DNA from: Piromyces finnis finn | Lineage: Eukaryota > Fungi > Neocallimastigomycota | DNA: 64,000 nucleotides | Reading direction: 5' to 3' | Assembly: GCA_002104945.1 (NCBI GenBank) | Contig: MCFH01000024.1 | Span: 372,001 to 436,000, forward strand | Part shown: piece after piece, positions 1 to 64,000 of the stretch | Position numbering within the stretch: the first letter of the stretch is position 1 | Layout: every line of letters starts with the position of its first letter | Translations under genes and position numbers: made by a program | The notes under the pieces: model-generated | Database searches by the model: none | Told to the model about the DNA's origin: nothing | The model's input: only the letters and a program-made list of their open reading frames with translations

Positions 1-1007
1 GATATAACTCTATAAACATGATTGATTATATATTGATTAAATTTATGTAATTTTGATATTGCTATATTTTGTTTTTTCTCGACATATATAAAATCTAAAA
101 TGGAATTATTAATATAATCCATGTATTTATTATAATGATTTATAATGTTATAATTATATCCAATAACACCAATTGAAATTAATGATACACCTTTAAAATG
201 TATTATTAATTATATATATGTAATTTTTAAAAATATACATATATTATCAAAAAAAAAAAAAAAAACATAATTTTAATAAAGAGATTAACAGAACAGTATT
301 ATTTAAAATATATATAAATGTAAATTTAAATATTTCTTATAATCAATAAAAATATTGTATATATATGTGTGTATTACCTAAATTAAAAGAATATGTACTA
401 AATATGCATGGCATTGAAAACATTAAAAACTAACAGTAATGTCATAACATTTATTAAAATCGAATATATTTTTTTTTTTATATTTTATAATTTGAATAAA
501 AGAAAATATATAGGTAGAATAATGAGAAAAAGATTATTTCTTTTTTTTTTTTTTTTTTGAGTAATTATCGAATAATAATAATACTATTTTATATATTATA
601 TTCTTTTCTAATTATATATTTACTCTTCTTAATGTTGAAGAAAGGATCAAAATAAAACATCCAATAGAGGTCATAATACAAAATGATGGACCACGAATTG
701 ATATCATAAATTGTTTAATGTTTTTTATAAAAAGTATTTGAGTAATAAAAATATATATTAAAAATGTAATATTAATTCCAAACATGATATAACGGCCTAA
801 CTCCTGACCAATTCCAAATAAATATTTCCATTCATCATCATTGCTGAGTACATTTAAACATTTTCCTAATGCTTTATTATTTTCAATATCATATTGACTA
901 ATATTAAATGTTTCATCTCTTTTCATAATTATATTACTATCATAATAGTTATTAGTTGTTTCTAGTATATAATTGGAAAACGTCGATAAATTAAAAAATT
1001 TATCCAT
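1..1007 (-). CDS. Multi-pass membrane protein, probably 7TM/RGS-type (GprK-like) receptor; runs off the left edge
   Basis: ORF 612-1007 has a hydrophobic helix followed by 'SIRGPSFCIMTSIG' and ends near an intron donor. A probable downstream exon near 378-420 reads 'FSMPCIFSTYSFNL', and a further open frame at ~191-1 follows. The 'R-[SG]-P ... PC' pattern resembles TM1-TM3 of fungal 7TM-RGS proteins. No RGS domain is visible inside the window. Confidence 0.45.
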
Positions 1008-3400
1008 TTTTCTTTTAAATAATTTTTTAATTTTTTCTCTTTATTATCTTTTTATTTTCTTAATCTCTTAATTTCTTTAAATATCAATGTAGAATAAATA
1101 TAATTGTATATATCTTTTTTTTTTTAACAGAAGAATGTCTGAGAATTTTTAATTTTTACTTTTTTGGTATTCCTTACTTTGTAATTAAATGATAAAGACT
1201 TTACATTATATTATTTTTTATTATTATTATTGTAAATGTTATTTATTACTTTATGTTTTGTTTTATAATTGTAATATTGAAAGAAAACTATAGTAAAGAG
1301 TAAAGTAAAAATAATAAATTTTATTAATTATTATTAGTTAATTATTACTTTTGAAAATATAAAATTTTATTTATTATATTTAGTATTTGAATATAAAAAT
1401 TTTATGATTATTAACTATTACTAAAAAAAAAAAAAAAAAAAAAAAAAACAGAATATAACTACCATGATATATATTTTATATATGCTTATATAAAGATTTT
1501 TTTTGTTTTTGATAAACTATAGAATAAAAAAAAAAGTTCACTAATAATATTAAAGAGTTAATTAAAAATGTAGTTTAATCATTATATATGACTTTCGGGA
1601 AATATTTTTAAAATAATTTATTATAAATTCTATTAATAGAAATAAAGTTCTTTTTATTTTTTTAAAAAAAAAAAACTCTATCATATATATATAATGAAGT
1701 TTTAAATATATATATATATTTAAATATTCATTTGCAAATTCAAATTTTGTAAGTCCTTTTCTATTTTTTAAAACTTTTTAATAACTTTTAAGTTTGTCGT
1801 GCTTAAATAAAAATTTATATATAAAAATATAAAAATATAAAGTTTTCTTTAATAGAAAAGTGGTTCTTCAAATTTCAAAAATATATATATTAAAATATTA
1901 AATATTTACCTGATAAATATCATAAAAACTTTTTCTTTTAAATATAATATTTATTTAAATTTTAAAAAATAATTATAAAATTGCTTTTACATTTAGTACT
2001 AAGTAATTTTCTTAGAGTTTCTTAAATTAATGATTTTTATATTATTAATACTGAAAAAAAAAAAATTAAAGTTTTATTATATACTATAGATATGCTATAG
2101 AAATATAATTTTAGAGTTAGGAATAAAATGAAATTCTTTTTTTTTTTTTTTCATCTTTATTTTTATCTCTAATACATATTAATAAAGTGAAAATAATGAA
2201 GATAATGTGACTATTTAAAAAAGGAAAGATTTAATCTAATCATCCATAGTTTATTTGACTTTTAAATTATAAAAAAACGTTAATATAATCACAATCAGTA
2301 GTTAATATGTTTGTAACAATAAAAAATGATAAACAAAATTAAACAAAATATTATATATATATTATTGTAATATTTATAAAATTGCATGCTTTTATTTCCA
2401 TATATTCTATCTTTATATAGGTTTATTTAGTGTTTATAACAAAAGATAAAGTATTTTAAAATATTTATATAATTATTACATTTAAGTTTGGGTTTATTTA
2501 TATTTTTTATATTAACAAGAAATAAAGTGCTCGAAAGATTAATACAAAGAAAAAAAAAAAGATATTATATTAATAAAAACCTTTCATTATTTTATTGTTG
2601 TTATCATTATTATTTTAGTAAGGAATTAATTTTTTTTAGCTTACAAAGATGTAATGTAATAATAAAAAAAGAAAAAAAAAAAAGTTATAGTGGTATGTAT
2701 AATTAATTATAAAATAATTGAAAAAAAAAATAAAAAAAAAAAAAAAAAAGAATGAAAATTAAAGTGAGAAATCAAATAATGTCTGTTTATATACAAATAT
2801 ATTATTAGAAAATTATAATTAATTATATTTTCTAATAATAATACATTATCCAATAGTTCAAAATAATAATAATAATAATTAATCATCATCATCATTCTCA
2901 TTTGATTAAAATAATGTATCACTTTTCATTTTTAATGATTAAAAAATAAAATTGGATAAAAATTTATTTTTAATACAAACTAAATTTATTAAGAAAAGAT
3001 AAAAAGATTAAAATGTTAATGAAATTTATCAGTTAAACTTTTATAATTTATTTTTAAATAATATACCTTTAATCAGTATAATTTAGTTTTTTATAATTAT
3101 ATAATTTTTAAATGTATTGCTATTATTATTTTCTTTATCCTTTAGTATTATTACTTAACAACTTTTAAAAAAGTTTTAACTTTAAAAATTTCATATCCAA
3201 TAACACATTAACAATATTTATGATATATCATACAATTTAGGATTTTGTTAAAACAACCATATTTTATGAAATAATTCATTTATAATAAAATAATATAAAT
3301 AAAAATACATAACAATAAAATATCTATTAATTAAAGTTTATCAAGTAGTAATTTTAGGTAGTAGAAAGTGTAACAGGGATTAAAGTAATTTATAGTCAAT

Positions 3401-4959
3401 ATGGAAAAAGTAGAAAATACAGATGATATTCTTAAAGCAATTCCACATCCAATTCAATATTTTCCTGAGGAATTGGCTAAAGAATATGATACCCCTAGAA
3501 CGGATGATCCACAAAATTTTTCTGTATATAGTCCTAGTTTAAGTTCAGTAAGTTCTATGAGCAGTGCTTCATCATTTCAACCCCCATTCTTAACAAGAGG
3601 AAATAGTAATATTAATTGTGGAATGAATTATACAACAACATCTTCCACATCGAATCAAAATTCTATAAATTTAAATATTACTAATAAGATGAGTAATCTT
3701 GCTATTCAAAATAATACCTCAATAAAAATTATTACCAATGAAAATGCAAATGAATCCCCTAATCTGGGTAAAAGTTGTAGTCGACTTCAAGATAAAAATT
3801 TACTTTCTCCATCTTCAGCAGTAAAATCAGATAACTTAAATACCTGCAAAGAAAAACAAAAAATTGATTTTTCTGGATTACATACACTTTTTATTAAAAT
3901 TGCAGGAGTAGAAAATATATTTAATTTAGATTGTTCTTCTCATCGTTTAGTTCGAATCATGAGTACCTTAATTATGTTTATTATTTATCCTGAATTACGT
4001 CGTAATTTAAAACAAATTGCAACAGGTACAAGGGGTAAAGTTTTAGCAGCAGAATACATTACTTATTATATATTGTGTTTCAGAACAGTTGAGCATGTTT
4101 CAATTACATTACCTGTTCTTATTTGTGCCATTATTTACATTGATCGGTATGTACAACAACGTAAATTAAGAGTTGCATCAGAATTAGGTGTTTTATTTCA
4201 GAAACTTCCAGATCAATATTCTAGAATTGCTGTCACACATGTATGCTTTATACTCATATATTATTGATTATAATATTTTAAGATATATGAAAATGATAAA
4301 TATAATATATATATATATATATTGCCATTGATAAATTATTTTACTATATATAATTTTTATTATTATCTGTCTAATATAAATTTATATTTATATATTTACA
4401 ATACTACTTCTATAATAAATATATATATTTATATATTTATTTTATTTTATTATTTATAAAAAATGATTATTAGGAATATTTCAGAACTAAAATTCTTCTT
4501 GTAGCCCTTGCCGTTTCCAGTAAAGTATTATATGATGGTAGACAAAATTTAACTCGTTGGGCTCATATTATTAATATTGATACTCAAAGTTTAGCAAAGG
4601 TAGAAAGAGATTTTATTCGTGAAATAAATTATCGATTATGTATTGACCTTCATGAATATAAAAAATGGATTTGTTGTGCAAAACATCTTCTTCAAGGTTT
4701 ACCAAAACCAGAAACTTCACCAACCTATGATGAAAGACATCAACAACACCAACAATTTGCAGTTCTATACGAAAAACAACTTCAAATTATAAAAGAAAAT
4801 CAAAAAGAATTACTTTCCAATGCTAATATTTCAAATGATAATACAAAAAATACTAACAATACATTAAATTCAATGGAAAGTCAATCTTCAATGCTTTCAC
4901 CAGCGGATGACGATAAGAGTTCAAGTTCAGAGGATTATGAAAAATCAGCAAAACATTAA
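3401..4959 (+). CDS. Pho85/Pcl-family (Pho80-like) cyclin, 2 exons (3401-4240, 4474-4959), ~441 aa
   Basis: The cyclin-box signature 'TLPVLICAIIYIDRY' is in exon 1. After a phase-0 GTATGC..TAG intron, exon 2 reads 'ILLVALAVSSKVLYDGRQNLTRWAHIINIDTQSLAKVERDFIREINYRL', typical of Pcl cyclins. The N-terminus is S/T/N-rich. Confidence 0.85.
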
Positions 4960-5583
4960 ATTTTTCTTTCTTTTCTTTTTTTTCTTTTTTTCCTTTTCTT
5001 TTATATTTAACATAGATTAACATAGATTAAAAATATTACTATCATAAACAACATAGAAATAATTTAAAGTTTGGTTATTTTTTTTTTTTTTTTTTTTTTT
5101 TTAATTAGTATTCATATAATTCATATTGATATGTTTTATTTGAAATTTAATAAAGAAAATATATTTAAAAATACATAAAATTTTAACTGTAATTTTTTTT
5201 TTTTTTTTTAAAAAAATTATTATTAATTATTATTATATAACATTTATTTGGTAGTGTTAATAAATTTTTAAAACATTTTTTTTTTTTTTTACAAAGTTTT
5301 AATAGTAATATATTGGTATTGTTCAAATTTAAAATCTATCATCCTTGATGAACTCTTTCATTCTTACAGAATTACAATATAATTTAGAAAAAAAGGAGGG
5401 GAAATAATTTTTGTTATATTTTTATTAATTGTTTAAAGTTGTTAATTGTTTGTGGAAACTAGTTTTATTTATATATATACATAATATAAATACAATACAA
5501 ATAATGAAATAAAAAATTATTTTAAACTACATAATATATAGGATATGGATATAGATATTTTTATATTTTATTTTTAAATAAAA

Positions 5584-6963
5584 TTAAAAATGTTCAACCT
5601 TTAAAAGTTTGTCCGATCCTTCAAGGAAAATAAGATGATCTATTAAAGTATCGATATGATTAATAGACATTTCTTGTTTTCCTTTTATAATTTCATGCTT
5701 TGGAATAAACATGATATTTTCCGAATCAACTTTCCAGCCGTATTCACTAGTAAGATAAGATATAGCCTTTTCTTCTGTGAAATTAAGATTTTTAGCAGCT
5801 TCTTTAATTAAAATGTGGTCATAAGCCTTTGACATTAAATTAATTTGTCTACAACGTATTTTTTCCAATAAAGAAATTAATAATTCTTTAATAAATAATG
5901 AACATCTTTTTATCTTGTAGATATTTTTTTTGATCTTAGAAGACGATGAACTTACTGATACAGATGATTCAACAGCACAATTTGGAGTGTCTGTATCTAC
6001 CGGAGTCATAGTATCATCTTGGTCATTTAATATTTCATTATTACTTTCATTACTTCCATCAGTACTATCATCATCATCATCACTGTCATCAACGTCATCA
6101 TCACCGTCGTTATCATAATCATCATTATCATCATCATCCTCTTCTTCCTCTCTATCATAATCCATAATCTCCTTTGGTGTGTCAATTTGAGCTTGTGGAA
6201 CTGCATTACCTATAGTATCTGAACTTTGTTCTGGTGTATTATCAGCAATAGTTACTTCCTCCTTTTTAATTTCGTAATAATCAGATTCATTATCAACTTC
6301 TTTATTTAATTTTTTATCTGTTTTTTCTATTATTTCTTCTTCTAAAATGACTTCTTCTTTTTCAGTATTTTCATTTTCAATATTAATTTCTATTTCTATT
6401 TCTTTATTTAATATGGAAAGAGCTTTACCAACATCTTTTTCCAATAAACAGGAAAGAAGACTTTTTATAAATGAAATAGTACGATTCTTTAAAACTGGCT
6501 TTGGTAAACGTTTATAAAGATAGCGTGCTGAATTCATTTGGTTATTAATAATTAAAACTAAAAGGTAAATAATATAAAAATTGAGATTATAGATTGGATT
6601 AAATAAGGTGTTAGAATCTGATGGTTCAATAGTATTAGCTTCCTCTAATAATTTTGATAAATTTATTTTTGGGGAGGAATTATCCATATCCATTGCATCT
6701 TCATGTTGTATTTCAACATTCATATCATCTGAATTATTGTCAAAGTAATTTCTATATTCTTCCATTATTTCAAATTTTATAGTGTTTAAATATTCAAAAT
6801 ATTCATTAGGATTAACTTGGCTTTCATTTAAAATTTTAAAAGATATTTCCAGTTCATCACAAAACTTTTCCATAACATCGTATCTTTCAATGTCAAAAAG
6901 TTTTACTAAAGTAGTAATAAAAGTATCTCTAGCTTGTTCTTCTCCTGTAAATATTTTTTTCAT
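5584..6963 (-). CDS. CSN8: COP9 signalosome subunit 8 (CSN8/PSMD8/eIF3K PCI family) with long acidic insertion, 459 aa, single exon
   Basis: 'LLVLIINNQMNSARYLYKRLP' matches COPS8 '[22 protein letters not shown]'. C-terminal 'RQINLMSKAYDHI...EYGWKVD...IDTLIDHLIFLE' matches 'RAFALVSQAYTSI...EQGWQAD...LARLTDYVAFLE'. Confidence 0.85.
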   Translation of the reverse strand: MKKIFTGEEQARDTFITTLVKLFDIERYDVMEKFCDELEISFKILNESQVNPNEYFEYLNTIKFEIMEEYRNYFDNNSDDMNVEIQHEDAMDMDNSSPKINLSKLLEEANTIEPSDSNTLFNPIYNLNFYIIYLLVLIINNQMNSARYLYKRLPKPVLKNRTISFIKSLLSCLLEKDVGKALSILNKEIEIEINIENENTEKEEVILEEEIIEKTDKKLNKEVDNESDYYEIKKEEVTIADNTPEQSSDTIGNAVPQAQIDTPKEIMDYDREEEEDDDDNDDYDNDGDDDVDDSDDDDDSTDGSNESNNEILNDQDDTMTPVDTDTPNCAVESSVSVSSSSSKIKKNIYKIKRCSLFIKELLISLLEKIRCRQINLMSKAYDHILIKEAAKNLNFTEEKAISYLTSEYGWKVDSENIMFIPKHEIIKGKQEMSINHIDTLIDHLIFLEGSDKLLKVEHF

Positions 6964-8298
6964 TTTTTTTATATTATTATTATTATTATACTTGAAAAAA
7001 AAAAGTTTTTTGGTATTAAAGCCTACTAAAATATTGGTATTACATTTACAAAAATATATATTAAAAATATAAAAATTAGATTAATCATCCATATAATTAT
7101 ATATATGATTATATATATATATTTTTTTTTAAAATAATTCTCTTTAAAAAAAAAAAAAGATATCTTGTTTTATTTTATTTATGTTAATATCAGCATTTTT
7201 TATTTAATTCCAACACATCATTTATCTTTTGTTTTTATAAAATATATTTTCAAAATACTGTAATTATCATTATTTTGGTGAAATATCCATTAAATTTACA
7301 TAAATGAATATTATTATTATTAATTAAATTTTAATCATTAATAATAATGAACTTTTGTTTGTATGTTTTTATATATTCACAATTTGATTGATTTAAATAG
7401 ATATTTAAATTTCTACGTTTAATAGGATAAGGCTTATATAATAATTTCTCAATTTTCAATCTAAATAACTGTTTGATTTGATTTTTTATTATATTTTTTT
7501 TTCAATAAAAAAAAAAGCGTTTTACCTATTAGGTATTTATTATTTATTAAATGAAGTGATCTAACTACTTGTTAATAATATTATATCAAACTCCTTTTTA
7601 TTTTTTATGTATTTATATATATAAAAGAATTATGTTTGTAGTTTTAATAGAATAAAATGGGTCAATAAAAAATAAATGAGGAAAAGTATATTTTAATACA
7701 AATAATTATTTATTTTTTAAATTTTACTTTTCTCTCTAAAAAATTAATTAAAAAAATTTTTTTAATTAGAATTTTAACCAAAATTATTTTTATAATAAAA
7801 ATTTTATTAATAAAATAATTAGTATTAGTTTTTTTATTTTTAAGAGAACGACGAACTATTTTAAACTTTGAAATAATTACATTGAAGCATTATTCTTTAT
7901 TATTTATAACCTATTATCATGTTTATTACTAGGTTTATTTCAAGAATTTATGACAAACTTTTTAAAAAAAACCTTTTTGACCTATTTCTCATTGATGTGT
8001 TACACAATAACACTTTTAAAATTTTTCTAGTTCAACAGCATTACAACTTTTTTTTTAAACAGTGTCTATTTTAAAAATATATAGTTTTGTATTTAATAAG
8101 TAAAAAAACATCTGTATATTAAATAATAAGTAAATATGAAAAGGATTATATATACATTTATTTCATATCTACTAATATTATATTTAATTATTTTCTTTGT
8201 TCTTTATTAAAAATGAAATAATACATTATGTTTTAAGAATATTGATTATCATAGTTACTTATATATCAAACATATTAAGTGCTTATCGATTGATTAAA

Positions 8299-8374
8299 TA
8301 AAAAAAAGCATTACTAATTGTAATTTAAAACTTTTTAAAAAGTTTTAAATTACAATTAGTAATGCTTTTTTTTA
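8299..8374. repeat. Perfect 76-bp palindrome with no spacer
   Basis: Core left arm AAAAAAAGCATTACTAATTGTAATTTAAAACTTTTT (8301-8336) is the exact reverse complement of 8337-8372. Pairing extends two more bases on each side. Confidence 0.95.
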
Positions 8375-11300
8375 AAAAGTTTTATTCTTTATAATAGTAT
8401 AGTTATATTTTGATAGGGTGGATTGTATCTTTATATAATCTAATTACTCATTAACATTAATCTTTATATGATTTAGAAAGGAAATATAAAATACAAATTA
8501 ATTAAAAATAAAAAATAATAAATTAGTATATTACTATAAAAATTAAAAGCAATAAGAAGAAAAAGTTAGCTTGGGTATTTTTAGAGTTATTAATATTCTA
8601 TTATTAATACTATTTTCCCCTTTATATCTAAATGGTTGAACATAAAAACTAATCCTTTTAATCTTTTTCATTAGATATTAATAAATAATTTATATTTAAT
8701 ACAATTCTATAATATTTTAACAAGTGTACAATTTTTATATACAACTCTTTTTAGAATAATAAAAAGATAATGGTGTAGTAATGACAATGATGATGATAAT
8801 AAAATATACCAATTAGATTTATTTGAAAAAGATCAAATAAAGTGGAATTTAACTAAACTTTTAATTCCTTCATTTCCACAATTCCACCAATTCCTCTTAA
8901 TTCTTCCCTTTTTTAAAAGGGTCATCAGGATTATTTTATGGAATATTTTTAAATGAATAGAAAATGAAATAAAAAAAAATAAAAACTTTAATTAATAATA
9001 AAAATAAGTAAAATAATAAAAATTTTTTTTTTATTATTATCTCATAGTTTATGAATAATCTTCTTTTTATTATTATTTACAATAGTAATAATTAAGAAAT
9101 CTTATATCAATTAGGATTTATGGTTAAAATAACATAATTTATTCTTTTTGATCAAAACTATTTCATAAAGAAGTGAACAATAATAATGAAAAGAAATGTT
9201 GAATTTTAACCGGCTGGTTAAACCTTTCCTTGTAATTTATAATAAAACTATTATTAGTTACTACTTTTCTAAATAAATATTTATTTCTAGTAAGTTTTAA
9301 TTTTTATCCAAAAATTATAAGGTATCAAGGAAAGAAAAGGGAAATTTTTTCAAAATTGTTACGTTGCACCAAAACAATTTCCTTAAAAGTTTAAAATTGT
9401 ATTACACTTTCTCCCTTACACTTAAAACAAAGATAAAACATAGGCATTAAGAGAAAAAGAAAAATAAATAACATATTTACGCCTATTTATTGAAAAATAA
9501 AAAAAGATCTCTCATTTTATTTCATTCATTCCTATGAAAAATAAAGTGTGAATGGTGGGTGTAATCAAAGAGTATGTTTTTATACTCTACAAAAATGTAC
9601 AAAATGCACCACTTTTCCTACATTATCTTAAGAAACTTTCTTTAATTATTGGCATAAAACATTTAAAACCTTATTTAGTAAATAATAAAAGGTGTCTCCA
9701 AAAATGCTTATATACAAACTTAAATTAATAATAAAATATATTATTAATTTATTTAATATATAACATTATAATATAATTTTAATAGGAATAACAAAAAAAC
9801 TCCTTAAAAATAAATAATAATTTAATAGGAAAAAAAGTTTTTTTTTTTTTTTCTTTGAAATGTGATTATTTAAAAGAAAAGTAAAAAATAATTTTTATGA
9901 ATGGTGGAAAGCTTTTTTTTTACTGAAAAATGGAAATAAAATAATGATAATTATAATCCAAACTTTCACCACAATTTTAAAAGTAGAATAGTATTTTTTA
10001 CACTAAGTAATAACAATGTTCAAAAGATGAGTTTATCCTTCCAAAAATTTTGTTAACTTTTTTCATTTAATAAACTTTAAATATTATTATTTTTAGTTTT
10101 TCTGCTTTTTTTTTCAAATTACATTATTTATTTATTTGATACATGACATGATAGAAATTTATTCTAGAAGTACATTCTATATTATAAATCAAAATTTCAT
10201 TGGTTCCTTTATATATTATTAATTATTAGTTTCATTCGTTTAGTTAACAATAAGAGTTAAAAAAAGATTTATTTACTTGCTTAGTTTTTTATTCATTTAA
10301 TTACCAATCATTTTATTTAATTGTTTAAGATTTATTCATTTAATTAACGAAAGAGTTAACAATTTATTTAGTTAGTTTTTATTCATTAAGTATAACTTCC
10401 AACTGTGTTACCTTTTTAATACAATTAATTTAGAGAAAACAACAATAAACAATAGATCTTTTATATTTTTATCACAAATATAAAGTTCTATGTTTATTAT
10501 ACGTATGGATTATAAACAATATAACCTATTTTCATAGGTGTGATAAATCAAATAAAATAAAGCCTTTTTAATGATACTTTATATTCTCTATCAAAACATC
10601 TTCCCTTTTTCTACCTACCTTTTAATAAAATGGTATTTAATGTATAGATTTTACATAATTTTAAGAAATAAAGATTTTATTTATTTTTATTAGTGTGTAA
10701 AGAACCAAAAATTGATATATATATTAATTATTACATTATATAAAAAAAGTTGTAACACAAAAAATTTATATTTATTAAAATGTAAAACAAAGCTTAATTA
10801 TTATTAATTTATAATTCAATTAATGTAATTTATTAGATCATATATATTAATATACTACCAATATACTAGTAAATACACTTCAAGTATATTAATAATATTA
10901 TTATCACCTATAAAAAATATTTATTCTAAAATTAAAAAAAAACGTTATTTTTTTAAAAAAAAAATTACATTAATAATATATGATTTACTTATATTATAAT
11001 AGCATATAAAATATCGTCTAATATATTAAATTATGTTGTGTAACATTAATGATTTTATTTATACATCTTATAATCAAAGTATATTAAAAAGAGATGATAG
11101 CCTTTTTAAAAAAAAATAAAGTATATATTAATATATTATTAAATTATTAAATAGTTAATGATCATACTATAGATAGTAAAATAAAATTTTAGTCTTAAAT
11201 TATGGTTAGCCTTTATTAATTAGTATTTAATATTAATATATTAAAACTAATGAAAAATAAACGCTAATTTATAAAGATAATTAATAAATAATAGATTAAT

Positions 11301-12547
11301 ATACAATTTAACTTATTTTTATTATTATATTAATAGAATATACCACTATTTTTAAGTTAAAAATAAAAGAAATGAAATATTTCTATTTTTTTATAGAATA
11401 TTTTTAAACATTAATAATAGGATCTATTATTATATTTCATATTCCAATGATAACTTCTACTACTTCGCTTATTATATGATTTAATATATTAGTATATTAA
11501 ATTAATATATCAATATATATATTAATTTTTATTAATTATGGACTAGTTCATTGAATTTTAATTTATTTATGTTTTGTGTAATTAAAATAGTTTTTTAAAA
11601 TTATTTTTAATATGTTTGGTGTAACATAATAAATAAAAATGTATTTTAAATTTTAAATAATAAAGTTAAATATATTTTAATTTTTATTCTCTAATATATT
11701 TCTAAAATATCTAGTATATTATTAATTTATTATATTATATATTATGAATACAATGTATTAAATTCAACATTTCTTTTGTTTATTATTTAAAACAATTAAT
11801 GAAATGGAATATTAATTGATATATTTATTAATATATATTATAATATTGTAATAAATTTTAATAATTATTTTAATATTGTTTGAGAAAATCTTATATAAAT
11901 ATTGTGTTTTCCGTTTTTTTTTTTTTTACTTTTTTTAAATTATAAATAATAAAGACATTATAATAAAAAAAGTTTTTTTATTTTAAAAAAGAAAATAAAA
12001 ACAGAAAAGAAATATTAAAAATTATAATTAATAAATTTCTTTTCTTTAAATTCTTTTTTGAAAGCAATTAAACTAAATTAAAAAAAAAAAAGAAAAAAAA
12101 TATTTAAACGTTGTTTGTATATATACAAATTCAACACTTAATTTAAGCTTTAATTTAAACAAAAGTAAATATTAAATATAAAGAAAGAAAGATATATATT
12201 AATTATTTTTAGAAAAAAATTAATAATTTTGTATTATATATTTTATGATAATTAAAGGGAGCAAGTGTATTTCTTTTGGAAAATAAATTAAAAGTTAAAA
12301 GAAATAATAATTGTAAATATTTAAGATAGATTAAACTATAAACAAAATTTAAAGGAATATTTAAAAAAAGGTAATAAATAGAATAAGAAATAAAATATTG
12401 GAAATATTAATAAATATATAAAAGAAAATATTTTTAAAATAAATATTAATATATATTAAATAAATATTTAAATATATTTTTAGAAATATTCATATATAAA
12501 AAAGTATTTGAAAAAAATTCGCAATAAAAATATAAAATATAAACAAA

Positions 12548-13170
12548 ATGTCATCATACCGTATGCCTGTCAATTATAATCCAATGTCTCCAGGAAGCCA
12601 ATATGAATACAGTGAATACAGTCCAAACGGTTATTCACCAAGCTACAATACTAGCTACTCTTCAAGTCAATATAATAAATACAGTCCAAGTCAACCAAAA
12701 GCTCAACAATACTATCAACAAAATTATCAACAAAACTATCAACAAAACTATCAACAAAAACAATACAGAGTTCAAAATCAAACTGGTGGAATTGGTATGA
12801 ATGCATCATCTACACTCTACAGTGTAAATCCAGATGCCGCCATGGCTTATCGTCAAAGAAAAATGCAACAAGCCGCTGAAAGAAAATACCAAAAACTTGT
12901 TCGTTTAACTAACCGTTTAAGAGATCAACTTCGTTTACAAACTATTCCAGTATCAAAAGCTGCTTGCTCGTAAGTATACTAAAAATAAAATATATTTAAG
13001 ATTTTTTGGTAAAAAAAATTTAAACTAATAAAATATATATATTATATAGTCTTGTAAACTATACTATTAGTGTTAAGGACCCACTTCTTCCATCTGTTTG
13101 GGGACCAATTGAAAAACGTGATAATCCATATGCTGCCACTAACAGTAAATGCTCTTGTATCATTATGTAA
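12548..13170 (+). CDS. STE18: Heterotrimeric G-protein gamma subunit (Ste18-like), 2 exons (12548-12969, 13050-13170), 180 aa
   Basis: The spliced product ends 'KYQKLVRLTNRLRDQLRLQTIPVSKAACSLVNYTISVKDPLLPSVWGPIEKRDNPYAATNSKCSCIIM*'. This is a GGL domain (DPLLP.WG motif) with a CaaX box (CIIM). The intron is GTAAGT..TAG and the joined frame is open. Confidence 0.92.
12713..12760 (+). repeat. 12-bp coding tandem repeat x4 (YQQN/YQQK) in the G-gamma N-terminal tail
   Basis: TATCAACAAAAT TATCAACAAAAC TATCAACAAAAC TATCAACAAAAA. Confidence 0.9.
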
Positions 13171-15710
13171 TTTAGCTTATAGACATATTTTTATCCTTTT
13201 TTCATTTACTTTTTTCTATATTACAGTAAATTAAATTTTAATAATTAAACTAATTAATAAATAAATCATCTACTTTTTTTGTTTACAGAAATAATAAATT
13301 TTAATTGCTATATTTTAAAAAATATTAGAAATTTCTTTAAATATTTTTAGTATATAATAAAATTTATATATTGAAAATTAAAGAGATTTTTTGTTTGATA
13401 TATATATAAATATAGAATTTAAATTTATAATACTTTTAAAAAAAGAATTAAAAGATTATCAAAAAATAATTTTTGGTAGAAACTTTTAAATTTGTGACAA
13501 AAAGTAGTTGATAGAAAATACTAAAGCATAAAAGCATATTATTTATCATATAGATCATTAAAATTCTCTTTTTATTTTAACCTTTTTTTTTCAACTATAA
13601 AAAAAGTTGAAAAAAAATTAGAAAGGAAAATATATTTATAATATATATTTCTTTATCGATTTAAAATTTAAAAAATTTAAATAAAAAATATTAAAAATAA
13701 AAAATATATACAAATATTTAAAACAAAATAAAAAAAAAAAAAAAAAACAAATAGCAACAAAGAAAACAAAAATTATTTAATATTATTATAAATATAGATA
13801 GAATTACTTTTTTTTTTTTTTTTTTTTATTTTAGTAGAGCGATCCATATTTTGAGAATATAAAAAGCATAACTATAAACAAAAAAAAAAAAGAAAAAGTA
13901 ATAAAAAGAAAAACAAATAAAAAATAAAAGCAATAGAAAATAAAAATATATTTAAAAAAAAGTGTTGAAGGAAAAAAAAAAAAATTTTTTTTAATTGTTT
14001 AGTAGGTTATATAATTGTAATTGTGAATGATTATTAGCCATATGTTGGAAAAAAAAAAAAAAAGGAAAGGAAAAAAGAATAAATATTTTTAGTCTAATGG
14101 TTTTTAACCCTTTATAGCACGAAGGAACTTTTTTTTTTTTTTCGTAACCATTTAGTTTATATTTATTTTGTATTATTTTGTTTGTTTGTTTGTTCGTTAA
14201 TAAACTTTATATTCCTTTTTTACTAATATTTTACTGTTGGTAGAGGGGAGGCGGTAGGTAACCCCTATAAGAATAACACAGTATTAAATTTAAAATATCA
14301 ATGTCAAAAAAAAAAAAAAGATACTTTAACAATTTTAGGGGGAAAAAAATTTATATATATATTGATATATTGATATCTTTAAAAAAAAAATTTTTTATTT
14401 TTTACCTCTTAAAAAATTATCACAGTCATGTATAGATAATCAAAAGGATTAAATTAAAAAAAAAAGTAGCTACTTATTACACTTGTAGAAATACAAGTAA
14501 AAGTAATAATAGTATTATTTAATTTATAAATTATGGTATTTCTACCTTTTACCTACCATAAGTCAACTTTGAAAAAAAAAAAAAAAGGTATTTATCTTGG
14601 AACAACAACAACAACATCATTATCAATTTATAAATCATCGTATAAATGATAATGACTGGATTGGGAAGAAATTCTAAAATAACTATCGTATATAAAAAAA
14701 TAAATGTGTGTGTTTAAGTTATAAAGACAACAAGCTTAGAACGTAAATAAAAAAAAAAAGTGAATTTTTTTTTTCTTAGTAATTCCACTACCATGATAAC
14801 AGGTCAAACAGAAAAAATGAGTAATTCCTCCTTCCCCCTTTAATAACAATATATCATTACATCATTCCATCTTCTATATCAAAATAAAATTTTTAAAAAT
14901 TCTTTCTTTTTTTTTTTTTTTAAATGAAAATTCTTTATTAAAACACAAAAATATAGGCCATTCCTTTACTTTCATGATCAGTAGTAAAACTTTTTTTTTT
15001 ATACAAATTTTCAAATTTTATTTACTTTTTAATAATTTTTTTTTTAAATACACTCTAAAAATTTTTATTTTTTAAAATAGAAAATAAAAAACTTTATAAT
15101 AAAAAAAAAAAGTAAAGGCGTTAATAACAAAATATTTATACAATTTTAAAATTAAAAAAAAAAATTATAGAATTTCTTATAACTCTTTTTTTTTTTCTAG
15201 AAATATAAAAAATTCAATAATTAATGATACTAAAATAACTAGAGTATTACGATAATTATTTTTTTTATAAGAATATACATATTCTTTTCAGTTTTCTTCT
15301 TCTTCAAGCTATTGTAAACTTTTTTACAACAACGATTTTTAAAAGTAGGATAAGATATGAATTTCAATTGATAGATATAGATAAAATATGTGTAATTATT
15401 TTTTTTTTCGAAAAGAGAAAAAAGAAAACTTTTTTTATGAAAAGTATGTATATAAAAGTTTAAATATTCCAGAAGAGAAAAAGGTCTATACACAAATATT
15501 TTTTTAATATTAAAAAAAGATTATTATAAACCAACATAATAACCAAAAAAAAAAAAAAAAAAAAGATACTCTTCTTTTTTTTAAAAAAGATTTTTTTTGT
15601 TTAAGTTTTTCTATCTTGTTCTAATTTTTCAAAATAGAAAAATATATTTTCCAAAAAGTTTATTAAAACAACCATTGGCTTGTTCTCTTGGCTATTTATC
15701 TTTATATTTT

Positions 15711-15902
15711 TTAAACAATCATTTGAATAGCATGTAATTGTTGAATAGAACCATCATTTTCGTTTGGATGTGGTAGCAAATGAGCAAGAAAACCATGCTT
15801 TTTTAAATTCTTAGATTTTTCAGACTTTTTGTCTTGATGCTTAGAATGGTTAATCTTGGAAGCTAAAGACATTAAATGACCGTTAGAATGATGAGATGCC
15901 AT
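15711..15902 (-). CDS. 63-aa micropeptide A, unknown family, paralog of 19568-19762
   Basis: AAAATGG start context. It shares MS.A.K.N, DKKSE.SK, F...LLP..NEN and GSIQQLHAIQMI with the second ORF. Aligned residues differ synonymously (GAC/GAT, AAG/AAA, TTG/TTA, CTA/TTA, AAC/AAT). Confidence 0.8.
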   Translation of the reverse strand: MASHHSNGHLMSLASKINHSKHQDKKSEKSKNLKKHGFLAHLLPHPNENDGSIQQLHAIQMIV

Positions 15903-18015
15903 TTTCCTTTTTCCTTTTTTTTTTTCTTTATTTCTTAGAGTAGCAATAAATTTTTTTTTTTTGTTTTTTTTTTTTATTATTTTTCAATTTAATAATATTC
16001 CCTTTTTTAAAAAAAAAAGCTATGTTTTTATTATTACTTTTTTTTTTAAAGTTTAATATTTAATTACACATTCAATTAATACTATTTTTATTATTTTTAA
16101 TAATGAAATAATGAAATTTTAATTAAAAAGAAACTTTTCCTTTTCTTTTATACCTTTTCACAAATTTAAAGTTTCTTTTAACCTAATTCAATTATATTAT
16201 AATGTAATATATGGTATTATTATATTTTAATATATTCTATTGATTTTAGACCTTTTTTCATAAATTAAAAATATCCATCCATATTAAAAAAATGGAATAA
16301 AATTTAAATTATTTTCTTTTAAAATTAATATATAGCTAATATATAATCAACTTGTATTTATTATATATTAAATTAAATTAAACTATTGAAAATCATCCAT
16401 TCCATAAAAATGCCGCCGTACATCATCAAACGATAACCAAAAAAAAAAAGACAATAAACAGAAAAAATTTAAACAGAAGTGGTCATGAGGTGTGGTGTGG
16501 TGATATTTAAACCAGAAAAATGATAAGGAGAATGCTGAAGGATGAATGGTGAAATGGTGAATGATAAAAAAAGATGAATGATAATCTAACCAGAAAAAAA
16601 AAGAAAAAGGCATCAAATTAAAGAAAGTTTCCCATTCTTTTACTAAAATTTTTAATTCCTAAAAGGAAAAGAAAGATTCTTTTTTTTTAGTTACCGCTTT
16701 CCTACGAAAATAAAATTAAATTTTAATTTTCGTATCATTCCTTTACCCAAAAAAATTTTCATTCCCCACAAATTATCCCAGAAGAAAAAAAAAATGAAAA
16801 TGAAATTGTTTAAAAAACTTTTTTTTTTGTATGCGTAATTATAAAATAAAAAAAAATAGAATTATCACCATAAGAAATGTAATAAAGTAAATATAAAAAA
16901 AAAACAAAAATTTAAACAGAAATTTAAAAAGCTTTCCTATTTCCTATACCAAAAAAATTTTTTCTGTAGCTAAAAATTTCATCCTAAAAAAATTATGTTT
17001 ACATTTTACATTTATGTACATTTTCCCTACATTTTATTATATTAAATGTAATAAAGAAAATATTATTTAATTTATCCTTTTTTTAATTTAAAAAAGGCTA
17101 ATTTAATTTAACCAGATCCATTTACATTCATGTGCTACATTTTCAAATGCATGACTAAAATATTTGGATATTATTCGTTAATGTAATGTATTAGTTGTTG
17201 ATCTATCAAAGTGATCTATTTTTTATTTTACTCTATTATCATCAAAGTATTAATTTTTATAAGGAAAAAAAAGATGGCAAAATTTGCTATTATTATTCTA
17301 TATCTTTTTTATTTATTATTATCTTTTCTATTATCCTTAATATATATTATATATGATTACTATATAATAATAGTATCATAAATATTATTATTGTGTTTTT
17401 TATATTTTTATGATAAAACTCAATTTATTTTAACCCTCCTTCTACCATCATCTTTTTTGTACTAGAAAATAGAAATTTTTTGAATAAAAATCTTAATTAT
17501 TATTATTATTTTAATTATTTAAAAATTTATAATTAATTTATAATTAATTTATCCAAATTAAAAATTAAAAAAAAAAACCAATATTAATTAAAAAAAAAAA
17601 AAATATGAACCATCCATCTATTTAAAAAAAAAAAGACTTTTAAGTTATTCCTTTATGTTTTTTTTTTAAAAAAAGAAAAAAGAGAAATTGTTAATAATCA
17701 TTTAGTCTTAAAAATGAAATAGTATTAATAAATAAATATTGACTCTTTTTTTTTTTTTGCAAAAATATAAAGTATTTTTTTATAAATTTATTTTTGGATG
17801 AATAAACCCATTTAAATTGATGAACGAGCAATTTCTTTTTTAAAAGATATAAATCAAAAAGTAGAAAAAATAAAATAAAATAAAATAAAATAAAATAAAA
17901 AGCAATAAAATTTTAAAATTTATAAAACTTTAGCTTTTATTAATGAGTTTTTTTTTTTTTTTTTTTATAATCATTTTGCTATAAAAAAAAAAAGTTTTAT
18001 CTATTAAAATCATGG

Positions 18016-18269
18016 TTATCTCAATAAATTTTTATTTTTTTTTTTTAACTTCCGAGTGCATTTCTCTCATCAATCGGAGTTAGCCCCAATGGTGGTTCTT
18101 AGAGAAACGTTGGCTCATTCCTATTGCTAGGTGATTGTGACCCTCCTGGTCTGTCATACTGTTTCTTCAGCTTCGACGCTCACTTAATCCATGTACATTA
18201 GATGCATGTCGTTGTACGATATTTCACAACTACAATACTAAGCCTCTTGTAGTCAATTATCTCAATAAA
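18016..18269 (-). mobile_element. Retroposed (SINE-like, 5'-truncated LINE tail or ncRNA retrocopy) 210-nt insertion with poly(A) tail and 13-bp target-site duplication
   Basis: TTATCTCAATAAA occurs at 18016-18028 and 18257-18269. A T-tract at 18029-18046 is poly(A) on the minus strand. The body (18047-18256) is much more GC-rich than its flanks, has stops in all three minus-strand frames and can form hairpins. Confidence 0.8.
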
Positions 18270-18309
18270 GTTTTTTGATACAGAAAGAATATAAAAAAAA
18301 TACAGAAAA

Positions 18310-18432
18310 TTTTATTTATTTATTTATTTATTTATTTATATATTTATTTATATATTTATTGATTGATTTATTGATTTATTTATTGATTTATTTATTTATT
18401 TATTTATTGATTTATTGATTTATTGATTTATT
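18310..18432. repeat. (TTTA)n microsatellite with ATTG/TATA variants
   Basis: Directly visible tetranucleotide array. Confidence 0.9.
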
Positions 18433-19567
18433 TAAAAAAAACCAATGTTATTCCAAATAAATTTTAATAAACTAATGAATATATAAAAAAAAAAAAGTAT
18501 CTTTTTTGATATTTTAAAATATATAGGCTTTTTAATTTCTTTAAAAAAATAATGTAGCATTAAAAATAATTTCCTTTTTTATCATAAAAAAAAAACGACC
18601 TCAGGTAAAAAATATTTATTATTACCATTTTGTGATAAAAAAGGTAATAATAAAATTTAATGCAGCATAATACAATATAATTGCTGCATTGTACTTTTTT
18701 TTTTTTATTATTATACTTTTAAATTAACATTTTTTTAATATTAATTTAACTATTTTTTTTTTATTTGATTGTTAAATTTGTTAAACATCTACATCTACTA
18801 TATAAATATACATCATATATTAACTGAAAAAGTTTTTTTATATTAAAACATAATTATTTTTTATTATTTATCAATTATATTCCTTTTCATTTTATAAAAA
18901 ATGACACAAAATACTAAATAAAAAATTAAACTACGGAGAAAATAAAATGTTGGTTCGAATAGATATTTATATAGAGATTATATCAAATAGGATTAAAATT
19001 ATTGTTTTATTTTTGTTTTGTTTGATTTTTGTCTTTCACCATTTTTATATTTTTATTTCGTTTTTATTTTTTTTATTAAAAAAAAAAAAAGAAAAATGTG
19101 TTTACGTTGATGATATAGAATTAATAGAAAAAGAAAGCGATAAAATTACTACTGAGTTTTTATAAAAATATATTTAAAATAAAAAAATAGATTTTCGTTA
19201 TTCATTGTATAATTTTTCATTATAAAATAATGATATCAAAAGATTCATATTTTTATTTTATTTTTTTTTTCCTAATAGGAATTAAATCAAATAGTTCTTT
19301 TGGAATTAAAAAACTTTTTTTTTTTTTTTGAAATTTAAGAATAGAATTTAAAGTGATATTGATAAAGGTATGTACACAACGAGTGAATTATTTACATGTT
19401 AAATTATCTTTCTTTTTTTTGGATTTTGATAATTTGAGAATATTTGTTAGTGTAAAATAGGAATAATAAAAAGATCAACCTTTTTTTTTTGGTATATTGT
19501 ATTTTCCTTATTTAATAGGAAATAGATAGTTTTTTAGTTTTTTTTTAAAAAAAATATTATTTTAAAT

Positions 19568-19762
19568 TTAGATAATCATTTGAATAGCATGTAATTGTTG
19601 AATAGAACCTCCTTCATTTTCATTAAGTTGTGGTAATAAACGTTTAAAAAAGTTGCTTCTCTTTTTAGATCTTTCAGACTTTTTATCACTTCCATTCATA
19701 GCCAAGTTAACCTTGGTAGCAGTAGACATAATAGAGTAGTTTGATTGAGTAGTAGTAACCAT
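19568..19762 (-). CDS. 64-aa micropeptide B, unknown family, paralog of 15711-15902
   Basis: AAAAATGG start context, the same motif order as micropeptide A, and C-terminus GSIQQLHAIQMII*. Confidence 0.8.
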   Translation of the reverse strand: MVTTTQSNYSIMSTATKVNLAMNGSDKKSERSKKRSNFFKRLLPQLNENEGGSIQQLHAIQMII

Positions 19763-22700
19763 TTTTCTTAACTTGTTTTTTTATTTAATTATTCAGTGAT
19801 TTGGTGGTGGTAGTAGTAGTAGTAGTATAATAATTTCTTATTGATAAAATATAAACTGTTTTCCTAATAATGGTAATAAAATGTAGTATATTATTTATTC
19901 TCTTATTTATCGGTTGTTTAAAGAAATTCAAATACGAGATATTTTAATGATAGTCTTGGGATAACAAAGTTAGTTTAACGCGTACTTTGAAAAAAAATAT
20001 ATACAAATATAAATATTATAAATATTACAAATATAAAATCTACAAAATATAATTTAAATGAAATTAAAAAAAAAACAAAGGTAAATTTTTGCCTTTAAAT
20101 ATTTTTTTACATTTTTAAAGTTTTTATAGACAAAATTAAAAAAATAAAACTTTAATTATTTCATTTTTGAATTGAATGCGTTTAATTAATGAAATAATAT
20201 AAATTAAGCTTTATTGATATATAATGGTATATATATTAAATTTATTTACAATATAATATTATATATATTAGAATACAAAGATTAATAAAAATTTAAATTT
20301 AATACATTTATTCCTTTTGAAATTTTTAATCCTAAAAACTTTAAAAAAAAGGACTATAGCTTTTCTCTCTAAAAATTTATAGAATATAAAATGATAAATC
20401 TAACACCAAAGTTATTTATAGTATATTATTATCTTTAAAGTTTAGACAATAATATAGTCTACAATACTTTTAAAGGCATTAACTTTTCATATCAACAACT
20501 TTCTTCTAGGTATAACACCACCTTTTTTATTTCTTAGGACTGCATGAATAAAGATGATTATATTTCAAAGTATCATAAAAAGAAATCTATAGGAATAATA
20601 TATTATCAATGTATTGTATTATATATAAAAATATATGATGTAATGCAATGTATTGAAAATAAATAAATTAATTAGTTTTAATAAATGAATAATTAAAAAA
20701 ATGAAAGAATATGGTAATTTTAAATTTTCGTATTAATTAATATATGCATTACATATACTATGAATATACTGGATAAATTAAAATAATTTTTACTACACGT
20801 TCAACTGTATTAATTTTTTATTAAAAATAAATATCAAAAATTGTATCAATTGTATTTACATTACACTCTAATATATATTGAACTATTTATTGAATAATAC
20901 TAATAATATATAGTTTTATTTATTTCTATTTAAATTTTTCAAAAGTTAAATTAATTTTTTATTATCAACTAATAATGTATCAAATTTGAAATGAATTATT
21001 ATATATTAAACTATAATTTACATATATTATCATTATTATTTTTCTATTTTATTCATATATTATAAATATAATCTAATATATAAGTTTGATATAATAAATT
21101 AAAGTTTTTATATTCTTCATGTGATGACAATTACAAAATAAAGTTTTTATTATTTTTCTTAATGGGAGGGGTTGGTGGTTGATTTAGGCATGAGAAAAAA
21201 GTAAAAAAGTAGAGGTAGAGGCAGAAGAAAAAAGAGAAAAAAGTAGCTTTTTCTTAACCTACTTTAATGACGGACAAAGGAAGGAATTTTATGGTTAAAA
21301 ATTCTCAATAAAAAAAAAAAAGTTAATTTGAATGGTTTAAAAAGAGGTAGATAAATTTCATAAAAGATAGTTCACAGTATCAGGAACAAATAAAATAAAA
21401 ATAATAATAAAACCTGTTAAAGAAAATAATTATTATTTTATTTTATTAATTTTATTAATAAATATACTTTATATATTTCATTATTCCAAAAAAAAAAAAA
21501 AAACTTTTATAACCTACATTTGACCTTTAAAGTATTGGCATTCACAACATGCATACATTAGGCATGACGTAATGTCTTTTTTTAATATGACACCATATAA
21601 ATTCTTTTTTCATTAAAAAAAAAAAAAAAAAAAAAAAAGATGGCTTTTTTTTTCTGACATCTTCCTTTCAATAAAGAAAAAAAAAACTATTTTAAAATAT
21701 CAATAATCATCATTTTCAAAAAGAAAAAGAATGATAGCATTACTATTTTATTTTTCAAATTTCGTCTTCATGAATACTATTCAAATGATATGTTGTAATT
21801 ACATAAAAATAATAGAGTAAATTTATATAAACTTTTACAATCAAAGAATTTTCAAAAGGTTTTTTTTTTTTTTTTTTTACAGGTGTACTCTATAATAGCA
21901 TCATCATCATAAATTAACTTTTTTGAAGGATTCTATACTATATAATTATTAACAAATAAAAGTTTTAATAAAGTAAAACTTATATATTATTAGCAAATAT
22001 AATTTAATAATAAAATCATATTAAAAAAAATCATATTATTATATCACACCTTTTTAAACAATTCAAACTCATGATATATAAAGTAAAATTAATAGTATAG
22101 CATGATATTTTAAATGCAATTTTTTATTTGTTAACAATTACATTTAAAAAGTTTAAATAATAAAAAATTATAATTAATAATTAAATATACCACCCACCCA
22201 CTAATAAACCCTAAAAGTAATTAGTCTATATTTAATATTTTAAATGACTACATTTTTGTCTATGTGTGTCTATGTGGATGAGTAGTTAAAAAAAAACTTT
22301 TTTATTATGTTCTAAAAGAAGAAAAAAGAAAAGATTAAAAGTTTATTTAAATAAAGCTAGGGTTTTTTTTTTTTTTGTTTTTGTTTTTCTTCTTCTAATT
22401 GATAATATTTTGATTATAAAAAAAAAAACTTGGAAATGTAAAATACAAACAAAAGTAATAATAATAAAAAGACATCTTATTAATATTTAGTATTTAAATA
22501 ATCTTTTAAAAGATCTAAAAATAAACTTGTAAAGTTTTGTTATACCATAAAATAATAAACATACGATAATCATTTACATAATAAAATCTAATATTTTTAT
22601 TAGTATTGTTATAAATTCCTTTTCATTATTTAAATAAAAAATGAATGTGACTTTTAATTAATAAATTTTAAAGTTTCATGCATGACCAAAATTTAAATAT

Positions 22701-25059
22701 TTTAAAAAATTAAAATTTTAAAAAAAAAATTAAATAGTAAAATGTCTCTTTTAAAGTATTTTTCTTATTTTAGTATTTATATAAAACTTTGTAATTATTA
22801 AATAAGAATAAAAAAAAAGACAATCGATGTTTAAAAAATATTTATAAAATTCTTTTTTTTTTTTTTAAAGATTATATTATATATATTTCTTTAAAAGTGG
22901 AATTTAAATATAACATTAAAACAAACATTCATCATTTAAATTTTTTTAAAAGTAAAAAAAAAAAAAGTACTTTCTCCTTAAAAAAATTATAGTATATCCT
23001 ATACTATATACACTTTATAAAAAAAAAGCATTCCATATTATAATTCATTACTGTTTATTTTATTAGTATTATTATTATTTATAGATATTATTATTTTATT
23101 ATTTTATTATTTTATTGTTGTTTATTCTCCTTGTCCATTTTATTCTTTTCATTTTTTTTTTTTAATAAAACCCCCTTTGGTCACATTGTAAAAAATGGCA
23201 AAAAAAAAAAAAACAATTTTTATTAAATTATTTTTTAAAATTTTAATTATTATTATTTTTAATTCTTATTTGGGGACATGTGATAAAAATTAATTTTTAT
23301 TTGAAAATTTGACCTTTTTTAAAAATAGTTTTTTTAATATTCTTATTAGGATTACTTTTTTTTAAAAAAAAAAAAGTAAGACTCTAGGATGTGTAAATGA
23401 TGAGTAAACTACGCGTATTTATCCATACCAACTTTATACTATTTATAATATTTAAAAAAAAAAAAACATTTTATTTTATCTTATTCTAAACCATAGTTAT
23501 ATTTTTTATTCTAATCCATTTTTTCAATAAACTTTTAAAGACACTTAATAATAGGAGTTAGTTAAAAAAAGAAAAATGGGACTGTTTAATAAAAAAAAAA
23601 AAGGAATCAACATCAGATGCATTTTTTTTTATAACAATTATCCTTTATATTTATATCTATATATAATATTAAAATATAAATTTTTATTTTTTAAATATTA
23701 AATACTTTTTTTTTAAAAAAAAAAAAACTAGTCTTTCAACTATATTATTATTGTTTTTTTTTTTTTTTCCTTTTTTACTTTATTAATAAAAGTTTATAAA
23801 GTATTTTTTTGTTTTTTAATTTTTATAAATATACCTATAGTTTATATATGAATTATTTGGAATATTAGAAATATCACCATAATAATTTTTTTTTTACTTT
23901 TTTTACAATGGTTATATTTTAAAAATACAAAATTTTTTTTTTTTTTTAACCTAATCTTTTATAAATCTTTATCAATTATTTTCAAACATGGATGTGGGTA
24001 TGTTGATGTATGATTCCTTTTAAGCTTGGATAAAAAAAAAAAAAAGAATAATAGATATAATAGTCTACTTAAATAGAATAGACCTATTATGACTAATAGT
24101 AATAGTACATAATAATATAAATTATAAAAGTATTGATTCGTATTTTATAAAAACTTTTCAAAGACTTTCCTTACCATAGTATTGTCCTGTCTTTTTTTTT
24201 TTTTATAAAATATAGACTTTTTTTTATATATACGAATATATAAAAGTTTTTATAGAAAAAGTTGATTACTTTTATTTCTTATTCTTAGAATAGTAATCCA
24301 TAAGGCTTATTTTATTTCATTATAATTACTTTATTTGCCAACAACACTACCATCACCAATAAAAATAGTAATAACAACAAACAAGAATAATACCAAAAAA
24401 AATATAAACTTTTTTCCTTGTCAAAGAATGAGTTTTTATCCCTTTTTTTTAATTTATGTTAATTTTTTATTTATTTATTTATTTATTTATTTTTTGTTTC
24501 ATATTAATAGATGTAAAAATTAGGTAGGAAAGAATACCATTTCTTTTCTTTTTTTTTTTTTTTTTCTCTTTCTCTACTTAACATATTGATATTAAATTTC
24601 TTTTTTTGTTTTCACTTTGTTTTGCTTCTTTTATAAAATCTGGTATTAAACGTTTCATATCTTTTTTTTTTTTCTAAAAAATATAAAAATATATATAGTA
24701 CTATTAAAACCATTTTTTAATAATACTATTGTTTTTATAATAGGTATTTTTCATAAAAGTAGGATATATTAGAAATATAGAAATTAAAAAAAAAAAAAAA
24801 GTATAAATGGATGGTTATATTTGTGAATAACTTTTTTAATTTCTTTCTTCTTCATTATTATTTCATTTTTTTTTTAATGATCTTTGTTAAAGAAAGGATT
24901 AAAAAAAATAATGTGCGATTTTTTTTTTTTTTTTTTACACTTTTTTTTTAAATGATAAAAATTGCTGTTGTATGGTTTATAGACTTATTAGGAAAATATT
25001 TTTTTTATGATTTATACTGTTGTGTTAAAAGCGTTTCTACTGGAATAATGGATTTAAAT

Positions 25060-26828
25060 TTATTCAGCTTTTTGTTCTTGGTTAGCAATCTTTTCACCCT
25101 TTTCGTTATAATTTTCAATAACCATATCATTAATACCAAAGTCTTCATTTTGTTGGAAGGTTCTTTCGTATTCTTCAATAATCATATTTGGATCTGGATC
25201 TGGAGCGTAAAGGTTTTGAAGGTATGAATTAGCTAATGGATCATCTAAAATAAGAGTAAATTCCTTCTTCATTTCCTTAACTTCATCAAGTTTTGAAAGG
25301 AATTCAGAGAATTTTTCTTTACGTTCTTCGGTAACAGAATCACCCTTAGTGAATGGAGTCTTGGTATCTAATTCTTCGTAAATTTGATCAAGTAAACCTT
25401 CAATAGTAGTGAAACGACCACCTAAAGTACCGTAAGTTAATTCTAAGTTAATTTCTGGAATCTTTAAGGCACAGGTTTCAGACTATTTTTAATTATAAAA
25501 TAATGATTTGTTATGTTAAAAAAAAAATTTATTTTTTTTTTAATAATCTCTTCTTTTTTTTATTCTATCAACTATGCGTTGCTTTTTATTTTAATTTGCT
25601 GCTTACCTTTAAGATATCTCTAGATAAATCTTCTTCATCAGTCATCTTTAAGGTAATACGCTTACCCTTTGGAGCGATAGCACCTCCAGCCTTAACTTCA
25701 TTACTCTTGTAACCACATTCATCACAATTAGTTGCCATAATGACGACTTCTTTAAAGTGAGGAATATTAAGCATGTGCATTTTAGTACTGCATGGAGCCT
25801 TACATGATGGACAAGTAGCATCGAAATGCATAACTTCATCAACATCAATATTAATATCATCTTCCTTTTCTTCCTTTTCAGCTTCTGGGTTGGCAGCAGC
25901 AACAACACCAAGAGCTTCATTTTGTTCCTTGGAACGAACATAGTGTCTAACTTCTAATTGTGGATCAGCAGCTGGAGCATTTAAGTTTTCAACAAAACTG
26001 TTACCAGTTGGATCATCAAGAGTGAAAGTGAATGGTTCATTACCATCACGTAAAGAAGTTAATCTATCAATAACAGATTGAATTTTGTCATATAATTCCT
26101 TATCCATGTGCTGAAATATATAATATTTCGATATAGGTTATATTTTATTGTTAATTTTATCCACATTTTGATATCATAAATATATTTTTTTTTCAATTTT
26201 ATTCTATTTAATTTTTACCATTCTGATTGGTTGTTCTTGGGAAAGACCTTCAATAGCGTGAGTAATGATACCTTCAATAGTAGTTAAAACACCACGTTGA
26301 GAACCAGCTGGAATTTCAAATTCTAATTCTTCAAATCTACAAGTAGAAGTTTCAGCCTTTAAAACTTGTCTACTTAAATCCTATTATAAATAAAAAGAAA
26401 ACCATTATTAGATTTCTATTTGTATTTTTAAAGTTTTTTTTTTTTTTTTTTGAATTAGATAATTTACTCTTGGAGTCTTGATTTGACAAACGGCGTGAAC
26501 ACCAGTTTCAGAAATTTCAGAAGCAGATTGAACTTCATTATTTCTGAAACCACAGTGTGGACATTCAAAAGCCATAATAATAACTTCTCTAAAGTATGGA
26601 ATTTTTGTTAATAATAAACGAGTAGTACCCTATTATTATTCATAAACACAGGATAAATTGAATTACATAAATATTACATTCAAAAAAAAAAAAATATTTT
26701 CTTTTTATTTCATAATAGTGTGATGTTTTTATTATTACATTTTCATGGCAATTCATACAAAGAGATTCAATTTCAGTACAGCCTTGTTCGGCATTAAGTT
26801 CTAAAACAATTGGTTCTGGTTGAGCCAT
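25060..26828 (-). CDS. ZPR1: Zinc-finger protein ZPR1, 5 exons (26828-26739, 26629-26468, 26380-26219, 26110-25607, 25482-25060)
   Basis: Two C4 zinc-finger/AHD modules: 'EIESLCMNCHEN|GTTRLLLTKIPYFREVIIMAFECPHCGFRNNEVQ' and 'FDATCPSCKAPC...IPHFKEVVIMATNCDECGYKSNEVKAGG'. It also has 'FTLDDPTGNSFVEN' and 'LILDDPLANSYLQN'. All introns are GT-AG and the joined frame is open. Confidence 0.97.
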
Positions 26829-28293
26829 TTTATATGATATTTATTATTATTACTGGAAATAATAAATATTTTTCAATAAGTATATATATAAATTATTATT
26901 TAAAAAAAAATATTTAAAAAGTATTAAAGAATTAGACTAATAGTATAATACAATATTTTTTTTTAATTGATGAATGAATAATTGTTATTTTGATTTTATT
27001 AATGTTCATAATAAGTGTTTGAAAATGTTTTTTTTATTATTTATTATTCTTTATATATAATTTCTCTTTCTATTAACTGTATTTTTATAATTGTATATCA
27101 ATTTTTTTTTCTTCCATATGTTTTCCTGCTCTTTTTTTTCTTTTTAAAAAAAAAAGTTAAAATATTTTTTATAATTACATTTCTCGTTGTTACTAATTTA
27201 GTAATGTTCCCTTTTTTTTGGTATAATGATTTTTGTTAAATTTTAATGGTTTAATTTATAATAAATAAACTAAATTACAATAAAATTTAATTAAAAAAAA
27301 AAAAAAAAACTTGTTTTATTTATATAAATAAAATATTTTTTTTTCTTTTTAAAGAAGAGCAAAGAAAAAAAAAATTTTTTTTCTAAACATTTTTTTTATA
27401 AGTTTAATTAAATTAAATATATTATTAATATATATTAAAATTTATATTTATATTTAATAGAGTGTAAAGGAAATTTTTTTTTTATTGGTCCATTTCAAAA
27501 AGATTTTAAATATATAGAGGGTTAGAATAGATTAGTATATGTATCTTTAATAAAAACTATTTAATAATTATTAAAAAGGTCAAAAAAAAAAAAAAAAAAG
27601 TAATATATATAATGCTTTTAACTATACTTTTTTTTTATTTTAAAAAGAAAAAACAAAACTATTTACTTTTTTTATTATAATCTTTTTAAAATGAAAAGGT
27701 TTGGTTTTAATAATAACAATGATTTAAAAAAAATTTTGTGTAACTTTTAGAAAAGTTTATTTCTGATCAAAAAAAAGTTTAAAATATGATGAAAAGGAAA
27801 CTTTTCTAGAATATGAAAAAAAGGAAGATTAACTAGTGAAAGACAAAATATTATGAGTAACTTAATACACCCTTTATATTACCGTTACAATTATTATTAT
27901 ACTCAGTTTCATTAAGGTATGTTGATAATATTTTTTTAACAATTATAAAAATTGTTTTAATCTTCCTTTTTTTTTTTTTACTTTAAATAAAACTAAAACT
28001 TTAATGGTATCTAAATTAAATTGCCAATATTTTATTTAAAATATTCATTATTTTTATTATCTTTTTTTATTCTTATTATCTAAATAAAGTGTGTTATACA
28101 TTTTTTATTAAAAAAAAATAAATACATTTATTAATAGTTATCTATGATAGTTTTTTTTTATATTATTATTTTATATAAAATTTTTTTGAAGACTGTTTTT
28201 TTATGTATATAATATTCACATACTCTACATAGTGTTGATCTATATTTAAATGATTATTTTATGATTTTGTAATAGATGATACAAAATGATCTG

Positions 28294-30808
28294 TTATACT
28301 TGAGAATATTCTCTAATTAAAATTTCATAATATTTTTTCATTTTTGTTAATGTATATAATTTTTGTGAAGTTTTAACAAGTTCTTTATCACAAATTTCAC
28401 AATAATCCATCATTTCATTAATAATATCTTCTTTATTATCATAGAATTCTTCTAATTTTTTACTACTAATTTCTTTGATAGTATTTGTTTCTGTGGTGGT
28501 TTGAAGATTGGAATGACTTCCTTTGTGTGACTTATCATCACTATCTAAACTACTTAAACTTTCAACTTCATCTTTATCTTTTAAAATGTGAACTTCTTCT
28601 TCGTTATCACTAATATCTTCTATGGTTGTTTCCTCATTTTTAATATTATTTTTAATCATATAAAGAATTTCTGGGAGACCTTCATGGTCATCAGTACTAG
28701 ATCTTTTTGGTGTGGTGTAAAGGTTATCAATATCTTCGTCTCTCTTTGGTCTGAAAGTAGTTGGACTTGAAAAGAATGATGATTCTCTTCTTTTTCTAAA
28801 CATTCTTTTTTGTCGTTTTTTGTATCTTTTATTACTTTCTTCGATTGCATTTTTAATTGTTTCATCACGATTAGCTTTGGAATAATCATCAGCAAATGTA
28901 GCATATAAAATGGCATTTGGAATGATGTATAAGAACATAGAAAACTAACATTATTAAATAAATTGATGATGATAATGATAATGATTTATTAAAAATAAAA
29001 TAAATATTAATATTGATTTTGTAAATATTTTTTATTTTTTTTTTTTTTTTGCTAATTTTTTGATATTTACCATAATAGCAAAAAATGCAATAAACTTTCC
29101 TTGAACCTTTTTATAATTTTTAATATTTTTATTAAGAAATATAAAAACATATATATTATATATATTGAATGTTTTATTATTTAAGTTTATTATTTTATTT
29201 TTATAGGTTTATTAAATTTAATGTACTTACAGTAAATGGGAAATAGTCACCATAACCAATACAAACCATAGTAACGGCAGCCCACCAAGAAGATTCAACA
29301 ATCGAGTGACTGTATTTTATTAATTATAATATTATTATTCAGTAATTATATTATCTTTAGGTATTATCATTTATTTTATTAAAATTAATATTTACACTGA
29401 TGCTGGTTCTGCTTGTGTTTCATTTCCAACTTTTGTATAATTTCTAATCCATTTCTTTTTAATGTATAATAATATATATTTATTAATATATTAATTAGTA
29501 TAACAAGTATTAGCTATAAAAAAAATTTTTTTTTTTTTTTTAAATAATTATATGTATATAGCTTGATACCTTTTCATTTGGATCATATTTTGAACCAAAA
29601 ATTTCGGCATGATAGTAAATTGGTGAAATTGCAAGAACACCCAAATAAAAAATGGTATATACGTTGAATAAAAATTTACTATTATCTTTTAAACAATTTA
29701 CAACTATATTAAAATGTTTGGCAAATCCATTTTTCATATGAATGATTCTCATAAATAAACGTATAATTAGAAATTCACTTAATATTGTTGGTATCCAATA
29801 CAATACTTTATTTCCTCTAAAACGAGTTTCGGGGAAAATAAGTTCAATATAAAATGCTGATATACCTAATAAATTTATTGTTCCATTCCACTTGAAATAT
29901 CCTTTATAACGAGCAATAAATTTGTATATTTTCCAATCATGATAAAATCTTTTCTTTTTTTCCTTTTTCTCATTGTACGAAGAGTAAAATAAATAATCGT
30001 CTGATTCTTTTCCATTTTTGTCCTTCTTTCTCTTCTCTTTTTCCATTTCTCTTTCTCTTTTCTTTTTTTGTTTATATTCTTGTTGATGAGAATAACAAAT
30101 TAGATTGTAAATCCATTCTACTGTTAAAAATCCATTAAGAATAAAAAGTAATATATGCCAATTTCTTTCTTGAATTTTGGTATGATTCCAAATCAATTCA
30201 GAATATAAAAGATTTGCAATAATTAAAAATACAAGATCAAAGGTAATAAGATAATTCATAAAAGTAGCAATAGATGAATCTTCAGGATTTTTTGCAATCT
30301 TTAGAAATTGTGTTTTTAATAAGTGAATAAATGAATAATTTTCATTATCAAGATCATTGTAAAAATCATTTTCATTTGGGCCCATGTTTAAACCATTCAT
30401 ACTCATACCTATGCCACCCATACCATTAACTCCCAACATACGACTTCCATTCATATTATATGAACTGCCAGGAAGATATAATTTACTCGCACCTAATCTG
30501 GAAGGATTATTTAAATTTAGACTTCCACTACTATTATATAGATTATCATTAGATTTCAATAAATTAAATTTATTTCTATACGGCTTTCCATCTTTTAAAT
30601 TTAAAGTAGAATTACTTGCATAAGTTGGTGATTTCAAATTAGTTGTAGTGGGTGTGTTTAAATCATTTACATTTTGAAAAATTAATTCTTGATTAAATGT
30701 TCCTGTATATATAGGAATATTAGGTAAATCTTGGAAATTAGGTAAATGAGGTTGATGAGAAGCCAATGGCTTTTTATTATCGTTTAAATTATCTTTATTT
30801 CCTTTCAT
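28294..30808 (-). CDS. 6TM K+-channel-like subunit 1 (filter TMVCIGYGD), 5 exons (30808-29570, 29454-29396, 29309-29231, 29106-29071, 28944-28294)
   Basis: S1-S5 helices lie in ORF 29540-30808. The pore exon reads 'HSIVESSWWAAVTMVCIGYGDYFPFT', S6 reads 'VQGKFIAFFAIM|FSMFLYIIPNAIL', and there is a C-terminal helical tail. Confidence 0.88.
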
Positions 30809-31018
30809 TATTTATAATTAACATATATTAAATAAAATATTATTTTTTTTTTTATCTTTATTTAAATACACTATTAATACTTTATTTTAAATTTGTTTGT
30901 ATTTCTATTGTATTTTAATTTTATTTTATATTCTACAAAATTGTTACTGGCATTAAGAATTTTATTAATGAAAATGTATATATGTATAAATTAATAAATT
31001 GATTATTAAAGGTATATT

Positions 31019-31061
<43 letters not shown>

Positions 31062-32566
31062 GGGTATGTTTTATACGAAATTATTCTTGCTTTTTGTTTA
31101 TCGAAATAAAGTGTGTGAATTTATTTTTTATATAAACATTTTATACTGAATTTGAATTGAAATTCATATACTTTACAATAATGCGCTATTAAAGTTTTTT
31201 ATGTACACATATATATTTTATAAATATAAATAAATATTAATATGAATTTTGAATAAAGGAATACTCAATTGTTGTTATTATTTTTTTTTAATTTAAAAAT
31301 TATACATTAATTATTTTTTCTAATTTTTTTTTATTTTTATTTTTTTTTTAAAGAAAAGGCTTTTCCCATATAAATTTGATTTTAATTAAAGTGTTGGTTA
31401 GGTAAAATATATTAAAAAATTAATTTTTTTTTTCATTAAATTTAATTATTAAGAAAAAGATTATTGAGCTATTAAATGTAAAGATATTGTTATAAATGAA
31501 TTTTCAAATAATAAAACCGGGTTATATATATATATATTTATTATTAAGTACTAATACTTTTACAATATAAAAAGCAACAATATTTATAATTACTATTCAA
31601 ATAATAACAATAATAATAAAAATACTATTAATAATAATAAAAGTAAGAGGTCCAAAATTATTTTTTCAATGTTTTTTGATAATAGTGTATAAAATGTTTA
31701 AAAAAACACTATTATATATATACATTAAAATTTAACATTTATATATAGTAACATCAAAACTAGCTTTTTTTTTTTTTTTTTTATAATCTGGTAGATGGTA
31801 GATAAAATAAAAAAGAAAAACGGCGGTAAATTTTAATTATTTCAATTTTAATTTTTATAGAAATTTTTGTATATTAAAAGCGCTACTAACAATCATATTT
31901 AAATAAAATATGTTAATACTAATTAATTGTTATTGTTTTAATCCTACAAAGTTAAGTTTTAAAGAAGAAACGTAACAAAAATGTTATTATTATTGTATTT
32001 TTTTTTTGTATTTTTTTTGAAAAAAAAATACTATTATTATTATTTTAATATTTAAAAATAAAAAAATTAATAAAGAATTAACTTTTAAATGGGTGAGCTT
32101 TTTTGCTTTTTATATTAGTAAGTAATTTTATTTATATTTAATAAAAAATGAACTTTAAACTTTAATAATATATATCTTTATAAATCAAGGTAAATATAAC
32201 TTTTTATTAGATATAAAATGTAAAGTAAAAATTTTTAATAACATATACCATAAAAAATGTCATAAAATAGTAGTAATAAAATATCAATGTAGATGTTTTG
32301 TTAAAATAACCGATTTTTTTTATTAAAAAAATTCTAATATTGAATTATCAATTTATTATTTATTATTAAGTTTCTATACCTGTATTTTTAACGTTTAACA
32401 AATATTAAATAATTATACAATATTAATAACACTATCTCTTATTTATGTGATAATAAATCAAGAATTTAATATTGTATATATAAATATTTTATTAACAATT
32501 TCGAAGATACGTAAGAAACAAACAAACAAAAAGAAAAATCATAATTATAAAATAGAGGCAATAAAA

Positions 32567-34965
32567 ATGATGAAATCAACCAAGAAAGAAACGGTTGATA
32601 CAATAAAGCAAACAATCAATGTTTTAACAGTATTACTATATAATAGTCGACTATGTTCAAATAATTGTTTTCTTAATTTGATAAATTTTATGAATTTTTT
32701 TGTGACTTTGATAGCAATTTACATATTTTTCATATCTTCTATACCGGCTTATCGAGGAAAAAATTTAGAAAAACTTAATATATTCGAGTATTTAATAACA
32801 ACGTATTATATTGTGGAAATTCTTATACGATATATTTTATATACTTTTTTCGATGTGACAACATTTGGTCGAATTGATGAATTCTATTTAGAAAAAGAAT
32901 CTATATTAGATTTGAGTGAAAGGCAATATCGTGTGATAACCGTTGGAAATGATAATAATAGTAAAAAGAATATGAAAGATAGAAAAAAAAAAAAGAAAAA
33001 TTTTTTACATTTAATTAGATTTTTTGTGAATAAAATGGAAATAATATGTTTATTAAGTATGCCTAATCATTAATAATAAATTAATTATTTTGTTATTCCT
33101 TTTAGAAAAATATATATTAATTTTTTTTTTTTTAATATATATATTTCAAAGATATAATGCCATTATTTGTTAGAATGATTATAAATAAAAACTTGTTGGA
33201 AATATATAATGATTCTAAATTAAGCTCACTTATTTCTATTTTTCAATATACACGATTAATCCGTTTTTCTATTTATATTATTAATACAAGACTATCAAAA
33301 ATTTTTAAATTTGATATGTTAATAAAGGTATTTAAAAATTCAAAGGAAGGACTTATATCAACATTTTTATTGTCAATATGGACTATTGTATTTTTTTCAA
33401 ATTTCTTTTATTTTGCAGAAACATATGACTGTCATTTTGATGAACAAACAGAAGTAAGAAAACAACATTTTAATATAAAAAATTTAAGATAAAAAAAAAA
33501 AAATTATTAATTCATATATTTTGTAATAATGGATAATATTAATATTTATTTCTATAAATATATTTAATTTTTTTTTTTTTTTCAATATTACAAATATAAT
33601 ACTGAAACATTATAGACATATTATAGATTTAATAAATCTAATGAAAGAGAAGAATGCAAAGTGTAAGTGATAAAAAATTAAATATAAATGCAAATTGAAT
33701 AAGGATTAAAAAAAAAGAAAAAAAATTTTTTTATAACAATTTTTAAAAATTAATAATAATTATTTTTATAAAAAAAAAAAAAAAGACAATCAATAATAGA
33801 TGCTTATTGGTGGGCAGTTGTTACTATTCAATGTATAGGTTATGGTGATTTAACACCATCCACTACAATGGGGAAAATTATTAATGGATGTATTGTTTTA
33901 ATTGCTAATGTAATTTTTTCAATTCCTAGTGCTATTTTAACAATTGAATTTTTGGATTTGATAATAAAAACAAAGAAAGATGAAGTGATAGAAAAAGCAG
34001 TTATAAAATGTGAATCAAAAATAGAAAAAGCAAGAAAGAAGAATTTTCAAAAGGAATTAATGAATATTATATCTCAAGAAAATATTCAAAATAATGCAAA
34101 TACATTTATTAAATATTATTCCATTAATGAAACTCTTTATGATAGTGGTGGTATTTTTAATATAAACAATAGAAATAATGATGGACCAGCAAATGTAATT
34201 GATTTATTTAAACTTAAAAAAAGCAATAATTCAATTGGACATCTAATAGAAAGAAGAAAAAGTACCAATTCAACTGGTGGTTATTTGTTAGAAAGAAGAG
34301 GTAGTAAAGGAAATAATTTAATGAATTATCATCCACCGTTGAATAGAATTTATGGAAGTAAGGAATCAATTCATAATTCAAAACCAGGATTAAATTATGA
34401 ATTATACAATAAACCTACAAAAGGTAATACACTTACAGAATATATTGGTCCAATAAAAATAGGCTCATTAAATGAAAGGAATACAGTTACAAACAGTAAA
34501 ATATTGAAAACTAGTGAGTTAGAATTAGATGATCCTACAACAACAATTAAGTATGGGTTAGGTGATAAATTACTATCAAAACAAAATAATAATCCCGATT
34601 TACTCAAGCTTAACAGAATTATAAAGAATCAACAATATTTAAATAGATTAACAACTCAAGCGAATAATTATTCAGGGATTTCTCACATGAGGGGAAACAA
34701 TAGTTCTTATTACTTAACAGGATCTTCTGAAAAGAACCGTAAAAATGAAAAGGGAGAGATTGCTATTGAATTTAAGTTGGGTGAAGTAAAATATATGTCA
34801 GCTAGAGAAATAAGTAAGGAACTATATAAACTCTCTATGGAATACTATGCACAATGTGATGATGAATTTTCTGAGGTTGATGAACAATCTGGTACATTAT
34901 ATTTATTAATGAAAGGTTTTGAAAAAACTCTTCGTTGTATTCGAAAGATTAAAGGAACAAAGTAA
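32567..34965 (+). CDS. 6TM K+-channel-like subunit 2 (filter TIQCIGYGD), 4 exons (32567-33056, 33152-33453, 33616-33662, 33786-34965)
   Basis: The AAAAATG start at 32567 is preferred over the GTG-initiated ORF at 32447. S4 is 'QYTRLIRF'. The pore and S6 read 'QSIIDAYWWAVVTIQCIGYGDLTPSTTMGKIINGCIVLIANVIFSIPSAIL'. Confidence 0.9.
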
Positions 34966-35384
34966 AGTTAATAATCAACAAATTGAAGTATAAAGTTTTT
35001 TAAGTACTTTTAATCTCTATCCAATAATTTATACTTTTTTTTTTTAAATCATTTTTTTTATAACAAAAATAGTTTATTATTCACAATTTTTAAGTATAAA
35101 TATTACCAAAGTATTGATTACATTTTTACACAAGTAAGCAAATGTATATTTTTTTTTTAAAATAAAATAGTTAGTTATTATAATTCTATTATTTAATATA
35201 ATTGTAAATAAAATATTAGAAAAATATAATATTAATTAATAGTTGAATGTAATGTATATCTTAAACATAATAATACTATTATTATATTCTATCGTTTAAT
35301 CATTACCTTAACAACACAATATTTTAAATATAATGTAATATAATATTATTTTTTATATAAAATATTTATTATATTAAAATTTCA

Positions 35385-35589
35385 AATATAACATTAAATA
35401 AACAATCTAAAATAATAAATTATTTTAAATATAACATTATAAGCAATCTAAAATAATAAATTATTTTAAATATAACATTATAAGCAATCTAAAATAATAA
35501 ATTATTTTAAATATAACATTATAAGCAATCTAAAATAATAAATTATTTTAAATATAACATTATAAGCAATCTAAAATAGTAAATTATTT
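35385..35589. repeat. 41-bp minisatellite, ~5 copies
   Basis: Unit AATATAACATTATAAGCAATCTAAAATAATAAATTATTTTA. GCAATCT recurs at 35443, 35484, 35525 and 35566. The first and last copies are slightly degenerate. Confidence 0.92.
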
Positions 35590-37116
35590 CATATTTCATC
35601 ACTCTCTTCATACATTTATTTTGTATAACAAGACGGTAGATGTAATGTCTACTTTTTCTATTACAATTTTTTTTATTTATAGCTTCAACATTTGTACAAC
35701 TTTATACCAATATTTTTAAAATTATTGGTGGACATATAAAGTTCAGCTATCTTTTTTTTTTTTTTTTTTTTTTTTACAGAAATCAAGTCATCATTAAATC
35801 AACTTTTTATTTTCAAATAATGATATCTCTAATTTTAATTTCATTAATTCTATAAGTATTACTATGTTTAATTGATTTTTCTTTATTTTAATATTTCTCA
35901 TTACATTGTGATATGTTTTTTTTTTTTTTTTTTATAATTATGAGTTGGTTGTTACTTTAACTGCTTACTTGCTTACAGACGTTGTTGTATTTAATATATA
36001 TATAATTTAATTATCAACAATTTTTTAATTATTATTAATTAATTTCATTAATAAAAAACTTTAAATATTAGTATAATCAAATTTTATTTTTTTAACCAAT
36101 TAAAGTAATAGATTGTAATATATAATATATATTATAATATAATATTTTCTATTTAATTAGTATATAATTTTGTATTAACCATATATTAGTTATTTTATTT
36201 AAAAGTAATCAATTTAAATTTAATTAAAATTGATAGAGTAATGTAATTGTAATATATTTCATTTAAATTATGCAGAAATTTTATTTACCATCCAAAGTTT
36301 TCTGCGAATGGATAAATAAATGTATAAATAAATTAACATTTAAATAAATGATTTAATAAAATTAAATAAACAAATATATAAAAATAGATAAATAGTGTGA
36401 AAAGTTTTTTTTTTTTTTAATTATTATTAAATAAGATTTAATTGCACAAGTAAAAAAAAAAAAGGCATAAAAAATTAGAAAAATTATTGAATAAAAAAAA
36501 AAAGTTCTTTTACTGCTAAAAAAAAAAAAAAAAAATAAAAAGAAAGAAAGGAATTAAAATAAAGTAATAATCAAGCAAATAAGAAAGCAGCAAGAAAACA
36601 AGCAAGCAATAAATAAAAAAACAAACAAATACAAAGATATTTATAGAAAAGAAATTAAATTTTACAATTAATAAATTATAACATTAATCAGATAATTATT
36701 AATTTATTGTAGGTAACCCATTTTTTTTATATCGTTAAAATTGAATAGTTACATTGTGCTATTTTTTTTTTAATGATACTTTATTAAACGATTTTATGTA
36801 TTTTATTATTTAATATTATTATATAATTGAAACAATATATAACCATCATTATCATTATTTATTTTTAAGGATAAAGGTCTAACTAAAATATCTTTATTAT
36901 ATCTTTATTCATAATTATACATAGTCTATATATAAAATCTTAAACATCATTCTTTAAAATACATAAGTCAAAATATTTTAAATAATTTAAAAGAAGCAAA
37001 TGAAAATATATTAAATATTATTATTTTAAAGTAAAAGAAAAAAGAATTTTTAAAAAACAAAAAACAAAAAAATAAAATAAAAAACTTTTATATATGAAAA
37101 ATATATCCTAAAGAAT

Positions 37117-39261
37117 ATGCCAGGAACAAATCAACCCTCAGGTTTTGTGGATAAAGCAATACACAAATTGTATAATGACAAACTGTGTTCACAGAATAAA
37201 ATTTTAAATATAATAAATTATTTCAATTTTTTCTTTGTCATAGCTACTATATATATACTATATGTTTCTTCTTTACCACAATATCAAATTGAAGAAGACG
37301 ATAAAAGACTTTTCGAAATACTTGAAATCATAATCACTTCATATTTTGGCATAGAACTCTTAATAAGATATATTTTATATACTTTTTTCAGCGTTACTAT
37401 CAATGACCGTGAAAAAGAATTTGATAAATATTTTCATAGAAATGTAAAAAATGACATTGATTATCATTTCATTACTATGAGTGGTGGAACAGGAAAAGGT
37501 GTCAGTCGATCAAAAAGACAACGTGAAATACTTACTTCCTCATTTGTTCATTATATCAAATTTTTTAAGAGCAAAATTGAAATTAATAATTTAATTAGTA
37601 AATATATTGATTATTTATTTAAATTATCATTTTTTATTATTTAGATATATTTTATTAATTAGCATTCATACTATATATGTATGTATATTTAATATCATAG
37701 GTATAATACCATATTTTGTTGATAAATTATTCCCACAATTACTTCTAATTAATAATTCATATATTAATTGGATTCCAACAGCATTAAGATATACCCGTAT
37801 TATTCGTTTTATGTATTATTTTGGTAATACACGCTTTTTTACATTTATAAAAATGCCATCCCTTTTAAAAGTTTTAAAGAATTCAGGTGATGGTTTTATT
37901 ACTGTGACGGTATTAGTATTATGGTCGATGATGTTTTTCAGTAGTTTCTTTTTTTATGCAGAAACCCATGATTGTGAATTTGATCCAAAAACTGAGGTAT
38001 TTTTATTTTTATTTATTTTTTTTTTTTAAAAAGAATAACTAAAATAATATAATAAAAAAAAAATAAATAAAAGAAGATATATGGATAAATTTTTTTTAAA
38101 TATTAATATAAAAAATATTTTAATTAAATATACCATTTTTCTTATTAATGTTTATATCTATTAAATGAAATATTAGCAATTTTATAGACAAACCAAAGAT
38201 GGTCCTAAAAAGTGTCTCGTGTAAGTAGTATTATTATTAAAGAATTTAATTATATGTTATTTTATTACAATAACAAAAATTATTCATGAAACATATTAAT
38301 GGAATAAAACCATTTTTTTATAATATTAATATTTAGAAATTCTATTATCGATTCGTATTGGTGGGGTTTGGTAACTGTTACATGTCTTGGTTATGGTGAT
38401 ACAACACCAGTAACAGCACCAGGTAAAGTCGTAAATGGCATTACTATTATTTTTGCAATTATGATCTTCCCAATTCCAAGTTCTATATTAACTATTGAAT
38501 TTATGGAATTCCTGGTTCAACTTAAAAAGAATGAAACTATTGAAAATGCAGTAAAGGAATGCGAAAAGAAAATTGAAAAAGCTAGAAAAAAAAGAGTTAA
38601 AAAAGAATTGAAAGATATTATATCTACAAGAGCCTTTTCTAATAGTACAAATACTTTCTTAAAATATTATTCAATTCATACATCTGCTGGTAATCCTTCA
38701 GGGTTAACATATTTGGCAAACACCAGAAATGATCCAGTAAACATTACTAATTTATTTAAAAATGATAATGATGTAATAAAAGAAGTTAATGAAAATGGAA
38801 CATCAAGTAACGATTTACTTTACGATTCAACCACAACCATTAAATATTCATTGTCAAAACAACTATTAAAAAATAAGGATCCTGAAATTGAAGAATTAAA
38901 AAGTATTATTCAAGACCAGAAAAATTTACATAAAGCTACAGTAAGTTTTAACAAAATTCCAAAATCAAGTAAGGATAATGAAATAAATCCTGCCTATTTA
39001 TCAACGGAATTTGTCCATAATCGTAAGAATAGTCAAGGGAAAATCGAAGTTGATATGAATATGGGTGAAATTAAAAATATGACTGTGGGTGAAATTAGTA
39101 AAGAACTTTATAAATTATCAATGGAATATTATGCCTTTTGTGATAATGAAATTAGTGAAGTTGATGAACAAACCGGTACTTTATATTTATTAATGAATGG
39201 TTTAGATAAAACAATTAATCTAGTAAATGCTTTAAGCCATAAAAGAAAATCTATTCAATAA
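37117..39261 (+). CDS. 6TM K+-channel-like subunit 3 (filter TVTCLGYGD), 4 exons (37117-37597, 37701-37996, 38177-38220, 38337-39261)
   Basis: S4 is 'LRYTRIIRF'. The pore and S6 read 'NSIIDSYWWGLVTVTCLGYGDTTPVTAPGKVVNG...FPIPSSIL'. It has the same intron positions as subunit 2 and a closely similar C-terminus. Confidence 0.9.
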
Positions 39262-39900
39262 ATTTTTATTTAAGATTTTTTTTTTTCTTTTTCTTTTTCT
39301 TTTCATTTTCATTTTTTGTTTTTTACTTTATTTTTTTTATCGTATACTATATACCAATATATAAATAATTACTAATTCTATTACGGCTATATCTAGTTTT
39401 TGGTTTTTAGTTTATTTTCTTTTCTTTTCCTTTTTATTTTTAAAAGGTTAAAAAATAATTCTTATAAATTATAATACCAGTTAGATTTTATTTATGTATT
39501 TATAAATATATATAAAATTGTTATATGATTTTATAAAATAAAAAATTTTATTATACATTTTTATAATAAAATATTAAATATATATATATATATATATCAA
39601 ATATCAAATATAAAATTAAAATATAATAAACACAAACATAAACGTAAATATAATAATAATAAAAAAAATCTTGGCAAATAAAATAAAAAATATATAAAAT
39701 AATTTTATATTAACATAAACCTGCAGTCAAAAAAAAAAAAAAAGTTAAAAGCCTACCCATTTTTTTTTTTTTTTTAGATGAAAGTACTTATTTGACTTTT
39801 AAGTATTACTTTTTATTTTTATAAATGTATTTATTTTTTAATGAAAAATATTAAACTAATAGCATATATCTATTTCAATTAATAGAAACAATAAAACAAA

Positions 39901-40054
<154 letters not shown>

Positions 40055-40149
40055 TTTTTACTAGATTCACTTTTTATTTTTACATGGTGAATAAATACTT
40101 TATTATTATTTAATTATTAAATTAATTTTTTTTTATTTTTATTTTATTT

Positions 40150-40198
<49 letters not shown>

Positions 40199-40206
40199 TA
40201 TATTTC

Positions 40207-42918
<2,712 letters not shown>

Positions 42919-45182
42919 TTTTTGTTATTATTATTACTATTATTATAAATATTGAGGTATGTTGGTATATTTTGATATTATATATATATATATATTTTTT
43001 TTTTTTTCTTTTAATTTTTTTTACAATTTTTTCTATTTTTTATTTGAAATTAATACAATTAATTTCAATAAATTGAATTTCTTTTTAAATATATAAAAAA
43101 CTATTCAATTTATTTTTATTAATCTTACTACTAAATTTATGATAAAATATGAATTAATATATTTAAAAATAAAAAAAAAAAAGATATTAATTATTTGAAT
43201 TTATTGAATATTAATATTATTCAAAGTATTAAAAATACTTGAATATTAACTAATAATTGGTTTTTTTTTTTAATTTAAACTCAATTTAAATGTAAAATAA
43301 TTTATTATAAATTCTTTATTTCCTTATTTAAAGTAATCATTATTAGGATATTTATATTTATTACCTTTTTTTTCTTTTTATAATAATTTATGAAATATAT
43401 TACAATTAATAAATCATTGTTTTATATTTTTAATTTGAATTTATTTTTTTTTTATAAATTTATTTTTTATATTAATTTATTTTCTTTGTTTTTATTTTTT
43501 ATTCAATTCTTTTTCTATTTAACACTTTTTTTTTTTTTTTTTTCTTTCGATTCTTACTGTTTCTTTACTTTTTCTTTTATTAATTCATGAATAAAAAATA
43601 AATACAAATAATAAAAGGGAAAAAAAAAAAAAAAAAAAAAAAAATTCATTTCATATAATTTAATATAATTTTAAAAAATAAAATTTTTTATTTTAATATA
43701 AAACATAATTATTATAAAAAAAAAAAAAGAATATAATAATTAAAAACTATAGAAACAAATAATTATTTGAAAAAAAGAACAAGAAAAAAGAAACAAATAT
43801 TCATTCAAAAGAAAAGAAAATGGCAGGGCATCTTTATCTTTATTGTGTGTGTGTGTTTTTATTTCTTGTAAATAATCAATTTAAAGTATTTTTTGTGGCT
43901 TTAATTTCTGGTTTTAATCAAAGTATATTTAAAGTTGACATGTTCCACTTTTAAAGTTTATATTCTATATTCAAAATTCATTTTATTATTTTATTATATT
44001 TTATTAGTAATTACAATTTAATGATTCTATTTTAAATAATATATATATAATATTTAACTTGTTGGTTACTTTTACATTATTTCTTTTATAAGATAAAAAA
44101 GAAGAAGTTATTTTTAATCCAATATAATTATAAAAAATAGATTAATTCTTACTCTATAGTATTTGATTTATAAAACATAGGCATTATTTAAATATTTTAA
44201 AAAAGACTTTTTGTATATATATATATTTCTTTTTTTTATACTAGTCAAATGAAAATGTTGAGAAACATAGCTTAACAATCCATTTCATTAAAATATTACT
44301 TTTTTTAAATATGATTATTTTATTTGTTTCCAATTTCGATTCCTTTTATTAACTTTAAACTACTCCATATTTAAAAACAACAACAACTGATAAATGCTAA
44401 TGCTATATAGGAAAGGAAAAAAAAAAAAACTTTATATTTGGGATAAAATAAAACTTTTTTTTTTTTATTATAAAGTTTTCAATAAGAAAAAATTTTTTTT
44501 TTTAAATAAATTAATTCTTTTAAATTTTTATTAAATTGATATAAAAAATTAAAGATTTTTTTTTTTCTTTTTTTTATAATTTAAACTTTAGAAAAAAGAG
44601 TCCATCTTGAAGTTCAATAGAATATATTTAAAAAATAACATAAATTTTATTATAATAATCAAAATATAAAAAAAATATAATAAAATTAAATAAATGAAAG
44701 AATACAAATGATATAAAAATTGAAAAAACAGGATATATTCATAATTATTTCTATAGAACTTAATTAACAGCCATATATTTTTTTTTATTTCCAAATTTTC
44801 TTTTAAGTAAGAGTACATAAAGGAAATAGAATCAAAGTTAAAAAATACTATCTTCGATTAATAAATATCAGATTCTTTAAGAAATAAAAAGCATATAATA
44901 AAAAAAAATATATTAATTTCAATAAAGAATTAAAAAAAAAAAAAAAAACTTATTATTGAGAGAAAACCAAACTATCTAAAGGGAATATATTAATTTATAA
45001 TTTTATATCCGGTTTTTTTTTCTTCTTAAAAAAAACTTACACAAAATCAATCAATATATAATAATTTTGGAATCATTATAGGTAAAAAAAAAAAAAAATT
45101 ATTATAATAATTATTATTATAATAATAAAATAATAAAAAATATAATTAATTAAAAGTTAGAAATAATAAGTCAATATTAAAA

Positions 45183-48159
45183 ATGTCAGATAAAGAAATA
45201 AATGAAAATTCTGAATCAAATCAAGTAAAAAATAAGGAATTTAAGATACCAAAAATAGAACTTACCACAACATCATTTGATAATTATACATTAAATAAAG
45301 AGGGAACTATCAAAAAGCAAAGTGATATAACTCAATTAGAAAATTTATTTATAGACCCAAAACTTGAATCTACAAATAAAGAGGATTTTAATCATTTAAG
45401 AACAAAGAGAAACTCAATTCTTCGTATACCTGAAAAGTCAAATAATGTAACAAAAAGTTTAGATTACTTATCAATTAATACTCATACTAACCATTTACAA
45501 AATCATGCCACTTCTCCATTAAAATCATCAAATGATAATCATTTAACTCCATTAAAAAATGGATTTAGTAAAAGTCAACCAAATATGTTAAGAGAAGAAG
45601 AGGAAACTGTAAATCTTCAAAAACATATATCAAAAATGTTCAACCATGCATTTACTGATGCTATATATAGTCCTAGAGATTCTTGGCTTGCATCAGTTTT
45701 TAATATTTATCATGCCATTATTTTATACGTTTCAGTGTTTTTAGAATGTTATTCAACTCAACTTATGGTACAAGAAACAAAATCAGAAAGAACAGCATGG
45801 AGAGTTGTTTCATTAATTTTCACTATTCAGTTATGTATTTATTTCATAGCTGCTGTTATTTTATATCCTATTCGCAAGAGACGTCATTTAGCTATTATCG
45901 AAGCGGCTACCTCCACAAAAAATCAAAATGAAAACGGGGAAACTATTACTTATAAGAACGTTAATGTAACAAAAAATCCAATCGAACTTTACAAAGGTTT
46001 TATTGATTTTCCACATATAATGGAATTCTTAGGATGCCTTCCATTTTTTGTAGAAGAAATATTCCCAAAATGTCGTCTCATTAATGTAAATCATTATGGG
46101 TTAATTTCATTCCTTTTGCTTTGTTGTCGTCTTTACACTAGTTTAAGTATATTCTATTACTTGAGAAATCGCATTTCCAAATTTTTCCATATTATTATAA
46201 GGGCTACTAAGGAATCACTCTATGAAATCATATCTGTTATTGTTATATATTTTATTGTGATGATCTTTTGTTCAAGAATTATTTTTTATGCCGATTTATC
46301 AAAATGTACTCTTGATGAAGCTTCACAAGTTAGTAAAAAATATATATTTTTTTATTTTAAATATAGAATGATTTTTATAAATATTTTGTATTCTAACCTG
46401 TACAATGAATATTTATCTTAAAATAGAACTGGAAACGTCAAAATGAAGATGGCACAGTTAATATGGAGGAATCCTGTGAATTGTAAGGAATTTATTTTAT
46501 AATTATAAATTGATTTTTTTTTATTATAATGTAATTTGATTAAATTTATATATGTTTATTTTTTTTTTAATTTATTTATATATAAGACAATCAAATCTTG
46601 ACGCTTTTTGGTATACATTTATGACAATGACAACATTAGGTTTTGGTGATCAAGTAGTTAATACAGTGAGTATTATTATAATCATCATCATCATTATTAT
46701 CAATTTTATTATCATCATAAACTTTTTATTATTTATTATATATATAAAAAATATTAATGATTCATTTAAATTGTAAATTATAAAATTAATTTATAGTATT
46801 TTGGCAAGATTATGGCAACACTTGCATTTGGGGTAAATATTATTATAGAATTGTTAATATTAATAAAAATTTATCATCAATATTTTATTTTGTTAATACT
46901 AATGGTATATTAAATTTAAATAGGCAACACCAATTTTGTATACTTTACCATCTATTGTAATTACTACAAAAATGATTACATTAATTATACATGATACTAA
47001 AAGTGCTGCCACCAAAGATGTTGCTAAAAAACATAAAAGAAAATTTTTCAATATGACTCAATTTCTTTCAGGTAATAATAATAGAAAAAACAAATTATCT
47101 AAGTTAAAGAAAGGCAAAAATAATAATGATGATGATATGAAAATAGCAAATATTGATAATGAAAATGAATCCAAGTTAAAGAGTAAAAATAAGAAAAAGG
47201 ATAATTATTCGGAAAAAATTCACATCCATAATAAAAATAATGGAAAAGAAAAACAAGGAAGATACATTGTTCCATTGCATGATAAAAGTTCTGGAAATGA
47301 TAGAGAAGATATAAAGAAATCTACTTTAACAGTTCCACACGTTAAAAAAGAGGAAGCCTCGATAGCTTCATCCATAGCACCACTTATAAATGGAAATCCA
47401 ATTACTTCATTTGATACCAAAGATAGTAAAGATTTTAGTTTCTCAAATAGTAATCCTAGTAGTGAAAGTCATCCTAATAGTAATATAGATGAAAATGAAA
47501 CACCAAAAGAGAATATTAAAGAAGATATTGAAGCATCTTTAACAGAAGAATCAGATCAACCAAATATGTGTGAAAGTCCTAAAACTATAGAAGAGGAACC
47601 ATCTCTTGTTCATAAATCCTCAAAGGAATTTGGTCCTTCAGAGCTAAATCAATCAATAATAAATCAAAAAGGTGACTTGTTTTCTTCTGCTAATTTAACA
47701 TCATCCATGACCATTAAAAAATTTTATCAAGATAATCCTTTATCAGTTGGTAAACCATTAGCTTCAATTTTTGAAAACCCGGAATCCGATCGAATTAATA
47801 ATGATGAAGACAAAGATATCCATCCACCTGTATCTTCATCAGCCACAGCATCAAATTCTAATATTAATAATTCTAATTTAAGTGTTACAAAATCCAAGGG
47901 AAAAGGAATATTTAAATCTCTACCTGCCCTAAATTCAACCGGTAGTGGTAGCAATAGTGAAACCGAAAATGAATCTACCATATTTGATTATAATGCCTAT
48001 AAGAAAAACGCTAATAATAAGAATTATATTGTTGGTATGTTAAAACAACATTATCAAACTTGTCTTGATGAAATTGATTATGTTAGAAAACGTGAAAAAA
48101 CATTAAATTCATTGAAAAGTGGGTTTGAAAAAGGTATTATGGCACTTCAAACCATGTAA
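45183..48159 (+). CDS. 6TM K+-channel-like subunit 5 (filter TMTTLGFGD), 5 exons (45183-46328, 46427-46482, 46587-46665, 46797-46832, 46924-48159)
   Basis: The pore exon reads 'QSNLDAFWYTFMTMTTLGFGDQVVNT' and S6 reads 'YFGKIMATLAFG|ATPILYTLPSIVI'. S4 is nearly uncharged ('LLCCRLYTSL'). Both cytoplasmic tails are long and low-complexity. Confidence 0.88.
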
Positions 48160-48200
48160 ATTATTTTATAACAATAAGCATAATAATTGTTATAATTTAC

Positions 48201-48237
<37 letters not shown>

Positions 48238-49587
48238 AATAGATAAATGTATTAAATATAATTATTTTTTCAAGACAAAATAAAAATAAATAAAAAAAAG
48301 AAATGTTTTTTTTTTTTTTATTTTTATACCAATTCAATAAATGAATTACTTTTGTAATAGATATAAAATGTAAAATATAAAAAGCAATTAAAAAAAAAAA
48401 AAAAAGAATTAAAATAATATAAATTATTAAAATAATACTAATAAAAAAAAAACAAAATAGAATGTTATTAAATAAACTAGGTTTAATTGTAAAAATGCAT
48501 ATTTCCTTTATTTCTTTATAAATCATGGCATTTTTTATGAGGTGTAAGAGCCTTATTATTATTTTAATTATTTTACATTACCAATTATTACCAATTAGTA
48601 CATATTACATTTATTATACATTATGAAAAAAAACATTTTTTATATTCATATTGTATTTATTCCTAATTTTTAATCATTAATTTTTAGTGGTTAAGAAAGT
48701 CATCTCAATATAAAAAATTTAAATAGATTTAATTAAATAAATATATTGATAATATAATCAGATATATATTATTCATATAATAATCAAATGTTGTATTAAG
48801 AAAATAAAATTTTTAATTTTTTTTTTTTTATTTTTATTCCATTGCCGTGTTTTAATTTTTTTTTCTTTACGCTTTATCATTTAAAATATTAATTATAGAA
48901 ACATAGTTGTATTATTAATCAATAAATATATAATTAATAATACGGAAAAAGAAATTAAATAATTAAAGGGAAAGACATAAAAGATTTATATATATATATT
49001 AAAGGTAAATATTGATTTTCAAAAAAAAAATATATAAAATAGATATGGATAATATTTTATATGGAATTAATTTTCGAAACGATAATCGAGTGATTTTGGA
49101 ATATTCAAGATACCTAGTTACAAGTTTAGATAATATAAATGTACCTAAAAAGAAACTCAAAAAATAGTAGAGCCATTGAAAAATTATTAATTTTCGGATA
49201 AACAATATATTAAAAATTTAATAATTTCATAATAATATCATTCAATTAAGGAATACCAAATTTTTTCTAAGTTGTCATTATAAAAAAAAGATTAAATATA
49301 TATTACATGAAATAAATATAAAGTATTTATATTATTTTAATTTCATTGAACATAATGTAACTAATTATTATTGAAGAGAAAAGCTTTTATATAATTTATG
49401 TTGAATTTGGAATTAATAAATTTGTTATAATACATATAAATTATTAATAAATAAATATTTGTATTACTATTATTATATATTGTATTCTTCCCTCCTTTTT
49501 CTTTTCAACAAAGTAGAATTAAATTGTAATTTAATTTTCAGTACATTTATTAAAATTCAAATATATCCTAAATAGTAAAGTTCAATA

Positions 49588-50567
49588 ATGTCACAACAAA
49601 ACGAAAAAACACAAGAATCAAGCTATGTTAAAGAAGTATTAGGTGATTTAAATATTGATGTTGAAACTTTAGAACCAATAGATAAAGAAAAAAGTATTGA
49701 ATATGTCAAGATTGATGAAAATCCATTAGATTTATTAAAAACAAAAGAAGAAAAAGAAAGAGAATTAGAAAGAGAAAAAAGATTAAAAGTAGTTAAAAGT
49801 TGGGCTTATCTTCCAATGAAAACTAATGGTGAAAAATTATTATATGGTTGTGGTGCTGCATATCTTACTGGTAAATAAATTATAAAATATTATAAATGTA
49901 AATGTAATCTAATCAAGTCATACTAAAATACAAGAGACGAAATATTAATTTTAATTTATTATTATTATTTTTTTATTATTACATTAATAGGTATTTGTGG
50001 TGGAGGTATCTATGGATTTTTAAAAGGTTGGACTAAACCTCAACCAGTTCTTAATTACAAGTTAAGATTAAATAGAGCATTAAATTTAAGTACTAAATAT
50101 GGTCCATGGGCTGGAAATTCAATGGGAGCTTTAGGTTTATATATATATAAATTTTCAAATATTTATTTTTTAAGTAATTTTATGTAAAGTAGTAAATTTT
50201 AATGCATATATATATTTTAAATTATGAAAAGGTTTAATGTACACAAGTTTTGATACAATGTTAAATAAAATAAGAAAGGATGAACCAAATGATTATTATA
50301 ATCATGTTGGTGCTGGTTTTATTTCTGGTGCATTGTATAAATCTACAGGTATTTATATTATCATTTGAAAGCAAAATTAAAAAATTAGGAAACTAATAGT
50401 TCCATATTTATATTTTTATATTTTGTTATTTGAATATTTTAGCTGGTTTAAAGGTAGCAACATTATCTGGTGGTATATTTGCTGGTATGGTTGCTTTATG
50501 TGGATTGGGAACAAAAGTTATAAAAGATACCAAAGAAAAGATAAAAGAAAAGAATGAAAAATATTAA
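49588..50567 (+). CDS. TIM23: Tim23 inner-membrane translocase (Tim17/22/23 family), 4 exons (49588-49870, 49991-50134, 50232-50348, 50443-50567)
   Basis: The spliced product reads 'LLYGCGAAYLT|GICGGGIYGFLKG...KLRLNRALNLSTKYGPWAGNSMGAL|GLMY...DYYNHVGAGFISGALYKST|AG'. This matches Tim23 'KLQLNTVLN..TKRGPFLGNNAG' and 'GALFKSS'. Confidence 0.9.
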
Positions 50568-51245
50568 TTTTTTTTATTAAAAAGTAAAATAAAATAAAAT
50601 AAATTCAATTATGAATTATTATTATGATTGAAAAAAAAAATAATGAACAAAAGTAATTTCAATATCAAATTAGATACTCTTTGTAATTTTGAAGAAATCA
50701 CCTTTTTACTATCCTCACTGTTATCCCGAGGAAAAAATAACAAATAAAGAATAATAATAATAATAATAAAAAAAAAAGCAAGAAAGCAAAACAATATTAA
50801 AAAAAAAATAAAAAAGTAATTTTTAAAAAAAAAAAAAAAAACAAAAACAAAAATAAGAATGAGAGAATGTAGTTAAATAATTAATATATATGTATATTTT
50901 ATCTACCAAATCATTTTATAAAAATAATACTTCATAGGATATTCATTCAATTTTATTTTACACAATCAATATTATTTTATTTTATATCTATATATATTCG
51001 TATATATTTTTTTTTTCTTAGAATAAAACATAAAACATAAATTATAACATGAATTAATCGATTTTTTTTTTTTTACCTTATTTTTTATTCTTTTTTTTCT
51101 TTTAACTTTTTTCCTTTTTTTTTTTTTATAATACTATATAAATATAAAAATAATAACAAATCGAAATAAATAAAACATATATTTATTATAATATTTTAAT
51201 TTTAGCATTTATTTAATAATTATTTTATATATTTAAAAGAAAATC

Positions 51246-51282
<37 letters not shown>

Positions 51283-51624
51283 TATTCTTACTATTAAGTA
51301 TTGGTTTAGAAATTAAAAAAAAAAAAAAAGATTAAATATAAAACTAAAGGTATTTTAACAAAATAATGAAGCTTATTTACATTATTATTTATTTATTTAA
51401 AAAGATATTGGAGATATTAAATAACAATAAAAACTGGAATATTATCAATACATTATTATATAATACAATATAATCAATGGCTATTATTACTTTTCTCTCT
51501 TTTTTTTTCTTTTTTCTTTTTTTTTTCCTTTTTTTAATCTTTTACAATAATTGATAGTATTAATGTTAGAAACTGAAAATTTGTATATAATTCACCAACG
51601 ATTAGGCGAACAAAATAGAATCAA

Positions 51625-51668
<44 letters not shown>

Positions 51669-51693
51669 TATATTCATTTATTATAGATTTTAT

Positions 51694-53237
51694 TTATTCT
51701 AAACTAAATCTTTTTTGTTGTGATCTTACAGATTGTCCTGATTGTAAACCTTTATAATAAAATGAAAATTGTTTTAGTAAATTTTAATTTTTTTTTCTAT
51801 AAGAATATAAATAAATTTATCTACTTACTGCTTCTATTTACTGATTTAGGTATTCCAAGTCCAAAATTTTTAAAGTTAATTAATGATACTCCATATGTAA
51901 CTAAACATAATGGAATAGTACATAAAACTAGTATTTTATTTTATAAAAATATATATATATATATTAGTTTATATACGTATTAATGAACAAATGAATTATT
52001 AATATTGCATTTTTATCAATCATACTTGTTACGGTTAAACTAATTTTATATGCCTTATAAGGATTATTATCATCGACTTTACAATAGATATCTGTAAAAA
52101 CGGATGATATAAAACCCATATCAACACATAACATTAAAATGTAAATAGCAAGACTTAATCTATTGACTTTTGCTACTGCTAAAAATCCAAGAATTGTACC
52201 TATAACTGTAATTGCTGCAACTACTAATTTTTCCATTGTAATAAAATCTTTATTTTTATCTTTAATTGCTATTGCGATGGCAAAATATTGTACCATAAAA
52301 AGGATATCGATAAAGAAGAAAGATAGCTTTAATAATGTAACCAAAATGTTAAATAATTTTAAACGGTCTATCAATTGTTTAAATTATAATATTTAAAAAA
52401 TTATTATTAGTTAGTTATTGTTATTTTATTATTAGAGATGTTAATATTTATTTAAAATAAATAAATAAAAAAAAAAAAAAAAAAGAAATCTTACTTTTTA
52501 AATTAATGTCAGCTCCAATTTGTTTAAAAACATTCCAACCAAATACCTTGTATAATCTAAAGGTAATATACCACCACCCTACGATATACATAATCATAAT
52601 TGTAATGACGATATATTCAATATTTTTAATTTTATCCGAAGTTTTCTTATAATCCGAATTTAATTCTTTTATTTTTAGAAATTCATCTAATTGTAAATGT
52701 TGTATATGTTGTGTTAATGAATAAACGAGACACATTGAATTAAAAATTGCTAATGCAATTAAATCAATTGTTGAAAATTTCAATAGCTATTATTAAATAA
52801 ATATATAATATATATATATAATTTAGGAATTATCATTATTATTATTTATAACATAATTAATATATAATTAATTTATATTTATTTAGATTATTACAGTATC
52901 CACCGTTAAATATAGTTGGTAGGCTAATGCAACAATGAAAAGATATTGATATACAATTAAAGCTGAAAGATTTCCTGTTTCATTTTTATCCTTAATTTTT
53001 TCTATTTCATCTTTATATTTATGATTTTGAAAAATAATTAAACATTCTATGACTGATATGATAATGAATTGGGAAAATGACCACAATAGAGTAATTCTAG
53101 ACCATTTTCCCTCTGGAATCTAATTATATATATATATATATATTTTAAACAAAAAATTTATTTTGTTAGAAATTAAATTTTTATAAGCTTATTGGAAATA
53201 TCAATAAAGTAATAATTCATACCAAATTTTTTCCCAT
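51694..53237 (-). CDS. UPF0658-like multi-pass (Golgi) membrane protein, ~6 exons; last exon boundaries tentative
   Basis: Start 'MGKNL|IPEGKWSRITLLWSFSQF'. The internal motif 'RLYKVFGWNVFKQIGADINLK ... NILVTLLKLSFFF' matches the remembered UPF0658 signature (FGW.IYK.IGAD...LLKFDFFF). It also has 'NFKNFGLG' and a probable C-terminus 'KRFSLE*'. Confidence 0.7.
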
Positions 53238-53384
53238 TCTTTTTCTTTTATGTATTTGTTTATTTTTTTTATTTTTATATAATTATTAAAATTTTTGGTA
53301 AATCTTTTGATTTTTAATATTATTTAAACATCTATTGTCATAATTATATAAATTGAAGGTTTTAACAATAACAACAAAATATTC

Positions 53385-53437
<53 letters not shown>

Positions 53438-54466
53438 CAAGTGTTTTTATATATTTTCTATTTTTTTTTTCTTTTTGCTTTTTTGGTTTTATTTGAAATA
53501 TACTTTTAAATTTTATTTTTATTTTTATTAAGAGATTTCAATATTAAAAGTTCTTATTTAATGAATATTAAAATATATTTTGAAATATTTTATTGAATGA
53601 AAATGTGAAACGATTTGAATAAATATTTACAATAATGTTTAACTTTTATTTACTTGTTATGAATAACCGAGATTATTTTTTCGAGAAAAGTTGAATAAAT
53701 TATAATTTTGAATAAATATAAATAAATAAATAAATAAATTCTTTTTTTTTTTTTCTTTGCTTTTCCTCTTTTCCTCTTTTCCTTTATTTACTTGAAGTAA
53801 TCTAAAAAAAAGAATTTCAATTCTAATTATAATTTGAAATTTATTATTATACAATTTATAAAGATAAAAATAAAGGTATGAGACTTTTTATTTTTTTTTT
53901 ATTAAATAAAATTTTAGAGAAATTTATTTATTTATTTATTTAATAATATTTTTTGATGGTAATTTTTTATAATTATTTGAAATCATTTTTTTAATTTTAT
54001 GACTTAAAAGAAAGGGGTTCCATTGAAATAAAAACTTTATTTATTATCATTTTATATTTTATTATATTATAAACTTTTTTAAATAATTAATCAAATAAAT
54101 AAATAAATAAATAATAAAATAATATAATTTTGTATTTTTGTATTTATTCAAGGATTTATTGAAATGTACTTAAAAACAAAGCATTATATACATATTTATT
54201 CATTTATATCCTTACATCAACATTATAAATAAGACTAATTCTTGTATGCATATTTAAAAAGTAATAAATTATTATTAGATTTTATTTTAAAAATTTCAAT
54301 AAAATCTTTATTAATTCTTCATTAGGGTATACTAAATTTTAAAAAAGAAAAAGTTTTTTTTATATAATATTTTAAAATATTAAATCTAAATTTGAATTTT
54401 ATATTATTCTTTTGGTATTTCATTATTTTATATTCCTGATAGTTGATAAAAATAAAGAACTATTTA

Positions 54467-55676
54467 TTAATTATTTGAATAATTAATAAAGGCAATCCTC
54501 ATTAGTTTAATAAAATCATACAAATTTCGAGTATCATTAAGATTATCTAGTAGATTGTTTATTTCAGGTATTTTTGGTTGACATTCTAAAACTAGATTAT
54601 TATTAAATAAATAAAATTATTAATATAATTTCAATAATTATAATAAATTTTGTAAATCTAAATTTTTTCTTACTTTTATAGTTTTTATTTGATACATCAA
54701 TGACAAAGTAATACTTTTTTGAATTCAACTCTTTATTAATATTTGTAAAAGCAAATTCTATAATACCTTCTATATAATTATAAATATTTATTTTATGTAG
54801 ATAGATTATTAAAATAGTTTGTTGTTATAATAATTTTTATTTTTTTTAAAAGCTACCTTTTATTGGTGTCATTTTTAATGCTAAAGTATTTTCATAAAAA
54901 TTTAATTCTGGTTCATTTTTTATCATTTGTTCTTCTTTTTCCATCTTTCTGTATTCCAATTCTAATTATTTTAAAGCAATATTTTATATGATAAGCTAAA
55001 AAAAATCCAAGATATAAAATTTTTTTTGGATAAAAGAATTATATGTACCTTTTCTTTTTTCTTTTAATCTAATTTCTAGTTCCTTTTTCATATTAATTAA
55101 TTCATCACGTCTTGATAATAACTGGAATTTTAATTTCTTTTTTTCTGATAATTGATTAGTTAAATTTTCTGCTTTTTCCCGTTCTTTTTCAAGTGCTATA
55201 AGTGAAAATATTATATAATAATGAATTATTTATATATTTAATATATTATTATTATAGCTCTTTTTCTTTTTTTCTTTTTAATTTTTACTATAACATGAAT
55301 ATGAATATTTAAAAATACCTTTGGAGTATTCTATTCCCTTATTTTCATATATTTTCATTTGATTTAATATTTCGGTTTTTTGTGCTAAGTGTTATAAAAC
55401 ATTATGAATTTAGATATTTCACATTTTAATAAATATTATATATTCATTTCAATATTAATATTAACCTCTATCTTTAAAAGCAGCTTTTAAATGTAATTGT
55501 TTTCCTTCTTCTATTCCAGCTTTTTTTTTCTCAATCCAATTATCAAAATTGTTAAAAAATATTTTTTTTACTTCAGTGTATTCATCATATGGAAATTGTG
55601 GTTTTGGTATATTTAATGCTTCATTGGAAGAATCAATTTCATTACTATTTTCCTCTGAAAATGTATTCAGTGACAT
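54467..55676 (-). CDS. SPC25: Kinetochore Ndc80-complex subunit Spc25, ~6 exons
   Basis: An N-terminal coiled coil is followed by RWD-like exons missed by the ORF track: 'NEPELNFYENTLALKMTPIK|EGIIEFAFTNINKELNSKKYYFVIDVSNKNYK|VLECQPKIPEINNLLDNLNDTRNLYDFIKLMRIAF'. This is the characteristic Spc25 C-terminal pattern. Confidence 0.85.
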
Positions 55677-55806
55677 ATTAGGTTTATTTTATTATAATTA
55701 AGTAAAATTTAATGATAAAATGAAATGATTTAATATAAAAAAAAAATAAAATAAAAAAATATATATATATTTTTTTTTCCACTATATGAAAATGAAAATA
55801 ATTCAT

Positions 55807-55819
55807 GCCCATATTGGGC
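55807..55819. promoter_or_regulatory. GCCCA-TAT-TGGGC inverted element (CArG/Mcm1-like) in the SPC25/STU1 divergent promoter
   Basis: GC-rich dyad in an otherwise AT-rich 485-bp intergenic spacer. CCCATATTGG fits the relaxed CC-N6-GG MADS site. Function is inferred. Confidence 0.3.
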
Positions 55820-56161
55820 CATTGTTATGAAATAATTCTTGGAACGAAAAGGACTTAATAAAATTAATTTTTTAATTGAAATAATATATGTACAATATAA
55901 TTGATTATTAATTTCTCAATATATTATAGGATTCAATGATATATATATTTTTTTAATTATTATTTAATATTATCAATAGAGTTAAAGGACTATTTTTTTT
56001 TTTTAAATATTATTTTTTTTATAATAGATTTAATAGTTGTTAATACGAGAATCAAATAAAGAAAATAAATTAGAACTATTAAACTTTTTTTCTTTTTTGT
56101 TTATATTTTTTATATATTTTTTATTTACCATAATATATGTTTTATAAGTAATGTATTTACC

Positions 56162-63351
<7,190 letters not shown>

Positions 63352-64000
63352 AATAGTTAAATCTATAGATCTTCAAAATATTTAATTTGTAAAATATAAA
63401 CTTTAATATATATTTCAAATTTTCATTGTATTTATTATATTCATTATAATTTACAATTATTTTTAAAAATACTATCTATCATTTCAAATATAGTTATTTA
63501 AATCTATTATTAAATTAATTATTTATACCAAAATTAAAAATTATATCAATAAATAAAAGTAAAATATTATTTAGGAAAAATTTTAAAAAATTTTTTGTAT
63601 TCCAATATCTTGATAAACCTTATTAATTATAATATATTCATTTAATTTAATTATTAATTTAATTTATATTAAAAAAAGTTGATTATTTTCCCTTTTTTCC
63701 ATTAAAAAAATTTTTTTTAATTTAAAATAAAATGGATACAAATTATTATTTTGATTTGTTTAATGAAAAAATATTATTACTATAATATATGTATATTACT
63801 AACTCTTAAAAAAAAAAAAAAAAAAAAAGGAAAAAAACATAATGACATATAAATGAGTAAGAAAAAATTAACAATACCATTATTCATAATATAGAAATAT
63901 ATATTATTTATATCTTAATTTCTAATTAAATCAATATATATATTTTAATATCAACAACTAAAGTACAACTACTAATATTATTAGATTTTACACAAGGATT

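Follow-up and report, generated by a model that had tools for sequence, protein, structure and literature searches.

Two tandem small-ORF genes of Piromyces finnis, probable members of a microprotein family found only in Neocallimastigomycota

The window that we analysed (64,000 nucleotides of the Piromyces finnis genome) carries two short open reading frames, here called A and B (Table 1). Sequence comparison indicates that they are probably two real, separate and intron-less protein-coding genes. They would derive from an old tandem duplication and belong to a microprotein family found only in Neocallimastigomycota. An earlier note on this DNA had placed two paralogous small ORFs here, and we confirm them. 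Both are on the minus strand, and their proteins share 34 of 65 positions (52% identity, BLASTP E 6e-20). Gene B lies upstream in the direction of transcription, 3,665 nt from gene A. Protein search, profile search and a degenerate motif pattern agree that the 56-Mb P. finnis genome has exactly two copies, A and B.

Table 1. Coordinates of the two genes, their protein segments, the conserved flanking blocks and the orthologues (window positions unless another sequence is named).
Feature	Position	Strand	Remarks
Gene A, complete ORF with stop codon, 63 aa	15711..15902	minus	His-rich paralogue, 9 His
Gene B, complete ORF with stop codon, 64 aa	19568..19762	minus	Ser/Thr-rich paralogue
C-terminal module of A, codons of GSIQQLHAIQMIV	15714..15752	minus	predicted helix, residues 51-62
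C-terminal module of B, codons of GSIQQLHAIQMII	19571..19609	minus	
Basic-hydrophobic segment of A, D24-P44	15771..15833	minus	Lys-rich run, then GFLAHLLP; model helix 34-42
Basic-hydrophobic segment of B, D26-P44	19631..19687	minus	DKKSERSKKR, then NFFKRLLP
Conserved block in the 3' flank of A, TATTTGTGTATAGAC	15483..15505	minus	common to L013, L014 and E2
Conserved block 40-65 nt past the stop codon of B	19504..19530	minus	common to L013, partly E2
AT-rich block 330-380 nt 5' of the ATG of B	20092..20141	minus	TATA-like motif; 36/50 columns identical (window, L013, L019)
Conserved block upstream of B, ATTTATCCAGTA...	20752..20778	minus	
Conserved block with TCACATGA, about 1.35 kb 5' of the ATG of B	21099..21126	minus	
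Type A orthologues	P0002, P0003, L019:8208-8393		
Type B orthologues	P0004-P0010, L019:1671-1859		

The length of these ORFs is not significant by itself at about 17% GC. The weight of the argument rests on paralogy and orthology. The two ORFs have a GC content of 31-32%, whereas their flanks have 15-20%. When the window's 53 ATG-ORFs of 45-100 aa are ranked by codon usage, A and B come 4th and 6th, beside true exons of ZPR1. Their flanks had been described as unalignable, and they indeed align only at the level of the AT-rich background. The neighbours named in the earlier note were also located. They are the G-gamma gene, each exon of which was checked by family search (exon 2 at 13048-13167), and ZPR1 (25060-26828, minus strand). 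The A/B family shows no link to the G-gamma gene or the potassium-channel genes nearby.

The family has 12 distinct members, four of type A and eight of type B, ten of them besides the P. finnis pair. Piromyces sp. E2 (L019) and the metagenome contig L013 keep the tandem order, B and then A. All 12 present the start context aaaATGG and a TAA at the same place, and every orthologue has in-frame stops 2-29 codons 5' of the ATG. Between species, the similarity at the DNA level is confined to the ORF. It sets in 8-29 nt 5' of the ATG and extends to the stop codon or 18 nt past it. The indels among the ORFs are multiples of three without exception. These are the features of a conserved small-ORF gene: a complete ORF of fewer than 100 codons, with its start and stop kept, outside any longer coding sequence.

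The substitution pattern indicates that A and B are under purifying selection at the protein level, as the earlier note had proposed. Within each orthologue type, dN/dS takes values of 0.06-0.38, with a pooled value of 0.25 (NG86). The last 14 aligned codons have a pN of 0.00-0.03 vs a pS of 0.17-0.26. With Fisher tests on independent pairs, p values range from 3e-3 to 4e-7. The B orthologues show no non-synonymous change in their last 12 residues, and those of A very few. Synonymous variants are located at G51, A58, I59 and the last codon.

These values also bear on a different explanation, in which conservation acts on an RNA or DNA element, for instance a regulatory sequence or a long non-coding RNA, that happens to contain open frames. 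The 36 nt encoding GSIQQLHAIQMI are identical in both P. finnis copies (15717-15752 in A, 19574-19609 in B); 100 shuffles gave no match. Six consecutive codons are constant in the 12 sequences. Moreover, the 3' UTR blocks of the relatives exceed synonymous sites in conservation. Nevertheless, this explanation is very unlikely. Changes in the ORFs are mainly synonymous, ATG and stop codon mark the limits of conservation, and the indels keep the frame. No Rfam family was matched. Most of the invariant codons are CAA, TTA, TCT or CAT, which the genome prefers, so a constraint on the motif at the nucleotide level is unsupported.

The family proteins have 61-64 residues, are basic (pI about 10) and lack cysteine. 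Type A presents 8-9 histidines vs 1-3 in type B. The C-terminal motif had been reported as invariant from the two paralogues. This holds in all 12 members, where twelve residues of the tail are fixed with the exception of one I-to-V change. The fixed pattern is I-x-x-L-x-x-I-x-M-I-I, and the polar Gln and His are also fixed. The tail, of 12-13 residues including Gln and His, has a mean hydrophobicity of 0.4. With its low hydrophobic moment (0.2), it does not qualify as a classic amphipathic helix. By eye, I53-xx-L56-xx-I59-x-M61 matches the spacing of a leucine-rich export signal. The AlphaFold model, of low confidence (pLDDT 59), presents helices at residues 34-42 and 51-62 and coil elsewhere, with a disordered N-terminal half.

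The helix, loop and helix of this model could be read as a degenerate, single EF-hand-like unit in the C-terminal half, pairing with another copy, either between A and B or as a homodimer. The loop NENDGSI even holds the D-G-x-I core of an EF-hand loop. However, Leu/Gln and His occupy the loop positions 1 and 12, and not Asp and Glu, and no EF-hand model of Pfam matches even at E 10. We consider this assignment highly doubtful; the acidic ligands at 1, 3, 5 and 12 that define EF-hands (PF00036, PF13499 and related) are absent as a set. Other identities were also rejected. A tail-anchored protein of the RAMP4/SERP type (PF06624) has a hydrophobic segment of about 20 residues, which is absent here, and Pfam gives no match. 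For the PIP box and the LC8 and PP1 docking motifs, the defining residues are absent or differ between A and B.

The family has no detectable relative beyond itself among 1.84 billion protein representatives, as judged by profile search. This search recovered the two clusters of the family and only two further proteins, P0011 and P0012. These are internally repeated and match the low-complexity middle of the profile alone, so we take them as spurious. Pfam gave no match even at E 10, and NCBIfam and the PDB sequences gave nothing usable; a near-match to a methyltransferase in the PDB (E 1.7) is due to chance. The statement that no family could be recognised is thereby borne out by Pfam, NCBIfam, the PDB and the profile search. 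Both searches of the ESM Atlas gave nothing usable for the family; the atlas contains protein A, letter for letter. In the literature on small ORFs in Neocallimastigomycota, and by run and sample accessions, we found nothing relevant.

Two deposited proteins of Piromyces sp. E2 belong to the family, PIROE2DRAFT_5065 (OUM67531.1) as orthologue of B and PIROE2DRAFT_5063 (OUM67530.1) as orthologue of A. Like the P. finnis pair, they lie on one scaffold in the same tandem order and carry the invariant C-terminal motif, and they are true orthologues. Both are hypothetical proteins without name, family or publication. Their models are wrong. PIROE2DRAFT_5065 lacks 9 residues, because a false intron of 27 nt was cut from an otherwise intact ORF. 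In PIROE2DRAFT_5063, a model of 190 aa, the last residue and the stop codon are replaced by a low-complexity tail of 130 residues, present in no other genome compared. The expectation that annotation would miss these genes is therefore correct in part. The E2 orthologues are deposited and metagenome gene callers do report family ORFs, but both E2 models are wrong.

The longer model, whose first 60 residues are those of A, could indicate that each ORF belongs, as a single exon, to a larger gene that is spliced. The frame of A is also open for 27 codons 5' of its ATG. This is hardly credible. The 130-residue tail has no counterpart in the window, in L013, or in L014, which reaches 4.5 kb downstream. 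TAA always follows the motif directly, the sequence 5' of the ATG is unconserved, and the 27 nt taken as an intron in the type B model belong to an intact ORF. A terminal exon of a larger gene, which the earlier note had named as a case against its claim, is not supported by these comparisons. That A and B are precursors of exported pheromone-like signalling peptides, released at dibasic KR sites, is similarly remote: KR or KKR does precede the conserved C-terminal 22-27 residues and the tandem copies adjoin the G-gamma gene, but the proteins lack a signal peptide and, being free of cysteine, also the CAAX box of an a-factor type lipopeptide precursor, gene adjacency is weak evidence in a eukaryote, and we know of no sexual cycle in the phylum.

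As separate genes, A and B resemble the general class of lineage-restricted small-ORF microproteins. They have fewer than 100 codons and appear to be stand-alone ORFs on comparatively long transcripts. They also share with this class purifying selection, a short conserved helix as functional core and a tendency to be mis-annotated. They differ from the class at large in having no described member, in being restricted to gut fungi, and in forming a conserved tandem pair with common 3' UTR elements.

Regarding the flanks, the AT-rich block closest to the ATG of B may be its core promoter, and the most distant of the upstream blocks may serve as a regulatory site. The earlier note had linked regulated expression to GC-rich islands (16.4-17.2 kb and 21.1-21.7 kb), but the syntenic loci show no conservation of these islands. 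The upstream blocks that are conserved have other positions and an AT-rich composition. Downstream, the block in the 3' flank of A is the first of the common 3' UTR layout of the family. A 3' UTR element is conserved and common to both paralogues in most relatives. Searches of the window and of the complete P. finnis genome gave no match to it; in this species the element is degenerate. A hairpin reading of this element lacks compensatory support and was rejected. Logan contigs of 1.2-1.4 kb from 10 runs are compatible with mRNAs, yet they are collinear with DNA contigs, and some end at homopolymer runs. Long UTRs with elements conserved in both paralogues and in most species suggest post-transcriptional control.

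We tentatively propose that A and B are each a small docking or regulatory subunit with paralogue-specific inputs. The invariant C-terminal segment, together with the preceding KKR-x-FFKRLLP, would form a helix-loop-helix module for binding a single conserved partner. Divergence of the N-terminal halves (8-9 His in A, Ser/Thr-rich in B) might give each paralogue a different input or regulation. The Lys/Arg cluster resembles by eye a nuclear-import signal, and the tail could fit the export-signal spacing Phi-xx-Phi-xx-Phi-x-Phi. From these two likenesses, one concrete, though unlikely, version of the docking subunit would be a PKI-like shuttling protein, an inhibitor or adaptor. PKI (PF02827), the heat-stable inhibitor of cAMP-dependent protein kinase, has about 75 residues, is disordered and docks rather than catalyses. 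In its layout, a basic recognition segment is followed by a short hydrophobic export-signal helix.

A and B are likewise short, largely disordered proteins with a basic segment before a predicted hydrophobic helix. However, this analogy is improbable as an identity. There is no Pfam match at E 10, and the R-R-N-A-I pseudosubstrate is absent. The spacing in the basic segment is variable (KKR, 1-2 residues, FF): the alignment reads KKR, then [S/N/G] plus 0-1 residue, then F[F/L]. The polar residues of the tail are invariant too, a constraint that an export signal alone does not need.

More broadly, it is conceivable, although rather speculative, that the family is a module specific to Neocallimastigomycota whose C-terminal helix docks on a conserved core machine. 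This could be a kinase, the transport machinery or the ribosome. A and B would sense different inputs; the His-rich A could respond to pH or metal, and the Ser/Thr-rich B to phosphorylation. Control of the mRNAs would pass through a 3' UTR element older than the duplication.

No long-standing open question is touched by the family. Anaerobic gut fungi play an important part in the breakdown of lignocellulose, and the annotation of their genomes is poor. The sole deposited models of this family are wrong, so its definition corrects the annotation. The invariant tail is short enough to be synthesised as a bait for finding partners. For the biology of these fungi, the A/B family, cleanly defined, strongly constrained and with no relatives found outside the phylum, adds a candidate lineage-specific regulator.

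Two small open reading frames, A (His-rich) and B (Ser/Thr-rich), are a real, strongly constrained and phylum-restricted microprotein gene pair. The protein comparison of both gives 52% identity (E 6e-20). Their shared C-terminal motif, GSIQQLHAIQMI, is encoded by the same 36 nt in A and B, without a third occurrence in the window; 0 of 100 shuffles matched this stretch. The flanks of the two genes show no alignment above the AT-rich background. In the whole P. finnis genome (56.46 Mb, 232 contigs, about 17% GC; window at C150:372001-436000), the protein search, the family profile and the degenerate motif pattern each placed the family at A and B only. Codon usage in both ORFs is coding-like, ranking 4 and 6 among 53 small ORFs, beside the true ZPR1 exons. 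The paralogous pair with a common C-terminus, which the earlier note had proposed, is thus confirmed.

Coordinates of the gene pair, its neighbours and the conserved blocks (L013, metagenome contig; L019, Piromyces sp. E2; L010, L020 and L023, other loci of relatives)
Feature	Sequence	Position	Strand	Remark
ORF A	window	15711-15902	minus	63 aa, from ORF listing
ORF B	window	19568-19762	minus	64 aa, from ORF listing; 3,665 nt from A
B	L013	3097-3285
A	L013	7833-8018
B; model PIROE2DRAFT_5065	L019	1671-1859
A	L019	8208-8393
Model PIROE2DRAFT_5063	L019	8208-10232
Block past stop of B	window	19504-19530		common to window and L013, in part L019
AT-rich non-coding block upstream of B	window	20092-20141	minus	TATA-like; common to window, L013, L019
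AT-rich non-coding block upstream of B	window	20752-20778	minus	common to window, L013, L019
AT-rich non-coding block upstream of B	window	21099-21126	minus	common to window, L013, L019
77-codon frame	window	16383-16616	minus	GC-richer island upstream of A
G-gamma gene	window	12548-12973, 13048-13167	plus	two exons; PF00631 in exon 2 only, 36.5 bits
ZPR1	window	25060-26828
3' UTR block	L010	631-720
3' UTR block	L023	705-792
3' UTR block	L013	8220-8319		A type
3' UTR block	L013	3476-3571		B type
3' UTR block	L019	8650-8773
A-type ORF	L020	877-1059
PEBP/YbhB-like ORF	L020	88-516		by eye; 360 nt upstream of A-type ORF

A word-index protein search returned ten more distinct family proteins of 53-62 aa, and close orthologues of A and B are present in Piromyces sp. 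E2. The N-terminus splits the family into two types, A (MASHH...) and B (MVTTTQSN...). We obtained DNA for all of them, giving 12 distinct coding sequences (4 type A, 8 type B). All 12 have an aaaATGG start, preceded by an in-frame stop at a distance of 2-29 codons, and TAA immediately after the motif. Their indels are whole codons without exception. Between P. finnis and other species, the DNA similarity starts 8-29 nt 5' of the ATG. It stops at the stop codon in B and 18 nt beyond it in A.

Selection at the protein level, already suspected, was upheld by the Nei-Gojobori estimates. The dN/dS ratio was 0.06-0.38 within each type and 0.25 when pooled, with p values from 3e-3 to 4e-7 (Fisher tests, independent pairs). 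The last 14 aligned codons show pN of 0.00-0.03 versus pS of 0.17-0.26, and synonymous changes occur at G51, A58, I59 and the last codon. When A is compared with B, pN in the N-terminal third is 0.45 and pS 0.35, so this part of the two proteins has diverged since the duplication.

A and B could instead be exons of a larger gene, the earlier note having named a terminal exon. The E2 model PIROE2DRAFT_5063 (190 aa) does fuse residues 1-60 of A with a 130-residue low-complexity tail. However, this extension has no counterpart in the window, L013 or L014 (another syntenic locus). Likewise, the 62-codon ORF behind PIROE2DRAFT_5065 (53 aa) is intact, but the model skips 27 nt of it. We take this 27-nt intron as false and both E2 models as modelling artefacts, and the exon reading is very unlikely.

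Ten Logan runs also yielded type B proteins, on contigs some 1.2-1.4 kb long. These contigs have variable 5' ends and similar 3' ends. Some 170-320 nt separate the type B ORF from the 5' end, and it is the sole conserved ORF there. They are collinear with metagenomic DNA contigs, which gives no sign of an intron, and some ends coincide with homopolymer runs. They are compatible with mRNAs without proving them.

The order is the same in the window, L013 and L019, with B upstream, A downstream and both on one strand, so the duplication is older than the split of these three genomes. The Rfam families gave no match in 13-25 kb of the window. A second G-gamma gene is found on contig C222 (908843-909037). 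L020 is a 1.16-kb JGI contig; its initial 635 nt are without a match in L013-L016, the syntenic contigs. Either the assembly is chimeric or a related strain has a different arrangement here.

One of the three blocks upstream of B contains TCACATGA, and the TATA-like motif is placed roughly where a 5' UTR of some 300 nt would call for it. The GC-rich islands of the earlier note (16.4-17.2 and 21.1-21.7 kb) did not hold up, being without conservation in syntenic loci. The 77-codon frame has many His, Phe and Ser codons and no counterpart in these loci; it resembles low-complexity sequence.

In all relatives checked, the 3' UTR of A-type and B-type genes alike carries a single block of about 80-120 nt, starting 140-230 nt past the stop. 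Two arms, TTTCCAAG and TTGGAAAAGAT, flank a loop of variable length, and additional conserved blocks are found on both sides. Its conservation exceeds that of synonymous sites. Both paralogues have the block, so it is older than the duplication. In P. finnis, both copies are degenerate. RNAalifold predicts a hairpin weakly, with no compensatory changes.

No recognised family had been seen for A and B, and the searches agree. No relatives were returned from Pfam, NCBIfam, the sequences of the PDB or the ESM Atlas; protein A itself is in the Atlas, identical letter for letter. The profile search was exhaustive over 1.84 billion representatives and gave nothing beyond the family's own two clusters and two repeat proteins, judged spurious.

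All members are basic (pI 9.7-10.4), and neither Cys nor Trp occurs in any of them. There are 8-9 His in type A, against 1-3 His together with 10-13 Ser/Thr in type B. Among the columns that never vary are N7, an internal Met-Ser, K26, E28, F38, L43-P44, E48 and the 12 C-terminal residues. AlphaFold, given the alignment of all 12 sequences, produced a weak model (pLDDT 59), with coil to residue 33 and helices at 34-42 and 51-62. Hydrophobic residues recur at three-residue intervals in the tail, whose helical moment is low (0.2). By pattern-matching only, the Lys/Arg cluster and the tail spacing resemble an import and an export signal. The proteins would contain a docking module for a single conserved partner, and the variable N-terminal halves of A and B may be the carriers of regulatory input.

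Follow-up and report, generated by a model that had tools for sequence, protein, structure and literature searches.

A probable ancient tandem array of five Shaker-superfamily, Kv-like K+ channel subunit genes in the gut fungus Piromyces finnis

Results

Five intact Kv-like genes in one array

The window analyzed here, a 64,000-nucleotide stretch of Piromyces finnis DNA, very probably contains an ancient array of five tandem paralogues that encode K+ channel subunits, Kv-like members of the Shaker superfamily and of the fungal Shaker-like channel (SKC) kind. Spliced models were built for all five genes, g1 to g5 (Table 1); every intron is a canonical GT-AG intron, no internal stop is present, and each predicted protein (581-850 aa) has segments S1-S6 with an S6 proline, together with a Shaker-like pore helix and a G[YF]GD filter. 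The positions and strands of the genes, and the pore-helix, GxG-filter and S6-proline motifs in all five, had been proposed previously from a sequence-only reading, and each was recovered. That reading had also seen no other gene within the array, which was upheld: the public annotation places no further gene between g2 and g5, annotated genes are likewise absent between the orthologues of g1 and g2 at three other loci, and a tRNA search of positions 31400-49000 found none. The intergenic spacers are 945-2264 bp long with 10-14% GC, and both head-to-head spacers are, judging solely from gene orientation, candidate shared promoter regions. In the window, g1 is adjoined by ZPR1.

Splice junctions in all five genes aligned without gaps to orthologues (P0023 for g2, P0016 for g3). 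For g1, g4 and g5, related fungi also provided intron-free contigs (JGI samples 3300030641 and 3300018087). The alignment blocks of the g1 orthologue contig (L007) stop at the modeled exon borders, the g4 contig (L004, protein P0054) supports every modeled junction, and the g5 contig (L005, protein P0061) supports the junctions of g5; a single JGI sample yielded both of the latter contigs. When compared with the public annotation, our g5 model was identical to P0159 and our g3 model was equal in length to its public counterpart. In contrast, public g1 (BCR36DRAFT_291769; P0009, 433 aa) comprises only the 3' 433 residues of the gene, and public g4 (P0184, 659 aa) is missing 22 residues across the S5 end and the turret.

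Table 1. Features of the array (positions in the window; dN/dS values are per gene).
Feature	Position	Strand	Details
Five Kv-like genes	28294-48159	- + + - +	Piromyces finnis MCFH01000024.1
g1	30808-28294	-	5 exons (30808-29570, 29454-29396, 29309-29231, 29106-29071, 28944-28294); 687 aa; pore helix SIVESSWW; filter CIGYGD; S6 IIPNA; dN/dS 0.07-0.125
g2	32567-34965	+	4 exons (32567-33056, 33152-33453, 33616-33662, 33786-34965); 672 aa; pore helix SIIDAYWW; filter CIGYGD; S6 SIPSA; dN/dS 0.26
g3	37117-39261	+	4 exons (37117-37597, 37701-37996, 38177-38220, 38337-39261); 581 aa; pore helix SIIDSYWW; filter CLGYGD; S6 PIPSS (P-I-P); dN/dS 0.19
g4	42918-40207	-	5 exons (42918-42157, 41949-41888, 41795-41717, 41518-41483, 41313-40207); 681 aa; pore helix SIIDSLWY; filter TIGYGD; S6 ALPTI; dN/dS 0.09-0.12
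g5	45183-48159	+	5 exons (45183-46328, 46427-46482, 46587-46665, 46797-46832, 46924-48159); 850 aa; pore helix SNLDAFWY; filter TLGFGD; S6 TLPSI; dN/dS 0.18-0.23
g1/g2 head-to-head spacer	30809-32566		1758 bp, 14% GC
g4/g5 head-to-head spacer	42919-45182		2264 bp; second head-to-head pair
Turret micro-exon, g1	29454-29396	-	59 nt
Turret micro-exon, g2	33616-33662	+
Turret micro-exon, g3	38177-38220	+
Turret micro-exon, g4	41949-41888	-
Turret micro-exon, g5	46427-46482	+
C-terminal helix, g1	28297-28440	-
C-terminal helix, g2	34807-34962	+
C-terminal helix, g3	39091-39258	+
C-terminal helix, g4	40210-40380	-	residues 625-681
C-terminal helix, g5	48013-48156	+

Family placement by sequence and predicted fold

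Pfam searches, carried out with g5 itself and with orthologues standing in for g1-g4, found Ion_trans and Ion_trans_2 as the sole domains, and neither a BTB_2/T1 nor a cNMP_binding domain was detected in these proteins; exon 1 of g4 matched Ion_trans at 5e-15. When the g1 orthologue was searched against PDB sequences with phmmer, Kv2.1 was the best match (2e-9), followed by Kv1.x, Kv3.1, Shaker and KCNQ1. Moreover, the g3 orthologue aligned with Kv2.1 over S3-S6 (E 4e-14), with S4 in register. An AlphaFold2 monomer model of the g4 orthologue P0054 had a transmembrane core with pLDDT 75-90 (mean pLDDT 59), and the top 50 Foldseek matches to this model were all Kv4, Kv2, Kv1, Kv3, Shaker or KCNQ1 structures (target TM-score up to 0.71), with no HCN, EAG or KAT structure among them. 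The Pfam searches, spliced models, phmmer and Foldseek thus agree with the earlier description of Kv-like six-transmembrane channels without T1 or cyclic-nucleotide-binding domains, and sequence and predicted fold together place g1-g5 with Kv1-4/KCNQ-type Kv channels. Homology to Kv channels predicts a K+-selective pore built from four subunits, with the sensors in a domain-swapped arrangement that is suggested by the linker length and by the identity of the best structural matches.

Each subunit is laid out as an S1-S4 sensor, an S4-S5 linker of ~15 residues, S5, a cysteine-bearing turret, the pore helix, the filter and S6 with its gating-hinge proline; beyond S6 lie a long helix, a disordered low-complexity stretch and a conserved C-terminal helix of ~50 residues. 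The sensor residues are unevenly kept. Both g2 and g3 carry the E...E...R pattern in S2, and S4, read at every third residue, is Q R R.. R K K in g2 and R R R.. R. K in g3; S4 of g4 reads R R R Q. R. Since the Shaker-type acidic pair in S2, two or three N-terminal S4 arginines and a further in-register Arg (and also Lys in g2 and g3) are kept, g2, g3 and g4 are probably voltage-gated. Only two in-register positive charges are left in S4 of g1, and g5 has lost the S2 acidic residues and keeps two in-register Arg in S4; having lost most sensor charges, g1 and g5 would therefore probably be weakly voltage-dependent or otherwise gated. As read by eye from the alignments, four of the five genes carry Asn or Cys in place of the S3 Asp. 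In g1-g3 the filter Thr is replaced by Cys, which would likely alter the innermost K+ site and conductance.

Common origin, synteny and selection

Pairwise identity among the five proteins is just 19-25% (44.5% for g2/g3), so the genes are too diverged to be assembly duplicates, as had been argued from the sequence, and g5 is the most diverged member. In the phylogeny with relatives that the earlier reading had suggested, the five orthogroups formed a single clade, on a long stem, with support of 98/96 (IQ-TREE LG+C20) and 99 (FastTree); this support may be inflated by long branches, which were flagged as meeting in the tree, and by an extreme AT-driven amino-acid bias common to all five, and it applies to relatives drawn from the best 150 of 2955 matches, where g5 itself lies near the bottom and beyond which more gut-fungal paralogues or closer fungal relatives may exist. 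Gene structure supports duplication independently of the tree, because all five genes share unusual intron positions: a turret micro-exon, the same in position and phase, is flanked by introns of phase 0 (after S5) and phase 2 (right before the pore helix). The post-filter and mid-S6 introns are common to g1, g4 and g5, and an S3 intron is common to g2 and g3. All five also have S2-S3 and S4-S5 insertions when compared with chytrid, blastoclad, glomeromycete, choanoflagellate and cercozoan relatives. We conclude that local duplication gave rise to the array before Piromyces and Neocallimastix diverged.

Synteny, another proposed check, agreed with an old array. On N. californiae MCOG01000219.1, 1:1 orthologues occur as g1(-) g2(+) g3(+) g4(-) g5(+), and a second copy of the array adjoins ZPR1 on MCOG01000059.1; gene order and orientation are thus unchanged since the Piromyces/Neocallimastix split. 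A third gut-fungal assembly, GCA_002157105.1, retains ZPR1-g1-g2-g3-g4, and g2 orthologues occupy the matching position at loci L002, L006 and L008. Substitution ratios indicate that purifying selection acts on all five copies: dN/dS was 0.12-0.26 against Neocallimastix (dS about 0.9-1.1) and 0.07-0.23 against the intron-free contigs.

A reading in which at least one gene is an expressed pseudogene or a mis-modeled locus, leaving fewer than five working genes, would be consistent with the lack of intron-free contigs for g2 and g3, the differences between the public and new models of g1 and g4, and the partial g3 model (278 aa) in GCA_002157105.1. We regard it as highly improbable, given that every exon of the five genes reads open and all splice sites are canonical, that the junctions are gapless against orthologues, that orthologues of g1, g4 and g5 occur as intron-free contigs, and that the dN/dS values just given hold for all five genes.

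The C-terminal helix, subunit assembly and pore selectivity

The C-terminal helix carries a motif common to all five proteins, [YH]xxxCxxE ... L ... E, and in the AlphaFold2 model of P0054 residues 624-682 are predicted to be helical (pLDDT about 74-85). It had no match in Pfam or the PDB, and an HMM of the helix, run among 199 proteins, matched gut-fungal proteins only. KCNQ/Kv7 channels assemble via C-terminal coiled-coil helices. Because a T1 domain is absent here, the C-terminal helix would, as in KCNQ and EAG, drive tetramer assembly as a coiled coil. Its sequence is 87-100% identical between orthologues and 12-25% identical between paralogues (65% for g2/g3), a contrast that argues, if anything, for paralogue-specific assembly; mostly homomeric channels would therefore be expected, with g2 and g3 as possible partners.

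The same pattern of assembly specificity, g2/g3 excepted, counts against mixing of subunits and hence against obligate heteromers, in which g1 and g5, like the animal "silent" KvS subunits, would work only when co-assembled with g2-g4, and the array would be kept intact through co-regulation of the head-to-head pairs g1/g2 and g4/g5. The uneven loss of sensor charges, the conserved order and orientation in three genomes, the presence of two gene pairs arranged head to head across spacers of 1.8-2.3 kb, the helix motif common to all five and the occurrence of g4 and g5 orthologue contigs in one sample would fit such heteromers. Tandem arrays, however, may persist without a functional reason, and we consider obligate heteromerization quite improbable. 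Somewhat easier to entertain, although still unlikely, is that some members, above all g5 but also g1-g3, conduct cations with weak selectivity or serve as regulatory proteins that do not conduct. HCN channels, which are weakly K+-selective, have a CIGYG filter, and the Thr-to-Cys change gives g1-g3 an HCN-like C-[IL]-GYG string; g5 has a GFGD filter (TLGLGD in its orthologue P0061) and, in the comparison with the intron-free contigs, the highest dN/dS (0.23 overall, 0.31 beyond the core). Yet EAG/ERG and Kir6 channels are K+-selective with a GFG filter, and the g5 core has a dN/dS of 0.145. All five proteins also retain G[YF]GD including its Asp, W[WY] in the pore helix and the Pro of S6, features conserved in orthologues, and Kv1-4 and KCNQ, rather than HCN, give the best matches in sequence and fold. 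The interpretation of g1-g5 as Kv-like K+ channel subunits is therefore preferred.

Discussion

The sequence-only reading had suggested an undescribed channel family and an unusual expansion, and neither suggestion stands. In NCBI, the name "voltage-gated potassium channel" is already attached to g4 of P. finnis and to the orthologues of g1 and g4 in N. californiae, gut-fungal transcriptomes were reported in 2016 to include voltage-gated K+ channels (TCDB 1.A.1; PMC5168858), and Garcia et al. (2020) defined the SKC family, spread across basal fungi (PMC7678990). With the genes annotated and a fungal family described, this is not a new kind of channel. The family phylogeny of Garcia et al. includes four members from Piromyces sp. 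E2, two of which (gm1.10090_g and gm1.10093_g) have gene-model numbers three apart (PMC7678990). Nor are multiple copies unusual in a zoosporic fungus, since 5 are tabulated for Catenaria, 3 for Allomyces and 3 for Gonapodya (PMC7678990); the outcome that the reading had named as counting against it, namely described orthologues in similar copy number across fungi, is thus in part what was found. According to Garcia et al., the fungal SKCs that they tried produced no K+ currents in either oocytes or yeast (PMC7678990). The apparently new elements are modest: the conserved five-gene array, of which Garcia et al. (PMC7678990) make no mention, the clade-specific C-terminal helix, and the uneven loss of voltage-sensor charges across paralogues.

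Among known systems, the HCN/EAG/KAT1/AKT1 group shares filter strings with the array (C-I-G-Y-G in HCN, as in g1 and g2; GFG in EAG/ERG, as in g5), but the array proteins have no CNBD, PAS or C-linker by Pfam (g1-g4 via orthologues), and the group is absent from the top 50 fold and top 60 sequence matches. CNBD-group channels have a short S4-S5 linker, and domain-swapped Kv channels a long one; in sequence alignment the linker of the array proteins is long, like that of domain-swapped Kv channels and unlike that of the CNBD group. With KCNQ/Kv7, which is among the sequence and fold matches, the array proteins share a Kv-type core without T1, but similarity is detectable in the pore region alone, no KCNQ-specific Pfam domain is present, and scores are below those of Kv1-4.

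The best sequence and fold matches are animal Kv1-Kv4 channels (Kv2.1, 8sd3; Kv4.2, 7e84; Kv1.2-2.1 chimera, 2r9r). Common features are S2 E...E...R (g2 and g3), Arg repeated at every third position of S4, the ~15-residue S4-S5 linker, an S6 Pro at the PVP hinge, and a pore helix and filter close to the aligned 20-residue segment of Kv2.1. Unlike Kv1-Kv4, g1-g5 have no N-terminal T1/BTB domain, carry fewer S4 charges, have Asn or Cys for the S3 Asp in four of the five and Cys for the filter Thr in g1-g3, and end in a long disordered C-terminus with a terminal helix.

SKC channels, which include HcSKC from Hebeloma cylindrosporum and are compared here through their published description, are likewise six-transmembrane and Kv-like; their pore motif reads G[YF]G[DE], and they occur in basal fungi in multiple copies in zoosporic species, as here (PMC7678990). 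Fungal and nucleariid relatives among the best 150 of 2955 matches were Quaeritorhiza, Coelomomyces, Ambispora and Lithocolla, and the protein of the chytrid Quaeritorhiza has a turret cysteine pair and a QSI[VI]D pore-helix start in common with the gut-fungal genes. What sets the gut-fungal clade apart from SKC is a C-terminal helix and S2-S3 and S4-S5 insertions of its own, together with a reduced charge in S4.

Structure of the five-gene array

The window is poor in GC (~18%), and six-frame translation revealed channel-like ORF pieces on the strands expected for the five tandem K+ channel genes, designated g1 to g5 (- + + - +). Joining these pieces across 18 introns, each 86-207 nt long with canonical GT-AG borders, gave five stop-free coding sequences. 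The g5 model was identical to the public protein of contig MCFH01000024.1, and the g3 model had the same length as its public counterpart. Moreover, all exon junctions fell within a gap-free alignment to an orthologue. Pairwise identity among the five products was 19-25%, with the exception of g2/g3 (44.5%).

Gene models of the array and the neighbouring ZPR1 exon (window positions; protein lengths for the channel genes)
Feature	Position	Strand	Length	Basis
g1	28294-30808	-	687 aa	spliced model
g2		+	672 aa	spliced model
g3		+	581 aa	spliced model
g4	40207-42918	-	681 aa	spliced model
g5		+	850 aa	spliced model
ZPR1 zinc-finger gene, exon	25586-26107	-		Pfam Zn_ribbon_ZPR1 2e-27, jr-ZPR1 1e-21

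Intron-free coding sequence was found for g1, g4, and g5 on three contigs from relatives (L007, L004, and L005, respectively; JGI samples 3300030641 and 3300018087). When the DNA of these contigs was compared with the window, the alignment blocks ended at the modelled exon borders, at 78-91% nucleotide identity, and no block fell on positions 31307-31365 of the g1/g2 spacer. The three contigs are transcript-type evidence that g1, g4, and g5 are spliced in related fungi. Four sequencing runs, which can only be guessed to be RNA, contained 59-69% of the words of positions 37000-42990, close to the 63% of those positions that is exon.

The claim that no other gene lies between the members agreed with our results, as none was called there in the public annotation or at the orthologous loci, and no tRNA was found in 31400-49000. 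The spacers between members measured 0.9-2.3 kb and contained 10-14% GC. Long (TTTA)n microsatellites were observed in the g3/g4 spacer (39879-40070) and in g4 intron 3 (41577-41709); the first of these tracts includes the repeat at 39913-40036, and an (AAT)n run (42072-42147) opens g4 intron 1.

Two public P. finnis models looked wrong. The g1 protein P0009 (BCR36DRAFT_291769, 433 aa) was 100% identical to the 3' part of g1 but begins at residue 255, so that S1-S2 are absent; the g1 frame is open back to an ATG at 30808, and the transcript-type contig of the orthologue spans that part. The g4 protein P0184 (659 aa) omits 22 residues that the g4 orthologue P0054 retains, at the end of S5 and in the turret.

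Placement among voltage-gated channels

The Pfam search proposed in the sequence-only reading was carried out with g5, g4 exon 1, and orthologues of g1 to g4. Ion_trans (PF00520; gathering cut-off 25 bits) scored 40.6, 29.3, and 54.8 bits in the g1, g2, and g3 orthologues, 55.7 in g4 exon 1, and 30.4 in g5; Ion_trans_2 (PF07885; cut-off 22.5) scored 29.6-37.2, likewise above the cut-off. Six TM segments were present, and the matching of S1-S4 and S5-P-S6 to Pfam models places the proteins in the voltage-gated ion channel superfamily, K+ branch (TCDB 1.A.1). These two were the only Pfam matches. In g5 and the g1-g4 orthologues, no match to the N-terminal tetramerisation domain T1 (BTB_2, PF02214) was found at E <= 0.01, nor any Pfam match to cNMP_binding; g2 and g3 have only ~30 residues ahead of S1.

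When the g1 orthologue was compared with PDB sequences by using phmmer, Kv2.1 was the best match (2e-9), followed by Kv1.x, Kv3.1, Shaker, and KCNQ1. The g3 orthologue aligned to Kv2.1 over S3-S6 (4e-14), with S4 in register. The AlphaFold2 model of P0054 had a mean pLDDT of 59, with values of 75-90 in the TM core, and contained six TM helices, a pore helix, and an S6 that continues as one long predicted helix through residue 378, followed by ~245 disordered residues and a last helix at 624-682. In a Foldseek search with this model, the best 50 PDB matches were without exception Kv4, Kv2, Kv1, Kv3, Shaker, or KCNQ1 (E from 4e-9; target TM-score <= 0.71), and none of these 50 was an HCN, EAG, or KAT structure. 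Matches in the ESM Atlas were limited to generic Ion_trans clusters of oomycete, haptophyte, and diatom origin, and a profile word search returned only g4 orthologues among the matches listed. Judged from sequence and from the modelled structure, g1 to g5 encode Kv-like subunits without T1 whose closest relatives are of the domain-swapped Kv1-4/KCNQ type, and not channels of the cyclic-nucleotide-binding-domain (CNBD) family, BK, SK, or Kir. The Pfam, PDB, and Foldseek searches upheld the view of a tandem family that is Kv-like and has neither T1 nor a CNBD.

Voltage sensor, pore, and selectivity filter

Details of the sensor and pore were read from the alignments. All five proteins contained the pore helix S[IN][IVL][DE]..W[WY], a G[YF]G filter, and the S6 proline; spliced models and alignments together bore out the description of five intact, diverged genes with these traits in the orientation - + + - +. 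G[YF]GD was likewise found in all five. The canonical TxG[YF]GD was seen in g4 (TIGYGD) and g5 (TLGFGD), and g1 to g3 carried C[IL]GYGD, with Cys at the position of the Kv filter Thr. The S6 proline (P324 of P0054) was invariant across an alignment of 36 relatives, g3 having P-I-P. Two turret cysteines were present in g2 to g5, as in a protein of the chytrid Quaeritorhiza, and both were lost from g1. In P0061, the g5 orthologue encoded by L005 of a related gut fungus, the filter read TLGLGD rather than the TLGFGD of g5; among 6TM K+ channels, a GLG filter is unusual.

The S2 acids and S4 charges varied among members. In S2, g2 and g3 retained the Shaker-type E(+10)E(+14)R and g4 had E...D; one acid was left in g1 and none in g5. 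Read at every third residue, S4 was R R R.. R. K in g3, R R R Q. R in g4, and Q R R.. R K K in g2, and g1 and g5 had two in-register charges each. The Arg/Lys aligned to the fourth S4 arginine of Kv2.1 (in the RILRILK stretch) was kept in all five. Because these sensor and pore states are conserved in orthologues, they are fixed properties rather than decay. On their common scaffold, the voltage sensors of the five genes grade from well charged to almost devoid of charge, a natural series that could serve structure-function work and studies of what sets the membrane potential in zoosporic fungi.

Common origin and relatives

An exhaustive HMMER search with the g1 orthologue against 1.84 billion cluster representatives gave 2955 matches at E <= 1e-3, with 109 at <= 1e-10 and 4 at <= 1e-30. 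Proteins of Diphylleia and the like were rejected as nearest foreign relatives, because their strong E-values arise from four tandem channel repeats per protein and not from kinship. These protist proteins (P0013, P0161, P0166, and P0169) carry four 6TM K+-channel-like repeats with Kv-like pores in a single polypeptide; the Diphylleia rotans transcripts encode ~1150 aa, and another protein has 1748 aa.

Trees were built on the S3-S6 core by using FastTree (138 rows) and IQ-TREE LG+C20 (67 rows), with no orthologue row for g2. The five orthogroups formed one clade (support 99 in FastTree and 98/96 in IQ-TREE), within which the groups were g1, (g2,g3), and (g4,g5); these values are to be read with the long branches and common AT-driven composition in mind. 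Sequences of g1 and g3 paired with N. californiae, and those of g1, g4, and g5 with the contigs of related gut fungi. The named outsiders included Holomycota (Quaeritorhiza, a chytrid; Coelomomyces, a blastoclad; Ambispora, a glomeromycete; and Lithocolla, a nucleariid), a choanoflagellate, Cercozoa, and diplonemids, in a branching order relative to the gut-fungal clade that the trees do not fix.

A single origin gains support independent of the trees from gene structure and insertions held in common. All five genes share a turret micro-exon of 44-62 nt flanked by phase-0 and phase-2 introns; two additional introns are common to g1/g4/g5 and one to g2/g3. Moreover, insertions in S2-S3 and S4-S5 were present in all five and missing from the outsiders. 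A composition screen of 199 proteins yielded no gut-fungal paralogue outside the five orthogroups, but the best 150 of the 2955 matches end at E 5.7e-10, the level of g5 itself, so that further paralogues may exist.

Conservation of the array and selection

Synteny, another check suggested by the sequence-only reading, confirmed that the array is kept in relatives. The N. californiae contig MCOG01000219.1 carried g1(-) g2(+) g3(+) g4(-) g5(+) as 1:1 orthologues. Assembly GCA_002157105.1, which we take to be Piromyces sp. E2, showed ZPR1-g1-g2-g3-g4 to the end of the stretch examined. ZPR1 lies downstream of g1 in the window and is the same neighbour in both of these fungi; Tim17 follows g5. 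A second N. californiae contig, MCOG01000059.1, contained at least g3-g2-g1-ZPR1. The two diverged array copies on separate contigs of this fungus could stem from duplication of the segment or from haplotypes that were assembled apart.

Compared with N. californiae, dN/dS for g1 to g5 was 0.125, 0.26, 0.19, 0.12, and 0.18, respectively (dS ~0.9-1.1); compared with the intron-free contigs, it was 0.07 for g1, 0.09 for g4, and 0.23 for g5. All five genes are maintained by selection. The analysis yields five orthogroups and corrected structures for the two mis-modelled public genes, and the syntenic array can be used as a marker locus.

The C-terminal helix and a possible interacting unit

The final 48-57 residues of g1 to g5 contained a common motif, [YH]xxxCxxE...L...E, in a region predicted to be helical (AlphaFold2, P0054). 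Identity over this region was 87-100% between orthologues and 12-25% between paralogues (65% for g2/g3). Searches of Pfam and PDB for a known domain gave chance-level matches only, and an HMM of the region detected gut-fungal proteins only, among 199 proteins screened. A resemblance noticed by eye in the Coelomomyces protein was not supported by the domain HMM (E > 10). By analogy with the C-terminal coiled coils of KCNQ and EAG channels, the helix may serve tetramerisation or assembly specificity.

A broader proposal is that the array constitutes a conserved, co-regulated, "channel operon-like" unit, in which the sensor-degenerate g1 and g5 would be modulatory subunits co-assembling with the sensor-competent g2 to g4 through the clade-specific helix, as a fungal counterpart of animal Kv2/KvS used in zoospore excitability. 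We regard this proposal as improbable.

Comparison with known K+ channels

Fungal Shaker-like channels (SKC) have been described from Cryptomycota, Chytridiomycota, Blastocladiomycota, Zoopagomycota, Mucoromycota, and Agaricomycotina (Garcia et al. 2020; PMC7678990); current recordings of HcSKC, the Hebeloma cylindrosporum member, and of LbSKC were attempted without success (PMC7678990). The sequence table of that study lists five entries for Catenaria, three each for Allomyces and Gonapodya, and four for Piromyces sp. E2, two of which have gene-model numbers three apart (PMC7678990). Such spacing is as expected for array members; the four Piromyces sp. E2 entries have the JGI PirE2_1 identifiers 11144, 11147, 5730, and 67540. 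Voltage-gated K+ channels were also mentioned in gut-fungal transcriptomes (Seppälä et al. 2016; PMC5168858), and NCBI applies the name "voltage-gated potassium channel" to P. finnis g4 and to the N. californiae orthologues of g1 and g4.

In view of these names and reports, the sequence-only reading was right that the tandem family is Kv-like and lacks T1 and CNBD, and went too far in suggesting that it may be undescribed; "unusual" likewise overstated an expansion matched by the 3-5 copies of Catenaria, Allomyces, and Gonapodya (PMC7678990). We found no description of the five-gene array or of the C-terminal helix in the literature. Knowledge of channel families is unchanged, since SKC in fungi, Piromyces included, were already published, and g1 to g5 are a well-documented set within a known channel kind. 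The present work provides a checked description of a Kv-like channel set in anaerobic gut fungi.

SKC were defined as fungal proteins found by BLASTP with HcSKC and bearing the pore motif G[YF]G[DE] (Garcia et al. 2020); the motif is present in g1 to g5, which makes them candidate SKC. The metazoan Shaker family proper (Kv1-Kv4) differs in its N-terminal T1, absent from this set. Channels of the CNBD family (HCN, CNG, EAG, and plant KAT/AKT) carry a C-linker and CNBD after S6, whereas g1 to g5 have no cNMP_binding domain.

Follow-up and report, generated by a model that had tools for sequence, protein, structure and literature searches.

A window of 64,000 nucleotides from Piromyces finnis (Neocallimastigomycota) contains five tandem, intron-bearing Kv-like channel genes with six transmembrane segments (6TM), here called G1 to G5. 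G1 lies on the minus strand (28294..30808; five exons at 30808-29570, 29454-29396, 29309-29231, 29106-29071 and 28944-28294) and encodes 687 aa with the filter VTMVCIGYGD. Its splice junctions match the NCBI P. finnis protein P0023, and its N-terminus agrees with the full-length ortholog P0018. G2, on the plus strand (32567..34965; four exons at 32567-33056, 33152-33453, 33616-33662 and 33786-34965; orthologs P0001-P0007), encodes 672 aa with the filter VTIQCIGYGD. G3, also on the plus strand (37117..39261; four coding exons at 37117-37597, 37701-37996, 38177-38220 and 38337-39261), encodes 581 aa with the filter VTVTCLGYGD, and its model is identical to P0012, the NCBI 'voltage-gated potassium channel [Piromyces finnis]'. 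The remaining two paralogs keep Thr in the filter. G4 (40207..42918, minus strand; five exons at 42918-42157, 41949-41888, 41795-41717, 41518-41483 and 41313-40207; 681 aa) has the filter IALSTIGYGD, with TIGYGD at 41749-41732, which is unchanged in N. californiae, A. robustus and P0048. G5 (45183..48159, plus strand; five exons at 45183-46328, 46427-46482, 46587-46665, 46797-46832 and 46924-48159; 850 aa) has the filter MTMTTLGFGD, with TLGFGD at 46633-46650, and its model is identical to database protein P0170. Alignments and trees were built from the spliced models of G1-G5, and database searches were run with single exons or database proteins. A reading of the genes as bacterial open reading frames is ruled out by their splicing, and a pseudogene reading by intact frames, conservation and transcription. 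The base composition of the window is about 19% GC.

Few residues in biology are as strongly conserved as the Thr of the TxGYG filter. In G1, translating 29275-29240 (minus strand) gives VTMVCIGYGDYF, which places the filter core CIGYGD at 29263-29246 with the Cys codon TGT at 29263-29261. The core of G2 occupies 33832..33849 (plus strand; TGT at 33832-33834), where translation of 33832-33855 gives CIGYGDLT, and that of G3 occupies 38383..38400 (plus strand; TGT at 38383-38385), where translation of 38383-38406 gives CLGYGDTT. Translation thus bears out the original prediction of a Cys in place of the site-4 Thr in three diverged paralogs, at the positions it gave. Its count of three is right for the Cys genes, but the cluster comprises five. 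The 18-base ranges quoted there correspond to the six-residue core, and its 8-mers start two codons upstream. Measured against the T-x-G-Y/F-G signature, G4 and G5 conform, and G1-G3 have Cys as first residue with GYGD present. The string is CIGYG in G1 and G2 and CLGYG in G3, with ACIGYG in some G3 orthologs. The residue just before it, corresponding to the first T of TTVGYG, departs from the canonical form as well, being V, Q or T/A, and may modify the filter further. Chance matches are ruled out, since every Cys motif falls in the P-loop encoded by a spliced gene for a 6TM channel (Pfam Ion_trans / Ion_trans_2).

The affinity of the family is with Kv rather than HCN channels, and the proposal that these are Kv-type proteins without a CNBD is supported by Pfam scans, PDB sequence matches and Foldseek matches. 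Scans of P0012, full-length orthologs and exons returned PF00520 (Ion_trans) and PF07885 (Ion_trans_2) only. A T1/BTB domain had no Pfam match on the N-terminal exons or in the precomputed domains of orthologs, and a CNBD (cNMP_binding) had none on any C-terminal exon or ortholog. A voltage-sensor-like S1-S4 region followed by an S5-P-S6 pore is present according to Pfam, AF2 helices and Foldseek. In the S4 alignment, G2/G3 show three Arg spaced in register and G1 has fewer; the count of 3-4 basic residues contrasts with the long HCN S4, which carries about seven or more, broken by Ser/Thr (PMC7576140). The Trp-Trp cuff of the pore helix, the filter Tyr and the next Asp (WW...C[IL]GYGD) are found in G1-G3 and all orthologs. 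The top PDB sequence matches were Kv2.1, Kv1.3, Kv1.2, Kv3.1, KCNQ1, Shaker and Kv4.2, and HCN chains were absent from the best 60 PDB sequence matches and the best 50 Foldseek matches. These 50 were all Kv/KCNQ with modest TM-scores (0.3-0.6), the query being an AF2 monomer of moderate pLDDT (70.6) that is silent on the filter geometry of the tetramer.

All G1, G2 and G3 orthologs whose sequence includes the filter, from Neocallimastix, Anaeromyces, Orpinomyces and Piromyces sp. E2, retain Cys, and gene order together with the C,C,C,T pattern is shared with N. californiae and A. robustus. A word-index search with P0018 (G1 pore region), a search of low power, returned seven candidates, all of them G1 orthologs. 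In the databases searched, the five-gene family appears to be confined to the anaerobic gut fungi, the group to which P. finnis belongs (PMC5168858). The Cys codon is TGT in 9/9 cases compared and remains constant where neighbouring codons show synonymous variation; the genomes are AT-rich, so the choice of TGT over TGC is uninformative. The whole filter, not Cys alone, is invariant among orthologs.

RNA was compared in P. finnis for G2 and G3, where contigs from four runs in three studies are spliced with exactly the modelled junctions. Those of G2 link 33662 to about 33786-33798 and extend to 35106, those of G3 join 37597 to 37701 and 38220 to 38337, and the Cys codons of both genes are spanned with zero differing letters. 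Full-length orthologs sit on contigs without room for introns (for example 699 aa on 2281 bases), and such intron-free contigs indicate that G1, G4 and G5 are presumably transcribed too. Because RNA agrees at the G2 and G3 Cys codons and all orthologs found carry Cys, neither a sequencing error nor a change specific to the strain can account for it; the ortholog check suggested in the original prediction turned up none with Thr. Its effect on ion flow apart, the Cys filter is, by these patterns of conservation, a real natural variant under selection.

Among the 146 closest cluster representatives outside G1-G3 (clustered at 50% identity, about 230 pore motifs, taken from the best 150 of 15,803 profile matches), none has Cys at the site-4 position. 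A published table of 302 channels completes the basis for judging rarity, and all eight of its CIGYG filters belong to CNBD channels of HCN type (PMC7576140). No close outgroup emerged; the nearest non-family matches were multi-pore channels (Diphylleia, Rigifila) and single-pore channels (Lithocolla, Ambispora). The tree, rooted on distant long-branch outgroups and possibly joining G4 and G5 through long-branch attraction, recovered the family as monophyletic (support 100/98) and G2 with G3 (99/97), and the node uniting G1 with G2/G3 was weak (68/82). The maximum-likelihood topology requires one C/T change, Thr-to-Cys on the stem of G1+(G2,G3). Trees requiring two changes were not rejected by AU tests (p 0.37 and 0.10), the surviving topologies placing G1 with G4/G5 or as the first branch. 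A single Thr-to-Cys origin is thus probable, and two origins would be less simple but compatible. Judged by the cluster survey and the tree, the Cys filter is rare and derived inside a Thr-bearing family, in line with the suggestion that it is convergent with HCN. The earlier argument from retention in three paralogs stands insofar as Cys is conserved, but the simplest tree has one ancestral change, not three independent retentions. Cys has persisted through stems of 0.9-2.0 substitutions per site.

The reading favoured here, with moderate confidence, is that of a Kv-type family with Cys at site 4, acquired in a single derived change, that would be K+-preferring with altered conduction. G1-G3 are expressed members of a tandem family without CNBD and T1, and in these three genes Cys has taken the place of the Thr whose hydroxyl makes up S4, the innermost of the ion sites in the TxGYG filter. 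To get from ACN to TGT takes two nucleotide changes, with Ser as the obligatory intermediate; the substitution most likely occurred once, before the split of G1 from the ancestor of G2-G3, with purifying selection thereafter. Since the pore-helix Trp-Trp, the GYG Tyr and the following Asp are all canonical, the four-site Kv filter would otherwise be normal, its bottom ring bearing thiols for hydroxyls. One would expect S4 (and S2) to be less fully occupied, the unitary conductance to be reduced or otherwise altered and Rb+/NH4+-like ions to be handled differently, with K+ still preferred over Na+. These predictions are drawn from KcsA T75C and from site-4 mutants of Shaker and Kv1.5. Published data on KcsA T75C, which concern occupancy and conductance, report reduced S4 occupancy, as the original prediction had it, together with reduced S2 occupancy and K+ conductance; in KcsA T75X mutants conductance, the property measured, falls 3-17-fold. 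Shaker T442A and Kv1.5 T480A retain K+ selectivity, and Shaker T441S and T442S/G show increased Rb+ and NH4+ conductance.

Alternatively, the replacement of Thr or Ser by Cys at site 4 could be near-neutral, fixed once by drift in an ancestral gene and kept since then because changes to the filter are harmful. A tree compatible with a single origin, the invariance of the entire filter and the anaerobic gut habit of the host (PMC5168858) fit this account, as does the Thr-Ser-Cys route, which passes through a residue that occurs naturally at site 4 in other channels (PMC7576140). Perhaps the reducing cytosol of an obligate anaerobe renders Cys harmless. However, the same substitution alters conductance and ion distribution in KcsA, and Cys has outlasted long stems in the family. 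The absence of Cys from the 146 related clusters, and from every channel of the survey without a CNBD, also argues that selection normally acts against it. Drift is considered an unlikely explanation.

The term 'HCN-like' in the original prediction is apt for the motif, as CIGYG is in use by HCN channels and all 8/8 CIGYG entries of the 302-channel survey are HCN-type CNBD channels. As a functional inference, by which G1-G3 would act as depolarising cation channels with weak K+ selectivity and Na+ permeability, convergent in function with HCN, it is distinctly unlikely. G1-G3 may have lost K+ selectivity in the manner of MthK and NaK2K, which become non-selective upon site-4 Thr-to-Ala changes, and selectivity is also lost in simulated KcsA T75A. 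Against this, the Shaker and Kv1.5 mutants are still K+-selective. In HCN4, C479T lowers K+ selectivity instead of raising it, and the weak selectivity of HCN channels therefore has another cause than Cys. The HCN filter geometry arises from a rotated Tyr and goes together with another kind of pore helix; G1-G3 have kept the pore helix of Shaker type along with Tyr and Asp. A CNBD and a long S4 are absent, and by sequence as well as by fold the top matches are Kv channels, not HCN.

It is quite improbable, though conceivable by analogy, that the thiol at site 4 is an adaptation of the anaerobe, with the pore retuned toward rumen cations (NH4+) or turned into an oxygen-, sulfide- or metal-sensitive switch. 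The first version draws on the NH4+/Rb+ gain of the Shaker site-4 mutants; the second would be affordable only to a permanently reducing cell. Under either version, the Thr-bearing G4-G5 adjoining the Cys-bearing G1-G3 would form a natural matched set on the contribution of site 4. In K+ channels, the four subunits point their site-4 side chains toward the central axis of the pore. That geometry and a strictly anaerobic host could make the four-thiol ring a soft-metal, sulfide or oxidant site through which oxygen or metals shut or modify the channels, but this can be given hardly any weight, as the HCN channels of aerobic animals possess an identical Cys ring, to which the HCN literature examined assigns no redox role.

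Whether conduction proceeds by direct or soft knock-on is a debate that turns on the role of the site-4 Thr and has rested so far on engineered mutants. G1-G3 would add a natural, conserved and expressed Cys at this site in a pore that is otherwise Shaker-like, within a K+-channel family apparently limited to Neocallimastigomycota, whose ion transport is essentially unstudied. This Kv scaffold could show whether Cys alone shifts selectivity, which it does not in HCN.

With Shaker-superfamily Kv channels (Kv1-Kv4, Kv2.1, KCNQ; PF00520 + PF07885) the family has the 6TM layout and GYGD in common, along with an S4 R-x-x-R-x-x-R in G2/G3, a conserved Pro in S6 and, in G2, the pore helix WWAVVT. Unlike these channels, G1-G3 have Cys for the second Thr of TTVGYG, and the fungal family has no T1, a long S2-S3 insert, a turret encoded by a mini-exon and a C-terminal domain of its own; identity to solved Kv chains is just about 15-21%. 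HCN pacemaker channels share the string CIGYG with G1 and G2, but the fungal proteins are without CNBD, C-linker and HCN domain, their S4 is short and weakly charged, the Trp-Trp pore helix is kept, and their Cys arose separately, within a family that otherwise has Thr. KcsA T75C has the same substitution at the same position of an otherwise canonical filter, yet it is engineered in a 2TM bacterial channel, whereas the change in G1-G3 is natural, fixed and conserved. The fungal Kv-like channels of Pozdnyakov et al. 2020 (PMC7576140) also lack a CNBD, and Ser or Cys for Thr is occasionally noted there. In that study, which sampled outside Neocallimastigomycota, the fungal filters (Rhizophagus, Mortierella, Saitoella, Cryptococcus) all start with Thr, and the Cys filters, unlike those of G1-G3, all belong to CNBD channels. 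[quoted passage not shown] The UNC-58 authors report no filter Cys from any other K+-channel class and the eukaryotic survey found it solely in CNBD channels (PMC7576140), in contrast to the Cys filters of these Kv-type fungal genes.

Translation placed the three Cys-containing filters where the original prediction had read them, the first lying on the minus strand: CIGYGD at 29263-29246 (-) in G1, CIGYGD at 33832-33849 (+) in G2 and CLGYGD at 38383-38400 (+) in G3. Exon models, built from six-frame translations and GT..AG sites in a window of ~19% G+C, show that the channel genes are spliced and lie in tandem as G1 (28294-30808, -), G2 (32567-34965, +), G3 (37117-39261, +), G4 (40207-42918, -) and G5 (45183-48159, +), encoding 687, 672, 581, 681 and 850 aa without internal stops. 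The filter Cys is found in three of these five paralogs (VTMVCIGYGD, VTIQCIGYGD and VTVTCLGYGD in G1-G3), and the canonical Thr in the other two (IALSTIGYGD in G4, MTMTTLGFGD in G5). The G3 model is 100% identical to P0012, the NCBI 'voltage-gated potassium channel [Piromyces finnis]', and the G5 model is identical to the database protein P0170. The public G1 protein of P. finnis (P0023, 433 aa) has the same splice junctions as our model but starts within the S2-S3 loop, leaving a short N-terminus in comparison to the full-length ortholog P0018 (699 aa). Orthologs such as P0018 and the open frame support a G1 start at 30808, which yields the 687 aa protein with S1-S2 (29570-30808, -). As no exact match to G2 was present among length-compatible database proteins, the public gene model for it may differ or be absent.

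Spliced RNA contigs from four runs in three studies reproduced the G3 joints 37597|37701 and 38220|38337 as well as the last G2 intron, and they cover both plus-strand Cys codons (G2 and G3), where no letter differed. The contigs also place the G3 transcript start near 36568 and reveal a 216-base GT..AG intron in the 5' UTR, upstream of the start codon (36708-36925, +). In one run (X2), A replaces G at 33960 (+), a synonymous TTG to TTA change at a Leu codon of G2 that presumably reflects strain variation. In G4, intron 1 (42156-41950, -) contains a long AAT repeat that would encode in-frame poly-Asn if unspliced, and intron 3 (41716-41519, -) a TTTA microsatellite that recurs just downstream of the gene.

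Word-index searches with single exons as queries recovered orthologs from Piromyces sp. E2, Neocallimastix californiae, Anaeromyces robustus, Orpinomyces and rumen metatranscriptomes. Neither Thr-bearing orthologs of G1-G3 nor signs of a sequencing error were encountered: the Cys is present in every filter-spanning ortholog found, in agreement with the RNA. The G1 orthologs read VCIGYGD, those of G3 TCLGYGD or ACIGYGD, and those of G2 QCIGYGD, with the one exception of P0006 (QCTGYGD, i.e. C-T-GYG). N. californiae and A. robustus both keep the gene order ZPR1-G1-G2-G3-G4, together with C, C, C, T as the succession of filter residues. The Cys codon is TGT in 9/9 cases while adjoining codons differ synonymously, so purifying selection acts on the entire filter at the amino-acid level, Cys included. 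Going from Thr (ACT/ACA) to Cys (TGT) takes two nucleotide changes, necessarily via Ser.

Of 1.84 billion cluster representatives searched with a family profile running from S1 to post-S6, 15,803 matched at E <=0.001 and just 30 at <=1e-30. Outside G1-G3, Cys occupied the Thr position in none of 146 representatives among the matches listed (~230 pore motifs, the best of the 15,803). The nearest non-family matches among those listed came from distant protists and one glomeromycete, and thus the family looks confined to Neocallimastigomycota. A maximum-likelihood tree was built from 17 family sequences plus 24 outgroups. In it the family is monophyletic (support 100/98) and G2 and G3 form a strongly supported clade (99/97), while the nodes joining G1 to this clade (68/82) and G4 to G5 (69/82) are weak. 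This topology requires a single switch between Thr and Cys. AU tests rejected neither a grouping of G1 with G4 and G5 (p 0.37) nor G1 branching first (p 0.10). The intron distribution agrees with the tree, as two P-loop/S6 introns are common to G1, G4 and G5 and lacking in G2 and G3. Stems between paralog groups measure 0.9-2.0 substitutions/site versus 0.03-0.26 within groups; the duplications are therefore far older than the sampled genera, and the Cys was kept all along. The G5 lineage departs from the GYG rule, with GFG in P. finnis (46633-46650) and GLG in the related metatranscriptome protein P0072, and its filter is followed by QVV rather than xxP.

Pfam detected only Ion_trans and Ion_trans_2 domains, and no CNBD, T1 or HCN domain. 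The best PDB sequence matches were Kv2.1, Kv1.3, Kv1.2, Kv3.1, KCNQ1, Shaker and Kv4.2, with the Cys falling opposite the second Thr in TTVGYG. When G3 was modelled with AlphaFold2 (mean pLDDT 70.6, TM core 80-93), the 50 best Foldseek matches of the model were without exception Kv4.2, KCNQ1, Kv2.1, Kv3.1, Kv1.x and Shaker. The G2 pore helix WWAVVT reads identically to that of Shaker, indicating an intact Trp-Trp/Tyr/Asp scaffold. Together, these observations identify G1-G3 as Kv-like. The HCN-like filter of the original prediction therefore holds for the five-residue string, whose match is convergent, and does not extend to the affinity of the proteins.

Outside the filter, a Cys pair (YDC...ECxV) flanks a turret mini-exon in G2-G5 and their orthologs (e.g. 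33425-33662 in G2, 37970-38220 in G3) and is absent from G1, which reads GSK...PASV there. Since a small beta-sheet is predicted at the turret by AlphaFold2, an extracellular disulfide is possible in G2-G5. Behind S6 of G3 (38470-38700), ~75 residues are near-identical across genera. A helical motif at the C-terminus, within the last ~60 codons, is common to the five paralogs and reads ISKELYKLSMEYYA.CD.E...VDEQ.GTLYLLM in G2/G3. It had no Pfam match and may serve in assembly or in binding a partner.

Mutants of other channels suggest what the Cys would do. In KcsA, ions occupy S4 and S2 less when Thr75 is changed to Cys (T75C), and T75X mutants cut K+ conductance 3-17-fold. K+ selectivity is kept in Shaker T442A and Kv1.5 T480A and lost in MthK T59A and NaK2K T63A; Rb+ and NH4+ conductance is gained in Shaker T441S and T442S/G. 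Based on the KcsA, Shaker, Kv1.5 and HCN4 data, G1-G3 would, by analogy, prefer K+ and not be non-selective in the manner of HCN; their site 4 would be weakened and their conductance changed. Overall, this is the more probable explanation. Alternatively, a near-neutral change could have been fixed once and locked in afterwards, a scenario that we regard as unlikely. Weak selectivity as in HCN channels, suggested by the shared string, appears quite improbable, as HCN4 C479T is less K+ selective than the wild type, restoring TIGYG in HCN does not make a K+ channel, and weak HCN selectivity accompanies a filter of another shape, in which the Tyr is rotated. That a ring of thiols senses redox state or metals is very improbable.

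In public annotation these genes already appear as voltage-gated K+ channels, and a study of the membrane proteome does no more than list channels of this type for gut fungi (PMC5168858); no discussion of their filter was found in the literature. Ser or Cys sometimes replaces the Thr (Pozdnyakov et al. 2020, PMC7576140), and in Table S2 of that survey, whose sampling did not include Neocallimastigomycota, a CNBD is present in all 8 CIGYG entries, and the Cys is absent from every Kv-like channel that lacks this domain. The UNC-58 study reports finding no Cys in filters of other K+-channel classes. Two unrelated outgroup matches, P0029 and P0166, read T-T-C-GYG, which puts a Cys in the second filter position, where C. 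elegans UNC-58 also has one. Alongside these systems, the Cys filter of G1-G3 is a natural variant of moderate interest, chiefly because it offers a natural means of testing what site 4 contributes.
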